Part shown: piece after piece, positions 1-64,000 of the stretch | Layout: each line of letters begins with the position of its first letter | How positions within the stretch are numbered: position 1 is the stretch's first letter | From: a virus | Length of the DNA: 64,000 bases | IMG/VR virus record: IMGVR_UViG_3300017792_000017 | Coordinates: 1 to 64,000 of that record | Reading direction: 5' to 3' (one strand) | The notes under the pieces: model-generated | Told to the model about the DNA's origin: nothing | Seen by the model: only the letters and a program-made list of their open reading frames with translations | Databases searched by the model: none | Position numbers and translations under genes: made by a program

Positions 1-337
1 GGTTCTCACGGATCTGTATATCCAGGAGAATCAAGGTGCCAAGTGGGAACCGCACACTGTTAAGCCTCATTCCGAAATTGTCGAAGACGAAGACTATTAC
101 CCAACGGAATTGCTCAACAAACCTCTTTTCCGTTTCGAAGGTAAGGGAAAGACTCTTCACAAAAAAGTCCAAGACTGGGCGGGCATCGGGGGAGAAAACC
201 CTGTTGTGGTTCCCCATAAGAGCTGGGTCGAAGGAGATGATCCTGACAATGTCTATGACTTCTTCAGCCTGGCAACTCTTAACGACTCTGGTCTTACCTT
301 CTCTCAAATCGCTGACGTTATCAAATACGCGCTATGA
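1..337 (+). CDS. Partial member 1 of the CCLGVLC/LND-F-QIAD paralog family (begins before the window)
   Basis: Frame 2 is open from base 2 (VLTDLY..., aligning to GVLCDIY of the paralogs) and ends LNDSGLTFSQIADVIKYAL. Confidence 0.75.
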   Translation, partial: VLTDLYIQENQGAKWEPHTVKPHSEIVEDEDYYPTELLNKPLFRFEGKGKTLHKKVQDWAGIGGENPVVVPHKSWVEGDDPDNVYDFFSLATLNDSGLTFSQIADVIKYAL

Positions 338-678
338 ACGAACGTGTAAAGAAACTGTGGGTTGAAGCCTTGCGCAGCGGAGAGTACAAACAGACTCGCT
401 ATAGGCTTAAGCAAAACGAGGTAGATGGTAGTACATCTCACTGTTGCCTCGGTGTTTTGTGTGAGGTTCATGATAAAGAGACTGATGCTAAGAAGCAATC
501 GTTTGATTCGATGGAGGGATTTCCTCCTTCACATATCTCTGAATGGGCTGATGTTAACTTTCAGGCTATAAGATTTAAGGTTGAAGGATATTCGATGCAT
601 TCGTCTATCCCTTTTCTTAATGATGGCCGCAAATATAACTTCAACCAAATCGCAGACCTTATCGAGGCTCAACTGTGA
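334..678 (+). CDS. CCLGVLC paralog family member 2, function unknown
   Basis: WVEALRSGEYKQ...CCLGVLC...LNDGRKYNFNQIADLI; ATGA overlap with the previous gene. Confidence 0.8.
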   Translation: MNERVKKLWVEALRSGEYKQTRYRLKQNEVDGSTSHCCLGVLCEVHDKETDAKKQSFDSMEGFPPSHISEWADVNFQAIRFKVEGYSMHSSIPFLNDGRKYNFNQIADLIEAQL

Positions 679-1031
679 ACGAAGAAGTCAAACAGAAATG
701 GATTGCTGCTCTTGAGAGCGGAGAGTATAAGCAGGGAAAGTTCAATCTCAACAAAGATGAACAGTTCTGCTGCCTTGGGGTTCTTTGCGATATCTATTCC
801 AAGGAAACGGGCGAGCCGTGGGTTAATTCCAATTTCGATTATGGTAAGAAGCTCATTCTTAAAGCGGAAGGTAACTTGCCTGTACAAGTTAAAAAGTGGT
901 CTGGTCTTGCGTCTTTCGACGGGGGATTGTCGATCACGAATAGGCAAGGCGGAGAAGTTTGGCTTTCAAACCTTAACGACCACGATATGCCGTTTTCACA
1001 AATTGTTGATCTTATCAAGTACGATCTTTAA
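675..1031 (+). CDS. CCLGVLC paralog family member 3
   Basis: WIAALESGEYKQ...CCLGVLC...LNDHDMPFSQIVDLI; GTGA overlap. Confidence 0.8.
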   Translation: MNEEVKQKWIAALESGEYKQGKFNLNKDEQFCCLGVLCDIYSKETGEPWVNSNFDYGKKLILKAEGNLPVQVKKWSGLASFDGGLSITNRQGGEVWLSNLNDHDMPFSQIVDLIKYDL

Positions 1032-1045
1032 CTGAAGGAACTGAA

Positions 1046-1417
1046 ATGAAAAAGCGTGTAAAAACTAAGTGGCTCAAAGCTCTTCGCAGCGGTGACTACT
1101 CCCGTACTACTGGCCAACTCCGTGACGAAAACGGATTCTGTTGCCTCGGCGTTCTGTGCAACATCCATGCTCAAGAGCATCCGGAACTTGCTGTAAAAGA
1201 GACTAGCAAATTTAGCTATATGGATGCATCCGGGCATCTTCCTCCTGCAGTCGTAGAATGGGCCGGGTTGAGAGATGTTGCGGAAGAAGAAGCAGAAGAC
1301 GAACCTACTGATGTAAAGGTTACGTATCGTGGTCAGGCAACTACCCTTGTAAACCTGAATGATACAGATAAGCTGAGCTTCAAGCAAATCGCAAACGTGA
1401 TTGAGCGTTGTCTGTAA
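1046..1417 (+). CDS. CCLGVLC paralog family member 4
   Basis: WLKALRSGDY...CCLGVLC...LNDTDKLSFKQIANVI; AAGGA RBS. Confidence 0.8.
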   Translation: MKKRVKTKWLKALRSGDYSRTTGQLRDENGFCCLGVLCNIHAQEHPELAVKETSKFSYMDASGHLPPAVVEWAGLRDVAEEEAEDEPTDVKVTYRGQATTLVNLNDTDKLSFKQIANVIERCL

Positions 1418-1443
1418 GTTTTATTCAATTTCGACATTTCGAA

Positions 1444-1453
1444 TTGGTATAAG
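1444..1453 (+). promoter_or_regulatory. Early promoter, extended -10 TTGGTATAAG
   Basis: Recurrent intergenic motif (also 4913, 6602, 10094, 12021, 20402, 25269, 62857; variants at 21661, 63523, 63595); TTCAAT 18 nt upstream of TATAAG. Confidence 0.75.
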
Positions 1454-1459
1454 TTTATT

Positions 1460-1830
1460 AGGAAGCATTGTATTTATTCGATGCCTTTCTTTTCCCCTGA
1501 ACCAAGCGATGGTGTTCGAATCACCAAAGTCCTGACGAGGATTAACTAACTGTCGAGAGGTAGAGTGGAGTCGCTACCGGATTAGCTGAGAGTTAAACGA
1601 ATCAGTTAAGGGGAAACTTCCAACAGAGGGGCCGGTTAGATTCTGGCGCTGATGAGGCGAAGCTCTATAAAGGACGGAGCGCTGTTGGAAAGCTGAAGAG
1701 AGAGATGTAGTTGCACTCTTTCTGTTGGAACTTCTGTTGGTAAGGCAGCGAAACCAACTAGGTGTTTGGACCACCGAAACTAAACCGCAGTACCCCCGTA
1801 GTCCAGTACGGGGTTCCCTTCAACGCTTAA
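1460..1830 (+). ncRNA. Putative structured ncRNA or long leader
   Basis: No credible ORF; helices 1492-1502/1605-1615 and 1618-1626/1682-1690; T-arm-like hairpin 1510-1526. Confidence 0.45.
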
Positions 1831-1878
1831 GCTTTGTCTTAGGCTGCAGAACTTAATCGTTGTAGATAAGGAGAAATA

Positions 1879-2853
1879 ATGCCGTGCGGTGATTGCAAAA
1901 AATTCAAAGGGCCTGGTGTTGCGTGCGGTGGAAAGTATCTCGACCATCGGTTCACACCGGTCAGCGCAAAGGTCGGACCTTGCATGAACGACTTTGAGCA
2001 GAAGGAGAATGAGCCAGTAACTGCAGTGCCCAATCTCGGCCAGTTGCTTAAGGAAAAACTCGACGCCAAGAAACAGAGCTGCTCCAAATGCGACAGGCTC
2101 GTTGGCGGGCACTGTCCTAGTGCGAGCGGATCTTTTCTCCTTGAAATCAAACAGCCTGAAGTAATGGGCGGCTCTTGTAAGTTATACCTCGCCAAGAAGA
2201 TAGAGTCAACAGACTCCAAGTCCCGTCCGTATCAGCTTCACCTTCACCTTTTGCCAGTAGAAGATCTGATCGCAGGTCACGACTACAAGGCAATTATGTC
2301 GAGAACAGGGATGCGATTTGAGTATATCGACGGCACTCCCATCACAGATCCTGTCAAGGTGGAGTATTTGATAAAGAATCATTTCCATCCTAGCAGTATC
2401 GTCTGCAACAAACTAGAAGTACCTACAACCAAAAAGGAAGAAACGACCATGAGCAACGCAATCATCCGTCTGGCAGATTCGCAATTCACCAAGGAAGTCG
2501 CTGACTTCGGTGGTCTGAACGTGGATCTGCGTGAAGCACTGCAGGACATGCAAGCAGCGCAGAAGAAGGAAGCGGCCATCGCAGCAGCGAAGGAAGTGAT
2601 GGGCGTTCTGAACGCTGCTGAAATCGTCATCGAAGGAAACGTATCAGAAATCCGTTCGGCTCGCAACACCGTCGAAGCTGCAAAGACTCGTATTGCCGAC
2701 ATCAACCGTGCTAAGACGTACGGCCTGGAAACGAACAACTTCGTTCCGCTGGGCATTCTGGTCGGCCTCATTGGACCGTACAGTGTCGATAACAAGGAAC
2801 TGCTGAAGGTTCCTACCGACTGGACGCCGAAGGCAGCTCCGAAGTCGGAATAA
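1879..2853 (+). CDS. Hypothetical protein, Cys-rich N-terminus and helical C-terminus (possible internal start at 2449)
   Basis: AAGGAG RBS; repeated CxxC; second AAGGA RBS before the ATG at 2449. Confidence 0.65.
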   Translation: MPCGDCKKFKGPGVACGGKYLDHRFTPVSAKVGPCMNDFEQKENEPVTAVPNLGQLLKEKLDAKKQSCSKCDRLVGGHCPSASGSFLLEIKQPEVMGGSCKLYLAKKIESTDSKSRPYQLHLHLLPVEDLIAGHDYKAIMSRTGMRFEYIDGTPITDPVKVEYLIKNHFHPSSIVCNKLEVPTTKKEETTMSNAIIRLADSQFTKEVADFGGLNVDLREALQDMQAAQKKEAAIAAAKEVMGVLNAAEIVIEGNVSEIRSARNTVEAAKTRIADINRAKTYGLETNNFVPLGILVGLIGPYSVDNKELLKVPTDWTPKAAPKSE

Positions 2854-2856
2854 GGT

Positions 2857-3165
2857 CAGCTAGGTAGTACCCTGTGAAACTCAGGGTCGGGGAGCTTCGG
2901 CTCCTCGCTACGCTCAATGACTCGTGGGTGGCCTCCCGTTGAAAAGGCTGTATCTCCTGGGGGACTGGGAGTACGTTAGCTGTCATATTTACTAGGTTGC
3001 ACCCATCTCTACTACTATATTTGTAGAGATTTATACTTTGGATATTGCGGCATCTACTGCCGGGACTTGCTCCAAAATGTGAAACTTCTGTTAAGACTAC
3101 TCGATAGCATGGCAGAAGCGTTGTATCTGAGGACTGGGCAAACCTAACCGGTGGCCCAGTTCTTA
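2857..3165 (+). ncRNA. Putative structured RNA (multibranch element plus hairpins)
   Basis: CAGCTA 2857-2862 / TAGCTG 2977-2982 encloses several hairpins including a cUUCGg loop; no ORF. Confidence 0.4.
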
Positions 3166-3171
3166 TTTCTC

Positions 3172-3199
3172 TTGAAAGATTCTTTAGTCCGTGTATAAT
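3172..3199 (+). promoter_or_regulatory. sigma70-type promoter for tRNA-Lys
   Basis: TTGAAA-16 nt-TATAAT, 19 nt before the tRNA. Confidence 0.6.
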
Positions 3200-3218
3200 T
3201 ACACGTTCTTATGGTAAG

Positions 3219-3293
3219 CGGCGTATGATGAAACTGGTATCATAGAAGACTTTTAATCTTCCTTTTCCGGATCGTACCCGGATGCGCCGACCA
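3219..3293 (+). tRNA. tRNA-Lys(UUU) with atypical T-loop
   Basis: Acceptor CGGCGTA/TGCGCCG, D stem ATGA/TCAT, anticodon arm GAAGA-CTTTTAA-TCTTC, T arm TCCGG-ATCGTAC-CCGGA, encoded ACCA. Confidence 0.85.
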
Positions 3294-3315
3294 TTTAACT
3301 AACATGGAATAGACC

Positions 3316-3711
3316 ATGATGAATTCACATCAACGCTCGGTGACGGTTGATCGTCTCAAGCTTATCGAACAACTGAAAGTAAACCTGGCTCAGCACAAGA
3401 TTGACTACGCTGAAGCAGTAGTCGGCTATCGTTTGAAACTGATGGACGATCTGGAGGTAAAGCTGTATGAAGTAAAGGCCTGCACAGCGACAGAAGCTCT
3501 CAAAGTCCGTGCAGTCCAGTTCGCTCCTCCTCAGAGTTACGAGAAAGAGTACGTAGATGCAATCGCAATGCTCGAATGGTCGGTCAGCGACACCATCGAA
3601 CTGGATCAAACGTTGTTCAAGCAATACGTCCAGAACGAATGGGGCTGGAGCCAGAACTTCGAAGTAGCAAGCTCACTGTACAAGACGTTCGCTGTCGGCG
3701 CAAGTCGCTAA
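3316..3711 (+). CDS. Hypothetical protein
   Basis: 131-aa ORF, phage-typical codon usage. Confidence 0.65.
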   Translation: MMNSHQRSVTVDRLKLIEQLKVNLAQHKIDYAEAVVGYRLKLMDDLEVKLYEVKACTATEALKVRAVQFAPPQSYEKEYVDAIAMLEWSVSDTIELDQTLFKQYVQNEWGWSQNFEVASSLYKTFAVGASR

Positions 3712-3720
3712 GTAATCTAT

Positions 3721-3812
3721 GGGCGTGCGAATCGTAGCAGGCCGAACCTGCGTAATACGGTAGGGGCTGAATTGAGTCCCCCTTGCGAGTGAGAGTCTCG
3801 TCACGTCCACCA
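3721..3812 (+). ncRNA. tRNA-like RNA with CCA end but non-canonical core
   Basis: GGGCGTG/CACGTCC acceptor + ACCA; T-like arm GCGAG-TGAGAGT-CTCGT; no canonical D arm or 7-nt anticodon loop. Confidence 0.6.
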
Positions 3813-3828
3813 ATCGAAAGGTCTTAGG

Positions 3829-3902
3829 ATCACTGTAGCTCATCCGGATAGAGCACAAGCCTTCTAAGCTTGGGGTAATTGGTTCGAGTCCAATCAGTGA
3901 TG
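3829..3902 (+). tRNA. tRNA-Arg(UCU)
   Basis: ATCACTG/CAGTGAT acceptor, GCTC..GGATAGAGC D arm, CAAGC-CTTCTAA-GCTTG, GGTTCGAGTCC; followed by CCT, so CCA is not encoded. Confidence 0.9.
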
Positions 3903-4050
3903 CCTAAGGCTTTTCCAATCGGAGCAGTATTCAAATGGAAACCAATCATGAAACTCAAGAACAGATTTGTACTGATGGTAATGCTGATGACAATGGCGAG
4001 TTGCGCTACGCAGCCCGCACCCGCATTCTTCGTGAAGGATACCGCTTCTT

Positions 4051-4221
4051 ATGGCCTCTCAACGACGAGCCTCTAAACCAAGACCTCCGAGGCACGAGCA
4101 GTTAAACGAAGGCCTGGTAATAAAGGCTAAAACAGGCGGTGAGCATAAAAACCGCAAAGATAAACGTACTACCAAGAAACAGTTTGAGAAGGAACTTACC
4201 TCCGAACTGGTTGGAGAATGA
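4051..4221 (+). CDS. Small basic protein (56 aa, not in ORF track)
   Basis: MASQRRASKPRPP...GGEHKNRKDKR; AAGGA RBS; next ATG at 4223. Confidence 0.5.
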   Translation: MASQRRASKPRPPRHEQLNEGLVIKAKTGGEHKNRKDKRTTKKQFEKELTSELVGE

Positions 4222-5190
4222 CATGACTCTAAGTGAAATATTCTGCATGGATTGTGGCCTCGAACACGCTGAGTCAAAGATGCTCTATGAAATCGAGGAA
4301 AACAAGGAAGCCTTCAAAAGACTTCTGTTCCGGTTGAATGATGCTACGCAAGAAGTAAATGCTGGTGATCGTGCAACTCTCATTCGTCTTCTCGAACCGG
4401 TAGTCAAATAGGAGTAGAACATGTCTGCTCGTGATGCTGTTGACCTCTCAGTTGGGCAAGAAGTCCTTCGCTACGAAGGTCGGTTCATGGAAAATCCGTG
4501 GGAAGTAATTCCCATCACCAACTACGAAGTTCTTCAGCGCAGTCCGGGTTGGGAAGTTCGTATCATCTACAAGCAGGACTAAGTTTAAATGTATATCGAT
4601 CCTCCTGGTAAAAAGCCTTTCGTAGCTGCTGATTTAGAATTCGAGAAAGAAACTCCTAAGCAGAAAGCTTCTCGTCTCGGAGTCCCTCTGATTCCGAAAA
4701 AGCCTATCAACCCGCCGCTGCACAATCCCGTCATCGCTGTATGCGGTGAGTGTGGACACGAGTTTCGTGGCGGGGTAGAATACCGCTCCTGTCCTCTTCA
4801 AGATTGTCCTACGGGAAGTCGTGTGACACTGAACTAATCAAAGATTTGATCGTGGTCCTCCTTTCTGGCGCTTGTTTCTAAGCGCCTTTTTTTTGATTAG
4901 CCAAGAGCGTATTTGGTATAAGGATAATGGTAAAAATTCTAATTCCAGAAACCACTGCGCTCAAAGGGGGCTCACACCATGTCAACTGAAAAGAAGTGTC
5001 ACGAAAAGAAGTACGATCAACTTACTGCAAAGAATGAAGCTGTGAGACTTACCCGCAAGGATAGGTTTCAGAAGCCGAAGACTGGTAGTGCGTTAGGTCA
5101 GTACAAAGCTTACTTCTGTAAAGAGTGTGACGCATGGCACATTCGGAAAGAAGGCCCAAAACAACAAAGTAGTAAACAAGAAAACATATT

Positions 5191-6594
5191 ATGTCCAGAA
5201 TCATCCTTCATACCTGCATGAATGCAGAAGACAACGCAATGCTTCAAGCGTTGTACTCACGTAGTATCGATAGCGTAGCCGATCACATCAAGAAGATTGA
5301 TGAGGTCGGTTCAAGTAATTTCATGTCCCGATACTACCTGGGATACGGACATGCGTCTATTGGTGACTGCGGTTCTGAAACAATGTATTTCGAGGGTATC
5401 TCAATGCTAGCTGCAAAGGCTATTGAAGATAACCCTCTTTTCGTAGGACAGGAGTGTAGCTCACGTTACATCGATTTCAGCTATCAACCCTTCTATGATC
5501 CTGCTCCGAAGAACTCAGAAATGAGCGGTCGGATTGCAAATCTTTACGCTGAGTATCGTAAGTTCTATGTCGAGAGTCTTGAGCCTCTGAAGGCTCATCT
5601 CAAGACAGTGTACCCAATCAAGGAAGGCGACAAGCTAGTTACCTATGACAAGGCTATTGCTGCACGTGCTTTTGATATTCTTCGTGGTTTTCTCCCTGTC
5701 GGTGCTACTACCAATGTGGCTTGGACTGGACGACTTAGCAACGCTGGTGAGCATCTCATTTGGATGATGCACCATCCGCTTGAGGAAGTTCGAGTTCTTG
5801 GAGCTAAGGCGTATCAACAGATGCAGATGAAGTATCCTAATTCGTTCCGTCTGGATTACGCAATCGTAGCTAATTGCTCAACACAAGAAGAGTTTGAGCG
5901 TGAGCTTAGGAACATCGAAGGCAATAACGTGTATGAGTTTAACTCTGACTTCCAGAACTTCTACGCTATGTATCAAGAGGTGACGGGCTACGAAAGGATA
6001 ACAGACCCTATTGAATTGGGAACATTTACTGTCGCTATTGAAGACGAAGATTCCAGGGCTCTGTGTCCTGGGTTTAAAGATCGCCCCAAGCGTACCAAAC
6101 TCCATAAACATTCCCTTGTTTCTCAAACCACTATTTGGACCGAGTCTAGAATGGACTTCGGTTCATTCCGGGATATCCAACGTCATCGTAATGGCTACTG
6201 CACAATGCCAGTTGTAACAGGAGAGTATGGTATTCATCCTTGGTACTACGACAATCTTACGCCTGAACTTCAGAAGAAGGCTGATGAGTTGCTTGAAAAA
6301 ATTGAGGATACGTATGACAGGTTGGATGTTCGTGAAAGCGACGAAGCTTTCTTAGCTTTCGGTCAATACATTCTCCCGATGGGTAATGTTGTTCAGGTGG
6401 CTTTCAAGTACACCGTTCAACAAGCTATGTACGTAGCTGAACTTCGTTCTGGTAAAACTGTTCACGCTACTGTCCGTCCATTTGCTCAGGCACTTGGTAA
6501 GTATCTGGAAGACTATGGTGTCCCAGTTTTCTATGATAAGGACGTTGATGACTGGACTGTTCGCCGTGGTGAGCAAGACATTGTCAAGAAGTAA
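5191..6594 (+). CDS. thyX: Flavin-dependent thymidylate synthase, long two-domain type
   Basis: GHASIGD, ECSSRYIDFS, DFGSFRDIQRHR motifs. Confidence 0.85.
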   Translation: MSRIILHTCMNAEDNAMLQALYSRSIDSVADHIKKIDEVGSSNFMSRYYLGYGHASIGDCGSETMYFEGISMLAAKAIEDNPLFVGQECSSRYIDFSYQPFYDPAPKNSEMSGRIANLYAEYRKFYVESLEPLKAHLKTVYPIKEGDKLVTYDKAIAARAFDILRGFLPVGATTNVAWTGRLSNAGEHLIWMMHHPLEEVRVLGAKAYQQMQMKYPNSFRLDYAIVANCSTQEEFERELRNIEGNNVYEFNSDFQNFYAMYQEVTGYERITDPIELGTFTVAIEDEDSRALCPGFKDRPKRTKLHKHSLVSQTTIWTESRMDFGSFRDIQRHRNGYCTMPVVTGEYGIHPWYYDNLTPELQKKADELLEKIEDTYDRLDVRESDEAFLAFGQYILPMGNVVQVAFKYTVQQAMYVAELRSGKTVHATVRPFAQALGKYLEDYGVPVFYDKDVDDWTVRRGEQDIVKK

Positions 6595-6671
6595 CTAAAT
6601 ATTGGTATAAGCACAGTGTCGGGAACAATAACGTTTTCGGCACTTTTTCTTTAGCGTTAAGGAGACTCAAA

Positions 6672-7139
6672 ATGATCAAGTCCGGTAACTACATCATCAT
6701 CCCGATTGGCGTTTCTTGCTTCGTCATCGAAGAAAAGGAAGACAAGTTGGAACTCGTAGGCGAAGCTCCTGGCAAGAGCATTGACGACATTTTCAACGAC
6801 ATGCGTAAGACCGTTCACGGCCTTGCAATGCAAGAACGTAAGTTGGTGGAGCAGACCGAGCGTAGCTGGAGGCGTTTCCAAGCGACGAAGGAATTCATGT
6901 CGGAAGCGGAACTCCAAGTTACCGAAGGACTGTGGGAGAACTTCAAGCTTGACGAAATGAAGGCTGACTGCGAACGTTTTGCATCAAACTTCGAGAAGGC
7001 ACTGTTCGAATTGACGGACCTGATGCTCGAACACAACCTGGTCATCAAGTCGGTTGAAGGCGGTGAGGAATCTCCGCTCAAGGGTATCAGCATGGAGTCT
7101 GTAAAAAGCATGCTTGATAATCTCGGCAAATCCGAGTAA
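6672..7139 (+). CDS. Hypothetical acidic protein
   Basis: AAGGAG RBS; downstream of the promoter at 6602. Confidence 0.7.
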   Translation: MIKSGNYIIIPIGVSCFVIEEKEDKLELVGEAPGKSIDDIFNDMRKTVHGLAMQERKLVEQTERSWRRFQATKEFMSEAELQVTEGLWENFKLDEMKADCERFASNFEKALFELTDLMLEHNLVIKSVEGGEESPLKGISMESVKSMLDNLGKSE

Positions 7140-7198
7140 AATTGATTTATCAGCGGTAGCAGAGAGTTACCGCTTCTTTTAACTTTCGAGAGGCTCGA

Positions 7199-8356
7199 AT
7201 GTCACATAGTAAACTTTATCATGAAGTGGCTGAAATGTACGCAGCTACTTTTGGCAGTAAACAACTCGCAGTATCCACAGAAGAAAAGCAATACGACCTG
7301 GCTGTAGTCATTGGTCGTTTCGAACCTCTGCATGTAGGTCACCAGATTCTCCTGAACAAGGCATTCATGGTGGCTGACAAGGTACTGGTTCTTATCGGTT
7401 CTTCGCACGCTCCCCGCACTATCAAGAATCCGTTTACGTACGATGAACGTTCGCAGATGGTTATTCAAGCGGCTGGTACTTCGAACATTTTCACGGCTCC
7501 GCTTGTGGATAACCTCTACTCAGATGATGAGTGGGTTACTTCCGTGCAAAACGAAGTAGCAACTGTTCTCTTGGCAGGAAAGGGTTGGGCAGACAAAGAT
7601 GTAAAAAGCAAGGTTGCAATCGTCGGTAACAAGAAGGACGAAAGCTCATACTACCTTGATCTCTTCCCGCAGTACGATTACGTTGCAGTAGACGAAGTCA
7701 AGCTCGGCTTTGATGCTACAGCTATCCGTGAAGTAATCTTTGAGAAGCCTGGATTCATTGAGCTTCTCAAGAGTTTGGTTCCGGAGTACACTTTTAGCTT
7801 CATCAAGGAGTTCATCAAGACTCCGGAGTATCTACGTCTTGGACGTGAATACAAGATGGTACAGAAGTACAAAGACTCCTGGAAAGCAGCACCGTATGCA
7901 CCAACCTTTGTGACTGTCGATGCGATTGTCAAGAAGGCTGGCCATATTTTGATGGTGAAGCGTAAGGCTGCACCGGGAGAAGGACTCCTTGCATTACCTG
8001 GAGGATTCCTGGAACAAAATGAAAGGCTTGAAGATGCGGCGATCCGTGAATTACAAGAGGAAACTTCGATTGACCTCCCTAGAGGTCTTCTTAGCGGTAG
8101 TATGTCTGCCGGTGTTGTTTTTGATCATCCTGGCCGTAGTTTGCGTGGGCGCACTATTTCGCACGCTTTTCTTTTTGACCTGGATAAGTCGGACAAAAAG
8201 CCGGGGCTTCCTAAGGTAAAGGGTGGCGACGATGCAGTCGCAAGCACCGCTTTGCAAAAGGCTACAGACTGGTACGAGATCGACTATGTACTCAGTCACG
8301 CTGAACTGATCTTCGAAGATCACTCATCGATCATTCGCAAGATGCTTGGTATCTAA
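7199..8356 (+). CDS. nadM: Bifunctional NMN adenylyltransferase / Nudix ADP-ribose hydrolase (NadM-Nudix)
   Basis: GRFEPLHVGH (HxGH), NPFTYDER, Nudix box GGFLEQNERLEDAAIRELQEETS, C-terminal FEDH. Confidence 0.92.
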   Translation: MSHSKLYHEVAEMYAATFGSKQLAVSTEEKQYDLAVVIGRFEPLHVGHQILLNKAFMVADKVLVLIGSSHAPRTIKNPFTYDERSQMVIQAAGTSNIFTAPLVDNLYSDDEWVTSVQNEVATVLLAGKGWADKDVKSKVAIVGNKKDESSYYLDLFPQYDYVAVDEVKLGFDATAIREVIFEKPGFIELLKSLVPEYTFSFIKEFIKTPEYLRLGREYKMVQKYKDSWKAAPYAPTFVTVDAIVKKAGHILMVKRKAAPGEGLLALPGGFLEQNERLEDAAIRELQEETSIDLPRGLLSGSMSAGVVFDHPGRSLRGRTISHAFLFDLDKSDKKPGLPKVKGGDDAVASTALQKATDWYEIDYVLSHAELIFEDHSSIIRKMLGI

Positions 8357-8409
8357 AACAAAAGTCCCAGAAATAGATTCTGGGCATTCTAATTAACGAG
8401 GTGTTAATA

Positions 8410-9807
8410 ATGTCACAATTCAAAATCAATCCGCTTCTCAATACCGATTCATACAAGCACAGCCACTTCCTGCAATACCCGGCTGGTGCAACTGCTCTGT
8501 CTTCTTACGTAGAACCCCGTAAGGACAATAGCGGTTTCGGTATCACCCACGTAACTCCGTTCGGCCTTCAAGGCTACATCAAGGATCACCTTCTGACTCC
8601 GATTGCGCTTGACGACGTGATTGAAGCAGGACGTATCTGTAAGCTTCACGGAGAGCCGTTTGCAGAAGGCGCATTCCGTAAAGTGGTAGAAGTGTACGGA
8701 GGTCGTGCGCCTATCACGATCCGTGCTGTAGCTGAAGGTACGCAAGTGCCTATCAGCAATGTTATCATTGACGTCGAATGTCACGATCCCGAAATGCTTT
8801 GGATGGGTTCATTCTATGAAACGCAAATCCTTCGTGCGGCCTGGTTTGGTACCACAGTTGCGACGATCAGCCGTCACTGTAAAGAAATCATCTTCAAAGG
8901 ACTGGTCGATACGTGCGATAAGCCTCTTGACGAGCTTCCTTTTAAGCTTCATGACTTCGGTGCTCGTGGTGCTAGTTCTGCAGAAACTTCTGCTATTGCT
9001 GGTGCCGCACACTTGGTGAACTTCATGGGTACGGACACCATGCTCGGCATGGAGTACGCTCATCAATTCTACGGAGCAGAACGTGATTCTCTTGGGTTTA
9101 GCATCCCTGCTGCTGAGCATAGTACTATTACTAGTTGGGGGCGTTCAGGAGAAGCGGACGCATACCGTAATATGGCTGAGAAGTTCGGCAGTGGCCTTTT
9201 CGCAGTTGTCTCTGATAGTTACGACATCTTTAATGCTGTCAAAAACGTCTGGGGCGATACCCTTCGTGATTTTGTCCTTGCTTTGCCTGGTACTCTCGTT
9301 GTTAGACCTGATTCCGGAGATCCGGTGTCGGTTGTTAGGACGGTTGTTGGGATTCTCGCAGACAAGTTCGGATACGCGACGAACGGTAAAGGGTTCAAAG
9401 TCCTGAACAAGGTTCGTGTCATCCAAGGCGACGGTGTAAACCCTACCTCAATCGCAGCTATTCTCACGGCTCTGAAGATGGATGGTTTCAGTGCTGAGAA
9501 CGTTGCATTCGGTATGGGTGGTGCTCTTCACCAGAAGCTTGACCGTGATACGTTTGGTTTTGCAATGAAGGCTTCGGCAATTCAAATCGATGGTAAGTGG
9601 AATGACGTGTACAAGGACCCCGTCGCTGGTGGCAAGACTAGCAAGCGTGGTCGTCTGGCACTGGTCAGTGACGAAAGCGGTGAACTTACTACGATCCGTC
9701 GTGAAAATGCAATGGGTCGTGACGATCATCTCGAAGTCGTATACACTGGCGGTAAGCTCGTGAAGGAACTGACGTTCAACGAAGTTCGCAGGAACGCTGC
9801 AATCTAA
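8410..9807 (+). CDS. nadV: Nicotinamide phosphoribosyltransferase
   Basis: TDSYKHSH, LHDFGARG, SIPAAEHS, VVSDSYD, VRPDSGDP, IQGDG, FGMGG; ATG 8410 after GAGG. Confidence 0.95.
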   Translation: MSQFKINPLLNTDSYKHSHFLQYPAGATALSSYVEPRKDNSGFGITHVTPFGLQGYIKDHLLTPIALDDVIEAGRICKLHGEPFAEGAFRKVVEVYGGRAPITIRAVAEGTQVPISNVIIDVECHDPEMLWMGSFYETQILRAAWFGTTVATISRHCKEIIFKGLVDTCDKPLDELPFKLHDFGARGASSAETSAIAGAAHLVNFMGTDTMLGMEYAHQFYGAERDSLGFSIPAAEHSTITSWGRSGEADAYRNMAEKFGSGLFAVVSDSYDIFNAVKNVWGDTLRDFVLALPGTLVVRPDSGDPVSVVRTVVGILADKFGYATNGKGFKVLNKVRVIQGDGVNPTSIAAILTALKMDGFSAENVAFGMGGALHQKLDRDTFGFAMKASAIQIDGKWNDVYKDPVAGGKTSKRGRLALVSDESGELTTIRRENAMGRDDHLEVVYTGGKLVKELTFNEVRRNAAI

Positions 9808-9847
9808 AAGGAGAACTGCTATGAAATAATTCTATACGGAGTTACTC

Positions 9848-10036
9848 ATGGCTTTTGAAACTGATAAGAACTACCCTAACCGCAAAGACAACCGTCGTGT
9901 TTACAAGTATAACTATGCCAAAAGCGTGGACCGTACATGTCGTAATCACGGCAGTTGCAACTGGTGTCAGGGTAATCGGTTTTACTCTATCAGCAAAGCC
10001 TTGGCGAAAGCTAAGGACATGTTAGAAAACGACTAA
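9848..10036 (+). CDS. Small basic Cys/His protein
   Basis: DRTCRNHGSCNWC; GGAG RBS. Confidence 0.6.
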   Translation: MAFETDKNYPNRKDNRRVYKYNYAKSVDRTCRNHGSCNWCQGNRFYSISKALAKAKDMLEND

Positions 10037-10039
10037 CAC

Positions 10040-10061
10040 ACGGGGCTTCGGCCCCGTTTTC
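10040..10061 (+). terminator. Rho-independent terminator
   Basis: ACGGGGC-TTCG-GCCCCGT followed by a T-tract. Confidence 0.85.
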
Positions 10062-11018
10062 ATTTGTTCTTTTTTTAGTTTTTCGATACAAACTTGGTAT
10101 AAGAATCTTGTAGTAGAAAATTATATTATTTTTCATCGACCTAAGGACCTAACCAAAATGTTTATCGTTCAACTGATTCTTGTGATTTTCGCAATCTTCA
10201 CGCTGGCGATTATCTGCGTTGCTTATACGCAGTGCAAAATGAATACCGAAGCCTGGAAAGACAGGGTTGCGTACAAACTGCAAAGCTCGTTCCACTTGCA
10301 AGAGCGAATTGCAGTTCAGCTCACCGACTTGCATTTCCCCACCTTCCATACTGTGTTTGCGGATCAGCCGCATCCGGATATCGCTGCGCACCAGATCTTC
10401 TGGGATGAAGGCGTACAAGAGTTCTTGAACCGCACGCACTACTCGCCGGAACTCGGCTTTCCGTACCATATGTTCTCCCGTCAGAACTATGGCCGCGTAA
10501 ACATCGAAGTTTAATTTAATAACAGGAACTGAAAATGTCGCCGCAAACTTTGAAAACAGCTGAACACATGAACGGCATGATTGAATCGGCAATGGAGACC
10601 ATTGAACTTGGAGAAATTCAGTTGACTCCTGGTCAGACAATGCTTGTTCGTGCTGAACTGCTGAACATGTTCGTCGCAGGCTACGCTCGCCGTCAAGAAG
10701 AACAGCGGGAAGCTAGCAAGGCACTGTCAGAGTCGATCTCCGCTCTGAAGGTCACCATCGAAGAGCTTGCAACTCTCAAGGGCGTCGGTCAGGAGCAAAG
10801 CGGTGGCGGTTAATTTCTTCAAGCCCAGAGAGCTGATTAACGCTTTGTCTTGTCCTCTCTGTAAGTCAGATCAAGTGCAGGTCTGTCTCGACTATAACAA
10901 TCCTCAAAAGGACTTGGCTAAATGTCGGAATTGTAAATGCACAGCGCCTCTCCAGATCTGGAATGATCGGAAGTAATTTAAGGCCCGGGATTTCTCGGGC
11001 TTTCTTTTTTGTTTAACA

Positions 11019-11237
11019 ATGAAAAGCAGAATTCATATTGACCAACACGCTATCAGAGCAAACCGTAAGAACGGTACTGATCTGCCTGTTATTAGCGTAA
11101 AGACTTATAAGTCGAACACGAAATGTCGTGAAGTAGAAATCAACGGCCCATCCAAACTGATATACTCGCCTGACAAACCTCTGTCATGTGGAGCACGAGT
11201 GTGGCTGGAAACTGAAGCTGAGATAGTAACGAGATGA
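11019..11237 (+). CDS. Conserved-looking phage hypothetical protein
   Basis: IHIDQHAIRAN...YSPDKPLSCGARVW. Confidence 0.6.
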   Translation: MKSRIHIDQHAIRANRKNGTDLPVISVKTYKSNTKCREVEINGPSKLIYSPDKPLSCGARVWLETEAEIVTR

Positions 11238-11384
11238 GCATGCCACATAAGACTTTACTAAGCATTGCTTTACTAAATGCTTTTATTGCTGGTCTAGCAA
11301 TTGGTTGGGGTAATTACGTAACAGCAGCGATTGAAATAGTAGTAGTAATCTGCTGTATTCTTTTTGTATTCTTCGGGGAAATTG

Positions 11385-12005
11385 ATGACTAATAAAGTAA
11401 TTCTGTTGATTGACATGGACGGCGTTCAAGCCGATTGGACCAAGCGTGTACTAAGTACGTATACGGAGAAGTACCCTGACCGGTTCGTTCCCAAGCAAGA
11501 AGATGTAACAGAGTTTTTCATTGAAGGGTTGTTTCCGGAAGAACACCGGGAAGATCTTCTCAAGATTCCCCGTACGAAGGGTTTCTATGCTTCTCTTGAA
11601 ACCATTCCGGGTTCAATTGAGGCGATGAAGGACATTGAAGAGAATTGTAAGGACTTTATCGAACCTTACATCTGTAGCGCCCCTGAACTTGACTTTGAAG
11701 ATCTGCTCTGTCATTCTGAGAAGGCTCAGTGGGTTAAGAAAATCCTCGGAGATTTCTGGCTTAAACGAATGATCCTTACAAAGGATAAAACTGTAGTTCG
11801 CGGGGATTATCTCATTGATGATAAACCTGTGATTACTGGTGCCGTGGATCCTCAGTGGAAACATATTCATCTGAAACAACCTTATACCCCGAGCACGGCT
11901 CAGTGTACTTTTGAATGGAGCCAATGGAATATCTTGAAGAAACATCTTCTAAAGGAATCTAAAAAGTATCTAAAAGAATCCAGATATTACCGGTCCGGAC
12001 TTTAA
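11385..12005 (+). CDS. 5'(3')-deoxyribonucleotidase (HAD, NT5C-like)
   Basis: LIDMDGVQAD, EKAQWV, LTKDKTVVRGDYLIDDKP. Confidence 0.88.
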   Translation: MTNKVILLIDMDGVQADWTKRVLSTYTEKYPDRFVPKQEDVTEFFIEGLFPEEHREDLLKIPRTKGFYASLETIPGSIEAMKDIEENCKDFIEPYICSAPELDFEDLLCHSEKAQWVKKILGDFWLKRMILTKDKTVVRGDYLIDDKPVITGAVDPQWKHIHLKQPYTPSTAQCTFEWSQWNILKKHLLKESKKYLKESRYYRSGL

Positions 12006-12070
12006 TTACAAAGCCTAATTTTGGTATAAGAGAGTTGTAGGAATAGTACTTACTTTTATGTTTAGGGTAG

Positions 12071-13651
12071 GTGTCTTACATGCTCTCTGCATATAAGCAT
12101 CACCCTAACTTAAAGTGTACAAACATGAACGTAACTCGCATATCAGGTCTAACCCCAGTAGTAGCTAACACAACGTTTAGCGGACGTTGTATCTTCGATG
12201 AAGGTGGGGTTCTTCAACCAGCAGCAGGTGTAGTAGTAACTTTTCTAAACGCGTTTATCGACGCAAGTGATTACCAGATTATTTTCGATCTGTCTAAGGG
12301 CGGCACTATCGCTGGTACTATCTACAACGATTATCACTCAGCAGTATGGTACGGCGCTGACTTCACTGGCCTAAGCCAAACAGGTACAAAAGTCCAAGCG
12401 GCTCTTGATTCGCCTCTAACCGCAAACGTTAAACTGGTTCGGGGCATGTATCTGTGCTCAGGCGTACAACTCAAATCAGTTGATAAACACATCATTTGCT
12501 CATCTTACAGAATGGGTGGGCAGAACGACGGCGTAATTCTTCGCTGGTCACAAGACATGGGTGCTGGCACTGCATGTCTACAGATGTACAACGGTCCAAG
12601 GAAGCTTGACACAGCTAAGTATCGTGGCTTCAAGATTATGGGCCCTGGTCAGAAGGGTGCAGTAATTGGAACGACCGGTTGTTTGATGGATGGCATTATT
12701 TTCGGTAATGGTGGTAATCACAAGTTCGATGCTAAAGATCTCTTTGTAACAGGCGTGCGTTTCGCATATACAGCTTGGACTAATGACGGTCACAGCTCAC
12801 TTGATAACGTTGGTGCAACAGGTAACTTCGCAACGTGGAATATTCTAAGCACTGGTGGAGACTGGACATGGAAAGAATGTTCCAGTAACGCAGAGCAACG
12901 TGCAGCATTTTATCTGCCGAGAAATGGTAGCTTCGGCGTACATGCAGACATGGACGATTACTTTAATGGCTATGCGCCTTACTTCGTCTATCAGGACAAT
13001 GTTCTTGATCCCCGTCTAGCATCTACAGTAACAGCCGGTATGACTGTCTCTAGTAGATGGAGGCGTATTGGCTGTGAGCGACTCGGTAACGCATTTATTA
13101 ACCTGTTGCCTACTGATTCAAACTTCTATCAGCTCAAGCTTGAAGATAGTGGTTGGGATTCGTTCGTAAGTGGTGCAGCAGTGATTCCTAGTGAAGCTCA
13201 AGACTTCGCAATAAAGGCTGGGTACATTGAAGGTCTTGATCTTAATGATACTCTAGAGTCTGGTGGTGCTGGAACTCTATCAGCATTTACTTCTGGTGTG
13301 ATAAAGGTTGGTAATAGTAGTTCTCGTGGCATTTCAGCTACGAGACTACACAACCTTCCTGCAGCAGGAAAGACATTCCTGTCAGGTACAACACGTGCAC
13401 GTATTATTCCGCAAACATATAACCTGCCAGTGATTAACATCCCTGCTGGTTCGCTAAGTGCGACTTACACTGCTCTGGACTTTGAAGCATGCAGTCGTTC
13501 AAACTGGTTCCCACAGTTCCGTACAGATAATGATCTAGGCGGGGCTAATGCAGAAATGGTTGTAAGTGGTAATGTAGTTACGATTACGCTCTCAGAGGCG
13601 TTGACGTATGCTGTAAGCTTTACTATAAATCTCTATGGACCTGGCAATTAA
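12071..13651 (+). CDS. Beta-helix-like (tailspike/depolymerase-like) protein
   Basis: YGADFTGLSQTGTKVQAALD resembles a pectate-lyase-superfamily start; G/N/T-rich; behind the promoter at 12021. Confidence 0.5.
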   Translation: MSYMLSAYKHHPNLKCTNMNVTRISGLTPVVANTTFSGRCIFDEGGVLQPAAGVVVTFLNAFIDASDYQIIFDLSKGGTIAGTIYNDYHSAVWYGADFTGLSQTGTKVQAALDSPLTANVKLVRGMYLCSGVQLKSVDKHIICSSYRMGGQNDGVILRWSQDMGAGTACLQMYNGPRKLDTAKYRGFKIMGPGQKGAVIGTTGCLMDGIIFGNGGNHKFDAKDLFVTGVRFAYTAWTNDGHSSLDNVGATGNFATWNILSTGGDWTWKECSSNAEQRAAFYLPRNGSFGVHADMDDYFNGYAPYFVYQDNVLDPRLASTVTAGMTVSSRWRRIGCERLGNAFINLLPTDSNFYQLKLEDSGWDSFVSGAAVIPSEAQDFAIKAGYIEGLDLNDTLESGGAGTLSAFTSGVIKVGNSSSRGISATRLHNLPAAGKTFLSGTTRARIIPQTYNLPVINIPAGSLSATYTALDFEACSRSNWFPQFRTDNDLGGANAEMVVSGNVVTITLSEALTYAVSFTINLYGPGN

Positions 13652-13666
13652 CTAACAAGGAGTGCC

Positions 13667-13798
13667 ATGCTCTCGAAACACAAACAAAAAGGATTCACCA
13701 TTATCGAACTGTGGTTCGTGTTGGTGGCACTCATCTGTATCGGAGTCCTCGGAACGGTTGCTTTCGTAGGATTCCATTTTCTTTCCAAGTGGTGGTGA
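13667..13798 (+). CDS. 43-aa type IV prepilin-like peptide (not in ORF track)
   Basis: MLSKHKQKG|FTIIELWFVLVALICIGVLGTVAFVGFHFLSKWW; AAGGAG RBS. Confidence 0.75.
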   Translation: MLSKHKQKGFTIIELWFVLVALICIGVLGTVAFVGFHFLSKWW

Positions 13799-14717
13799 CA
13801 TGACTGAGTATGAGTTCACCGAAGTGCCGGGATACGCAGACGTTATGACGGCGAAGGATTGGGCTGAAAGTGTCGAATGTGGTGCTTTCATTCCTTCTGA
13901 TGGAACTGGTTTCTGGTGTAAAGGCGAGAAGCAAGAGTCGGTGGTTGACAGTTTCGCTACAAAGCCGGAATGGGCAACTCATGTAGCGTGGTACAACAAA
14001 TGACAACTCGTTATTACGGCAGAAAATACGCATCAGGCAATCTGTGGGAGGAAGTGTCTCTCAGAGAATGGCGGGCAATGGTTACTAGTGCCCACTACGA
14101 GACGAAAGTATTAGAAACTTCTCCTGATGTTCCGACGAAGATGTCGGACAGAGACAAGTGTGAGCTGACGGATCAAGCCACAATGAATGCTCTTCGAAAG
14201 GCTGGAATCGATGTTTGGACTGAACAACCTGAAGATGACATGGCAGTCATGATGACGTTCGCAGGATTGAAGCGAACCATTCTCGCTGCTAGTGAAGGAC
14301 TTGCAAAAAAAGAAGAGCCTTTATCTTTTAAAGGTGAAACCTTCAGCAACTGGTGGGAACGTCACTGCATGGACGGTTCTAACATGGACTATGCCTCGGC
14401 AGAGTTGGCGTGGAAAGCATCCAAAATTGCCAATGGAGAAGCAGGCTGATGGTCAGGTACAGAAGACAAGAGTACGATTTTCTATCGCAGGAAAATCTGG
14501 TATGGGGAGTGATCCTAATTGTGCTGGTCTTCGTTGCAGCGAGTCTTTACGCACGATATCAGCACAGTGAAGATCTTCGTATACACGGATGTAACCTTCT
14601 CACCGAAGCTCCTACTGGACGTAGGGTTTTCTGCGGCAAGGGTTGTACTAAGCCTGAACATGTTTACGTATACGAGTGCTACGAAGGCACACGAACCGAA
14701 GTTCACTAAGGAAAATC

Positions 14718-15473
14718 ATGAACGACATCGATTTGAAACGTAAGAAGGTTGCGGGGATCGTCAAAGTCGCAATCGGCGCTATAGCGATTGCTATCCTGGC
14801 TCCTGCAATCATGCTGCTAGTAAAGGGCTTGGTTGGTATCGGTATCGCTGGTATTGTGGCGTTGGCTATTGTCAACTTCGCGCCGGTGATCTCGATGAAG
14901 TTCGCCAACTGGAAGATCAAGGCCATCGTAGCTGAAGCCAAGAGCAATCCGATTGAAACAATGATCAACGTTGCTCACGCTCGGCAGGACAAGCTGAAGG
15001 AAGCTCAGACTGCAATTGCTAATCTGAGCACACAGATCAAGAACTTCGGTGACAAGTTGGCTGGTTTCAAGCAGAAGTTTCCGGATCAAGCTGATGTGTT
15101 CGAAACGAATCATGCGAACATGAAGCTGGTTCTGAAGAAGTGGCAAGACAACTATCGTCTTGCAGACTCTGCGCTCTCGACTTACTTTGCTGAAATCGAG
15201 AAGTGCAAGGCTGTAAACGACATGGCGATGGAGATGCAGAAGCTCAACAGCATGGCCCAGATGGATTCGGACAAGCTGCTGGAAGAACTTAAATCGAAGA
15301 CTGCCATCGATCAAGTGAGTGAGAACCTTAACCGGTCTATGGCTCAGCTCGAAACGTCGCTGCTGACTGAAGTTCCAGGACAGGCTGTAACTCCGCAGTC
15401 GGATTCGCTTCTTACCAACGATCCTGCACAAGTGGTGGATTTCTCCACTGTGAAGGTTGCTCAAAAGGTGTGA
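14718..15473 (+). CDS. Membrane-anchored PspA/IM30-like coiled-coil protein
   Basis: Two N-terminal TM segments, then NPIETM and a long coiled coil; AAGGA RBS. Confidence 0.55.
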   Translation: MNDIDLKRKKVAGIVKVAIGAIAIAILAPAIMLLVKGLVGIGIAGIVALAIVNFAPVISMKFANWKIKAIVAEAKSNPIETMINVAHARQDKLKEAQTAIANLSTQIKNFGDKLAGFKQKFPDQADVFETNHANMKLVLKKWQDNYRLADSALSTYFAEIEKCKAVNDMAMEMQKLNSMAQMDSDKLLEELKSKTAIDQVSENLNRSMAQLETSLLTEVPGQAVTPQSDSLLTNDPAQVVDFSTVKVAQKV

Positions 15474-15670
15474 CATGGTTAAGGTAGTCGGCCAGGATAG
15501 CGCCGTATCAAAGCGCATTACGTGCAAGAACTGCGGTGCTATCAACGAGTATCTCCCCGTAGATGTGCGAGAGTTGTATCGGGGAAGGGATATTGGTGGT
15601 GGTAGCGAAGGCCGTGATGGCTTTAACTGTGGCCAGTGTCGCAAAGAAATAACCACGAGGAGCTTTTGAC

Positions 15671-15799
15671 GTGTACAAGAAAGAATGGAACTGGCTTGAA
15701 TGTGCTTGGAATATTCTCGATCCGCAGGAAAATGTAATTGCAGAAGTCGGTTCGAAATCTCAAGCTGACGCTCTTCTCTCCCATCTCAACCGGGGTTAA
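15671..15799 (+). CDS. 42-aa mini protein, paralog A
   Basis: MYKKEW...AWNILDP...ALLSHLNRG. Confidence 0.6.
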   Translation: MYKKEWNWLECAWNILDPQENVIAEVGSKSQADALLSHLNRG

Positions 15800-15936
15800 A
15801 CATGTACACGAAAGAACTAGATGGAACCCGTAATGCGTGGGGAATTCTTAGTCCAGAAGGCACTACTATCTGCTATGTAATAGGTGAGCACGCAGCAGAA
15901 GCTCTTCTCTCCCATCTCAACCGGGGTTAAACATGT
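15770..15936 (+). repeat. 36-bp perfect direct repeat (15770-15805 and 15901-15936)
   Basis: GCTCTTCTCTCCCATCTCAACCGGGGTTAAACATGT twice. Confidence 0.9.
15802..15930 (+). CDS. 42-aa mini protein, paralog B
   Basis: MYTKEL...AWGILSP...ALLSHLNRG. Confidence 0.6.
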   Translation: MYTKELDGTRNAWGILSPEGTTICYVIGEHAAEALLSHLNRG

Positions 15937-16466
15937 TCGAAGGGATTTGTAAGCACTGCAAGGTCCCGATTGTATTAGCTCCTACGAGGCTTTCGGGAAA
16001 CATGTGGCGAGGAAAGAAGCGTTATGAAGACCAGACACCGCTATCGCAGTATTGCTGGGTAGATCCCCAAGGCGGGTCTCAGCTTCACCAACCCGGACCT
16101 GAGAAAGAAGTAACCATTTCGGCAGAGCTGTATGCCGAATGGAAAGATGCGTATCTGGCCTTCGCAGGGGCTTTTGATACACCTATTCATCGTCAAAAGT
16201 TGTCGGATGAGTATTCCACAGATGCGCGGGATCGCCTGTCCGCATTCAACGTGAAGATGATCAACCTGATGCAGGAGTCTCAAAAGTGTACCGACTGATT
16301 TGCAGCCTCTTGGTGGTCCTGGTTTGTGTTGGTGGCTACTTCGCCTTCAACCATGACTCCGGATCGACTCAGCAGGCGTCTGACGCAGTGCAAACCCAAA
16401 CGGCGGCTCCGGCTGCCTCAACGTCTTCGGACGATAACAATTTCAAAGACCTCAAGGTGAATTGAC

Positions 16467-17390
16467 ATGTTCAACAACAAGTACAACAACCGTCGTTGGA
16501 TCTACGGCATGATCGTAGGCGCTCTGATCACGTGGCTGGTCATGCACAATGCACACGCTCAGTCACTCACCGTGGCAACTGGCGGGCCGAAGGGTACGTA
16601 CTCGGCAATGTTCAAGGAATTGAATCAGCGCTGTGGTCTTGGCGAAGTTAAGGAAATCAACAGCCTCGGGTCGAACGACAACATCGACAAGCTGGTTGCC
16701 AACCAAGTCAACGGCGCAATCGTGCAGACTGACGTTCTCGTGCTTCGTGCGAAGACCGAAGATCTCTCGAAGATCAAGACGCTGTTCTCGCTTCACCCGG
16801 AACAGGTTCACTTCCTGGCTCGTGGAGATGGCGTGAAGGAAGGCGGCTTCATGGGTATCGGCGGAAAAGAGATCAAGTTCAACAACATCTCGGACCTTAA
16901 TGGTCGTACCATCGGCGCTGCTGGAGGCTCGGTTTTGACTGCGAAAGTGATCAAGTTCCAAGGCGGGCTTACGTACAACGTTCAGGAATTCAACACGAAC
17001 GCTGACGCCCTGTCCGCACTGACGAACAAACAAGTCGATGCAGTGGTCATCGTCGGCGGTCAGCCCATGAAAGAAATCGAAGCTCTGCCGTCGATCTTCA
17101 AGATCCTGGCTATTCCGGCTACGGTTCAAGACAAGCTCAAAGCGGTGTATCAACCGGCTCGTGTGAGTTACCGTAACCTGGGTGCGGCTGGCGTTCAGAC
17201 GGTATCGATCACTTCGCTTCTGGTTACGCGTGAATACAAGTCGGCCAAGTTCGTGAATGCGCTCAAGAACTATCGTGAGTGCTTCTACAACAATCTGGAT
17301 GATCTCCAGGAGACGACAGGTACGAGTCCGGCATGGCAGAACGTTGTCAAGTCGGATCAAGGCAAGTGGACGTGGAATGATCTGAAGTAA
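16467..17390 (+). CDS. TAXI-family TRAP solute-binding protein
   Basis: Signal peptide (AHA|Q), VATGGPKGTY, GSNDNI, IVQTD, LHPEQVH, GAAGGS. Confidence 0.8.
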   Translation: MFNNKYNNRRWIYGMIVGALITWLVMHNAHAQSLTVATGGPKGTYSAMFKELNQRCGLGEVKEINSLGSNDNIDKLVANQVNGAIVQTDVLVLRAKTEDLSKIKTLFSLHPEQVHFLARGDGVKEGGFMGIGGKEIKFNNISDLNGRTIGAAGGSVLTAKVIKFQGGLTYNVQEFNTNADALSALTNKQVDAVVIVGGQPMKEIEALPSIFKILAIPATVQDKLKAVYQPARVSYRNLGAAGVQTVSITSLLVTREYKSAKFVNALKNYRECFYNNLDDLQETTGTSPAWQNVVKSDQGKWTWNDLK

Positions 17391-18360
17391 TGGATACGTT
17401 TGTCCACATCTACCTCTGTCTTGCAGTGGCTTACTTCCTGATGTTGTCAATCTTTTACGAACAGGATGGTATAAGCGAAGTACTGGAAGATATTATCGGT
17501 TCCATTCTTTGGCCGATCTGTGTCTTCATGGACTTGTTTCCGAGGCGTAAGCCTACGGATAATCTTCGTTAACTGTAGGGGTGTTCACACAAGCCCCTTA
17601 GGGGAAACTATGTGGGCACTCATTGTAGTTACCGTTGCAACGACACCGTATCTCAATCCTGTTATTCCTCAGCCTAAGTACGAGGTAATCGGAACGTATG
17701 ACACTATGCAACACTGCCAGGATGATGAGTTTCTGTACAGCGGTGCTGGTTACAAAGGGCGCAGATGGACTGTGCCTTATACGTACGATAAGAGGACTCA
17801 GTGTGTGAGAGTTTCGAATCAATGATATAAAGGGCGCTTCCACAGGCCCTTTTTCTTTAGGTGGTGGAAATGCTTATCTTTCATATTTATTTGATTGGTC
17901 TTGCTGTATCTCTATTTTTAGGAATGGTACTTGTAGGCTTTCAAAGAGGAGAAGAGCTTGATAAGATCATCGGTGGTGTTATGGCATTGATCTACTCAGT
18001 GTTTTGGCCTGTTGTCGCAGTGGCCTTGTCACTTTTCTTCATAGGGTATTTTCCAATTTGGATTGGTAAGTGTATACGGAGGATGACGGAATGACTACGG
18101 TACATTTCGTTTTGGCATATCTAATCTCGATTCCCTTTGCTATCGCAATTAGCCTGATCGTAATTGGATATCGTGGTGATAACATGTACTTAATCCGTTA
18201 TAACGGAGAGCATGCAATTGGGGTTATGCTAGGTATTACATGGCCAATTACTGTTCCATATCTTTGCTTGTATTTTTGCATGGGATGGCTTGTACAGTGG
18301 CCTTTGTGGTTTGGTTTGTATTTGAAGCGTAAGATGCGTGAAATACGTAAGAAGAAATGA
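17390..18360 (+). CDS. Cluster of small membrane proteins (17390-17572, 17610-17825, 17861-18094, 18091-18360)
   Basis: Hydrophobic 60-90-aa ORFs; three share a TM-loop-WP-TM pattern. Confidence 0.55.
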
Positions 18361-18816
18361 AGACAGAGAAACAACTCCTAGGCGATGCATTCAGACAACT
18401 TGGTGCACAGGTAATTAGCGATCTCGGTCGTATGCCAAAGCGCTTGAAAAAGCAGATGCATAAAGATAGAATTAAAGCCTTTCAAAACAATCAATTTAAC
18501 AAGAGTAAAAAATGAGCACACAAGATTTAGACAAGGATGAGCAAGACGCTATTGAAGTAGCAAAGCTTATCGATAGCATGATTCCTCCTACTCGGTATAA
18601 GAGTTTTATCTATCGTCTGGTTAACGATGTATCAAAAGCATCGATGGGCGTCCACCCGCTTCCTGCTCATGTACCTTATCGCAAAAGTACGTTTGAAGGA
18701 ACCGATTTCTATCACATCAATGGCGCTTGGTGGCAGCTTGGAAATGTAAGCTCTGACGACAAGGGCATTTTCGTTGAGTTCTATCGTATGGAAGGTGAAT
18801 TCAAGGGGTACTCGGT

Positions 18817-19242
18817 ATGACTCTTTACGCACATCTTCAACAACTGCGGGTTGAAGCTCTGAAACTTGGTGATTCTTTTTCGTTTACTAAGCTTGGTACT
18901 GTCCTTGGGGAAGCCAAGCAAGTAGCTACGAAAAAAGAGAACCGTGACCCTACTGATGAAGAAGTAATTAGCATTGTCAAGAAGGGTCTTGAAGGCATTG
19001 CAGAAATGCTTGCGCATGAGAAGGATGATCTTAAGCGAGGCGCTCTCATTGCTGAACGCCAGCTTCTTCAAGGCTTCATGCCGACTCAGTTGTCAGAAAC
19101 TGAAATCAAGGTAATCATCGAGAATGCTGCACTGGATAACATCGGCAAGATCATGGCTATCTTCAAGAACAACTACGCAGGTAAATACGATGGAAAGCTT
19201 GTCTCAAAACTCGCTAACGAATTTCTATCAAGTAAGGTTTGA
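18817..19242 (+). CDS. GatB/YqeY domain protein
   Basis: TDEEVISIVKK, LQGFMPTQLSETEI, IGKIM, GKYDGKLVS. Confidence 0.8.
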   Translation: MTLYAHLQQLRVEALKLGDSFSFTKLGTVLGEAKQVATKKENRDPTDEEVISIVKKGLEGIAEMLAHEKDDLKRGALIAERQLLQGFMPTQLSETEIKVIIENAALDNIGKIMAIFKNNYAGKYDGKLVSKLANEFLSSKV

Positions 19243-19496
19243 AGAACTGAAAGAAATCGAAAGATTTGTTACGTATCAGTTCGTTTGCGCAGAAACAGAT
19301 CCTAATCCAGAAGAAAGTCTTTGGGAAATCGTATACGATAGGATCTTCTGCAAGAAATGCTCCGTAAGAGTATTCGAACTTTGCAGCGATATGGGTTCAC
19401 GTTTAGACTATTACGATCCTGATACTTCGTATGAAGAAGATGCCAAAGCGTTTATCTATGCGTTGCGGGAAAAGATTGCCCAATTTGAGAGGTTGA

Positions 19497-20222
19497 ATGT
19501 CTAATCTTAAAGAAGAATGTCCTACACTTGACACCTCCAAAACGCGTCTTGTGTTCTTGGATATCGACGGAGTTTTGAACTCTGACAAGACTTTCATTCT
19601 TGCAGGGGCATGGCCTAACCTTGAAGTGGACTATGAAGCTGATATGGGCTACTTCGGAGGGCCGAGGGCTAAAGTTGTTAAAGCTCCGTATGTGAAGTAT
19701 CCCGAAGGCATTGATAAGTACGCAGTTGGGCTGCTTAACAAGCTCCTCGTTGCTACCAATGCTCATATCGTTGTCTCATCTACGTGGAGAGAAGGCGTTG
19801 ACATCTACAGTCTTAGGTTGGTGCTTGGCGCTATGGGTGTTGATCCTACTCGTGTTATAGGTAAGACACCTGAGTTCCGTGGTAATCGTGGAGAACAGAT
19901 ATTTGATTTCCTTCAAGGCATTAAAGAAAAACGTTACTACACAGGTCCAGACTTTTTCGTACAGAATGGAAGACTTATTCAGAGTCTATCTAAAGTACCT
20001 GTTACAGTCGAGTCATACGTAATTCTAGATGACATCAATGACTTTCTTCCGCAGCAAATGAAAGACGTTGTATTGACTGATGGGCGCGAAGGCTTGAGCC
20101 TTGCTGATACTTTGCTATGCGGGGCAGCACTCACTGGCAAAGACTTTGAATTGAATCATTTGATTCATGGTGAGGAATATCAAGGACGTATTCTCTGGAC
20201 TGAAAAAGAGAAGTATGAGTGA
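19497..20222 (+). CDS. HAD phosphatase of the 'Swiss Army Knife RNA repair' type
   Basis: VFLDIDGVLNS, IVVSSTWR, RGEQI, YVILDD, TDGREGL. Confidence 0.75.
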   Translation: MSNLKEECPTLDTSKTRLVFLDIDGVLNSDKTFILAGAWPNLEVDYEADMGYFGGPRAKVVKAPYVKYPEGIDKYAVGLLNKLLVATNAHIVVSSTWREGVDIYSLRLVLGAMGVDPTRVIGKTPEFRGNRGEQIFDFLQGIKEKRYYTGPDFFVQNGRLIQSLSKVPVTVESYVILDDINDFLPQQMKDVVLTDGREGLSLADTLLCGAALTGKDFELNHLIHGEEYQGRILWTEKEKYE

Positions 20223-20487
20223 AGAAGAAATCGCTGAGTACGGAAGGTCAGAGTACTTACGAGGAATTAAGGAAGGACGTTCTCAAGTCACTAGTGAAAT
20301 CGCTGAGTATAATAGACAGGAACAGCAGCGATTGAAAGAGTATTATGAGAGGCGAGAGAACAGAGGTTTACCCTTCTCTTAATTCAATAATTTAGTACTT
20401 GTTGGTATAAGCATATTGTGAAGGACATTCATAGCCACATCGAGTGTTCTTCATTTCCTTTTTATGTGGCTTTGTTTTAGGTTCAAG

Positions 20488-20751
20488 ATGTCAGCACTCA
20501 ATATTCAAACAGCAGCACGTAACGTAGTTCGCAACACTGTCAACCTTCGTCTTGAAAGCGATGTAACGATCAGTGATATGGCAGCTGCAACCAAGCTCTC
20601 AGAAAGCACTATCCGTCGCATTGAAAAGTTCAGCCGCCTTGGTGCCCTGGCTGGTAACTATCGTCCGCAACTCTCGACGCTGGTCAAGCTGGCTAACGCA
20701 GCAGATGTTACGCCGCAAGACTTCATTACGCAAGAACTTACCGTAGTGTAA
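20488..20751 (+). CDS. XRE-family HTH regulator
   Basis: LRLESDVTISDMAAATKLSESTIRRIE...PQLSTLVKLANA. Confidence 0.75.
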   Translation: MSALNIQTAARNVVRNTVNLRLESDVTISDMAAATKLSESTIRRIEKFSRLGALAGNYRPQLSTLVKLANAADVTPQDFITQELTVV

Positions 20752-20850
20752 GAAAAAGAATAAATCGCTTATAGTAGTATTCGACGGAGCGTATATATAG
20801 CTACGCTCCTTTCTGTTTTTTATCTCGGGAACAACAGAGGGCGATTCAAA

Positions 20851-21021
20851 ATGTTTAATGAAATCATTAGCGTTGTAGAGTACGAAGAAGGCTTTGCTCT
20901 GATCGAAGATACTCAGGGTAAATACCTGGCGACTAAGGACAATCCCGAAATCACATCACTAGAGTTTCCACGTTGTTGGCTTACTGACAATACTCGTGAT
21001 AGACTCTCGATGTTGACGTAA
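20851..21021 (+). CDS. 56-aa hypothetical protein
   Basis: GAGG RBS, ATG 20851, TAA 21019-21021. Confidence 0.5.
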   Translation: MFNEIISVVEYEEGFALIEDTQGKYLATKDNPEITSLEFPRCWLTDNTRDRLSMLT

Positions 21022-21024
21022 TAG

Positions 21025-21555
21025 CTGTGCATGGTGAGTAGGACATTTTCTCCTTCCCTTGATTGAGCAACCTGGGGTTATCCTACAGAATTGCTTTTTG
21101 AACCCCTTTTGGGGGCATGATGAAGTATAGAAGTAACGACAACGTTACTAGAAGTATGTAACATTCTTCGAAAGTTGTCTTCGCCTGCAGCGAAACCCAG
21201 GGACCGAGATGCTCTGGGTTCGAGAACAGCTCATCTAATATAGTTAACTATAAGTTATGAGCTGCAGGTGATGGACATCAAGCACCGCATGAGTTCATCA
21301 TGAACAACGACCTTCGGGTCGCACAGAGTTTGAAGTATCAAACTGGTTCAATAGCGATATCCGTTCTTTAGGGAAAGGGTTAAGTTGGAAGCCAGAGAGT
21401 ATCTGCAACAGTGCTCTACGTTGCTTTTCCGAAAGGCAAAGCAAAGACTCTACCTAGCTTGTAGCTAGGTAAAGCTAATTCTGGAGCTGTGGTACGACGT
21501 CGTCCTCTTGGCCAGGCACCCCTGGTTGGAAGAGACCGTCGTAGGTTCTGCACAG
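21025..21555 (+). ncRNA. Large (~530 nt) structured ncRNA, class unknown
   Basis: Terminal helix CTGTGCA/TGCACAG; nested helices 21116-21124/21294-21302 and 21182-21191/21261-21270; UUCG and GAAA tetraloops; strand inferred from neighbours. Confidence 0.6.
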
Positions 21556-21587
21556 AATGTGTTCAAGCTTATAGTTGTAAAAGTTTC

Positions 21588-21644
21588 GAGAGCCGTCGAA
21601 TTGGATTATCTGCCAAAAAATCTTCCAGTTCAAAATTCGCTTTC
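21588..21644 (+). ncRNA. Y-RNA-like unit 1 (short)
   Basis: GAGAGC-CG..GAATTGGA-TTATC...TCCAGTTC..GCTTTC. Confidence 0.65.
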
Positions 21645-21660
21645 AATAATTTAAGAAGTA

Positions 21661-21670
21661 ATGGTATAAT
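21661..21670 (+). promoter_or_regulatory. Promoter for Y units 2-8
   Basis: TTCAAT-17 nt-TATAAT with TG extension; unit 2 starts 7 nt downstream. Confidence 0.75.
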
Positions 21671-21677
21671 AACCTTA

Positions 21678-21742
21678 GTGAGCCGTTCTTATGTTGGGTT
21701 ATCAATTGGTGATTACTCCCCAGCATTATTCTTTTTGCTCAC
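21678..21742 (+). ncRNA. Y-RNA-like unit 2 (short)
   Basis: GTGAGC-CG...ATGTTGGG-TTATC...CCCAGCAT...TTTGCTCAC. Confidence 0.75.
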
Positions 21743-21796
21743 CCTCGCTTTAATCCTCGCATTGATTCTAAAGAGTCAGTGCCTGAATTAAAGTTC

Positions 21797-21928
21797 ATGG
21801 ACCGATAGAATGGTTTATCTAAACCCAAATCGCAAATTACAGGTTCGAGTCCTGTACTCCGCTGCAGTTGCGGGGTTGGTGAAATTGGTAAACACAGCGA
21901 TTCCAGATCCATTCGATTACTTGTCCAT
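21797..21928 (+). ncRNA. Y-RNA-like unit 3, YrlA type (permuted tRNA-Gly-like module)
   Basis: ATGGAC-CGA...TTGTCCAT; T arm ACAGGTTCGAGTCCTGT, looped acceptor ACTCCGC/GCGGGGT, then D arm. Confidence 0.85.
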
Positions 21929-21937
21929 TCCCATTTC

Positions 21938-22000
21938 ACGGGCCGTTCGATGCTAGGTTATCCCTCTTACTGATTCCCCTAGTTTCATTTCTTTGCCCGT
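21938..22000 (+). ncRNA. Y-RNA-like unit 4 (short)
   Basis: ACGGGC-CG...GCTAGG-TTATC...CCTAGT...TTTGCCCGT. Confidence 0.75.
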
Positions 22001-22010
22001 ATCAATTTTC

Positions 22011-22182
22011 AAACGAACCGAACGCATTAAGGGTTATCTACTATCGGAAAGTTAAACGACAGTCGTATCAGCAGTACTCGGAAACGAGAGATACTTCAAG
22101 AGGGTTAACATTGTTGTACTCTGCTTGAGCTAAAGCTAAGCTGGTGAATCCAGTATCTCCCTTGGCAAACATTTGTTCGTTT
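22011..22182 (+). ncRNA. Y-RNA-like unit 5 (long, non-tRNA module)
   Basis: AAACGAAC-CGA...AAGGG-TTATC...CCCTT...TTTGTTCGTTT with a ~120-nt insert. Confidence 0.7.
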
Positions 22183-22192
22183 TCTCAGTTTC

Positions 22193-22328
22193 GCTGAACC
22201 GCTTGTATTGGTTTATCTACTGTTAATAGAGAGGTCGAAGGTTCGAGTCCTTCTGTGGTTGCCCTACGGGTTGCCGCATAGCTCAGTTTGGTAGAGCGCT
22301 AAAAATTCCAGTACGCCTTTTGTTCAGC
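22193..22328 (+). ncRNA. Y-RNA-like unit 6, YrlA type (permuted tRNA-Asn(GUU))
   Basis: GCTGAAC-CG...TTTGTTCAGC; TCTA-CTGTTAA-TAGA, AGGTC, T arm, looped acceptor, GCTCAGTTTGGTAGAGC D arm. Confidence 0.88.
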
Positions 22329-22337
22329 TTCAATTTT

Positions 22338-22400
22338 GTGAGCCGTTTCGATTTGGATTATCCTTTTAAGATTTCCTCCAGATCACTTTCATTTGCTCAC
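22338..22400 (+). ncRNA. Y-RNA-like unit 7 (short)
   Basis: GTGAGC-CG...GATTTGGA-TTATC...TCCAGATC...TTTGCTCAC. Confidence 0.75.
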
Positions 22401-22408
22401 TACCTCTT

Positions 22409-22539
22409 TACGGGCCGTTAGTGTTAGATTATCACTATTCGGAAGTCGTGGCGTTGGTTCGAATCCAACTGCAGCCTTGAGGGTTGTATAGCTTAGCGGA
22501 TAGAGCACGTAAAATCTTCTAGCACGCCTTTTGCCCGTA
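22409..22539 (+). ncRNA. Y-RNA-like unit 8, YrlA type (permuted tRNA-Arg-like module)
   Basis: TACGGGC-CG...TTTGCCCGTA; T arm GTTGGTTCGAATCCAAC, acceptor TGCAGCC/GGTTGTA, D arm GCTTAGCGGATAGAGC. Confidence 0.85.
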
Positions 22540-22546
22540 TCCCCAT

Positions 22547-22924
22547 CATGACCTTTCGTATTTAACTTTGCAGTTTGGAAAGTGACTATAGAGTAACTCT
22601 GTAGGTATCAACTTCCCGCTTCCGTTGCGTACCACAAGACTCCGCTGCGCTACGTCTTGCGCTACTCCACTACAGCCGGAGATCCGCTGGGTCGCTTTAC
22701 AGCCCAGCATGAGGTCAGGTCATGACCGCAGTACCACTAGACTTACGTATCTCAAGCAGTTGTTAGATTGCTGGCTTAGAGTAACTCTAAGTTATAGCTT
22801 TCCGCTCTACGTCCTTCGGACTACGGCGGAGGAGATGATGAGCACGAGGAGCATCTCCAGGGCCCTGGTAACCAGGATCCGTAGATGTCTCAGCTCAGCA
22901 CCACATGTGGTAAGTTAGAAGTAC
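22547..22924 (+). ncRNA. Two paralogous ~180-190-nt structured RNAs (22547-22724 and ~22731-22924)
   Basis: Closing helices CATGACCT/AGGTCATG and GACTTAC/GTAAGTT; shared TAGAGTAACTCT hairpin (22589, 22777) followed by CTTYCCGCT. Confidence 0.55.
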
Positions 22925-22926
22925 CC

Positions 22927-22967
22927 GAAGGTCTGTTTCCATCTTGGATTCAGACCTTCTTTTTTTA
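22927..22967 (+). terminator. Terminator ending the ncRNA island
   Basis: GAAGGTCTG/CAGACCTTC stem followed by T8. Confidence 0.75.
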
Positions 22968-23007
22968 GTCGATTTAAACTTTGTTCCCTAAACTTAAGGA
23001 GCCTCAA

Positions 23008-24639
23008 ATGTCATTCAATACCCTCGCAAAGAATACCAATACCCGTACTGTTGCACGTACCACGCCACAGAATCGCCCGGCTGGTAACGCTCCGGTAGCT
23101 CAGGTCAAGAACAACGCTGGCGGCTTTGTATTTGAGATCTCTGGCCTTCAAAAGCTGGATCGATTCCTTATCATCGGCACGAGCGGTGGTACGTTCTACG
23201 CTAGCGAAAAGGACATCACGAAGCAGAACACAGATGAGGTCGTGAAGCTCATCAAGGCAAATGGCAAGGTTGTGGTTGATCGTGTGGTAGAGATCAGCCA
23301 AGCTGGCCGTGCCAAGAACAATGACTATGCGCTTCTGGTCATGGCTCTGGTCTTCACCCACGGTGACGTTGCAACCAAGATGTATGCGAAGGATAAGCTG
23401 AACCTCGTGGCTCGTACTGGCACGCACTTCATGCACTTCGTTGCATTCGCAAATGGTATGCGTGGTTGGGGCCGTTCGCTCAAGAACGTAGTTCAGAACT
23501 GGTATTCCTCAAAGGATACCGATAAGCTTGCGTTCCAGATCGTGAAGTACAAGCAACGTGACGGCTGGTCCCACAAGGACATCATGCGTCTGGCTCACGT
23601 CAAGCCTGGCACTGATCCGGTTCGTCAGAACCTGTACAAGTTTATCAACAAGGGTGCAGAGTCGCTGTCGCAAGGTGACCTCGTGCCTCAGCTTCTGATT
23701 GCTGCAGAGCAAGCCAAGACTGCAGATACGAAGACGTTGATTAAGCTGATCCAGGATTTCAAGCTCACGCATGAAATGATCCCGAATGAGCAGAAGAACG
23801 ACCCGAAGGTTTGGGAAGCTCTTGTGCCTCACATGGGTCTAGGTGCGCTGGTTCGCAACCTGAACAAGCTCACGGCAGTTGGTTTGATCAAGCCTTTCTC
23901 GGAAACGAGCAAGATTGTATCTGCCAAGCTCCACGACGTTGAAGCCATCCGCAAGGAACGTCTGCATCCGATGTCAATCGTAGTTGCGCAGAAGATCTAC
24001 GCGCAAGGCCGTGGCGATAAGGGTTCACTCGTATGGACTCCGGCCCGTACCATTGTGGCTGATCTGGAAGATGCATTCTACGTTTCGTTTGAAGCAGTAG
24101 AGCCGTCCGGTAAGAACATTCTGTTGGGCCTGGATGTATCGGGTTCAATGAGTGCTCCGATCAGCAATACGCCTCTGTTGAGCTGTGCTGAAGGTACGGC
24201 AATCATGGCTATGGTCACCGCTCGCACAGAGCCGTGGACTGAGATCCGTGGTTTCACGAGCGGCGCTAATGGCTTTAAGGATCTCGGGATCACATCCAAA
24301 GATACTTTGGCTACGGCGTGTGGTAAGGTTCGTGCGCACAACTTCGGTGGTACGAATTGTGCATTGCCGTTCGAGTATGCGCTTCAACATAAGTGGGACG
24401 TTGACGCTGTCTGTGTTTACACGGATAACGAAACGTGGTCTGGCGGCCAACACGTGTTCCAAGCGGTACGCAAGTATCGTCAGGGCATGAACAAGCCTGA
24501 AGCTAAGCTGATCACGGTCGGTATGGCTGTGAACAACTTCAGCATTGCTGATCCGACTGACCGCAATATGCTGGACGTGGTTGGTTTCGATACGGCAACT
24601 CCGAGGTTCATTTCGGAATTCATTGCTGGCAACCTGTAA
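23008..24639 (+). CDS. rsr: Ro60 / Rsr TROVE-vWA RNA-binding protein
   Basis: QVKNNAGGFVF..LDRFLIIGTSGGTFY, GWGR, VKYKQRDGWSHKD, MIDAS DVSGSM, TDNETW, IADPTD..MLDVVGFD; AAGGAG RBS before ATG 23008. Confidence 0.95.
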   Translation: MSFNTLAKNTNTRTVARTTPQNRPAGNAPVAQVKNNAGGFVFEISGLQKLDRFLIIGTSGGTFYASEKDITKQNTDEVVKLIKANGKVVVDRVVEISQAGRAKNNDYALLVMALVFTHGDVATKMYAKDKLNLVARTGTHFMHFVAFANGMRGWGRSLKNVVQNWYSSKDTDKLAFQIVKYKQRDGWSHKDIMRLAHVKPGTDPVRQNLYKFINKGAESLSQGDLVPQLLIAAEQAKTADTKTLIKLIQDFKLTHEMIPNEQKNDPKVWEALVPHMGLGALVRNLNKLTAVGLIKPFSETSKIVSAKLHDVEAIRKERLHPMSIVVAQKIYAQGRGDKGSLVWTPARTIVADLEDAFYVSFEAVEPSGKNILLGLDVSGSMSAPISNTPLLSCAEGTAIMAMVTARTEPWTEIRGFTSGANGFKDLGITSKDTLATACGKVRAHNFGGTNCALPFEYALQHKWDVDAVCVYTDNETWSGGQHVFQAVRKYRQGMNKPEAKLITVGMAVNNFSIADPTDRNMLDVVGFDTATPRFISEFIAGNL

Positions 24640-24659
24640 GTTGAAAGGTTGTAGTAAGT

Positions 24660-24688
24660 AAAAGCCGGGTTTCGACTCGGCTTTTTTT
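24660..24688 (+). terminator. Terminator after Ro60
   Basis: AGCCGGGT-TTCG-ACTCGGCT followed by a T-tract. Confidence 0.85.
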
Positions 24689-24702
24689 AGCCTTCTGAGA
24701 AA

Positions 24703-25257
24703 AAACTGGACACATGTCCAGAAATCTCGTTTTGTCCAAAAACCTCAGAGCCTTATAAACAAAGGGTTTGCGGGGAGCGTGTCCAGTTTGTCCAATTTCT
24801 CTAAAAAAAACTGGACAGCTGAAACCCTTGCTGCATAAGGCTGAGAGCCCGATTGTCCAGTTTTTTGGCCTTTTTTCCAAAAACCATACCTCACTTTCTA
24901 TTTGATAAATAAAAAAACAAAAAAGTAACAACATAGGGTTCACCCTAACAGTCCAGGAATATGGGGGTACTATATATATATTTATATTTGAACTTTTAAA
25001 AAATATATTTATATATAAGAGGGTGAGGTAACCTTTTTGCTAGTTTTTTATTTCTAATAGAAAGTGAGGTATGGTTTTTAGAAAAAAGTGAAAAAAACTG
25101 GACAAAATCGCTGTGAGCCTTATATACAAAGGCTTAGAGCCTGTCCAGTTTTCTAAAAAGTTTCTGGACAAATTGGACAGCAGTGCTATAACTCATTGTT
25201 CTATATACGTTTTCTCGTTTCAATGAAAACGGACATTTCTGGACATGTGTCCAGTTT
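24703..25257. repeat. ~555-bp nested inverted repeat with TGGACA iterons and AT-rich centre (candidate origin)
   Basis: Perfect 23-bp IR 24703-24725/25235-25257; perfect 24-bp IR 24879-24902/25056-25079; more than 12 TGGACA/TGTCCA. Confidence 0.8.
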
Positions 25258-25301
25258 CTTGCGAATCCTTGGTATAAGGGAGACGCACAGTAGGGTAAAC
25301 C

Positions 25302-25667
25302 ATGAGTAGTAGACTTATAGAAAAACTTAAAAGGTTGGCTCTTGACTCAGCTCAACCAGAAACAGGTAGGTATCGAATAGCAGCAGCGGTGCTTGATCGC
25401 AAGGGCAAAATTTTAGCCACTGGAACTAACTCATATGTGAAGACTCATCCTCGACAGGCTGAGTTAGCTAAGAAGACTGGGAACAGTCATCGTCACTGGC
25501 TACATGCTGAGGTAGCTGCTTTAGTAAAAGTAAAGAATGGAATCCCTGCCAAGATAGTAGTCGTAAGGGTAGGTAACGCTGGTGAACTTAGACTGGCTAA
25601 GCCCTGTCCCGTATGCATGATGGCTATCAAACAGGCAGGAATTGAATCAATAGAATACACGGTATAG
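25302..25667 (+). CDS. Zn-dependent cytidine/dCMP deaminase-fold protein
   Basis: HAE...PCPVC. Confidence 0.8.
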   Translation: MSSRLIEKLKRLALDSAQPETGRYRIAAAVLDRKGKILATGTNSYVKTHPRQAELAKKTGNSHRHWLHAEVAALVKVKNGIPAKIVVVRVGNAGELRLAKPCPVCMMAIKQAGIESIEYTV

Positions 25668-26531
25668 AAATGTGGACATACGAGAAGTAGTTAGTGATTT
25701 ATCAAATCTACTCGCTGAGGCTTATCGCGGGTATCCAAGGGGAGTAAATTTTGTACAAATTCAAATACTGCCTAATTTAGCAGGGTCAGGCAATGTAGCA
25801 GAGCCTTCTAATACAATTAGATGTCAATTTAGGCTGGTAGGTACGATCGAGTACTTTTATGTTCAAACTCATGTTCCTCTCTTTCTACAACGTAGAGAAT
25901 CGCCCGATTTCGCAGAGTTAATTGTTAGAGATATACGATACGAAGTAGATCAACACTTAGGAAATGATGACATGGCACAGTGGAATCAACGCCCAGATCA
26001 ACGTCTGAGGCAACAAGAGAATCAAAGACGTCAGGCTCGTGGTCAGCCTACTACAGAGCCTACTATGGATGGAGTTCATCCATCTTTAGCTGCAGTTCAT
26101 GTTGGTTTTGATGCTGCCCGCGCAACTGCTGGCATAGCTATACAGGACTGGTTAAACCAAGAAGGTCCCACTCGTAGACTTTTTGGGAATGATGCCAATG
26201 GAGCTATTGAGTACGCAACAGTAGCAGCTGCATCAGCAGCTACAACTGGAGGAGGTATGTGGGCAGCTGCCCCTGCTACCACGACGAATAGAAGTTTCTA
26301 CTACACTAACGGCAATTCTACGAATGGTACTAATGCTATCTTTGGAGAACCAGTTAGCGAAGCACCACTCACTGTTACTGAATCACAGTTGAAGACCATG
26401 CTCAGAGATCTCATTAAGGAGAGTCTTGATCTGCGTCTTAGCGTTCAGGAATCAGATGGCGAAATCACGGTAGAAGCAGAGGTATATTTTGATGGTGAGT
26501 TGATCACCTCAGACTCAGACATGATTCAGCT

Positions 26532-27389
26532 ATGAAAACAGTAATTCTTTACCATGCTTCATGCATGGACGGTACAGGCGCACGTTACGCAGCTTGGAAG
26601 AAGTTTGGTGACAATGCTGAATACCATGCTTGTCAGTATGGTCAAAATCTACCCGATTTTCCTCAGACGAGTGACACTGAGGTATTCATGTTAGACTTCA
26701 GTATGCCCAGGACAGCTTTAGAGGCACTCAGGAGCCGTTGCAAGAGGGTAGTGGTCATCGACCATCACGCCACTGCTCAGGAGGCCCTCCTAGGCCTTTC
26801 TGACGTGGTCTTCGATTTTACCAAGTCTGGGGCAGTGCTCGCATGGGAATATTTCCACCCCAACGACCCTGTTCCGATGCTGCTTCAATACGTTCAGGAC
26901 CGTGACCTGTGGAAGTTCAAATTTCCTCTAAGTGCAGCAGTGCATTCAGGGCTTGGACTACTCAAAGGCCGTATGGATGCATGGAATAACTATGCTGAGC
27001 AGGAAGAAGAACTGCCAAAGCTTATCGACATTGGTAACACTTTGCTCCAACAACAGAAACAAATCGTTGAAGCAGCAGTGCCAAAAACAGTCAGGGTAGT
27101 GAATTTTGATAAGTATCAAGCAGGGATTCTAAACACAGGTGAGTTCATCTCTGAGAAGGGTGCAGCAATCTGTGAAGACAAAACGCTTAACGTTGATCTT
27201 GCGATTATGTGGTTCATTACCAAAGACAATGATGTAGTGTTGTCAATGCGTTCACATAAAGATAGTGGCGTTAACGTAGCTGATCTATGTAAAGCACTAG
27301 GCGGTGGCGGACATCCCAACGCTGCTGGTTGTAGAGTTGGTTTCAAGATTCTTGAACATATCCTTAACGACGAATGGTGGAGTGAATAA
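26532..27389 (+). CDS. DHH/DHHA1 phosphoesterase (NrnB-like)
   Basis: YHASCMDG, LDFS, IDHH, KSGA, QDRDLW, GGGGHPNAAG. Confidence 0.88.
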   Translation: MKTVILYHASCMDGTGARYAAWKKFGDNAEYHACQYGQNLPDFPQTSDTEVFMLDFSMPRTALEALRSRCKRVVVIDHHATAQEALLGLSDVVFDFTKSGAVLAWEYFHPNDPVPMLLQYVQDRDLWKFKFPLSAAVHSGLGLLKGRMDAWNNYAEQEEELPKLIDIGNTLLQQQKQIVEAAVPKTVRVVNFDKYQAGILNTGEFISEKGAAICEDKTLNVDLAIMWFITKDNDVVLSMRSHKDSGVNVADLCKALGGGGHPNAAGCRVGFKILEHILNDEWWSE

Positions 27390-27894
27390 TGTATAGCAAA
27401 ATTCAACAAATGATCGCTGGTAATATCAACTTCCTTACCACACAGATTCAGCCTTATCTAGATAAGTATCAATGTAAAAACGCATTTGATCTCTACACCC
27501 AGCATTTCGAAGACATGGAAGAGAAGGTCAAGGTGATGGGTTACGTGCATCGCCGTGACGCGTATGTTACGATTGGTAATCAAATTGCTAGTGAACAGAC
27601 CAGCATTCAAGACGAAATCACTGATTCGTTTATGAAGACTATTCCTAGTAGTCGTAAGCAAGAGATCATTGGTAACGCTTTCAGCCGTGAAGTTGAGAAG
27701 CTTCTCATGGACTCGAATCCTGAGATGTTGAATTATGCTCATGAGGGATATCTCAAAGACGCTACGATACTTCTGAAAAATGAAAATTATAGCGATGCCC
27801 TTCCTCTGATCGCAGCGATTTGGTATGATACTGAAATTGAAAAACTTAACGAACCGGAGGAAACTCCGAGTGAACCAAACGAACCACAACTAGC

Positions 27895-28467
27895 ATGACA
27901 GAATTAAGTAAAACAACCGCAGTAGAATGGGCACGTGCTCTGTATTCAAATCCGGAAGATGTGGAGCACGTTGTAAAGCTTTCAGAATCACAAGAAGCAC
28001 AAGTACGAAAAGATATGGAAGCAATGGAGAGACGTCTCAGTAAGATTGGCGTTGAGACTAATCCTATTGAGACTAATCCTATTGAGGATAAAATCAAGGC
28101 TGCTCCACTTCCTTCTTTTCCAGCAGAAAAAGGTCCAGACTTAGCAAGACAAGCGTTTATTAAAGAGCTGAATAGAGAATCTAAGCCTGACAAGCAAAGC
28201 GCACACAGTTTTCTAGACGAAGCTTCAAACACAATGAAGCAACGAGCAGCATTGCGTGATGCAGAAGGTGGGGAACGCACAGCGGCCAAGATTGCAGAAG
28301 TGTTTAATGCAATTACCGGTCACAACATTAACGAGGCTGATGCTTGGATGTTCCTTGTTGTGTTGAAGATTGTACGTAGTCGTAATGGTAAGTATAACCG
28401 TGATGATTATGTTGATCTCGCAGCATATGCAGGCCTGCTCGGTGAATGTGAAAGTCAGAATCGATGA
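27895..28467 (+). CDS. DUF6378-like protein
   Basis: C-terminal KIAEVFN...MFLVVLKIVR...DDYVDLAAYAGL; internal 15-bp tandem repeat (ETNPI x2). Confidence 0.6.
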   Translation: MTELSKTTAVEWARALYSNPEDVEHVVKLSESQEAQVRKDMEAMERRLSKIGVETNPIETNPIEDKIKAAPLPSFPAEKGPDLARQAFIKELNRESKPDKQSAHSFLDEASNTMKQRAALRDAEGGERTAAKIAEVFNAITGHNINEADAWMFLVVLKIVRSRNGKYNRDDYVDLAAYAGLLGECESQNR

Positions 28468-29585
28468 TTAGCGACAAAGACATAAAAGAGTTTATAAATA
28501 CTCACAGAAACAATCTTACAATGCGTCGTGAACGGTCTTGGTATGAAGATTCATGGACTGAGACTGTTGTTAATGATGACGCTGTTTTTAATTTGATTAA
28601 AGAAGTTCTTAAAGCTTCAGAGCAATGACGAAAAGAAAAATTTCTGAAAACGTAGAAGATTTCAGTAAGTACGATTTTATTGGCAAGACTAGTGAAGCAG
28701 TTAAATTCTTTCAGAGTCTAGAAGCGAAGTATGGCCCTGAGTCTACTATTGAATGGACCACTGACTACAATGAGGAAGTATATTTCTACGTAGACGTACA
28801 TCGTGACGAAACCGATGACGAGTATAAGAGTAGGCTTGAACAAGAAGCTTTTTATGCTAAGAATCGAGAAGAAATAGAACGTAAGCAGTATGAAGATCTT
28901 AAAAAGAAGTTCGGATAAGATTGAGGGCGAAAGCCCTCTTTCCAATTATGAAGAATGGTCTCTTATCCATGTAGACATGACGGAAGTGAGAAAACAAATG
29001 GTAGAACTATCAGAAGAAGAAAGAAAGCAGCGTCGCATAAGCATTGATGCTAATGGTAATAAAACAAAGTCTTTGAAAGAGTTAGTAGAAGACTTCAATA
29101 AGCTCAGCCCTAACCAAGCCGTAACAGGGATCATCCAAACACCGGTGTATCCTACAATCGGTCCAAAGACTCCATCGCCTCTAGATCAACTAACAATTAA
29201 CATGGCTCCAACAGTTGCTCCATTATCAGCTCAACAACGCCTAATCGAGCTAAAGAAAAAGATTACAGAGTATAAATACTTGCTTAGCATCGTAACTGAC
29301 GCTACTGTAAAGAATTTCGTTACTCAACTCTTCCTGAACATAGAAAGAGAACTTATCGAAATTCAGGCTGAACTCAACAAAAATCCGGTTGTACAGCCTG
29401 CACCTGTAGTTCCTATAACGCAGCCTTATATTCCATATCAACCAGCTCCAACAGTTGGCTTGCCTGGTCAACCCTATCGTGCCGGTGACTTTCCAGGAAT
29501 GCCACAAGAAACAACAACGTTCGGTGATAACATCACTGGCGTTAGAACTACGTTTCTCAGCAATTCAGAAGACGGTAAATAATCA

Positions 29586-30353
29586 ATGACAAGCATCGCT
29601 CAAAACTTTCTCTCCATCCAAGAAACTCTCAATCAGAAACTCAGCCTTGAGTGGAAAGAAAAGGGTTGGCCCTATCCGGACGCAATGTTCACTGAGGCTA
29701 CCGAAGCATATAACCATTTGAACTGGGAATGGTGGCGTGCTATTGACCGTAAGATCGACTGGGATCAAGTCAAGCTTGAAATCGTTGATGTAGGTCACTT
29801 CTTGTTTAGTGAAGTAATGGCGGAAGGTTATGAAAATATCTTTGAGAAACATGTCAAGATCCATTCTGATTATAAAAACTTCAGTGGTGAAATTGATGTA
29901 GCGTATCTTAAGCGTCGTATCAAGTGTCTCATCTCAGATATTCTCGATTACGATAACGAGAAGAATACTAATCGAGGAGATGAAGACTATGATGTTCATG
30001 CTGTAAAAGGGACGTTCTTCAGTCAACTTTTATACTCCTTCTTCGACGTAGTTTCTGCATTGAAGTTGACTATCTCAGACTTTTACGCTCTATTCGTAGG
30101 CAAGGTTTGTCTGAATCAACTTCGTTGGAAAAACGGGTATAAGAAAGGTATCTACAGTCCAGATGCTTACTCAAATAGAGAGTATTACATTAAGACTTGG
30201 AATGGTGTAGAAGATAACGTGTGGCTTTCAGAGACTGCTGCAAAGCTTAATCCTGCAAGCGACACTTTTAAAGCAGAGCTTGAGAGTCTCTTAGATGAGA
30301 AGTACAAGCAAGTCTATGACGCAGTTTGGGATCCAGTACTAAAAGGCAAGTAA
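29586..30353 (+). CDS. Dimeric (all-alpha) dUTPase
   Basis: EATEAYNHLNWEWW, LEIVDVGHF, LNQLRWKNGYKKG, KTWNGVEDN. Confidence 0.85.
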   Translation: MTSIAQNFLSIQETLNQKLSLEWKEKGWPYPDAMFTEATEAYNHLNWEWWRAIDRKIDWDQVKLEIVDVGHFLFSEVMAEGYENIFEKHVKIHSDYKNFSGEIDVAYLKRRIKCLISDILDYDNEKNTNRGDEDYDVHAVKGTFFSQLLYSFFDVVSALKLTISDFYALFVGKVCLNQLRWKNGYKKGIYSPDAYSNREYYIKTWNGVEDNVWLSETAAKLNPASDTFKAELESLLDEKYKQVYDAVWDPVLKGK

Positions 30354-30931
30354 ATGCACGACGATTGGCATCAACGATATTATGAAGATAAGGAGGAAGA
30401 GAAAGAACTCTTTCCTCTGCACCTTAAACGTGTCAAGGTCATGATTGAACTAGAAGTCATGGCGGATGTATCAAAACATAACACTCATCAAATCGTTTTA
30501 TGCCATCCGAACATGGACGGACAGTTGACGTTTGATGTAGATAATCTTGAACAGGCTGAAGATGCGTTAGACGAATACGAGATGGATTGTATTAGTGATG
30601 AAGAACCTGAGATTGAGCCAGAACCAGAGCCGGTTAGAGAAGACCCGCCTAAGCTTGTCCAGAATACATATCAGAACTTTTACAAGCCATTCCCTGTACC
30701 AGAAGAAAACAAGCCAAAGCCTGTATTGAAGTTCGAACCTGACGGGCCTATTACTCAGAGTAAGCCCCAAGAGGTAGACGTCAGAGTCACGGTCGAGCCT
30801 AAGAAGAACATCTCTATTGAAGATCATCCAGTCGTATCCATCATGAATGATGTAGCTGAGTTGACAGATATCTGGCACAAGCTAGTGCCGAAGTTCAAAG
30901 CGATGAGAAAAAAGACAGGTAAGTAACAAAG

Positions 30932-30962
30932 AAAAAGCCACGTTTCTAGCGTGGCTTTTTTT
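30932..30962. terminator. Bidirectional terminator at the early/late convergence
   Basis: AAAAAGCCACG-TTTCTAG-CGTGGCTTTTTTT. Confidence 0.85.
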
Positions 30963-30965
30963 AGC

Positions 30966-32501
30966 TTAATAAAGTCTGTACCAATTAGCAGAAGAATTTC
31001 TCCACTTCCAAGCATGGCCTTCTCCAGCTGCAAGGGTAGTCGGAGCATTGTTCATAGTCTGCCCTGCGTTAGCACTTAAAGTAAACGTAGTAATAATACT
31101 CTTAGTTGAAATGCTTACAACTTGGCCATCCTTTGGATTAGGTGGCATAGTCACTGTAAAAGAAGTCGTTGTACCGCCATTAGTAAGAAGAAGAGTTGAC
31201 TGAGTATTAGCTATTGTTAAGGAGCCTCCGTTAGAAGGGACTAGTGCTAAATAAGCAGTGTTTGAGTCAGGACTAGCTCCGCTATAGCCAATCACATTTA
31301 CATTTCCTGAAACTCCGCCGCTATTATCTATCCATTCTCCTGTAACATTATCCTTAAGCGATCCGCCAATCCAGTTACAATCACTTGCCCCCGCATCTAC
31401 TTCGAAGCCGTATTTTTGCTTTTGAGTAACGCCAGTATTTATACCGGTTTCACATCCCGTTGCGTTGAACTTTACTGCGGTAGGACCACAATACACTCCA
31501 GAGAAACTTCCTATACCTGATTGAGAATTTCCGCCGACTAGCACACCCACGACTTTAACTCGTGAACCGTTGTTATTAATTCCACATTTGAAGTTTCCAG
31601 TACTTCGCCCACCCTTAAAACTAACTAAGTCAACTCCACTAGCGATGTAAATACCGTCTGCAGAAATTGATCCATGAGCGTACATATCGGTGAAATGAAT
31701 ATCTGAGCCCGATTCTAGTCTAATCTGTTCACCGACATTTGACAAATCTCCTTCAAAGTCATAGTATCTAGCGAAATTACCTACAGTAGTTCCTGCAGTG
31801 TTTGTATGTAAGATGCCACGATTTACTCGCAGGCACACTAGTCCAAAAGCTTGAATAGTATTGAAGAACCCGTCTACTACAAAACCGTCTGGATTTGCCG
31901 TACCATCTCCTATGAGAGATAGGCCATTGATACGTATCAGGTCTGATCTCTGAGTAGTACCATCGCCGTAAAACATTTTTGTGCCACGATATCCTTCGAA
32001 TGAACATTGTTCAAATGCGAGAGTATTAGCACGTACTATATGAATTCCATTGAATCCATTTACGCCACGAACATTTCTAAACACTACTCTCGTAGCCCAA
32101 TTTACAGACAACGTGTATCCCCCTGTCATATTTGAGGCATCAATACGTATATTCTCAAGACCACCTCCTGTTGCTCCAAGTGTGGAGACCGACACGCAGT
32201 CAAAACTACCTGCGAACTTAAGAGTAGTATTAAATCCCTGACCTAAAATTCTTTGTCCAGAAGTTGCCAAGGTTATTCCTGCATTTAGCAAGTACGTCCT
32301 TGGTCCACAGAGTATGGTTTTGCCAGTTGCTAATGCCGCAATGAATGCAGCGCTATCGTCAGTAGTGCCATTGCCCGTTGCTCCGAAATCCTCTGGAGAT
32401 GTCATTTCAGCGAGCTTGTCATGCAACGATCTGTCTACTCCACCAGCGCCAAGCAGGGAGCCTAGAAATCTAATTAGTTTTGAACCGGGAAAAGTAGCCA
32501 T
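30966..32501 (-). CDS. Tailspike / pectate-lyase-like beta-helix protein
   Basis: RSLHDKLAEMTSPEDFGATGNGTTDDSAAF; beta-helix-like repeats. Confidence 0.8.
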   Translation of the reverse strand: MATFPGSKLIRFLGSLLGAGGVDRSLHDKLAEMTSPEDFGATGNGTTDDSAAFIAALATGKTILCGPRTYLLNAGITLATSGQRILGQGFNTTLKFAGSFDCVSVSTLGATGGGLENIRIDASNMTGGYTLSVNWATRVVFRNVRGVNGFNGIHIVRANTLAFEQCSFEGYRGTKMFYGDGTTQRSDLIRINGLSLIGDGTANPDGFVVDGFFNTIQAFGLVCLRVNRGILHTNTAGTTVGNFARYYDFEGDLSNVGEQIRLESGSDIHFTDMYAHGSISADGIYIASGVDLVSFKGGRSTGNFKCGINNNGSRVKVVGVLVGGNSQSGIGSFSGVYCGPTAVKFNATGCETGINTGVTQKQKYGFEVDAGASDCNWIGGSLKDNVTGEWIDNSGGVSGNVNVIGYSGASPDSNTAYLALVPSNGGSLTIANTQSTLLLTNGGTTTSFTVTMPPNPKDGQVVSISTKSIITTFTLSANAGQTMNNAPTTLAAGEGHAWKWRNSSANWYRLY

Positions 32502-32565
32502 GTTTTTGTAAGGTTAGAGACTTCTATTTTAGGCAATAAAAAAGCCAGGATAAACCTGGCTCTGT

Positions 32566-33243
32566 TTAGAGGCTTCCTGCTGCTGTCTGTATCCAGGCTG
32601 TTCCAGTGTATATGAAATCAGCCCAAGTCCCTGCTGTGTTGAGTAGTTTAAGCCCTGCACCTACTGTGACAGTAAATGCTCCAGTCGCTGCTGCAGTTCT
32701 TGTTACTCTCACCGTGAAGCCTTGCGTACCACCAGTTGGTAGAGAGACAGTTCTATTTGCTGTAAGCGGTGCTGTGTACGTTACTACGATATCACGTGCG
32801 ATACCTAGTGTAATATTTGCATCGCCTACGGACACAACGGCTGTGCTTGAAAATGTATTAGTAGAGCTTGCATTAGACCACTTAACTTCGATTGATGTTA
32901 CGCCAAGAGGAATAACTGAACCAAAGGTGATCAGTGTACCGCTTACAGTAAATGTATTAACGTTTTGATACACGCCATCGAAGAACACCCACACTGACGA
33001 AGCATTAGGAGGAGCTGAAATAAGAGTGACATCATTGTCAGTGCCAGCTACGAAATCAACGCCAGCAGCGAAGTCTTGAGACGATACACCGCCTGAAGTA
33101 ATAGCTGCAGCAAGAATGTCAATAGCAGCTTGAAGCAGTGTGTCATTTGAGGCCAGATCCTGTAGTGGACGATTATCTGCTGTGTAGTGGTAGACATCGT
33201 CCTGGGTGTAGAATCTAACAGGGTTAAAGGTTACTAAGCTCAT
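32566..33243 (-). CDS. Virion/tail protein
   Basis: NRPLQDLASND; VWVFFDGVYQ beta-rich domain. Confidence 0.6.
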   Translation of the reverse strand: MSLVTFNPVRFYTQDDVYHYTADNRPLQDLASNDTLLQAAIDILAAAITSGGVSSQDFAAGVDFVAGTDNDVTLISAPPNASSVWVFFDGVYQNVNTFTVSGTLITFGSVIPLGVTSIEVKWSNASSTNTFSSTAVVSVGDANITLGIARDIVVTYTAPLTANRTVSLPTGGTQGFTVRVTRTAAATGAFTVTVGAGLKLLNTAGTWADFIYTGTAWIQTAAGSL

Positions 33244-33782
33244 AATTCTTCTAAAGTTGTGTTTCTATTTTATAGTACTGGTTTGATCGTGAAGCAAACT
33301 GGGATTCTAGGTAGAGGGCCCCAATTGCCATCTCTGTAAGTGCCAGTATCAGCATTGTACAGATTAAACGCTTTCCAGCCTAGCTTAACTTGAAGATGCT
33401 TACCGCCGTATTCATAGTTGAATTGACCGTTAGGGCCTTTAGCGAAAAAACGCGTAGTCCCGTCTTGAGTCTTTACAAACGTTGCAGTCCACTGAGTCTT
33501 ATCCCAGGCTACGCCAAGAGGCTCATAGTCAAATGTGTAACCTGGATTACGACGTAGCCATTTCGTAGCTACTTCCTCATCAGTACCCGTAAATCCATAC
33601 TGAGGCTGACGACCTTCAAATAACGTTGCATCAAAGGTTTGAAACCATGAGAGCCATTTAGGAAGATTGCCTTCAGCATCTACGAACTTAGCGATAAGCG
33701 GTGCAAAGATCATCGTAACAACTACAAACAGAAGCGATGCAATTGCGTAGAACGGGTACAGAATGAGAAACATGTTTGTCCT

Positions 33783-35066
33783 TTAGACGAAGAGTGTTGG
33801 ATCGATGGCGTTCGAAAGCTGAATAAGGCTATATCCGTATGGAGTTTCGTGTGTACCGTCGCCAGTAACAGGGCTATAGATACCTGTTGATCCAGTAGGG
33901 GCTTTCCACAACCCACTATCACGAGCTGATTCTACAGCATCTGCTACTTCAAAGTAAGCCCAGAGTGGACTTGGTTTAGTACGAATCCAGTTATTTAGAA
34001 TAACACGTTGTGGATTAGTACCTGCTGTAGTCTGGTTAGCTAGGGTAAGCCAAGTATCTGTACTGGCAGTTACAGGAGGAATCGTTGACTGAGAAATCTT
34101 CTTAGTCGGAAACAATGCGTACCCAGCCTGAAGCGCTGCTTGAATAACTGCGGCTGTACGGCCTGCTGTAAGATCGTTAACACCATATTCGAAATGAACG
34201 TGGGTGTGGTATTGAGCCAAATTACTACGGAATGTAGGAAATGCATTGAACTGTTGAATCGTATCTGTTTCACAGCCACAGTTAGTATACGGCAATAAGT
34301 GGCCAATAGAGCGGAACACTTCCCCCATACCGAAATAGCCAAAGTCTGCAGCTGTAGTCAGAGTACTTTGAGCATCTGAACGACCAGACATACGGCTATC
34401 CCCATATCCGATTACGCTAGGCACTGAAGACTTACCAAGGACGGCCAGAGGATACATAGTCCATGCACCGCCCGCTGTGCCACCACTTGCAGTCATACCA
34501 GTTAGGAATGAACGAGGATCAACAGTAAGTGCAGCTAATTGCGCAGCGCTGTATTGAGTTGCAACATCAAAGGTAGAAATAGTAACAGCGTTTGCTGAAA
34601 CAGGAATACTCACTGCTGATGGAAATGTCTGCCAACGGTGAACCCAGAATGTAGCACCCTTTGGAATAGCTAGTTTAATAGCGTCGGTTGTTACATTAGA
34701 TCCAGCAGCACATGTTGTTGATTGATTTCCGCCAAATGTTGCTAGTTTGTATACGCCTTGAGGGTACTCAATAGAGATCATCTCAGTTGATGTAGCCGGG
34801 CCAGAAAACTCACCAGTGTTATTAGCGTACCAGTTACCAACTACGATTTGAACGCCATCGGCTGCAAGAATATGGTCGCCCATATTAGTATGCTGTGATT
34901 TTGACTTCATAGCTTGAACAGAAGCTACGGTTTGATAGTTCTGACGGCAACGAGTTGCAATGTTACGAACTGTTTGCCCCGGAGGTGTAGTAGAGCCACC
35001 ACCTGAAGAACTACCAACTCCAGCAAGCTTAAGAAGCTTTTTAAATTCGCCTAGACCTAGACTCAT
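33783..35066 (-). CDS. SGNH/GDSL hydrolase-domain virion protein
   Basis: YGDSR, EYGVND, DGTH blocks; start 35066 overlaps the upstream stop. Confidence 0.75.
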   Translation of the reverse strand: MSLGLGEFKKLLKLAGVGSSSGGGSTTPPGQTVRNIATRCRQNYQTVASVQAMKSKSQHTNMGDHILAADGVQIVVGNWYANNTGEFSGPATSTEMISIEYPQGVYKLATFGGNQSTTCAAGSNVTTDAIKLAIPKGATFWVHRWQTFPSAVSIPVSANAVTISTFDVATQYSAAQLAALTVDPRSFLTGMTASGGTAGGAWTMYPLAVLGKSSVPSVIGYGDSRMSGRSDAQSTLTTAADFGYFGMGEVFRSIGHLLPYTNCGCETDTIQQFNAFPTFRSNLAQYHTHVHFEYGVNDLTAGRTAAVIQAALQAGYALFPTKKISQSTIPPVTASTDTWLTLANQTTAGTNPQRVILNNWIRTKPSPLWAYFEVADAVESARDSGLWKAPTGSTGIYSPVTGDGTHETPYGYSLIQLSNAIDPTLFV

Positions 35067-35314
35067 TGCTTCACCCAAGCGCTTTCGCCAGTCAAGTTAC
35101 TGCCGGTATAAGTATAGGTCTTGACCCAAGTGTTGACACCGTCTGTAATGGTGTCTGTGATAAGATTGTTTGAGCCGTCGTAGCCGTATGTATGAGCTAG
35201 AGAAGACGGACTGATTAGTTGAGAACCAGTTGAGTCAAATACTAACTCAATGGTTGCGTCGGTAGAAGCTGATGTAAAAGCCATGATGAGGTATCCTGGA
35301 AAGATACCTCTATT

Positions 35315-35635
35315 TTACTCGGAACTAACTATGCCCGAGCCAGTAGTTGCAGTGTAAATTCCAGCGGCATCACCAATAATATGTCCTTGGTCTCCGACAC
35401 GGTGGAAAGCATTGCCGTTAATGTCTTGACTAAGCCCAGAGCCAGTCGTAGCAATTGTTTGGTGTCCGCACGTAGCGTTGCCAATAGCGCCGATTGTGCA
35501 AACGACTAATCCATCAGCAGTAACAGTAGTGCCTGGATTACTAATGAAAGTAGTAGTGTAGGGAGTAGGAGAAGCATGGAGGTGACAGATTCCTTGGCCT
35601 TGATCTCCAATACGGCAGACTGGCTTTTGGGCCAT
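35315..35635 (-). CDS. PAAR-like spike tip protein
   Basis: PVCRIGD..G.C.H, CGH, HRVGD. Confidence 0.75.
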   Translation of the reverse strand: MAQKPVCRIGDQGQGICHLHASPTPYTTTFISNPGTTVTADGLVVCTIGAIGNATCGHQTIATTGSGLSQDINGNAFHRVGDQGHIIGDAAGIYTATTGSGIVSSE

Positions 35636-36005
35636 TACGCCACCGTATCAGAAAGAATTGTTACAAATCCGTTCATGAAAGGAGTACGTTTGCCCTGAGG
35701 AGAAGTCAAAACAAGGTTATATACAGCGCGGTTCCAAAGAACGTTAGTCGTCTGTTCAGCAGTGAACGTAACTGTGACTAGGCCAGTATCTCCACCAAGA
35801 GTAATACCGCCAAGCGTAGTTGAAAGCTCAAGTACGAACGCACCATTAGCATAGCCATCATAAGTGCCATTCATGTTTTCCTTAAGCTTCATATCTGCTG
35901 TGTAGTCAGTCAGATCGATGGGTAAGCCTGTTGAGAGATCAACATATAAAAAGGACTGAGTAAAATCAGTCCCTTCAGTTATTTCAAAGTGAGTAACGTT
36001 TCTTG

Positions 36006-36284
36006 TCATGGTTTAGTGCAAGCATTAAGCGCTGCTTCTAGTTTAGCCGTATATGCGATCAAGTAGTCGTTCTCAGCAGCGAGTAGGGCCAAGTTGGTAT
36101 AAAGCAAGTCGCCTTTTTTAGCCTGTGTAAACACATATTTAGGCTTAGTGATATTTTGCTTCTCACACTTAATGGTCACAGGAACTTTCACTTCTTTGGT
36201 AACGTACTGGACTTCGGGTTGAGCAGCGCCAAACACGGTACAGCCAGACAAGAGCATGGCTGTGATGAGAATTAACTTTTTCAT
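36006..36284 (-). CDS. o-spanin (outer-membrane lipoprotein)
   Basis: Lipobox LLSGC; follows the i-spanin candidate. Confidence 0.7.
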   Translation of the reverse strand: MKKLILITAMLLSGCTVFGAAQPEVQYVTKEVKVPVTIKCEKQNITKPKYVFTQAKKGDLLYTNLALLAAENDYLIAYTAKLEAALNACTKP

Positions 36285-36292
36285 GATGACTC

Positions 36293-36709
36293 TTACGGTT
36301 GATTAGCTTGACGATTATCGATTAACTGATCCATCAATGCTTTACTATTGGCGTAATCGTCGGTGCCAGTAGGCTTTTGTGCAAGAATCGTTTTGGCGTG
36401 GCTTGTGAATGTCTTAGCCTTGACAGTAGCTTCGCTTACTGCAACGGCAGCGGATGCAGTGGCAGTAGCTTCAGCTTGTGCTAGAGCGTCTGTGTTGGCG
36501 CTACAATCACTGGCTGCAGATTCGAATTGAGCAGCAGTAGCCTGTGAGGAACCAATCTTCTGATTTAGAGAAGCAATGGTTGTGTTGAGCGTCTTGATGT
36601 GGAAATACTCTACGGTGCAGAATAGTGCCAAGACTAGTACTAGTACGCCGATGGTGATACCAAGCCAGTGCGAAAAGAAAGCCTTAATAAGTGCAAATGA
36701 TGTAAACAT
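36293..36709 (-). CDS. i-spanin
   Basis: N-terminal TM plus Ala-rich coiled coil in the lysis cassette. Confidence 0.7.
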   Translation of the reverse strand: MFTSFALIKAFFSHWLGITIGVLVLVLALFCTVEYFHIKTLNTTIASLNQKIGSSQATAAQFESAASDCSANTDALAQAEATATASAAVAVSEATVKAKTFTSHAKTILAQKPTGTDDYANSKALMDQLIDNRQANQP

Positions 36710-36761
36710 ATGTTTGTCCCTTGATTAAGAGAAGTCTATTCCACACTGACCCGGCTGTCAA

Positions 36762-37025
36762 TTACTTCTTAGTGATATCAGTGTCGGTAAGTGCCTTGGC
36801 AGCAACACCAGCACCGATAGCTGCAAAGCCTCCACAAAGGGTAGTGAAAGCAAGTGCCATGTTTTGGCCATCGAAATGACCTTGGAAAATACTTGCAGCG
36901 TAGCCAGCAATGAACATTACTACTGTGGGAACGCTGAGGCCCATTGATAGAATACGGACTGGACAGAAGCTTACGCCGTCGTTTTCTGTGATTAGATCTT
37001 TAAGAAATTGTTTGATTGAGAACAT
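36762..37025 (-). CDS. Holin candidate (2 TM)
   Basis: 87 aa with two TM segments, between endolysin and spanins. Confidence 0.55.
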   Translation of the reverse strand: MFSIKQFLKDLITENDGVSFCPVRILSMGLSVPTVVMFIAGYAASIFQGHFDGQNMALAFTTLCGGFAAIGAGVAAKALTDTDITKK

Positions 37026-37028
37026 GGT

Positions 37029-37568
37029 TTAGTTAACTCCTAGGACTTTCTTGGCACGGGCCCAGTAGGCTTGTCTGTCGGCCAGACCATTAGTGCCGCC
37101 ATTAATTCGCTTGGTTACTTTTAAAAAGGCGTCATCAGTATTAGGCTGAGCCAAGTCTGAAAGATTTTTATCCTTCCAGAATTGTCCTGCTGATAGTGCG
37201 GCCCATTCAGGCAAAGCTAAGTCAGTGGGGTGAGACAGAAAATCGTGGTCAAGAGCCATTGTCATTGCAGCGTAATTAGATCTGCCTGTAACCTGGATTA
37301 GACCTCGACCCTTATACAGCACACCGTCACCCTTCTGAGTATTTCCCAGATCCTTACGCCCTTCATAGGCTTGTCCTGAAGCGAGTTCTGTCGTATAGAT
37401 ACATCCACAGCTCTCATGCATGACTTGAGCGATGAACATAGCAACGATTGGCATTTCAGTAATGCCGTATTTAATCAACGTTTCATTGATTGGATCTGTG
37501 AACGTGTCCAGACGAGTTTGATTCATCGTCGGAGCGATTGTTTTGAGTTGTGCTTGTGTAAGTATCAT
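37029..37568 (-). CDS. Glycoside hydrolase family 19 endolysin
   Basis: FIAQVMHES, YKGRGLIQVTGRSNY, VTKRINGGTNGLADR. Confidence 0.92.
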   Translation of the reverse strand: MILTQAQLKTIAPTMNQTRLDTFTDPINETLIKYGITEMPIVAMFIAQVMHESCGCIYTTELASGQAYEGRKDLGNTQKGDGVLYKGRGLIQVTGRSNYAAMTMALDHDFLSHPTDLALPEWAALSAGQFWKDKNLSDLAQPNTDDAFLKVTKRINGGTNGLADRQAYWARAKKVLGVN

Positions 37569-37639
37569 AAAAAAATCACCGCTAGTTGCCTATACGGTGA
37601 TTTTAGATGAAACGTCAATAGGAGAAATGTTACAAAGTG

Positions 37640-38398
37640 TTATACACCAATTGCAAGCCAGGAGCACCCTGTCGTACCGGCACCTGCAGAAGGTACCGTT
37701 AATTTAAATTGGGAAGTGCTGATAGCCTGGATACCTATACCAACGCTATTCGTTGTAAGTGAAAGGTTAAAACCCAAGCTTGCATAAGTAGCCAAACAGC
37801 TATTTGGAAACGTCATCGCAAAATTGCTAGTTGTAGTTGTCTGGGCGGTATAGTTTCCATTTCCCCATTGTAAAATAACTCCACTTGGTAATTTTTGAAA
37901 GCCAGCTGTTGACAAAAGTGAGGTACTAAACATAGCATTTTGACTCAAAATACGAGGAGTATTTCCAATTACAACCCATGAAGTTGGACCTACAACGATA
38001 GCAGTTAAATACTCGTCCACGCCCATCAAGATACTTGTATTAGGATTATTAGCTCCTACTAAGGTATCGCCAGCAAACGTTGCTACAGTCAATGCAGTAG
38101 CACCACCTGCAGCAGAAATAGTGATCTGAGAGCCAATTGCCATTGTACTAACTTGTGGCAAAGTAATTGTTAATGTAGTTCCAGCGCATGTAATGAAAAA
38201 ACCGGCATGGGCCGCAGTAAGCGCTGTATTTACCCCTAAGCTCAAATACCCTGAAAAATTTCCAAGTGCTCGTTGCACAAAACCCGTTGTTGACAAATTT
38301 GTACCATTGTCAAACTGCGGAGGAGTAGTTGTTGTGACGTAAGTTGACCCTGCAGTAAGCAGATCAGTCAAATTACCTAAATTTCTTGTACGTGCCAT
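37640..38398 (-). CDS. Tail fibre protein
   Basis: PPQFDN..STTGFVQRALGN; C-terminal GFQKLPSGVILQWG. Confidence 0.75.
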   Translation of the reverse strand: MARTRNLGNLTDLLTAGSTYVTTTTPPQFDNGTNLSTTGFVQRALGNFSGYLSLGVNTALTAAHAGFFITCAGTTLTITLPQVSTMAIGSQITISAAGGATALTVATFAGDTLVGANNPNTSILMGVDEYLTAIVVGPTSWVVIGNTPRILSQNAMFSTSLLSTAGFQKLPSGVILQWGNGNYTAQTTTTSNFAMTFPNSCLATYASLGFNLSLTTNSVGIGIQAISTSQFKLTVPSAGAGTTGCSWLAIGV

Positions 38399-38411
38399 TT
38401 TTATTTATTCC

Positions 38412-39452
38412 TTAGTTACCAATTGCAACAACGAAGTAAGCAGTAGCGGTACTTCCAGTAGTAGGGTTACCTACGGTACAGTTGGTAGTTGACTTATTAA
38501 AAACTTCAGGAGCTGCATAATTTCCAGCCGCGCCAAACGCAGTAGCAGTTACTCCGATACATTGTGTTGGAAAAGTAATAGGGAAGGTTACTACTGTGGT
38601 AGTATTAAACGCTACTGCTGCGCTATAACCCCACTGCATTACAAATCCACTAGGAAGTTTTTGGAAACCGTTGTTTGAAAAATTTGGAAGAAACGAACCA
38701 GATAAGCCAATCTGAACTGATCCACCTACAACGTACCACTGCCCAGTACCCATGTACACCAAAGTTGCTGAATCTCCAGCGTTTAAAACGATAGAGTTAA
38801 CGTTATTTGAAAAGTTCGTAGAAATAACGTCTGAGCCCTGCCGTTGAATAATGTTAGTACCTCCGCCACTAACAAATTCTACTCTAGTACCAATAACTGC
38901 ACTAGTAGTAGCAGGAAGAGTTACCGTTATATTGTTACCTTGAATGTTACAAATCGATCCTGCAACTTGCGCTACAGTGAGGGTAGTGTTTGAAGAAACT
39001 CCAAAATTTGCGGAGTATTGTAATCCAAACTGTCTAACCCAAGCTGTACTTGCATTACGAATAGTACTATCAAATTGAGGTGCAGTCGTAGTTCTAGAAG
39101 CGCTCTCCAATGCTACAATCCATGACGTAACCATGTTTTGAACAAGAATACGTTCACCGGGAAGAATAGAAAATGAAGTAAAGCTTGAACCAAGCAGAAG
39201 TGCAGTGTCTGAACCAGCGCAGTTTACTGTGCAAAGAGCAGAGCTACTATTGAAAATGCTGTATGACTTGGATGGGAAATTCACACCATCAAGTGAAGGA
39301 AGCGTGATTGTATAACCGCCAGCACCAGTAATCATGAACTGTTTGTCATACGTAGCTGCACCAACGCCAAGGGTAGTGTTCCCGACGATTGTGACTACTG
39401 CTTGCTGATTAGGAGGAGATACTGGGTAAAGAGGTAGACCAAAATAGCTCAT
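38412..39452 (-). CDS. Tail fibre protein
   Basis: APQFDS..ASTAWV; GFQKLPSGFVMQWG...FPITFP. Confidence 0.75.
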   Translation of the reverse strand: MSYFGLPLYPVSPPNQQAVVTIVGNTTLGVGAATYDKQFMITGAGGYTITLPSLDGVNFPSKSYSIFNSSSALCTVNCAGSDTALLLGSSFTSFSILPGERILVQNMVTSWIVALESASRTTTAPQFDSTIRNASTAWVRQFGLQYSANFGVSSNTTLTVAQVAGSICNIQGNNITVTLPATTSAVIGTRVEFVSGGGTNIIQRQGSDVISTNFSNNVNSIVLNAGDSATLVYMGTGQWYVVGGSVQIGLSGSFLPNFSNNGFQKLPSGFVMQWGYSAAVAFNTTTVVTFPITFPTQCIGVTATAFGAAGNYAAPEVFNKSTTNCTVGNPTTGSTATAYFVVAIGN

Positions 39453-39481
39453 AGTTTATAGTTTCTAAAAACTACGAGCAA

Positions 39482-40314
39482 TCATTGTGTACTCGTAGTT
39501 GAATGTTCTTTCTCAATGAATTTTAATACTTTCTCTTGAGTTAGACTTGTGCCTGAGCCAACTATATTGAATAGATAGTAAGCTGTTCCCCAAAGCATGA
39601 ATACTAAAACTGATAGATGGAGAAGTAACTCGCTCGGCTGAACCACTTTGTAGCCCAGAATACCTAAACAGTAAGCATTGCTGAAAGCTGAGATGGAGAG
39701 AAGTATTAGAATGTATCGAAGAGACGTGAACCACTTGTTCTTGATATTCTTGTTCTTAATTACAAACGCAAAAAAGAAACCACAGAAACCCATCCCTATT
39801 GAAATAAGGAAATTAAGAACAAGCGGTATATTTACATCAGCAAGCAGGTTTAAAAAAGTCGAGATCATTTGTTTTCCTCAAATGGCCCACCTTGAGAAGG
39901 AAGAGACCGGCGATCTTCAATGACTATAGTCTCACGGATAACTTGCTTTTCATCGTCGCGTGAATCGCCGCCGATTACTCTGTTTACGATTTGATCTACT
40001 GCGTCTTCGCCTCGTTTGTCGATCCATCTTAGAACTGCTCTGATTACATATACACCAACGGCGCCTAAAGCCCAAGAGAGAGCAACTACACCCTCTGTCG
40101 AATGAACGTTAGCGTTATCTGCAATCCAAGGACCCATGAAAATAGCAAAGGATGAACCTACTATCGCCATGAATAAAGCGTTCTTGAAACTAGTCTTGTT
40201 TTGATCACTTAATGCAAGAATAGGAACGACAGAGCCAGATACACCCGCAAGGATGGACCATGCTTTAGCAATAGTAAAGATTGCCCCAGCAGATGTAGTG
40301 ACTGGCTCGGCCAT
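39482..40314 (-). CDS. Two membrane proteins (39865-40314 holin-like; 39482-39868 three TM)
   Basis: Multiple hydrophobic segments; overlapping ORFs. Confidence 0.5.
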
Positions 40315-40339
40315 AGAATATTCCCCTATTAATTTAGTA

Positions 40340-40855
40340 TTATGTCGAAGCTTCTACTTCGAATTTCTTTGCATTTTGTAACTGGTCTGTAACAGCGCCT
40401 GGCCAAGGAATAGATGGTAACCCTACTGGGTTCCAACCACATAGTTTATATATGGTCGCTGATAGTGCGCTGCAGACTAGGTCGGCTCCATCAGATTGTG
40501 GGAGAGGGATGCCGAACACTTTGTAACCAAAGATACGAGCTAAATCAATAAAACCATAAGGGATTCTTGAACCAAGCTCGGACCAAATTACAGCCTCGCA
40601 CTTGTCACGGTCAACTGGACACTCAAAAACATCAAAGTCGTATTCCGCTTCTTGTGAAAGGGGAACGACGTTGCAGCCTCCAGCGTTTGTCTGAGCTAAC
40701 AGCAAACGACCACCTGCCCAAATTGCAATGCCCGTATGTGTGTACGGGCTATTCGTTACAATTCGGGTCGCAATGGGCAAGAACTGGAATTTCTTATTTC
40801 TTACAGCGATAAGATCGCCAGTCTTGATAGAATTGCGTACATCATCGTACTTCAT
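40340..40855 (-). CDS. Permuted papain-like (YiiX/NlpC-P60) enzyme
   Basis: KTGDLI, YTHTGIA (His) preceding LVCSAL (Cys). Confidence 0.7.
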   Translation of the reverse strand: MKYDDVRNSIKTGDLIAVRNKKFQFLPIATRIVTNSPYTHTGIAIWAGGRLLLAQTNAGGCNVVPLSQEAEYDFDVFECPVDRDKCEAVIWSELGSRIPYGFIDLARIFGYKVFGIPLPQSDGADLVCSALSATIYKLCGWNPVGLPSIPWPGAVTDQLQNAKKFEVEAST

Positions 40856-40868
40856 TTAAAACTCCGGG

Positions 40869-41465
40869 TTATTCGACCGAAGCTGAGCCTGCTTGTGCTT
40901 CAATTTGTGCAAACGCAGCCTGAGCCGTGCTTACAGCTGAGTTAACAGCATCTACCGTAGTTGCCGTACTCACTGCAACCTTTGCTGTACGACGTGCTGT
41001 TTCGATTGCTGCTGCAAGATTGCACCACAGATCGTACTGGGCAAGAATATCGTCACAAGCAGCCTGTGCTGACTTATCAGTAGCCGTAGCTTCTGACTGT
41101 ACTAGGCCTGGAACTGTGCCGGTGTAGTTAGCAGCCTTGAACGCTGCAGCTTGATTTTGCTTAAGCAGATATGTTGCAACTTGACCTGAGTTAGCCGTGA
41201 TGAACTTTCCACGAAGCACTTCTGCAGCGTCGTCAAGAGCTGCTAGTGAGCGTGCTTGAACATCAGCAAGTGGAGGAGCAGGAGGATCTACTAGAATAGG
41301 GTTGCCATTAGCATCAGCCGTAATTAGCTTGCCTGCAGATTGACCTGTAAGCAGCGCTTGATGTTGTACTTCAGTAATCGCTACTGCGTCTGAAGGAATT
41401 TGTGCAGCCGTGTGGATTGAATCATCGTAGAATCCACCAGTTGACTTTGAATAAAAAAGTGCCAT
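40869..41465 (-). CDS. Tail fibre assembly chaperone
   Basis: FYSKSTGGFY...IPSDAVAIT...LLTGQSAGKLI...GNPILVDPP. Confidence 0.8.
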   Translation of the reverse strand: MALFYSKSTGGFYDDSIHTAAQIPSDAVAITEVQHQALLTGQSAGKLITADANGNPILVDPPAPPLADVQARSLAALDDAAEVLRGKFITANSGQVATYLLKQNQAAAFKAANYTGTVPGLVQSEATATDKSAQAACDDILAQYDLWCNLAAAIETARRTAKVAVSTATTVDAVNSAVSTAQAAFAQIEAQAGSASVE

Positions 41466-41501
41466 TTGTTTGCCTTGTTAATTACTATGTGATTTTAATT
41501 C

Positions 41502-42755
41502 TTAATAACCGATTGCCATCCAAGAATACTGTCCAGTTAGCGTGGAGTTATTTCTTAGTGTAAATGTAGCGTTGTTAATTGCTTGCCAACCTCCACTAAA
41601 CGGAACTGTACCGTTTGCAGAAGACTGAGATGTAATCATTACTTGTAGAATGTTTGCAGGCATGGCTACAGGAAGGGTTACAGTTATACTTGTTCCTGTT
41701 GTTATGGAAGCTGTTGTACCCCACTGCATTATCATTCCACTTGGAAGTCTTTGAAGGCCATTGGTGAGTAGGGAAGATGAACCGCCACCACCTACAAGAT
41801 TCCAACTACCTCCATCTGAAATACATTCTACTGATACTCCTGTTTGCAGCACAAAAGTGGTTGAACCTGCACCTGAAGCCCAAGGTTGTGAGAAATTAGA
41901 CGTTGAAGTCAAGGTTACCGGGAACGGAGAGGTATTAACCATCAAATAAGAAACTCCGGATACAATTCCAAAAGCTGTAACGTTAGGAACAGTTACCGTA
42001 ATGGGTCCAGTAGCTCCGAAAAAGGATATAAAGCTACCTACTTGAGCTGTTGTAAGAGTTTGAGTAGTATTAACGTTAACTACACCAGATCTATTGCCCA
42101 GAGCCCTCTGAACAAAAAATGAGTTTACATTTTGATTATTATTGGTAAACTGTGCAGGGGCAACGCTTGTAACCGCACCCTCTACAAGAACAAGCTTATC
42201 CAACGTTTGATTATAACGAAGTGTAATCTCAGAACCAGCTACCCAATCGTTTCCAAACAATGCAATTGCAGCGCTATTGAAAACAATAGTCTTCGCTGGA
42301 AGTCCGTTAATAGCAATAGTAGGCGTAGTCGAAGCATTAGCTGCAACTGCACGAACCTTAATTTCCATGCCATCCAGATACGCTGCAAAAGTAGGAACTG
42401 TAGTTACGACTTGAGCGTTGCCCGTACCGGTTGCGATACCATAGAAGTTACCAGCAAGGTTATCTACTTGCTGCTTCGTGTAAATGTTTGATACTTGTAC
42501 TTGTGAACGTGAGATAACTTCAACAATATCCCCGTTAGCGAATGCTCCAGAAGCAAGTACAATGTTTGCTCCGTCAGTGCCGGTAAACTCAGAAAAAGGG
42601 TCGAGTTTAGCCCCGTTGTAGAAAACGTCAACGTTGCCTGGAGAATACGGAGCTGAAAATGTAGTTTGACCAGCAGTTGCAGTAAGCCGAGTACGAAGCT
42701 CTTGCTCTCTGTAGTCTGCCGGTGGTACACCGAAATATTCTAAATCGACTGCCAT
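41502..42755 (-). CDS. Tail fibre protein
   Basis: TATAGQTTF N-domain; APAQF..FVQRALGN; GLQRLPSGMIMQWG. Confidence 0.78.
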   Translation of the reverse strand: MAVDLEYFGVPPADYREQELRTRLTATAGQTTFSAPYSPGNVDVFYNGAKLDPFSEFTGTDGANIVLASGAFANGDIVEVISRSQVQVSNIYTKQQVDNLAGNFYGIATGTGNAQVVTTVPTFAAYLDGMEIKVRAVAANASTTPTIAINGLPAKTIVFNSAAIALFGNDWVAGSEITLRYNQTLDKLVLVEGAVTSVAPAQFTNNNQNVNSFFVQRALGNRSGVVNVNTTQTLTTAQVGSFISFFGATGPITVTVPNVTAFGIVSGVSYLMVNTSPFPVTLTSTSNFSQPWASGAGSTTFVLQTGVSVECISDGGSWNLVGGGGSSSLLTNGLQRLPSGMIMQWGTTASITTGTSITVTLPVAMPANILQVMITSQSSANGTVPFSGGWQAINNATFTLRNNSTLTGQYSWMAIGY

Positions 42756-43097
42756 TGTTTACCTTATGAAAGTTCTAGTACGCTAAGACTTACACCAATC
42801 ATTGCTGCTGTATCAGCAGTAGCATATAGTGACTCGCCAGCGTTCATTACAATTTTAGGTGACTTGGAAGCACTACCGTACGGAATAGGAACACTATTTA
42901 GTTCATAGTTGAACGTAACACCATCATATTTGAACAGTGTCAAATAGTGCATTAGCTTATTGGTTGCATCCAGGTTGGGGAATGTACCGCTGAATACAAT
43001 AGCTGTAGTACCAGCTGGGACTGGCCCATAAATAAGCGTGTTTGAAGTGCCTAGTGTAAGACCGTTTGTAGAGTGTTTAAAATTCTGTGCCATTTAA

Positions 43098-43874
43098 TTA
43101 AGAACCAAGAAGGATTGCGTAGATAAGACCATTATTTGCAGCGATGTTCAGTGCGTTCAAATTAGAAACTTCACTTTGATAGACTTGGTAGCTATCAGAT
43201 GCAGCAGGTGCAAATGGAAGAGCCGTAGCCCAGTTTATAGTGTTGCCTGAAATCGAAGTAATAGCCCTGACCAAGCCTTTATTCTGACCAGTCATGAACT
43301 GAATAATGTACTTTCCTGCAAACGGTAGAGGTATAATAGTTGCGGCGTTCGTAACTGAAATTGAAATAGTAGTTCCAACGCCTGCTAGAGTACCTGAAGT
43401 AAGAACGGTAGGGTAATTCGTAAAACTCCATACACCGCTTGCACTTCCTGAATATGCTAGTATGTAGTTACCACCGTCATCAGTACTCTGAGTGACGTAG
43501 CTGTTCGAGTCAGAAGCTCCGGGAGCTGACAAGGAGTCAAGGTTAGTGATAGGTGCAACACGGTCTTGGAGACGTGCAAACGACTCGTAAGTACCGGCAG
43601 TTGCACGGTTTTCAATACGAGTACCGGCCTGGTATGTGCCTGCTACCCCTTCAAAACCACGAACGCAGTTAATAAAGCTATTTCCGCTTACGCCATTTAC
43701 CTGAATAACTTCTTGAGTTGATCCGGTATCGATGGTTGCTAAGAAGTGTTGACCAGCAGTAGGCTGTGGAAACAGCGAAGCATTCGCTACTTGAATTGTT
43801 GTGTCGCCAGGCTGAACTGAAGACGCAAGAGTCGTCTTAGCGTTGTTGGCGTATAATCTTGTGCTTGTGGTCAT
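43098..43874 (-). CDS. Virion structural protein
   Basis: ANNAKTTLAS...VRGFEG...IENRATAG. Confidence 0.6.
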   Translation of the reverse strand: MTTSTRLYANNAKTTLASSVQPGDTTIQVANASLFPQPTAGQHFLATIDTGSTQEVIQVNGVSGNSFINCVRGFEGVAGTYQAGTRIENRATAGTYESFARLQDRVAPITNLDSLSAPGASDSNSYVTQSTDDGGNYILAYSGSASGVWSFTNYPTVLTSGTLAGVGTTISISVTNAATIIPLPFAGKYIIQFMTGQNKGLVRAITSISGNTINWATALPFAPAASDSYQVYQSEVSNLNALNIAANNGLIYAILLGS

Positions 43875-44251
43875 ATTTAGGCAATAGTAATAACTTTAGT
43901 CGTGGTAGCAGCCAGTTTCATAGCGGCGCTTAGGTTTGTTACGCCTTGTGTAATCGCTGCGATAACAGAGGCTGAATCATCGTTGACGCTCAGTGTAATT
44001 TTAGCCTGATTGAACCTGACGAATGCATTTCCGAACTTAGGAATAGCAGTTCCCGTGAAAATCTGAAAACGTGTCATTTCCTCGACATTAGCTACGCCGT
44101 AGTAATCTCCAAGCGCATTCGTTCCAGTGTTTTTATACAGGAAAATATTTTGTGGCAAGAAACCATTGGGAAGAATAAGAGCGGTGACAGTAATTTTATC
44201 ACCTTCTAGTTGAGTGGTTACTTGGAGTTGCGAAGTAGTCGTTGGCATAGC

Positions 44252-44764
44252 TTAAGACATCTGGATGGTCCACTCGAAGTGGATTGAGAACTCGCTAGTC
44301 TTCGGGATGCCAGGAAATGTCTTGATATTAAACATCGTTGCACTGGCCTTATACAGACCTGCTTCTGTGATCAACTGACCGTTAGCAGTGCCTTGGTCAA
44401 CGTCCGCAATGAACGTAACTGAAGGTGCAGCATTGTTAATGGTAAACGATGTAGCAACGTCAAGAAGCGGAGTGAATAGCGAAGACATAGCTTGACTGAT
44501 AGGCTTCGGAAATAGACCTTGTGGGTCGATACATCCACCAGTGCCGATCTTCAGATTAATGATTGGATCAGACAACTGATTAGCTACGTACAGGCTACTC
44601 AGAAGAACTTGCTTAGCCGTGAGCACGATAAGATTTTTCTTTTCAAAAGCCAGTTCTTTACGGCCATCAGGATACCACTTCTCTACTCTTAAAACGCCTT
44701 CAAGCGGAATAAGATTGACCATCTTGAGAAAGCGTTTAACGAAGCGATTAATAAGGTCTTTCAT
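44252..44764 (-). CDS. Baseplate/tail-fibre-collar-like protein
   Basis: KNLIV, IGTGG, ITEAGLY, IPKTSEFSIHFEWTI. Confidence 0.6.
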   Translation of the reverse strand: MKDLINRFVKRFLKMVNLIPLEGVLRVEKWYPDGRKELAFEKKNLIVLTAKQVLLSSLYVANQLSDPIINLKIGTGGCIDPQGLFPKPISQAMSSLFTPLLDVATSFTINNAAPSVTFIADVDQGTANGQLITEAGLYKASATMFNIKTFPGIPKTSEFSIHFEWTIQMS

Positions 44765-44766
44765 GT

Positions 44767-46968
44767 TTAGCTGAGTTCTTGTGCATGGGTGATAACTGTA
44801 CCACCTCTGGTAATTGTAACTGACGAGTTGTATTTGTCCGAATAAGTGTTCGGAGTTATAGAGTTATTATAGCCGGATTCTTCATTAATCGCAGTGCCGT
44901 CAATACTAGAATCACCAGTATAGTTAAGGTCTGCGCCGCGCAAAGTATAATGCGGAGTTCCAATTGCTTGGTGTCCACGAGTCAACGGCATATCGTAACT
45001 AATAACAGCTCTATCCATTTCTTCTACTGGGAAGTACTGAGGAGATTCAATCGAAGCATTCTCTGTGACCCAATAAATTCCAACTGTATCTTCTAGAATA
45101 CGAACACCCATCAAATAGTCTGCTAATCCAACGTCTGCCGGAGTAGGTGCATACGTTGCTTGCATTCCAAGATCAGGAATCAATGCTCCCAGATAACCTA
45201 CGTTTGTGCCACGGAAAAACAAAGTGTTAAAAAACGTTACAAGCGGGTTTATTGTAAAAGACGATCCGCTATCATTAATCGCCGCCACGTTAATTGCAAG
45301 GCCAGAATTAGAAGGGTTGAAAATGGAAAACACCCACTGACCAGTAGGCGGAACGTCTGTGCCTACAGATAAGCATTTAGCAGCAATGTCGTATTGCTTG
45401 GTAATGTAAAGCGGAACAACCTTCATACCGGCAGGGATGTCGTACCAAGTTACGGCTTTGCCATTAGCAACTGTCAAGTCACCACGACTACGGTTGAACG
45501 CTACTTTGTCACGGCGAATCTGAGTCTGGTCATGTCCACGTTGGAACATAGCAGTAAGCCAAGATGTTTCCTGCGTTGTATTTGCACGGAACTGAGCCTG
45601 AGGGTTGATAAACCCTGATAGTGAACCGCCGTTTACAGTAGTCTGATTTCCGTTTATAAGCTCGTCAGTACCTAGAATCTTTGTGACCCACATTGGTACG
45701 TTAGAGCGAATGAACGTAGGGCAACCACGCTTAATAGGGTCGTCAGTATTATCCCTGCGCATACGAGCGATAGGATATTGAATCTTTTCACAACGGCTAG
45801 GATCAACACGGTACGTAGACAGATCATCGCTTAGAGTAAGCTCTTCTGTCATCGCAGTAATAGACCAAACGTAAATCGGCTGAGTGTACGTAGGTTTTAC
45901 TTTGTTAATAATGTCCGATAACTGCTGGAACGTTTGAATATTTTTAAACGAGTCTACCTTCACGTTTACTAGAAACGTGTGTTTCTTTAGGTAGTTGCGC
46001 ATTAGATAGTCGAAGTGACTACCTTCAGTTGCAAATCTATCCTTCTGACCAGCCGGTAGTTCAGGAATGATTGAAGCTGGAATCTGTAAATTAAGCCACC
46101 ACTCTCCATCACTCAGGTAATCCTGAATCTCAACCCATTGAGCTAACTCTTGACCTGTAACGATGCTGTCGCCAGGAACAACGTTAGGAACAACACCAAA
46201 AGGAATTAGATATTGGTTCTGGTCAGTAATAACGATGTACTGGTCAGTCTCAAGATAGTTACGAACATCAAGAACAGTCTCATTTGCACGAGCCAAAGGC
46301 ATGCCAAGAACAAGGTTTAATCCCTTGCGAACTAAATCAAGAGTAGGGCCATTAACGTATACGTAGTATAGGCCGTAAACGAAGTTGTAGAATGCATCAG
46401 TTGAACTCTCAGGATCAACGCCAATCAAATCACCGAACATCGTTGAGATAAGGTTTTCATCGATTGTTGCATCTACGAACCACATTGCATACTGACGAAC
46501 GCCATTGACATCTGTGTTAGATGAAAAGCCCTTATCTGAAATGTCAGCAGCAAAGCGAACATTCATAGTTCCGTCAAGTGCTGTTTCTAGATGATAGTCA
46601 ACGTCTTCCTCAAGAATTACCGTGGGAAGAAATGGACGGTTAGCAATGTATCGACTTGAGGTAATTGCCTTGCCGACCTTGTACGTGTTTACTTGGCCTT
46701 GCACTGCGTTGGATGCAGGAAGAATAACAAGCTCAATAGATGAGCCAATAGTTTCCTGAATCGTTGCAAGGCTAATTGACGAGGTAAGCTGCAAGAACTT
46801 GCTGTAAGTTTCTGCAGCCCCTTCTGTGCCAGCTTCAAGGATAAGGTTCATACGGTCTGTATCCTCGAACAGAACCGTGAAGAAATCTGAAATACCATAT
46901 AGGTACGTCATATTCGTTAGGTTCTGCCCGATGTTCAGGCCGTTTTCAGTGAAGTTAGCACGAGTCAT
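44767..46968 (-). CDS. Baseplate structural protein
   Basis: 733 aa after the J-like gene; GPTLDLVRKGLN, KVKPTYT. Confidence 0.55.
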   Translation of the reverse strand: MTRANFTENGLNIGQNLTNMTYLYGISDFFTVLFEDTDRMNLILEAGTEGAAETYSKFLQLTSSISLATIQETIGSSIELVILPASNAVQGQVNTYKVGKAITSSRYIANRPFLPTVILEEDVDYHLETALDGTMNVRFAADISDKGFSSNTDVNGVRQYAMWFVDATIDENLISTMFGDLIGVDPESSTDAFYNFVYGLYYVYVNGPTLDLVRKGLNLVLGMPLARANETVLDVRNYLETDQYIVITDQNQYLIPFGVVPNVVPGDSIVTGQELAQWVEIQDYLSDGEWWLNLQIPASIIPELPAGQKDRFATEGSHFDYLMRNYLKKHTFLVNVKVDSFKNIQTFQQLSDIINKVKPTYTQPIYVWSITAMTEELTLSDDLSTYRVDPSRCEKIQYPIARMRRDNTDDPIKRGCPTFIRSNVPMWVTKILGTDELINGNQTTVNGGSLSGFINPQAQFRANTTQETSWLTAMFQRGHDQTQIRRDKVAFNRSRGDLTVANGKAVTWYDIPAGMKVVPLYITKQYDIAAKCLSVGTDVPPTGQWVFSIFNPSNSGLAINVAAINDSGSSFTINPLVTFFNTLFFRGTNVGYLGALIPDLGMQATYAPTPADVGLADYLMGVRILEDTVGIYWVTENASIESPQYFPVEEMDRAVISYDMPLTRGHQAIGTPHYTLRGADLNYTGDSSIDGTAINEESGYNNSITPNTYSDKYNSSVTITRGGTVITHAQELS

Positions 46969-46970
46969 AG

Positions 46971-49367
46971 TTAAACTGTTTGGTTATTCGTTGTTACAGT
47001 GTTCAGTATAAAGATGTTAGTTCTATCTGCTGGATCTAGATAGTCAGTGATCATACCTGTGGTTGCAGGAATTAAGTCACGAGTGTAATGAGTATAAGCT
47101 ACGCCAAGCGGAGTCTTGATATTCGTAATACCGGCTAGTGAAAGCTGAGCCATAAGATCTGAAAGAATCAAGGTATCACCTGGATTCATATTACTGAAGA
47201 AATTCTTTGTAGTTTCAGTAATTACGGTCGCATCTGGGGACACGCCATTATAGCCAGTTACTGACAGATCGATCAAGTAGAAGTTAAATCCACGAGCAAG
47301 CAAATCTCCACACAGTACACGGTTTGTTGAGTTCTCTAGATATGACTGTACGCTATCAACGTTATCAAAGAAGCTGATTTGGAAACTTGCTGTTTGATTA
47401 GCATAGAGTGAACCAAAGCTTACAACCAAGTCTTGACGGGAGCTAAAACCATAATCGAACCAAGGAATAACAGAATCACATACTGCATTTGAACCAGGAC
47501 TTCCGATAGTTACTGGAACTGTGAATTGGAACTGATCTTTATTAAGAGCGTTAGTTACTAGCCATGTGCCGTTGTAATCGGATGGAGTTGCACCACGAAT
47601 TGTCACATAGCGGTTCTCAGTAATTCCGTGGTTAGGAATTGTTACGGTAACAGTAGTACCTGTGCAAGTAAGCGCAGTAATAGCTTGGCTTTGCGTATTT
47701 TTGTTTTTAAAGGTAAATGGTACAGCATAGTTAATAACGATGTTGTTAGTGACGGTAGCATTTGTCCAAAGGCCAGGCATTACAATGTCAAACGCATTTG
47801 CACTTAGCACGTTTACAGAAAACTGTCCTGCAAGTGACGGGTTGGCAATAAGCATTGATGAGCCAGAACCGGGCGTTGCAATGTTAAATGCTACGATGTA
47901 GTTGAAAGTATTAGCATCAACTACGTTAATTGGGAACGTACCATTGTACTGAGTTGGCGTTACACCTTGAATGGTTACAGACGTACCACTTGTCAGGCCG
48001 TGGTTAGCAGAAACTACAGTTACAGTAATTGCTGAGCATGAAATAGAAGTAATAGGCAACGTCTCAACAAGACCTGACACTGTAACCATTTGGCCAGTTG
48101 ATAGTCCGTGACTAGTTGAAGCCACGTGAACAAGGCCTAGGTTAGCTGCAACCGTCGTGCTTGAAGCAGAGATCGTAGCTAGGAAAGGAATAGTATCGTC
48201 TGAGCTTCCACCGCTTACTGAGCTACGTGTGAAGTTGTAGATTGCACCAGTCAAGTCAGCATCACCGAAGTCATCTGTTGTAACTTGTACGATTGATGTA
48301 GCAATGGTGTTGCCACAGTATACGTCAACCATGCCTCCGTTATGGATAAGTAACGGTGAGTTCACAGCCTGAACCGTAGGAAGGACGGTCACGTTAGTTG
48401 CAGCAGTAGCCATCTGATACGTGAAGTGTGAAGAATCAATTACGGTAATCGTATACGAACCGTTGTACGTAGTTGGAGCACCGCCTGCAATCGTTACAGT
48501 TTGTCCCGAGTTGTAGCCGTGATTAGCCAAAGTAGCAGTCGCAGTAGTACCTGAGCTGGTAAGCTGGGTAATGAGCTGTGCTAGCTGACCTGTGAATACA
48601 GCCTGAATCTGATCTCGAATCATTTCAGAATCTCCCATACCGATTGAAACGATTTTATCCAGAAAGTTAAAGGTATTCTGCAGGTTTGAACTGATTGATG
48701 GATCGTTAATCAGATTACGTGTAGAAATAGCGTTCTGAGCACGTGTAATAAACTCTTCGTTAGTCTCTGATGATACTGAAGTATCCTTCAGGAAGTTAAT
48801 TTCTGCGTGAAGGAAGTACGGATCAAAGTTAGAGAAGTAAAGCAGTGAGCCTGAACCGATGTTGTACTGTGTTCCTTCTGCTTCTGCAACTAGGTCAACG
48901 TCAACATAGTATTCGTTTTGGAAAGCATCATATGTAAGCGTGCCTGAGCTGAATGTAACTGCAGCCTGAGGGAAGAACTTAGAGATGTTATCGGTTGAGA
49001 AAAAGATATCAGTCGTTAGAGATACGTTCTTTTGCTTGGCAAAGAATAGACGTGCGCTAATAACAGCACGAGTACCAAGGTTACGGTTAATAAACCAGTT
49101 TGAAAGAATGTTATCAACGATGCTCGTAGGAGTAGTATCATTTACCCCAGCAATAGTGTTCTGAGCAAAGTAGTAATCGATACCAAGACGAACCAGTGCC
49201 AGTAGCATAGCAGATGGTCGCAGAACCATATCACGAAGCCCTGTACCTTCTCGGAGGTCTAGGTCTGGATATTGTGCTTCAAGGATTTGCTTGGCTAGAA
49301 GCTCGGCTTCAAGAATATCTTGCGCTGAGGGTTGAAGGCCGGGTAAAACAGAATAGAAATTTGCCAT
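46971..49367 (-). CDS. Baseplate wedge (gpJ/gp6-like) with four NHG..G..VT.G repeats
   Basis: DLREGTGLRD, AEAEGTQYNI, ETNEEFITR. Confidence 0.7.
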   Translation of the reverse strand: MANFYSVLPGLQPSAQDILEAELLAKQILEAQYPDLDLREGTGLRDMVLRPSAMLLALVRLGIDYYFAQNTIAGVNDTTPTSIVDNILSNWFINRNLGTRAVISARLFFAKQKNVSLTTDIFFSTDNISKFFPQAAVTFSSGTLTYDAFQNEYYVDVDLVAEAEGTQYNIGSGSLLYFSNFDPYFLHAEINFLKDTSVSSETNEEFITRAQNAISTRNLINDPSISSNLQNTFNFLDKIVSIGMGDSEMIRDQIQAVFTGQLAQLITQLTSSGTTATATLANHGYNSGQTVTIAGGAPTTYNGSYTITVIDSSHFTYQMATAATNVTVLPTVQAVNSPLLIHNGGMVDVYCGNTIATSIVQVTTDDFGDADLTGAIYNFTRSSVSGGSSDDTIPFLATISASSTTVAANLGLVHVASTSHGLSTGQMVTVSGLVETLPITSISCSAITVTVVSANHGLTSGTSVTIQGVTPTQYNGTFPINVVDANTFNYIVAFNIATPGSGSSMLIANPSLAGQFSVNVLSANAFDIVMPGLWTNATVTNNIVINYAVPFTFKNKNTQSQAITALTCTGTTVTVTIPNHGITENRYVTIRGATPSDYNGTWLVTNALNKDQFQFTVPVTIGSPGSNAVCDSVIPWFDYGFSSRQDLVVSFGSLYANQTASFQISFFDNVDSVQSYLENSTNRVLCGDLLARGFNFYLIDLSVTGYNGVSPDATVITETTKNFFSNMNPGDTLILSDLMAQLSLAGITNIKTPLGVAYTHYTRDLIPATTGMITDYLDPADRTNIFILNTVTTNNQTV

Positions 49368-49430
49368 AGTTATAGGTCAGTACGTTACTTGTAGTAGTTT
49401 AATCCTTCTACATGCAACGCACCAGCCCTA

Positions 49431-49964
49431 TTACTTAGACATTTGATCTGAAAGAGGAAGATCCAATTGTGGGAACGGTACGGCGATAGAAGCCATAGCT
49501 CCGGCATTGGTCAGAATACGCAGATAGATTACAATTGATTCTTTGGTTACGTCAATACCGAGCATTTGCACAGTCTTTAATTGACTTGCAACGTCAGAAT
49601 CGGTGGTATTCATAATGTACTGACACTGACCTTGCGCATCGGTAATCTGCTCAGTTAGATCAGCGATCAAAGTAGTGTCAGTATCTTCAACACGATTTGC
49701 ATTAATTACGAAGTCTGAGAAGAACGTACCCTGAGCCGGGATGATAACATTGCTACCTTTACGAGTAAAGAGAAGCTTCAGGAACATCTGAGCTACTTTC
49801 TGGAGACCTGTTACTTTACGCGGAGTATCAGCAATTTCGAATATAAGTTGGCTCTGTGGGAAGCCACCTGGAAACGAAATAAATAGCAAGTCATAAGTCC
49901 CGCCTTGTGGCAGGTTGGAGGTCGTTCCAATACGCTGATTGAAGTTGAAGTTTAAACCAGCCAT
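49431..49964 (-). CDS. Baseplate wedge gp25-like protein
   Basis: VTGLQKVAQMFLKLLFTRKGS...GT; position next to the J-like gene. Confidence 0.55.
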   Translation of the reverse strand: MAGLNFNFNQRIGTTSNLPQGGTYDLLFISFPGGFPQSQLIFEIADTPRKVTGLQKVAQMFLKLLFTRKGSNVIIPAQGTFFSDFVINANRVEDTDTTLIADLTEQITDAQGQCQYIMNTTDSDVASQLKTVQMLGIDVTKESIVIYLRILTNAGAMASIAVPFPQLDLPLSDQMSK

Positions 49965-50355
49965 TACATTGTACCTCCAGGTGTTACGATGCCGCTTAGC
50001 GTACTTACAGTAGAAGTTTTAAGCGTAGCGTAGTAATTAGATTCGTCAGTAGCTTCACCTTGGCCATCACCATAGTATTGAGCCTTGTTCTTTGTGCGAA
50101 GTGCAAACTCACGCAGAATAGAGGTGATATGATGAATACTCTCGATAGCAGCACCGTTTGGATAATTGGAACTGCCTGATTGAGCCATAGCTGTTACTCG
50201 GTGAAGCTCTGAAAAATCAATCGTACCAACATAATCGTTGAAATCCGGACAAGCGCCTCCACTGCCAAGATAGGTAGTCATGTCAGAAAAGTATTTAGCC
50301 AAGCTATTGTAGATATTTTGTGCTTGGCCTACTGCCGAATTAGCGTCGATTGCCA

Positions 50356-51069
50356 TTATAGTCCGATTTCTCGTTTGGTTTTTTCGATTTTGTTAATCAA
50401 CTGTTTCTTGATGTAATTGTAGCGATTGATGTTCACACCTAGCTTTTCTGCGATCTTCGGCGCGGGCATTTCTTTAACGTTATCGAAAATAAATTTTTCA
50501 TCAGAAGATAGCTGACTCATGAGATAAGCCATAAGCTCAGCATTCTCGTTGTACTGAGTGAATTCTGCTGGTTTGTCTGACGCTGATTCAACCAAGTCCG
50601 AGTAAAGAGAGTTCTTGTACTTGATAACTTGAGGCTTTGACCAACCCAACGCTTTAGCAAGTTCTTCTTCAGTAGGATCACGATTAAGCTGATCTGCTAG
50701 CTCCTGATTTGCAGAGTTCCAATCTCTGTACAAGAGTTGCATATTCTCGGGAAGACGCACTGCATTTTGATACTTGTAATTAAGACGGCGTACGCGCTGA
50801 AGATAATTCGTAACGTGAGTAGAGAGCTGTGTACCCTTTGCAGGGTCGTAGCTGTGAATAGCTTTAATAGCCCACTTCTTAGCTTCCGCACTTAAAGCAG
50901 CACTAGGCAAGCTACCTGATTGACGATTCACTTCTTGGTAAATAACGCCGCTAAGCTGATTAACTAGAGCGCCAAGATGAGTTTTACTCCCAGTCTTTTT
51001 CCACTGGTCGTATAGCTCTTGGTCTTTTGATCGATAATCGATCCATGCGGGCTTTTCTGTTTCTTCCAT
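50356..51069 (-). CDS. sigma70-family RNA polymerase sigma factor
   Basis: AIHSYDPAKGTQLSTHV (region 2), AVRLPE, LNRDPTEEELAKALG (region 3), KIAEKLGV (region 4). Confidence 0.8.
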   Translation of the reverse strand: MEETEKPAWIDYRSKDQELYDQWKKTGSKTHLGALVNQLSGVIYQEVNRQSGSLPSAALSAEAKKWAIKAIHSYDPAKGTQLSTHVTNYLQRVRRLNYKYQNAVRLPENMQLLYRDWNSANQELADQLNRDPTEEELAKALGWSKPQVIKYKNSLYSDLVESASDKPAEFTQYNENAELMAYLMSQLSSDEKFIFDNVKEMPAPKIAEKLGVNINRYNYIKKQLINKIEKTKREIGL

Positions 51070-51312
51070 TATAGATAAACGCTGTAGTTAGAGTAAACGC
51101 TGTTAACGTAACCAATCATATAGGCCTGAAGCCTAGCAGAGAACTTCTGATAGACAAAGCAGTCGTCAGCCCATGAGGTGTCTGACAACATACCTGATTG
51201 GTAAATGTTAGTCGGGATATTAACGCTTCTAGGCAGCCCGCCTTTAACTTCTCCAAGGGCTGCGAATCCGTCTGTGATAGTTGATGCGATTGACATAGTG
51301 TTATTTTACTCC

Positions 51313-54300
51313 TTAAGCTACGTGACCACCAACTTCAGATGAGCTGGATGTCGTATCTTCTGTTTTAGCTGTTGCAACAGAGTTATTAATGAAGTCAGCA
51401 ACTTCCTGATAATCCAAGAACAGGCTAGCACCTGGCTCAAGCAATGTTGCAGAATCCAATGCAGGGTTCTGATAACTGATTGATGTTGGATTGTAGTTAG
51501 TAGGCGTCAAATCAATAAACGTAATACCAAACTTGGTTTGAATACTTTTCTTACCTTCAATAGGTCTCATAACAAGACGTAAATTACCTACTGCTGTCAA
51601 GAAGTCATTAGCCTCGCCGCCATTAGCAGTAGGCTTTGATGTTTCCGTGCTTTCAACTAACAATCCAGATGAGCGTTTAACTGGAATAACTCGACCCATC
51701 TCAAAATCATACAGATCATCGATTGCAACTGCGCTTACACCCAATACACTCTTGTAGAATTCATCTGCTGCAAACTTAGCTGCTTCATTAAATAGAATCG
51801 TGCTATTCACTTGCAAGTCGTCAGGAGGATTACCATATCCATCGCCATCTGTTGAAGACTTGCCTGATTGACCAGGTTCAGTATTAACAATGGCAAGAGC
51901 CGTCTGAAGCCAAGGATGAAGTGGCTGCATGTAATAGTTAACCATCTCAGTATATGTACACGCTGCAACGAAGCCAATGCTTGTCGAAATACCACGTGAA
52001 GTAAATGAGTGAGTCACTGATGAGCACATTGCATGGAAGCTTGGCGCATTAGGCGAATCATCCAGAATCTCCATTGGATAACCTGGGACAATATACGGAT
52101 TGAAAATGCCATCAACGTTGCCCATACGAGAAGCAACCACAGCCTTAGTATACTCGTAATCTGCCGTAGCAAAGAGTAAGCGTTGAAACGGATGAATATC
52201 AGACTTCTGTGAGTATGGGTCTAGCGAATCCTTATCTGTGTTACGCGTATCTTCTGACGTGCCATCATCAAAGACTGTAACATCGAAACCATACCGATCA
52301 ATCCAGGCTGCATGCAAATCACAAAGAGCTTTATAGTCCGGATCAGTCTTGTCAGGCCACGTTTCATTATTGGGCGAACCAATGTCCTGAATCTTACCCT
52401 TAAGCAACTGTGCAAGCCAGTTAGGCAGAGTGATACGCTTATGACGAACACCTCGGCCTACTTCATATTTACCAGGCACGTTAAAGGACTGACCCGTAGT
52501 ACCTTGAAGGTTTACTTGCAAGTTTGTGCCTTTAGCAGCATTTGACATAGCTGCGCCATATGCCACGGCTTCACGAATAGAATTCGGAGCACGATACTGG
52601 CTACCGATCTGACCTTGACTTCCCGGAATAATATCTGAGAAAGCTGACAGACGGCTAGGAATCTGCGACTCGTCCTGAGTAACGTTGATAGTTCCATACA
52701 TCTTAGGAAACAATACATTACAAATAGGGCTATAGTAAAACGGAATCTGTGGCTTAATGATTGTCTCAATAGCCATTTTATCAACAGACGCATATGTCGA
52801 TGGAATATCCATGTTACCTACGTTAGCATCTGGATCTACTGGAACTTCTGCAGGGCTCGCCAGAGTCAGAATTTCATACTCTACTGCTGAGTAGAAATCA
52901 GAGAACATCTGCAGAAACGTAGTCAACTCCCCTGAGAAGCCAAGCATATTACCGATGGTGCTAACTGCGAGGGAAGACTTGATTGCTGAAATGCTATTAA
53001 GTCTGTACGCAGGAGGGACCATCACTGGCTTAGCAGTAGATGAAGGCGTGACTCCGCCTGGACAATAGTCCTGCTTGCTAGTATCGATAAGATTTTCGAT
53101 TATTGTGTGTCCTGCCATGCGGTCAAAGAAACCAAGTCCATCCTCAACGAGAGGGATGTACATGTCAGCCATAATAGTATTAAGCGTAATATCAGCGTAG
53201 CATTCCTTCTTCAATTGATTCCAGAAATTCATGATAGCTGAAGGCATACCTATCAGTCTTTTTTCAAAGTTCTGGAAACGCTTGCTAAGCTTCGATACGT
53301 CGGCTTGAGAGACAGTTGTGTTACTTGGGTCAAGCAAGTCTTTGGAATCGCTCTGGAGGCCTGTAATGCCCTGCAAAGCCTTAATAATTGCCAAGGTTGA
53401 GTTCAGGTTGTTTACCTTAGCTGTAGCTTGGTCTGGATTCTGGTCATTTAGAATCGTAGTAGCGTTTGAAGCATAGCCTGAAAACTCCAGAGTCACAGTA
53501 GAGAGCAAAGAGTTCTTGTGTTCACAATGGAACGTAATGCTTGAGCTACTATTCTGTCTTGACTTAGAGTAGTTACCTACAAGAATATGTCCCCAGAATA
53601 GAAGACGATCTCCCCCGTAGTTCTTATCTGAGTAAAAGATATGTACTTTGGGTTGGTAGTAACGAGCGATGTCAAGCAGACCTGGCTGTGGCGGGATCTG
53701 AATACTTGCCGTAGGTAGAGAACCAATACCTTGAGAAATAGAAATAGCCTCGAAGGGAACTTGTACGCCTTCGATGTAAAGTTTGACATCTTGGTAGATA
53801 ATGTCAGTGTTATTAACTGTGCCGTCAACCTTGCCCTCATCAACTGCTGAAACACCTGCAACACCAAATACACTAGCTGCGGCTGAATCTGCACTGGTAG
53901 CTCCGGATACTAGATCAATAGCTGAGCTTGCAGCAGTTGAAATAGCATTCTTAGCTGCAACTACACTTGCTACTGTACTGTTCACAGCAGAGACCGCTGA
54001 ATTGACTGTGTTTGTAGCTGTGTTAAATACAGACGTGACTAATGCATCAGCAGTGTTACCTGCACCTACAAGAGCAGCATTACCAATACTTAGAGCAGGT
54101 GATACGAAACTTCCGTCAATAGCTGAAAAGGAGTTAGCTAAATTGCTAACACCACTAGAAATTGCCTGAGTCGAGGCTGTTTGAATATCAAAAAGAGTTA
54201 CGCTAGTGCCGGAAGGGAAAGCAGCGTTAAAACTAGAGTCAACCGCAGCATACGCATTGTTGGTAGCTGTTGCGATTGCATCTTGCTGTCCTGGCCCCGT

Positions 54301-54528
54301 GGCTTGAGATAGGGCGAAGTTGCTCATCTGGGTAACAGGATTGTATAGCTGACTGCTATAGTCTGTGTTACCAAGAGAGGCGTTAACCGAACCCAGTGTT
54401 TGATTACGAATTGAATTAATCGACGTCCCAGCCTGTGAGAACGTCGTGCTCGTAATTTTTGATAATCCCTTGTTCTGGGACATCACTGTGTTAATGGTTA
54501 CATTTTTGATTGCGTCGAATAAAGACAT
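51313..54528 (-). CDS. Baseplate hub-like protein
   Basis: 1071 aa; KLYIEGVQVPF, FNPYIVPGYP...SVTHSF; position after the tape measure. Confidence 0.5.
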   Translation of the reverse strand: MSLFDAIKNVTINTVMSQNKGLSKITSTTFSQAGTSINSIRNQTLGSVNASLGNTDYSSQLYNPVTQMSNFALSQATGPGQQDAIATATNNAYAAVDSSFNAAFPSGTSVTLFDIQTASTQAISSGVSNLANSFSAIDGSFVSPALSIGNAALVGAGNTADALVTSVFNTATNTVNSAVSAVNSTVASVVAAKNAISTAASSAIDLVSGATSADSAAASVFGVAGVSAVDEGKVDGTVNNTDIIYQDVKLYIEGVQVPFEAISISQGIGSLPTASIQIPPQPGLLDIARYYQPKVHIFYSDKNYGGDRLLFWGHILVGNYSKSRQNSSSSITFHCEHKNSLLSTVTLEFSGYASNATTILNDQNPDQATAKVNNLNSTLAIIKALQGITGLQSDSKDLLDPSNTTVSQADVSKLSKRFQNFEKRLIGMPSAIMNFWNQLKKECYADITLNTIMADMYIPLVEDGLGFFDRMAGHTIIENLIDTSKQDYCPGGVTPSSTAKPVMVPPAYRLNSISAIKSSLAVSTIGNMLGFSGELTTFLQMFSDFYSAVEYEILTLASPAEVPVDPDANVGNMDIPSTYASVDKMAIETIIKPQIPFYYSPICNVLFPKMYGTINVTQDESQIPSRLSAFSDIIPGSQGQIGSQYRAPNSIREAVAYGAAMSNAAKGTNLQVNLQGTTGQSFNVPGKYEVGRGVRHKRITLPNWLAQLLKGKIQDIGSPNNETWPDKTDPDYKALCDLHAAWIDRYGFDVTVFDDGTSEDTRNTDKDSLDPYSQKSDIHPFQRLLFATADYEYTKAVVASRMGNVDGIFNPYIVPGYPMEILDDSPNAPSFHAMCSSVTHSFTSRGISTSIGFVAACTYTEMVNYYMQPLHPWLQTALAIVNTEPGQSGKSSTDGDGYGNPPDDLQVNSTILFNEAAKFAADEFYKSVLGVSAVAIDDLYDFEMGRVIPVKRSSGLLVESTETSKPTANGGEANDFLTAVGNLRLVMRPIEGKKSIQTKFGITFIDLTPTNYNPTSISYQNPALDSATLLEPGASLFLDYQEVADFINNSVATAKTEDTTSSSSEVGGHVA

Positions 54529-54530
54529 TA

Positions 54531-55382
54531 TTAGTTCACGTTAGCATAGATACAATTGATAGCAAGAACGTAAAGCGCTCTTTCAAGCGTATCGTTAACT
54601 GTATCTATATAATCCCTGTACTCTTGTGGGATTATGTCTACTTCCTTTGTATACTCTACAATTAATTCTAGCTTATTCTGAGGAATTAAGCTACCCAACA
54701 GAAGTGATCGGATAGGAAGTAACTGTGAAGGAAGCGGTTTCATTCCCAGTAGAGAACCGGAATATGTCTTTGCTAAGTAAACAAGATAAGGTGCTCTGTT
54801 GTAGCTTGAGAAGTGCACAACTACGTTATCATCAGTAGCAAGCGGAGTATTAAACGTAAGAACCTGATTGGCAACAGTATAGGTACTGGCATCCTGAGCT
54901 ACACCATCTACATAAATAGATGTGAACTGATAAGTGTTATCAGGAGCGCTGAGTGGCCATGTGTTTTCACCAGCCGATGCCTTAATAACGTCGGTAGAAG
55001 AAATGTACTCTGGCTGAATGATTACTCGTGTTCCAATTGCAGGAACATCTAAGCGTTGATTGCTTGCATGATAGCATGCTTGGCACACTCCCCCTTTTGA
55101 AATACAGGTAGAGAGGGTACGTGTAGCTATTAAGTAAATACCTTGAAACAGAAGATTGTCGATTCTATCTCGACTAATAATCTGTCCTGTAGCTAGCTCT
55201 ACAGCACCTTCTAGTTCGTAGTTGACGGTTTGAAAAAGTCCAAGCGTAGTATTGCAATTCGTTTCTACAATAGGAACATTCGGAGTAAAGATCATACTAG
55301 CCAGGCTAGTTACATCTTTATTCTGATTGGGTACGAAGTCGTAAATGTCTTCAAAAACTAAAAGGCTTGAATAGCTTCTCAT
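54531..55382 (-). CDS. Protein with an RNAP beta-prime-like Zn motif plus a virion-type beta domain
   Basis: ETNCNTTLG...RTLSTCISKGGVCQACY; IYVDGVAQ...YTVANQVLTF. Confidence 0.5.
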   Translation of the reverse strand: MRSYSSLLVFEDIYDFVPNQNKDVTSLASMIFTPNVPIVETNCNTTLGLFQTVNYELEGAVELATGQIISRDRIDNLLFQGIYLIATRTLSTCISKGGVCQACYHASNQRLDVPAIGTRVIIQPEYISSTDVIKASAGENTWPLSAPDNTYQFTSIYVDGVAQDASTYTVANQVLTFNTPLATDDNVVVHFSSYNRAPYLVYLAKTYSGSLLGMKPLPSQLLPIRSLLLGSLIPQNKLELIVEYTKEVDIIPQEYRDYIDTVNDTLERALYVLAINCIYANVN

Positions 55383-56863
55383 AGTGATGCGCCTGATTGT
55401 GCTGTGTATTTCTTACCGGAATTTAGCAATGCTAGTTTCGATGGAGTAGTCCCCGATGAAGATAAGCTTGCCATCGGTTTGTTCTGTAGATATCCAGTAG
55501 TAATAGGTAGTCTTCCAGAGTTGACTAGCTCACCGATTGACTGAGATATTGTCTTAGGAGCATTGGTAATAACTCCCGCTGCGTTCTTAAGACCTCCAAG
55601 TGCAATACGTACTTGATTATCAATCGATGTAACTTGGCCGGTCAGGCCTTGAATCGTGTGATTAACGAGATTAACAATGCCTACAGCTTGGTTACTGATA
55701 TCTGAAACAGCACGGATTATATCACGTACAGGACTTGTAAGGGCATTGAATATCGAGTTTATAGAGCCCGCTGCATTTTTAACAAGCTTAGTCAGTGATG
55801 AAAGTACGCCATAGATAGGCGAGAACAGGCTCGCACGTAGTCCAGTCAAGTTTGCACTTACACTTGAAAAGATACCTGAAATCGTGTCTCCTGCGCTGCT
55901 TAGAGCAGAACCTACGGCTGAGCTTGCGCTTGATCCAGAGCCATCAGTTGTGAAGCCAAACGTATTGGCTCCTACTCCGAATGTATTTCCAAGATCAGAG
56001 ATACCGGCGCTTAAGCCAGAACCAATGCCAGTAATACCTGCTGCAATTTGACCTGAAGTAGATGTAGGATCTTGAATCAAACTCTGTAGACTAGACATGC
56101 TGTTCTTAACTGTGTTAATACCTGCCTGACTAACGAAGTTAGGAATAGCATCGAAGTTGATTAGTCCACTGTCGCTAGATGTGGGTACGCCAGGTACACG
56201 AATAGCAATAGGTACAAGTTGTTTGACAAGAAACTGGAATGAAAACTGAATGTCAGTATCACGGCTTGAATTCTGACCCCAATCAACGTGAGTAAATGAC
56301 CCAATCACGTACATGTTAGGCAGGACGAGTTTAACCAACTCATAGTTACGAGCTAGTTCTGTGCCTCGAAGAACTTGACCATACATGCTTAGAAATTCAG
56401 TGAACCATGAGTTATCTTGGCTATCAAAAATGTAGCCAGAAACGTTCATCATAATAGGCTGACGACCGAAGTAATAAGCTACTTCCCCATCTCCGAATGT
56501 CTCAGTGATCTGCAGTTTTTCATCAAGGCTACAGCGGATATCAGTTACAAAGAAATCAGCATATCCGCCAAACCCTCCACCGCCATTAATAGCTTGGTCA
56601 AGAGGGCCACCTGAAGCTGATAGTGAAGTACCGCCTAAGCCTTCGTTATGACCAGTCTGACGGTTCAGTGAAGCAGATCCATCGGTAGTCAATAGACGAA
56701 TATAAGCACGGCTTCCACGATCTCCACCTCCTACGTTAGCAGTGTTAGTGCCACGAGGACGCAATGTGAATAGCCGTTCTGTTTGAGTTACGGTCCCGTT
56801 ACTGTTCTGAACACTATTAGTGCTAGAAATAACTGAATCGCCAAATGTTAATTGTGTAGCCAT
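55379..56863 (-). CDS. Tail/baseplate initiator-like protein
   Basis: EKLQITETFG..YYFGRQP..SGYIFDS; S/G-rich C-terminal half. Confidence 0.5.
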   Translation of the reverse strand: MATQLTFGDSVISSTNSVQNSNGTVTQTERLFTLRPRGTNTANVGGGDRGSRAYIRLLTTDGSASLNRQTGHNEGLGGTSLSASGGPLDQAINGGGGFGGYADFFVTDIRCSLDEKLQITETFGDGEVAYYFGRQPIMMNVSGYIFDSQDNSWFTEFLSMYGQVLRGTELARNYELVKLVLPNMYVIGSFTHVDWGQNSSRDTDIQFSFQFLVKQLVPIAIRVPGVPTSSDSGLINFDAIPNFVSQAGINTVKNSMSSLQSLIQDPTSTSGQIAAGITGIGSGLSAGISDLGNTFGVGANTFGFTTDGSGSSASSAVGSALSSAGDTISGIFSSVSANLTGLRASLFSPIYGVLSSLTKLVKNAAGSINSIFNALTSPVRDIIRAVSDISNQAVGIVNLVNHTIQGLTGQVTSIDNQVRIALGGLKNAAGVITNAPKTISQSIGELVNSGRLPITTGYLQNKPMASLSSSGTTPSKLALLNSGKKYTAQSGASL

Positions 56864-57107
56864 TAGTCTGTGACCTTAAAGTCTGTAACTTGTAATACAA
56901 CTGCTTGATTGAGGGTATCTAATTGCCCATCTAACCCACCAAGTTGAGGAGGGACATACGATAAGCCTTGCGATGTATAACGGATGTTATCAATCGCGCC
57001 TCTTACTTGGCTTAAGTAGATTTCATACGGTGACATCACAAGAAATCGTGGTGTAATGTATGAACTTGTAGATTTAGTAACTATAGGCATGATCGTATTT
57101 TATCCCT

Positions 57108-60100
57108 TTATTTTGGTGAACCATTGTTGCGTTGATTATTAGGAACCTTTAGGTCACTAGTTCCATTAAACGGGTTCAGAAAACTCCAGCTAGAGCCTGA
57201 ACCTGATGAACTACTACCACCCATTCCATCAGCAGCCTTTCCTAACTTATCAGCAGCACCGTCTAACTTGTCTACTGCAGCCTTGAATACTTCATTGTTC
57301 TTTTTGGAGTCAATGTTATTAAGGATATTCTGAGTAGTTGCAAAGTCATATCGACCTGAAGCAACTTTCTCATATGCCTTAGCATTCTCTTGACCTTCTA
57401 AGTCAAGGTGTTGCTGGAATCCTACTACATCGTTAAGACTCTGACTCGTAGCACCTTTCAGACCTTCTGTTTTTAGCTTCCCACCTGCTGCATAACCGAG
57501 TTGCTTAGAAACAATGTTTTCCATCGTAGCCGTATCGCCTGACTTCATGGCGGCAATAAATGCATCACGTTGTTTCTTATCTTGAATGCGATTAGGATTC
57601 TTCTTGAACTCATCGACGTTAAAACCACCGGTATAAGCCAGGTTACCTAATTGACCTAAGCCAGTTTCAACTGAACGCTTGTATGTATCAGTAATGTAAT
57701 CAACAGCTTCTCTATCACCACGGCCACCAACAAGACCCTTGACTTGGTCATATTGACCGCTGTTAAGCATGTCACGAATCTCAGCTTGGCTTGCACCACC
57801 AGCAATCTTGTTAGCAAGATCTGAAACCTGACCGATTGCATTTACTGAGTCAAGGAAGTTTTTACGGTGACCTTCTGGTATCTTCTCTTCGCCAAGAGTT
57901 TTAACAACGTCACCCATCAAACCCTTAACCTGGCCTTGTTGATTTTTAACTAATTCTTCGTGATTACCGAACGAACCTACATCATCAAGGAATGAGTCAA
58001 AGTTACCGCTTGACTCTCTTGAACCACCACCAGATAGAAGACCTGCTACGTTAGCCATATCTGCCTTGTTCTCTTTAAGCAGAGTTCCAAGAGCCTTGCT
58101 ACGACCTTGTTTATCCGTAGCATTAATAAACGCTTGAGCGTTCTTATTGCCTTGTTTAGCCAATGCGTTGATTTGTTGAGTGATCTTGATTGAGTCACTG
58201 CCCATCAATGTGTCGCCATTAGCAATACGGCTTCCTACACGGCCAAGATCAGTAAGAGTACGTCCCGAGAAGAAGTCATGGCCCTCATTAAGGAGGTTCA
58301 TACTAGTCTCAGCAGGAGCTTGATTGTTTGTCTTTCTGCCAGTAGTCATGGAGTCAATCACTTTATCCATGTCTGAAGTAGTGTAATTGTCACCGAATGA
58401 AGCACCGAACTGTAACCAATCAGCTCCGCTCTGAGTAGCATCACCAACTGCAGCTGAGCCTTCTGCAAACCAACCAGCAGCCTCACCCATCAACGATGTG
58501 ACGTTTCTGCCGCCTTTCATTAGACTACGTACAGTTCCACCGATAGCACCGCCATACAGATAGTTCTGGGATACGTACTGACGTAGTTGTTTCTGTGTCT
58601 GAGCATTACGTGCTTTAAGGCCTTGACGATATGTGCCTGGATCTGACTCAGCAGTACGTTGGGCGATATAAGCCTGAATTTCATCATCGCTCATACCCAT
58701 AACGCCTGACATTACGCCAGCCATCTGTTCAGCACTGTATTTACCGTTCTTATCCCTCTGGGTAGCCGTCGAATCAAGAATAGAAGTAATCTGATCTTCC
58801 AGAGCTAATGATCCACGCTCATCCATCTGCTTACCGCCAAGTACACGGCTATATAGATGCATTCCACCATACGCCTTCATAGGGTCACGACTGAAGTCTG
58901 ATCCAAACTGTGAAGTAACATTGGTAATGCTCATTCCAGGACCAGAATTACTAGATCCTGTACGGCCATTGATATATTGGTTGTACATTGCCATTTTGTT
59001 AAGCAACGTTTGTGAACCGTTAACCTGTGCTGTTAGCGATGCTTGTGTTGCACCTTCAACTCCACCCATACGAGCTATTTGCGAGGTATTGAGAATACCG
59101 TTACGTCTTGCTGTATCGAACGAACCAATGATGTTAGCAGCAGCCATTTGACCTAGATAAGGTGTCATGCCGTTTGCTTGGTATAGATACTGACCTTGAG
59201 CACCAACAGTGTTCATGATGTTCTGTACGCTACGGCCAGACACGGCTGCGCTTAGTCCAAGAGACATAAATGCTCTTGAAGCTTGGCTGTTAGGGCCTGA
59301 TACTGATGCGCCAGCACTGTGAAGCTTAGAAATTTCTTCAATAGCGTTCTTAATCGAAGGGTCACCGGCAATAGCCATTACTAGCTTGACTTGTTCAGCT
59401 ACGTCCTTGACACGTTGACTAATTTGCTTAACCTTGGTGTCATCCAGCATGCCTGAACGGGCAGTGTAGTCAGCAATGTTTGCATACTCGCCTGTCGAGA
59501 ACGAAAAGTCGTTAATACCTTGCTTAGTGATCTGCTGGGCGATCTGAGTAGACTCTCTGAAACCAAGTCCTTGACCTGTTACAGCATTACCTTGCGCGCC
59601 ATCAAATGTTACTCCCTGGAAGTTATCACGTAAGTCACGTGCTTCACGGCGAGTATTCATGTATGGGTTAAAGATGGTTCTTTGACCTACTTCCATCGCA
59701 GCTTGACCAACAGCTACGGGTAAGAACAATCTACCAGCTAGTCCACCTACAGCGCCAAGACCTCCTGTAAGTCCACGTCCAACAAAGCCAGGCATATATC
59801 CGCCCATGCCTGAAGCAATACCTGCTCCAAGTGCACGACCTGTAGATCTACCAGCCCAAGCGCCTATTCCAGACGTGTACTTGAATGCAGCGCCGAAAGC
59901 TAATGCTGGAGCAGCAATACGTTGACCAGCCCAAACTACTGAATCAAACGGACGTGATGATACACCCTCCATAGTCTGAGTGTTGTTATCGATAGGATTA
60001 CCGTATCTAGGCTCTGACGAAGTAGGGTTAAGAATATTGTTAACACCAGCAAAGAAACCTACTCGACCATATTGATTGTATGGCTGAGGACCATCATATT

Positions 60101-60266
60101 GAGGTCTGTATCCTGCTGTGTAGCTAGGCGTAAGCAAATTCGGATCCATTCCGAAACCTGGATTCATATTCGCAGGGTTCATCGGATTGGCAAACGAATT
60201 GGTATACGTATCAGCCTGAGACTGATAAATGTTGCCGAGCATGTTATAAGCTGAAGGTGGGATCAT
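57108..60266 (-). CDS. Tape measure protein (candidate)
   Basis: 1052 aa, G/A/Q-rich, directly downstream of a frameshifting chaperone pair. Confidence 0.7.
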   Translation of the reverse strand: MIPPSAYNMLGNIYQSQADTYTNSFANPMNPANMNPGFGMDPNLLTPSYTAGYRPQYDGPQPYNQYGRVGFFAGVNNILNPTSSEPRYGNPIDNNTQTMEGVSSRPFDSVVWAGQRIAAPALAFGAAFKYTSGIGAWAGRSTGRALGAGIASGMGGYMPGFVGRGLTGGLGAVGGLAGRLFLPVAVGQAAMEVGQRTIFNPYMNTRREARDLRDNFQGVTFDGAQGNAVTGQGLGFRESTQIAQQITKQGINDFSFSTGEYANIADYTARSGMLDDTKVKQISQRVKDVAEQVKLVMAIAGDPSIKNAIEEISKLHSAGASVSGPNSQASRAFMSLGLSAAVSGRSVQNIMNTVGAQGQYLYQANGMTPYLGQMAAANIIGSFDTARRNGILNTSQIARMGGVEGATQASLTAQVNGSQTLLNKMAMYNQYINGRTGSSNSGPGMSITNVTSQFGSDFSRDPMKAYGGMHLYSRVLGGKQMDERGSLALEDQITSILDSTATQRDKNGKYSAEQMAGVMSGVMGMSDDEIQAYIAQRTAESDPGTYRQGLKARNAQTQKQLRQYVSQNYLYGGAIGGTVRSLMKGGRNVTSLMGEAAGWFAEGSAAVGDATQSGADWLQFGASFGDNYTTSDMDKVIDSMTTGRKTNNQAPAETSMNLLNEGHDFFSGRTLTDLGRVGSRIANGDTLMGSDSIKITQQINALAKQGNKNAQAFINATDKQGRSKALGTLLKENKADMANVAGLLSGGGSRESSGNFDSFLDDVGSFGNHEELVKNQQGQVKGLMGDVVKTLGEEKIPEGHRKNFLDSVNAIGQVSDLANKIAGGASQAEIRDMLNSGQYDQVKGLVGGRGDREAVDYITDTYKRSVETGLGQLGNLAYTGGFNVDEFKKNPNRIQDKKQRDAFIAAMKSGDTATMENIVSKQLGYAAGGKLKTEGLKGATSQSLNDVVGFQQHLDLEGQENAKAYEKVASGRYDFATTQNILNNIDSKKNNEVFKAAVDKLDGAADKLGKAADGMGGSSSSGSGSSWSFLNPFNGTSDLKVPNNQRNNGSPK

Positions 60267-60313
60267 GCCTTTATTTTAAAAAGAAAAAGCCGCTTTTTAG
60301 GGCGGCTTCGGAA

Positions 60314-60685
60314 TTACTTAAATAGATGGTCAAGACCCTTGACGTTATAACCTGAGCCTGATTTCTCAAGAGTAGGTTTAAGATGCTTAACTACGTTTTC
60401 GTAGTATTCTAGCATTTGTACTTCCTTCTCTGTTTGTTCTGGCATTTCTGTATTGAATGCTAGTGATAAGTACTTAGCCCAATGTTTCTTTATGCTACTT
60501 GACCAATCCCGCGCTTTATTAGGATCGGAGATACTAGGGTTAGTCAAGGCAGTAAGCATGGTCATTTTCATCTTCTCGACTTCGAGTTGACTTTCTTTGG
60601 TCATGTACTCCCTATATATCCGATCATGCAGAGAACCAAGCGGAGGGACTTTCATTCCTGAGAGATGCAACTTCATTCTCTGCAT
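60314..60685 (-). CDS. Tail assembly chaperone, frameshifted T segment
   Basis: Open in the -1 frame from the slippery site at 60703-60709. Confidence 0.65.
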   Translation of the reverse strand: MQRMKLHLSGMKVPPLGSLHDRIYREYMTKESQLEVEKMKMTMLTALTNPSISDPNKARDWSSSIKKHWAKYLSLAFNTEMPEQTEKEVQMLEYYENVVKHLKPTLEKSGSGYNVKGLDHLFK

Positions 60686-60699
60686 CGCCCAGGAGTGTT

Positions 60700-61215
60700 T
60701 TAAAAATTTTCTTCTAGATCTTTACAGGCTTCGTTTACCTTGGCATCAAACTTATACAAGGCATCTAGCAGCATTGCAATAACAGGGCCAGGAAGACGTT
60801 TGATGAACTTCGCTTTATCTTCATTCTTAAGAGCTGACAGATCCCGGCCTTGATAGAAGGTAAGCGCATACTGAAGATTCAGAACCATCTTTGATTCATT
60901 CAGTGTTGCGATAAGATTAAACGACGTTGAATCGATGACTTTGCTAATCTGTTCAATGTCTTCTGCCGTTCTTGTCCTGAATTGAACCTTTAATTTGCCA
61001 CGAATTGTAACATCTTCAACGTATTCTCCTTGGAAGATAATCTCATCAAAGATACGCAGTAGCTCGTCTTTATCGTATTGAGGCTTTTCAGGAGTCTCGT
61101 CCTTTTTTTCTTCTGTAGGAAGTTCAGTAATTGGCTCTTTCTCAATCGCAACTTCTTCTTGTTTTGTAGCACGGCCACGCTTTGGCTTGTGCTCTGTAAA
61201 TTCAAACTCGCTCAT
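60700..61215 (-). CDS. Tail assembly chaperone G
   Basis: KVQFRTRTAED; ends GAA AAT TTT TAA (A AAT TTT heptamer). Confidence 0.7.
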   Translation of the reverse strand: MSEFEFTEHKPKRGRATKQEEVAIEKEPITELPTEEKKDETPEKPQYDKDELLRIFDEIIFQGEYVEDVTIRGKLKVQFRTRTAEDIEQISKVIDSTSFNLIATLNESKMVLNLQYALTFYQGRDLSALKNEDKAKFIKRLPGPVIAMLLDALYKFDAKVNEACKDLEENF

Positions 61216-61223
61216 TTCTTTCC

Positions 61224-62834
61224 TTAAAAATCAAATATGTTATTGTCCTTAACTTCGTCCACTGTTGTGAATTCACCTTTAAGAACCATATACGCTATGT
61301 TAGCGAAAACTATGCTGTGGAACCAATCATCACACAAGTCTTCATCTTTCTTATAAAGGCGACGTCCAGTAATGGATTCCTCTTCGAAAATGTTTAGCGC
61401 ATCTTGCCAGAACTCTGACATCAGATTCCAGCATGGTGTTTCAATACGATCACGACCAAGCTTAGCCTTAAGTACCATCGTGTCCATATTAGTAGTTCTA
61501 TCTGCAGAAAAGAACTTCCCCTCTTTGTCCCAACGAAGCGTAGACTTTGCTGCTACATATTGTACAGAATTAACTCTATCTTCGCCAATACTTTTTCTCA
61601 TCAATTCTACTTGAAGCTGACCAACACCACGGTCTGAAGCAAGCATTGTACATTTATACTGAGCGTACAATTCTTCTACGCGCTTTACCTGATCCAAGAT
61701 GTCAATACCGTTTAAACGTTGAGCGTAGACTAGATAAGCTTTGCCATTCCAGTCATAGCCAAGAATAGTAATAACCGTATACGAGTTTGAGCCACCACTC
61801 ACTGACCAGTCTACTCCAAGCACTGTATGTAGAATACCCCGGTCATCCATAGGAAAACCCTTATCCCACTCAGTCTTGTTGTTGTTACAACATGCCATTA
61901 CTTCTTTAAGTGATAGTGGACGACCAGCTAGACCGCTAGGGCATCCAAACACTTCGTTAGCAAGTTTAGGTACTGAATATGTCTTCGATTTATGAAGAAG
62001 ATCCTTCCACTTCTTAGGCTTTGTACGAGCGGGGAAGATTAGCTGTGGCAAATGGAATCCATAATGATCCTTCTCTAAAGGCTTTGCCGCTACCCACTTA
62101 CCAGTCATCATATCAAGTAAGCCACCACAATACACACAGCCTGGACCATCCTTATTTGCATGCAGCATTTTATGACAAATATCGAAATCGATAGGAAGCG
62201 TGAACTTACCACAATGCGTACACTTAACCGCCCACTCCATCATGTTCGATTGCTTGAACTTTTGTGTGAGTGAGTTTGTTTCTGTCTTAGCCGTGCCTGT
62301 ATATCGTCTGAAGGCAAAGTCTGAAGCACCTAATGTCTCTGCAAGAATCGGTGCACATTCAAGGCTGGTGTCCTGGAACTCATCCAGATATAGCGCATCA
62401 GCGAATACTCCTCGAATACGGTCGGCATCTTGTTCAGTTTCTGCGTAACCAAGAGTTACAGCACTGCCATTAGTGAATGATTTAGAGAATACGTTTTTAC
62501 GTGAACCTGCATCAACGAAGTGTTTACGAATCAGAGGTGAGCTTAAGAACGGGTCTAGGTATGCTGTTGAGAATCTTGAAGTCTGTTGAGATAACGGGCT
62601 GCTGAATAGAGTTGAAAAGTGTGGACGAACGAGGCTGTTGGCAACAATAGCTGCGCCAAGTGAGACTGACTTACCAATCTGTCGTCCAGCCATCAGCGTC
62701 ATTTCATTTGGAGAAACGTCATAGATGATTTCGAACGGTTTGTAGTCTTCGAGATTTAGAGGTTTACCTTTTAGGGTTAAAAGTGCCTTGGAAATCTCGG
62801 AGGGTCTTAGTTTTAAAAGGCTTGCTGTATCCAT
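61224..62834 (-). CDS. terL: Terminase large subunit
   Basis: Walker A GRQIGKS, Walker B LYLDE, TGTAK, CxxC pairs, nuclease GVDW and DDWFHS. Confidence 0.9.
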   Translation of the reverse strand: MDTASLLKLRPSEISKALLTLKGKPLNLEDYKPFEIIYDVSPNEMTLMAGRQIGKSVSLGAAIVANSLVRPHFSTLFSSPLSQQTSRFSTAYLDPFLSSPLIRKHFVDAGSRKNVFSKSFTNGSAVTLGYAETEQDADRIRGVFADALYLDEFQDTSLECAPILAETLGASDFAFRRYTGTAKTETNSLTQKFKQSNMMEWAVKCTHCGKFTLPIDFDICHKMLHANKDGPGCVYCGGLLDMMTGKWVAAKPLEKDHYGFHLPQLIFPARTKPKKWKDLLHKSKTYSVPKLANEVFGCPSGLAGRPLSLKEVMACCNNNKTEWDKGFPMDDRGILHTVLGVDWSVSGGSNSYTVITILGYDWNGKAYLVYAQRLNGIDILDQVKRVEELYAQYKCTMLASDRGVGQLQVELMRKSIGEDRVNSVQYVAAKSTLRWDKEGKFFSADRTTNMDTMVLKAKLGRDRIETPCWNLMSEFWQDALNIFEEESITGRRLYKKDEDLCDDWFHSIVFANIAYMVLKGEFTTVDEVKDNNIFDF

Positions 62835-62952
62835 GTTCCTATCTTAGTACTCTATTTTGGTATAAGAACTATGTAGTAAACATACGTCAATCCATGATTA
62901 TATCTTTAGGACTGGTGTAGTTATAAATATTCTACGAGAAAGGGTTTTTAAA

Positions 62953-63444
62953 ATGAGACTAATGTGTGGCGCAGTAATTGAACGTATTCCCAGCGTAGTT
63001 CTGACTGACGATCAGAAGCAGCAATGGGAGAGGTGGATCAATGCCCTTGAGTCTGGCGAGTTCAAGCAGACTACGTTCGCTCTAAGAGATGAGACTGGCT
63101 TCTGCTGTCTCGGGGTTGCTTGTAACCTCGTTGATCCAGAAGGTTGGACTTTTGATACTGGAGCACATGCGTACAGTTTTCTCCCGAATGAAGCTTGTTC
63201 TACAGAGAATGCTGTCAAGGACCATTTAACTCCTTTTGTTCGAGGTCATTACGGGTCTGAACTAGGTCCACTAGGACTGTACGTAGGAGGTAGATTTCCG
63301 GATGAGGAAGGGAATACTCTGGAATTACATTCTCTTTCATTATCAGGGATAAACGACATGGGTGCTACCTTCGTGGAAATAGCTGAGATCTTGAAAAAGG
63401 CAATGGACGGGGGATACACCCGTTCGGTTGCTCTGATCAAGTAG
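62953..63444 (+). CDS. CCLGVLC paralog family member 5
   Basis: WINALESGEFKQ...LRDETGFCCLGVAC...INDMGATFVEIAEIL. Confidence 0.8.
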   Translation: MRLMCGAVIERIPSVVLTDDQKQQWERWINALESGEFKQTTFALRDETGFCCLGVACNLVDPEGWTFDTGAHAYSFLPNEACSTENAVKDHLTPFVRGHYGSELGPLGLYVGGRFPDEEGNTLELHSLSLSGINDMGATFVEIAEILKKAMDGGYTRSVALIK

Positions 63445-63676
63445 CCATCGGGTGTCTTAAGTCTCGGGATTAGTTGCAGCCTCTTCTAGTCCCGAGGCTA
63501 TTTTTCAATTTTTTAGCTAATTTGGGTATAACAGTATTGTAAAGGCTGTGCATAGCTTTTATAGGTATCAGATATTTCAATAATTTAGAGATGTTTGGTA
63601 TAACTATACTGGACAGGTAGAAAATACATTTCCAAAGTCCATCTTTTTATTTAGCTAAAACAAAGGATTTACCCAA

Positions 63677-64000
63677 ATGGCTGCAACCGTAACCAAGACT
63701 ATCGTTACCATCGCTTCGACCGACACCGAGTATCAAATTCCGGGTGATTACACACCGGCTTCGATCCAACGCAACTACGCTAACGATATTCCTAATATCG
63801 GCAGCATGCAATTCGAAGAGCGTGTCGTTACGCAAGACGGTGAAACGGTTCGTGAAATCACCTTCAAGCCCCGCACGGGTACGAAGGGCGCTGGTGTAAC
63901 GAAGACTATCGTGACCATCGCTTCGACGGACACGGAGTACCAGATTCCGGGTGACTACACCCCGGCATCGATTCAACGCAATTATGCGAACGACATCCCG
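63677..64000 (+). CDS. Tandem-repeat ubiquitin-like protein (Prok_Ub / PRTRC-C-like), runs off the window
   Basis: AAGGA RBS; 71-aa unit ending ITFKPRTGTKG (63889), then AG and an identical second copy. Confidence 0.75.
   Translation, partial: MAATVTKTIVTIASTDTEYQIPGDYTPASIQRNYANDIPNIGSMQFEERVVTQDGETVREITFKPRTGTKGAGVTKTIVTIASTDTEYQIPGDYTPASIQRNYANDIP

Follow-up and report, generated by a model that had tools for sequence, protein, structure and literature searches.

A phage gene encoding two head-to-tail ubiquitin-like units upstream of E2, JAB and E1 genes

The 64,000-nucleotide stretch of viral DNA analysed here (the window) ends inside a gene that encodes two head-to-tail ubiquitin-like (Ubl) units, nearly identical as proteins and widely diverged at silent sites. 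This 140-residue ORF is probably a polyubiquitin-style precursor of a phage Ubl modifier, which would be cleaved into single units and conjugated to phage or host targets. It is the first gene of a cassette in the order Ubl, p305, p85, E2, JAB and E1, the last three lying 1.3–4.2 kb downstream on the same strand (Table 1). An initial annotation of the window had pointed beyond position 64000 for the number of repeats and for E1, E2 and JAB neighbours, and the continuation of the contig bears it out: two units, then E2, JAB and E1.

Table 1. Features of the Ubl locus. Coordinates beyond 64000 are on the contig and continue the window numbering.
Feature	Coordinates	Strand	Remarks
Promoter-like P1	63504–63532	+	TTCAAT, 17-nt spacer, G-G-TATAAC (extended -10 type)
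Promoter-like P2	63576–63604	+	TTCAAT, 17-nt spacer, TGG-TATAAC
Shine-Dalgarno-like AAGGA	63663–63667	+	9 nt before ATG; read from the sequence
Ubl ORF	63677–64099	+	140 aa; stop 64097–64099; runs past the window end at 64000
Ubl unit 1	63677–63889	+	M1–G71; C terminus ITFKPRTGTKG
Ubl unit 2	63890–64000 in the window, on to contig 64096	+	A72–G140
Terminator-like structured region	64137–64188	+	hairpins after the Ubl stop; -52.5 kcal/mol, z -4.85
p305	64238–65155	+	no family match
p85	65112–65369	+	ORF of 80–128 aa at the equivalent place in 14 loci
E2 (Prok-E2_D)	65366–66118	+	PF14460, 31.8 bits (cut-off 25)
JAB (JAMM)	66133–67446	+	PF14464, 38–41 bits (cut-off 25)
E1 promoter-like site	~68160	+	
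E1 (ThiF-type)	68243–69514	+	PF00899, 56.9 bits (cut-off 28.1)

A two-unit Ubl gene

The ORF is made of two units of 69 residues each, both ending in GTKG, and the stop codon excludes any further unit. Gly71 is followed by Ala-Gly and the second copy with no spacer between them, at a repeat period of 207 nt, and the full tail F-K-P-R-T-G-T-K-G stands at the C terminus of both units. The initial annotation, which had recognized an ORF absent from its own gene track, was exact on the 71-residue first unit and its C terminus, on the Ala-Gly that follows and on the period. Its count of 16 synonymous and 0 non-synonymous differences over 35 codons (codons 5–39; 63689–63793 versus 63896–64000) was identical to ours.

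Over the whole repeat of 69 codons, 36 of 207 nucleotides differ (17%), giving 31 synonymous codon differences and a single non-synonymous one, T4 versus G73, located at the junction. The 67-residue cores differ at 30 synonymous and 0 non-synonymous codons, with a dS of 1.33–1.43 (NG86 ~1.4), values that approach saturation and that a strong codon bias distorts. Purifying selection on the Ubl is very strong, as had been proposed. An ORF on the opposite strand (63647–64042) is a shadow of the gene: the differences between the units sit where the plus frame makes them silent, which identifies that frame as the coding one.

Fold and family of the Ubl

AlphaFold2, run on a 30-sequence alignment, predicts for the single unit a β-β-α-β-β arrangement (strands 5–12 and 17–22, helix 27–34, strands 45–53 and 56–64) with a pLDDT of 89.9. 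Nearly all the best PDB matches of this model are ubiquitin-like proteins or MoaD, all weak (Z ≤4.9), in keeping with the β-grasp fold expected at the outset. Foldseek returned nothing at E ≤0.001 with the unit model (best E at least 0.04), and the profile of the family alignment gave no match among solved structures at E up to 10. In the model of the two-unit protein, pLDDT falls below 50 only at residues 68–72 and 137–140 and pTM is 0.46; the sole internal dip and the low pTM suggest a flexible junction, with the units arranged like beads on a string.

In length (about 65–70 residues), predicted β-grasp fold and G-T-K-G end with a terminal glycine, the units answer to the description of Prok_Ub and PRTRC_C proteins, a likeness already noted in the initial annotation; by score they lie below the curated cut-offs of PF14454 and TIGR03738. 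The 140-residue protein has no match to PF14454 (Prok_Ub) at E up to 10 and scores 15.1 bits against TIGR03738 (PRTRC C), for which the cut-off is 45.95, and Pfam and PHROG searches with the Ubl itself gave nothing usable. Among homologues, 9 of 22 matches carry a precomputed PF14454 match, and the same family is matched at E ≤0.01 by 4 of 30 single-unit relatives. A profile of the phage Ubl family aligns with a plasmid PRTRC_C protein end to end (hhalign, E 3.6e-4). The ORF encodes two head-to-tail 69-residue β-grasp units of the PRTRC-C/Prok_Ub kind, with family scores that are sub-threshold and fold matches that are weak.

The downstream cassette

By sequence, the three downstream enzymes have the marks of an E2 (UBC-like), a JAMM/MPN+ protease and an E1 (ThiF). 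The E2 carries the motif P-F-P-N-x-Y-x4-M-C-x-G-x-N, in which the Asn and Cys are invariant across 15 lineages and are kept in Vibrio phage D69 as well. In the JAB, at least 80% of 15 lineages keep E101 and HSH-x7-S-x2-D (at about residues 146–159); the E1 has, conserved across 15 lineages, the G-x-G-G-T-G loop, K-N-L-x-R-Q and an invariant Cys. The best NCBIfam matches are PRTRC_A (78 bits), PRTRC_B (24 bits) and PRTRC_ThiF (93 bits), all below the equivalog cut-offs, and the E1 also matches weakly the ThiS and MoaD adenylyltransferases and the anti-phage 6A-MBL Cap2 model. Both JAB and E1 have long C-terminal extensions, and structure searches found no close solved-structure relative of either.

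The protein p305 is present in all relatives, at 15–54% identity; profile searches gave it no family match and the Atlas no lead, and it shows no similarity to its positional counterpart in the plasmid PRTRC operon. A Zn-ribbon protein, p72, was considered as a candidate E3 and set aside as not a core part, being confined to the closest relatives.

Promoter-like sites and signs of expression

The two upstream promoters of the initial annotation correspond to TTCAAT-N17-TATAAC sites (P1 and P2 in Table 1) that fit a motif recurring across the genome: there are 47 GGTATAA sites where 24 are expected, 40 of them on the plus strand, the setting being mostly TTCAAT-N16/17-TGGTATAA. At related loci, one or two sites of this kind precede the Ubl gene by 67–201 nt, and the proximal, P2-type site is kept in three of them (L005, L009 and L010) at -67 to -83. 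These promoters may be early ones, as they had been labelled, to judge from their sigma-70-like form. In relatives a canonical stem plus T7–8 follows the Ubl stop codon, and a promoter and terminator flank the gene in nearly all of them. A generic scan for sigma-70 promoters and terminators missed both the promoter-like sites and the hairpin. With a GC3 of 0.657, the Ubl gene ranks fourth among 148 ORFs; together with the two promoter-like sites and the flanking promoter and terminator, this is a sign of probable high expression.

Unit number and tails among relatives

Relatives encode one to three Ubl units, and most have a single one, Salmonella phage Arash among them. The two-unit gene is found in at least five other assemblies (L005–L008 and L029). 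A word-index search for three or more units, or for fusions of at least 246 residues, found none; the three-unit protein of Vibrio phage D69 surfaced only when its locus was read. Between units, L029 and L082 have 0 core amino-acid differences and L015 has one, and the pattern of identical protein repeats arose several times independently. Other tandem units have diverged (8 differences in L031, 7–9 in L079 and 26 in L078), and in the P0009–P0019 clade, L031 and L078 the diverged units sort by position across orthologues. P0004 and P0005 differ at six positions, every one of which is changed in both units. Single-unit relatives differ at 7–21 of 64 positions, at a dS of 0.5–1.0.

Some relatives have 1–23 extra residues after the G-x-K-G tail: 17 in L012, 23 in L022, AKR in L024, ILA in P0017, 14 in P0022, C in L069, ND in L078 and INYSK in D69. 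Because residues lie beyond GTKG in these proteins, cutting after the glycine would be needed within the Ubl family. GTKG is followed, in most tandem forms, by the Ala found next to the initiator Met in unit 1, and in P0004 and P0035 unit 2 is unit 1 minus its Met; given such precise junctions, cleavage combined with Met removal would yield identical products. The three units of D69 are set apart by spacers of 21 and about 55 residues, which would stay on the following unit, since one cut after each GTKG leaves them there.

Age of the duplication and selection

Second units from five assemblies group together in a DNA tree, as a single clade with support 100/99. The duplication predates three sampled lineages, in agreement with the old age first attributed to it, and the clustering of second units shows that whole units have not been converted. 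Only one core residue is replaced, Ser/Thr26: both units have Ser in L029 (TCG/TCC) and Thr in the others (ACG or ACA/ACC), the third base being peculiar to the unit. The change appears from the codons to have arisen in parallel in the two units; residue 26 is a helix N-cap position at which Ser and Thr toggle family-wide, and coincidence is not negligible.

Compared with L005, the Ubl gene shows 22 synonymous differences and no non-synonymous ones, with E2 and E1 ~72–74% and p305 ~54% identical: the Ubl is the most conserved gene of the locus. We also asked whether silent differences are spaced more evenly than by chance, as selection against recombination between the repeats would have them. 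In none of seven genes did the longest identical run (14–38 nt) fall below what 20,000 shuffles gave (P 0.14–0.96), so this test, of low power, lends the idea no support.

Proposed processing and conjugation of the modifier

In the reading that we consider probable, the Ubl gene would be transcribed from one or both extended -10 promoters up to the terminator-like structure, so that the modifier would be produced more abundantly than the enzymes, which would be reached by read-through, the E1 perhaps also from its own promoter. A JAB cut after Gly71 would set free two 7-kDa modifiers, essentially identical and each with an exposed C-terminal glycine; the E1 would adenylate this glycine and pass the modifier to the E2 cysteine, from which it would be attached to a phage or host protein. 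The doubled unit would double the yield per transcript. As both copies would have to fit one E1, one E2 and one JAB, an amino-acid change would be tolerated only if it occurred in both, which would account for identical proteins over saturated silent sites. The proposed cut, at GTKG|AG, is suggested indirectly by the extensions beyond GTKG in relatives, by the identity of the units, by the neighbouring JAMM protease with its intact motif and by the low model confidence at the junction. The gene has spacer-less units, each with a complete tail, and identical proteins over diverged silent sites, the hallmarks of the polyubiquitin type.

We regard it as unlikely that the protein instead remains uncut and acts as a two-domain modifier in the manner of ISG15/FAT10 or Bil/Bub, with only Gly140 activated and the internal GTKG kept as an inherited linker. 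There are precedents: Bil/Bub operons are reported to hold E1, E2, a deubiquitinase and a Ubl, with modifiers of two or three β-grasp domains (PMC11601603; bioRxiv 10.1101/2023.09.04.556158), such modifiers being the rule there and acting uncut (PMC11601603). Two- and three-domain Ubls had also been listed earlier in bacterial E1/E2/JAB operons (Iyer et al. 2006, PMC1779556). The position-sorted divergence in the P0009–P0019 clade, L031 and L078 is what different domain roles would give, and the spacers in D69 sit uneasily with a simple precursor. Differing roles should, however, bring divergence, whereas the cores here and in L082 and L015 are at most one residue apart over a dS of 0.7–1.4. 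ISG15/FAT10 and Bil/Bub modifiers combine unlike domains with a tail on the last one only; the phage domains are identical and both tailed. All nine tail residues are kept at the junction, which is predicted to be disordered between domains that lack confident packing, the one replacement occurred in both units, and a single unit suffices for most relatives.

Distinctly improbable, in our judgement, is a Ubl outside conventional conjugation, either as a decoy or inhibitor of host Ubl-based defence (Bil, CBASS Cap2/Cap3) or as a ThiS/MoaD-like sulfur carrier for nucleotide or cofactor modification. An apparent excess of Ubl under its own promoter and terminator would suit such a role, as would the fast evolution of the non-Ubl cassette proteins, which resembles that of conflict genes, the weak E1 matches to the ThiS/MoaD enzymes and Cap2 model, and the location of plasmid PRTRC operons amid methylase and nuclease genes. 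A decoy, however, would make its own E1, conserved-Cys E2 and JAB superfluous, yet they are kept in 34 of 34 relatives, and universality in a deep clade (terminase 43–100% identical) is unlike the patchy occurrence of a counter-defence gene. Sulfur-carrier systems are without E2, and profile searches of the cassette revealed no sulfurtransferase or rhodanese partner. The initial annotation had left a conjugation system and a decoy side by side; the full E1/E2/JAB set, retained in every relative, favours the former and points to a working phage conjugation system. As for the idea that the duplicate is mis-assembled, or that the repeat is non-coding and open by chance, its probability is practically nil: beyond the gene crossing the window edge and missing from the first ORF track nothing speaks for it, and an assembly artefact is ruled out by units that differ at 17% of bases, silently in all but one codon, and by the recurrence of the two-unit gene, with further silent differences, in the independent assemblies, alongside many homologues.

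Comparison with known systems

The closest known system is PRTRC, whose families (TIGR03735 for A/JAB, TIGR03737 for B/E2, TIGR03738 for C/Ubl and TIGR03736 for ThiF) are the best matches of all four phage proteins. In Pfam its components fall under Prok_Ub, Prok-E2_D and Prok-JAB. On plasmid pAZI09 the order is C, two unknowns (one of ~80 and one of ~300 residues), B, A and ThiF, as in the phage, and the plasmid PRTRC_C has, like the phage unit, 69 residues, ending in GVGTKG where the phage unit ends in GTKG. The phage cassette has the linkage of A/JAB, B/E2 and ThiF with C that characterizes a PRTRC system. Of its other components, D, E and F (TIGR03739, TIGR03741 and TIGR03742) had no match at E ≤10 in the 145-kb record, estimated to be 79% complete, and no ParB was seen within the cassette. 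The phage system further differs from PRTRC in that all four scores are under the NCBIfam cut-offs, the middle proteins show no sequence relationship, the C-terminal extensions of JAB and E1 are long, and several lineages have two or three copies of the Ubl; it resides beside the terminase in large phages of lytic type, whereas PRTRC is found in plasmids and integrative conjugative elements.

Eukaryotic polyubiquitin genes consist of 3–10 or more head-to-tail repeats without spacers, with identical proteins and silent sites near saturation, in some cases with extra residues after the last Gly; the units are released by deubiquitinases. These genes were reportedly treated by Sharp and Li in 1987 and by Nei, Rogozin and Piontkivska in 2000. 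The phage gene shares the spacer-less repeats, full tails, identical proteins and, in some members, residues after the Gly. It differs in having two units (1–3 in the clade), in that the expected protease is a JAMM encoded next door, in that its orthologues are not universally conserved, and in that cleavage is inferred.

The Bil/Bub and ISG15/FAT10 modifiers are diverged domains acting as one unit, whereas the phage units are identical and each has a tail. Bil/Bub is moreover a host defence; the present system is phage-encoded, with enzymes of the PRTRC/Prok-E2_D branch. In the λ/T1 tail assembly proteins I and K, a β-grasp domain with a conserved C-terminal Gly lies beside a JAB predicted to release it (Iyer et al. 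2006, PMC1779556). That arrangement, within tail genes, has neither E1 nor E2 and its Ubl is fused to another domain, unlike the full activation and conjugation set of the present phage, which stands on the strand opposite to the structural genes. The archaeal HvJAMM1 reportedly cleaves both linear Ubl fusions and isopeptide-linked conjugates. SAMP/HvJAMM1, in which a prokaryotic JAMM protease acts on Ubl linkages (PMC4443979), offers a precedent for the proposed JAB cut; it is cellular, without E2 and unrelated in sequence to the phage system.

Distribution among phages

Each of the 34 related IMG/VR contigs whose flank is long enough (a terminase-seeded set spanning 43–100% terminase identity) has the cassette adjoining the large terminase gene, and the cassette is conserved across this clade of roughly 180-kb phages. 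A tail-motif scan of 185,579 species-representative prokaryotic genomes found no close relative, searches of 50,697 phage records with the Ubl unit (tblastn) and the region (blastn) found no match, and a metagenome scan for relatives yielded 5 loci only. No account of such a phage ubiquitin-like system was found in the searchable literature. It is possible, and we suggest tentatively, that in this deep clade of large lytic phages a Ubl conjugation pathway of their own is a core function, fed by precursors of one to three units whose copies are kept identical by selection without DNA homogenization, replacements being fixed only when present in both copies (as at Ser/Thr26), and acting on targets, in phage or host, that infection needs.

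Recent work has shown that bacterial hosts use Ubl conjugation as a weapon against phages (Bil, CBASS Cap2/Cap3). Here a complete ubiquitin-style toolkit is on the phage side, in every sampled member of the clade. The clade includes the culturable Salmonella phage Arash and Vibrio phages D69, D148 and D181, so that what the phage tags, and why, can be taken to the bench. It also provides a tractable model for the uncharacterised PRTRC family, which is widespread on plasmids and conjugative elements, and a natural, compact example of the polyubiquitin puzzle, with small genomes in which conversion and selection can be told apart by DNA trees. 'Structural protein' labels given to E1 and E2 in Arash were not taken as virion evidence, because the proteome listed 116 proteins, RNA polymerase and ribonucleotide reductase among them, and its numbering maps poorly to the GenBank tags. 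On the practical side, existing annotations need correction: the Ubl gene is called in the wrong frame in Arash and is unrecognized in D69.

Architecture of the Ubl gene and its cassette

The Ubl gene encodes a 140-residue protein composed of two ubiquitin-like (Ubl) units arranged head to tail. The ORF opens at 63677 and, in the 144,968-nt virus record, closes at a stop codon at 64097–64099. Reading it to this stop bears out the initial annotation, which had described a polyubiquitin-like gene with a second copy after the dipeptide A-G and a period of 207 nt. Its count of 16 synonymous and no non-synonymous differences between the units over codons 5–39 was reproduced with an independent codon table. 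Extended to the full 69-codon repeat, the count rises to 31 synonymous differences plus a single replacement, T4 versus G73 at the junction; the 67-residue core has 30 synonymous differences and no replacement. An ORF antisense to the gene was rejected as a shadow, because every difference between the units is silent in the plus frame only. One serine is encoded by different codon families in the two units (Ser43, AGC, 63803–63805; Ser112, TCG, 64010–64012), and its counterpart in the related locus L029 is TCG in both; the switch requires at least two base changes through a non-serine intermediate, or a very short conversion tract over codons 43–45.

Features of the Ubl locus and its relatives (positions above 64000 continue the window numbering on the contig)
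Feature	Position	Strand	Basis or remark
Promoter-like motif copies (examples)	1446, 4915, 6604, 10096, 12023, 20404, 62859		TTCAAT-N16/17-TGGTATAAG-N4-TTG
Promoter-like site 1	63504–63532	+	GGTATAA motif, 5′ of Ubl gene
Promoter-like site 2	63576–63604	+	GGTATAA motif, 5′ of Ubl gene
AAGGA	9 nt 5′ of Ubl ATG	+	sequence reading
Ubl unit 1	M1–G71	+	tail F-K-P-R-T-G-T-K-G
Ubl unit 2	A72–G140	+	after A-G; same tail immediately 5′ of stop
9-bp hairpin	64137–64145 / 64164–64172	+	3′ of Ubl stop
T8 run	64181–64188	+	3′ of hairpin
p305	64238–65155	+	no family match
p85	65112–65369 (L003:186–443)	+	85-aa ORF; overlaps p305 end and E2 start
E2	65366–66118	+	Prok-E2_D, 31.8 bits (cut-off 25)
JAB/JAMM protease	66133–67446	+	Prok-JAB, 38–41 bits (cut-off 25)
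E1 promoter-like site	68160	+	GGTATAA motif just 5′ of E1
ThiF-type E1	68243–69514	+	56.9 bits (cut-off 28.1)
Arash Ubl ORF	L028:10514–10714 = OQ632216.1 about 180513–180713	− (complement)	hhalign, tail
D69 VPHD69_0307	L035:5388–6179 = OZ195729.1 177294–178085	+	263 aa, annotated 'hypothetical protein'

The E2, JAB and E1 (ThiF) neighbours predicted in the initial annotation are all present 3′ of the Ubl gene on the same strand. The stop codon of p85 overlaps the E2 ATG, and a few small ORFs, also on this strand, lie between JAB and E1. Alignments of 15 lineages show that the active-site motifs are kept: in E2, P-F-P-N-x-Y-x4-M-C-x-G-x-N, whose N and C are invariant; in JAB, the JAMM signature (Glu plus H-S-H-x7-S-x2-D); and in E1, the Gly-rich loop, K-N-L-x-R-Q and an invariant Cys.

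An ORF of 80–128 residues occupies the position of p85 in 14 of 14 related loci examined. Just 5′ of the E1 promoter-like site, a 72-residue protein of zinc-ribbon type (C-x2-C ... C-x2-C; contig 67948–68166 (+), L004:1176–1394) could be an accessory adaptor; it is kept only in the closest relatives (L005, L009 and L010) and is thus not a core part of the cassette. Between the terminase and Ubl genes, a 163-residue protein (62953–63444 (+)) matches PHROG 18067 (E 4e-15, function unassigned) and is preceded by a TGGTATAAG site of its own at 62859; identity is 62% in L005 and 44–50% in L009–L011, and the protein was not detected in more distant loci.

Distribution

At E up to 0.001, the Ubl family search gives 46 representative clusters. 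A few of them are chance matches to repeat proteins of other kinds (two shown by reading; three, all long, presumed), leaving about 41 members. Most are single units of 64–73 residues ending in G-[TN]-K-G, and several have two units. A search seeded by the Ubl tail returned 23 IMG/VR loci, with terminases 50 to 100% identical; in all but L027, whose terminase gene lies apart from the cassette, the layout is a terminase on the opposite strand followed by Ubl, p305, E2, JAB and E1. The reverse search, seeded by the terminase, gave 48 loci, 34 of them with at least 4.6 kb upstream. The cassette lies within 9 kb of the terminase in 33 of these 34, and in the last, the L027 contig, about 9 kb further on. 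Because it is present at all 34, the cassette is a core feature of this phage clade. One Ubl among the terminase-seeded loci ends in G-A-K-G. The terminase match of L022 (1085–2683 (−)) contains three stop codons when translated straight across the tblastn coordinates, which could reflect a frameshift, an insertion or a sequencing error. A tail-motif scan of species-representative prokaryotic genomes found no relative.

Among cultured phages, the closest are four that all encode E1: Salmonella phage Arash, whose terminase is 46% identical, and Vibrio phages D69, D181 and D148. The true Ubl of Arash is a 66-residue ORF ending in R-R-T-G-T-K-G (hhalign to the Ubl family, E 4e-8). Annotated gp251c, which translates as a hydrophobic peptide, overlaps it in another frame; the call is in the wrong frame, so the Ubl gene is absent from the GenBank annotation, and the Arash paper is silent on ubiquitin (PMC10585845). 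In D69, VPHD69_0307 has three diverged Ubl units, each ending in T-G-T-K-G, separated by acidic spacers of 21 and about 55 residues; the last Gly is followed by I-N-Y-S-K. Genes for E2, JAB and E1 are found 3′ of VPHD69_0307.

Predicted fold

AlphaFold2, given a 30-sequence alignment of single Ubl units, models the unit as strand-strand-helix-strand-strand (pLDDT 89.9, the tail less confident). Foldseek gave no match with E of 0.001 or lower; ranked highest above that threshold are p47 UBX, a trypanosome Ubl, GABARAPL2, SUMO, NEDD8, MoaD and a Ubl from a bacterial E1–E2–Ubl complex. An independent search gave Z 4.0–4.9 to TINCR Ubl, MoaD, Fubi, FAT10, ISG15, SUMO and ubiquitin. For a small domain these matches are weak; together with the gene neighbourhood, they are consistent with a beta-grasp modifier, the fold proposed initially. 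In the 140-residue model, pLDDT falls below 50 only at residues 68–72 and 137–140 and pTM is 0.46, so the two domains are not confidently packed on each other and the junction is predicted to be flexible.

Evolution of the repeats

Compared with L005, the Ubl gene has 22 synonymous and no non-synonymous differences (dS 0.26), and its neighbouring genes have dS of 0.75–2.4 and protein identities of 54–94%. In a maximum-likelihood DNA tree, with which nucleotide distances agree, the second units from five assemblies group together as a single clade (support 100/99). The duplication is therefore older than these lineages, in line with the old age proposed in the initial annotation, and no whole-unit conversion has occurred since. 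The sole core replacement among the five assemblies is at residue 26. L029 encodes Ser there in each of its two units (TCG, TCC), and the remaining assemblies encode Thr in each (ACG or ACA, ACC); single-unit outgroups have Ser. Since the third base is unit-specific and flanking silent differences are retained, this reads as a parallel change and not a conversion tract. Because this helix N-cap position toggles between S and T across the family, coincidence is not to be neglected; its likelihood is put between unlikely and extremely unlikely.

Identity of the two cores is found, to differing degrees, in other tandem loci. Between-unit dS, close to saturation and compressed by codon bias (which makes duplication ages lower bounds only), is 0.74–0.84 in L082 (no core amino-acid differences), 0.67 in L015 (1), 0.90 in L030 (4), 1.07 in L031 (8), 1.36 in L079 (7–9) and 0.67 in L078 (26). 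Single-unit orthologues at comparable dS differ at 4–21 of about 64 positions (L009 versus L010, 17 at dS 0.54). L082 and L079 differ at 7–10 positions, although the two units within L082, with an equal silent-site distance, do not differ at all. In a unit protein tree, at least 14 tandem proteins have their own two units as nearest relatives, interspersed with single-unit forms, which points to repeated duplication, or periodic homogenization, followed by unusually strong constraint. Selection against inter-repeat recombination, tested as a driver of the silent divergence, found no support.

A precursor or an uncut modifier

The two-unit protein is probably a precursor that is cut into monomers and then conjugated. 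JAB would cleave after Gly71; with removal of Met, this would yield two near-identical modifiers, which E1 and E2 would conjugate to targets. We favour this reading because both units carry the full tail, because their cores are identical under long silent divergence, and because the junctions are precise, unit 2 beginning in most tandem proteins with the Ala that comes directly after the initiator Met. The predicted flexibility of the junction also favours it. Several relatives carry residues beyond the tail (+17, +23, AKR, ILA, +14, C or ND), making protease exposure of the Gly a family requirement, and these extensions require the same cut. The main rival, which we consider rather unlikely, is a two-domain modifier used uncut, as are Bil, Bub and ISG15 (PMC11601603); lineages whose units have diverged, and the spacers of D69, are better explained by it. 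A decoy or sulfur-carrier role is very improbable, as it is hard to reconcile with an E2 cysteine that is conserved and a full gene set that is universally present.

Relationship to PRTRC systems

The best NCBIfam models are PRTRC_B for E2, PRTRC_A for JAB, PRTRC_ThiF for E1 and, weakly, PRTRC_C for Ubl, all scoring below their equivalog cut-offs. On the conjugative plasmid pAZI09, the genes of a canonical PRTRC operon run E, C, 78-aa, 339-aa, B, A, ThiF. The plasmid's C protein (69 residues, ending in G-V-G-T-K-G) aligns end to end with the phage Ubl family profile (hhalign E 3.6e-4); p305 and the 339-residue protein are unrelated. Models for PRTRC_D, E and F match nothing in the virus record, an estimated 79% of the genome. 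We interpret the cassette as a diverged PRTRC-type system that is core to this clade of phages and supplied with Ubl by a polyubiquitin-style precursor.

A 2006 paper noted bacterial E1/E2/JAB operons whose Ubl domains occur in tandem, two or three at a time, 'reminiscent of poly-ubiquitin', and a Ubl plus JAB pair is known from lambda-type tail assembly (PMC1779556). Full-text searches, with subscription journals outside their coverage, turned up no description of a complete phage E1/E2/JAB/Ubl set or a phage poly-Ubl.

Expression signals

GGTATAA occurs 47 times in the virus record (24 expected), 40 of them on the plus strand, mostly as an extended −10 form in the context TTCAAT-N16/17-TGGTATAA(G/C). 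Related loci have one or two such sites 67–201 nt 5′ of the Ubl gene and, in nearly all cases, a G+C-rich stem then T7–8 directly 3′ of it. Here, the region 3′ of the Ubl stop folds strongly (z −4.85), and no GGTATAA-type site occurs from the stop to 68160. The Ubl gene has a GC3 of 0.657, rank 4 of 148 ORFs (median 0.41). The modifier may thus be produced in excess, with the enzymes reached by read-through.

Three consecutive hairpins follow the Ubl stop (contig 64100–64240 (+), L001:1924–2064). Pairing is possible between the T8 run and an A-rich run further 3′ (AAGAAAAACAGG), and might modulate termination and read-through into p305. The three ORFs with higher GC3 (0.66–0.74; contig 128657–129196, window 16467–17390 and contig 121626–122000 (+)), with PHROG matches of 'unknown function', are possibly other very highly expressed genes. 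Finally, the fuller promoter-like motif, ending in N4-TTG, recurs in about 35 copies across the contig, almost all on the plus strand; the terminase and large structural-looking genes are on the minus strand, and the bias of the motif suggests two transcription classes divided by strand.
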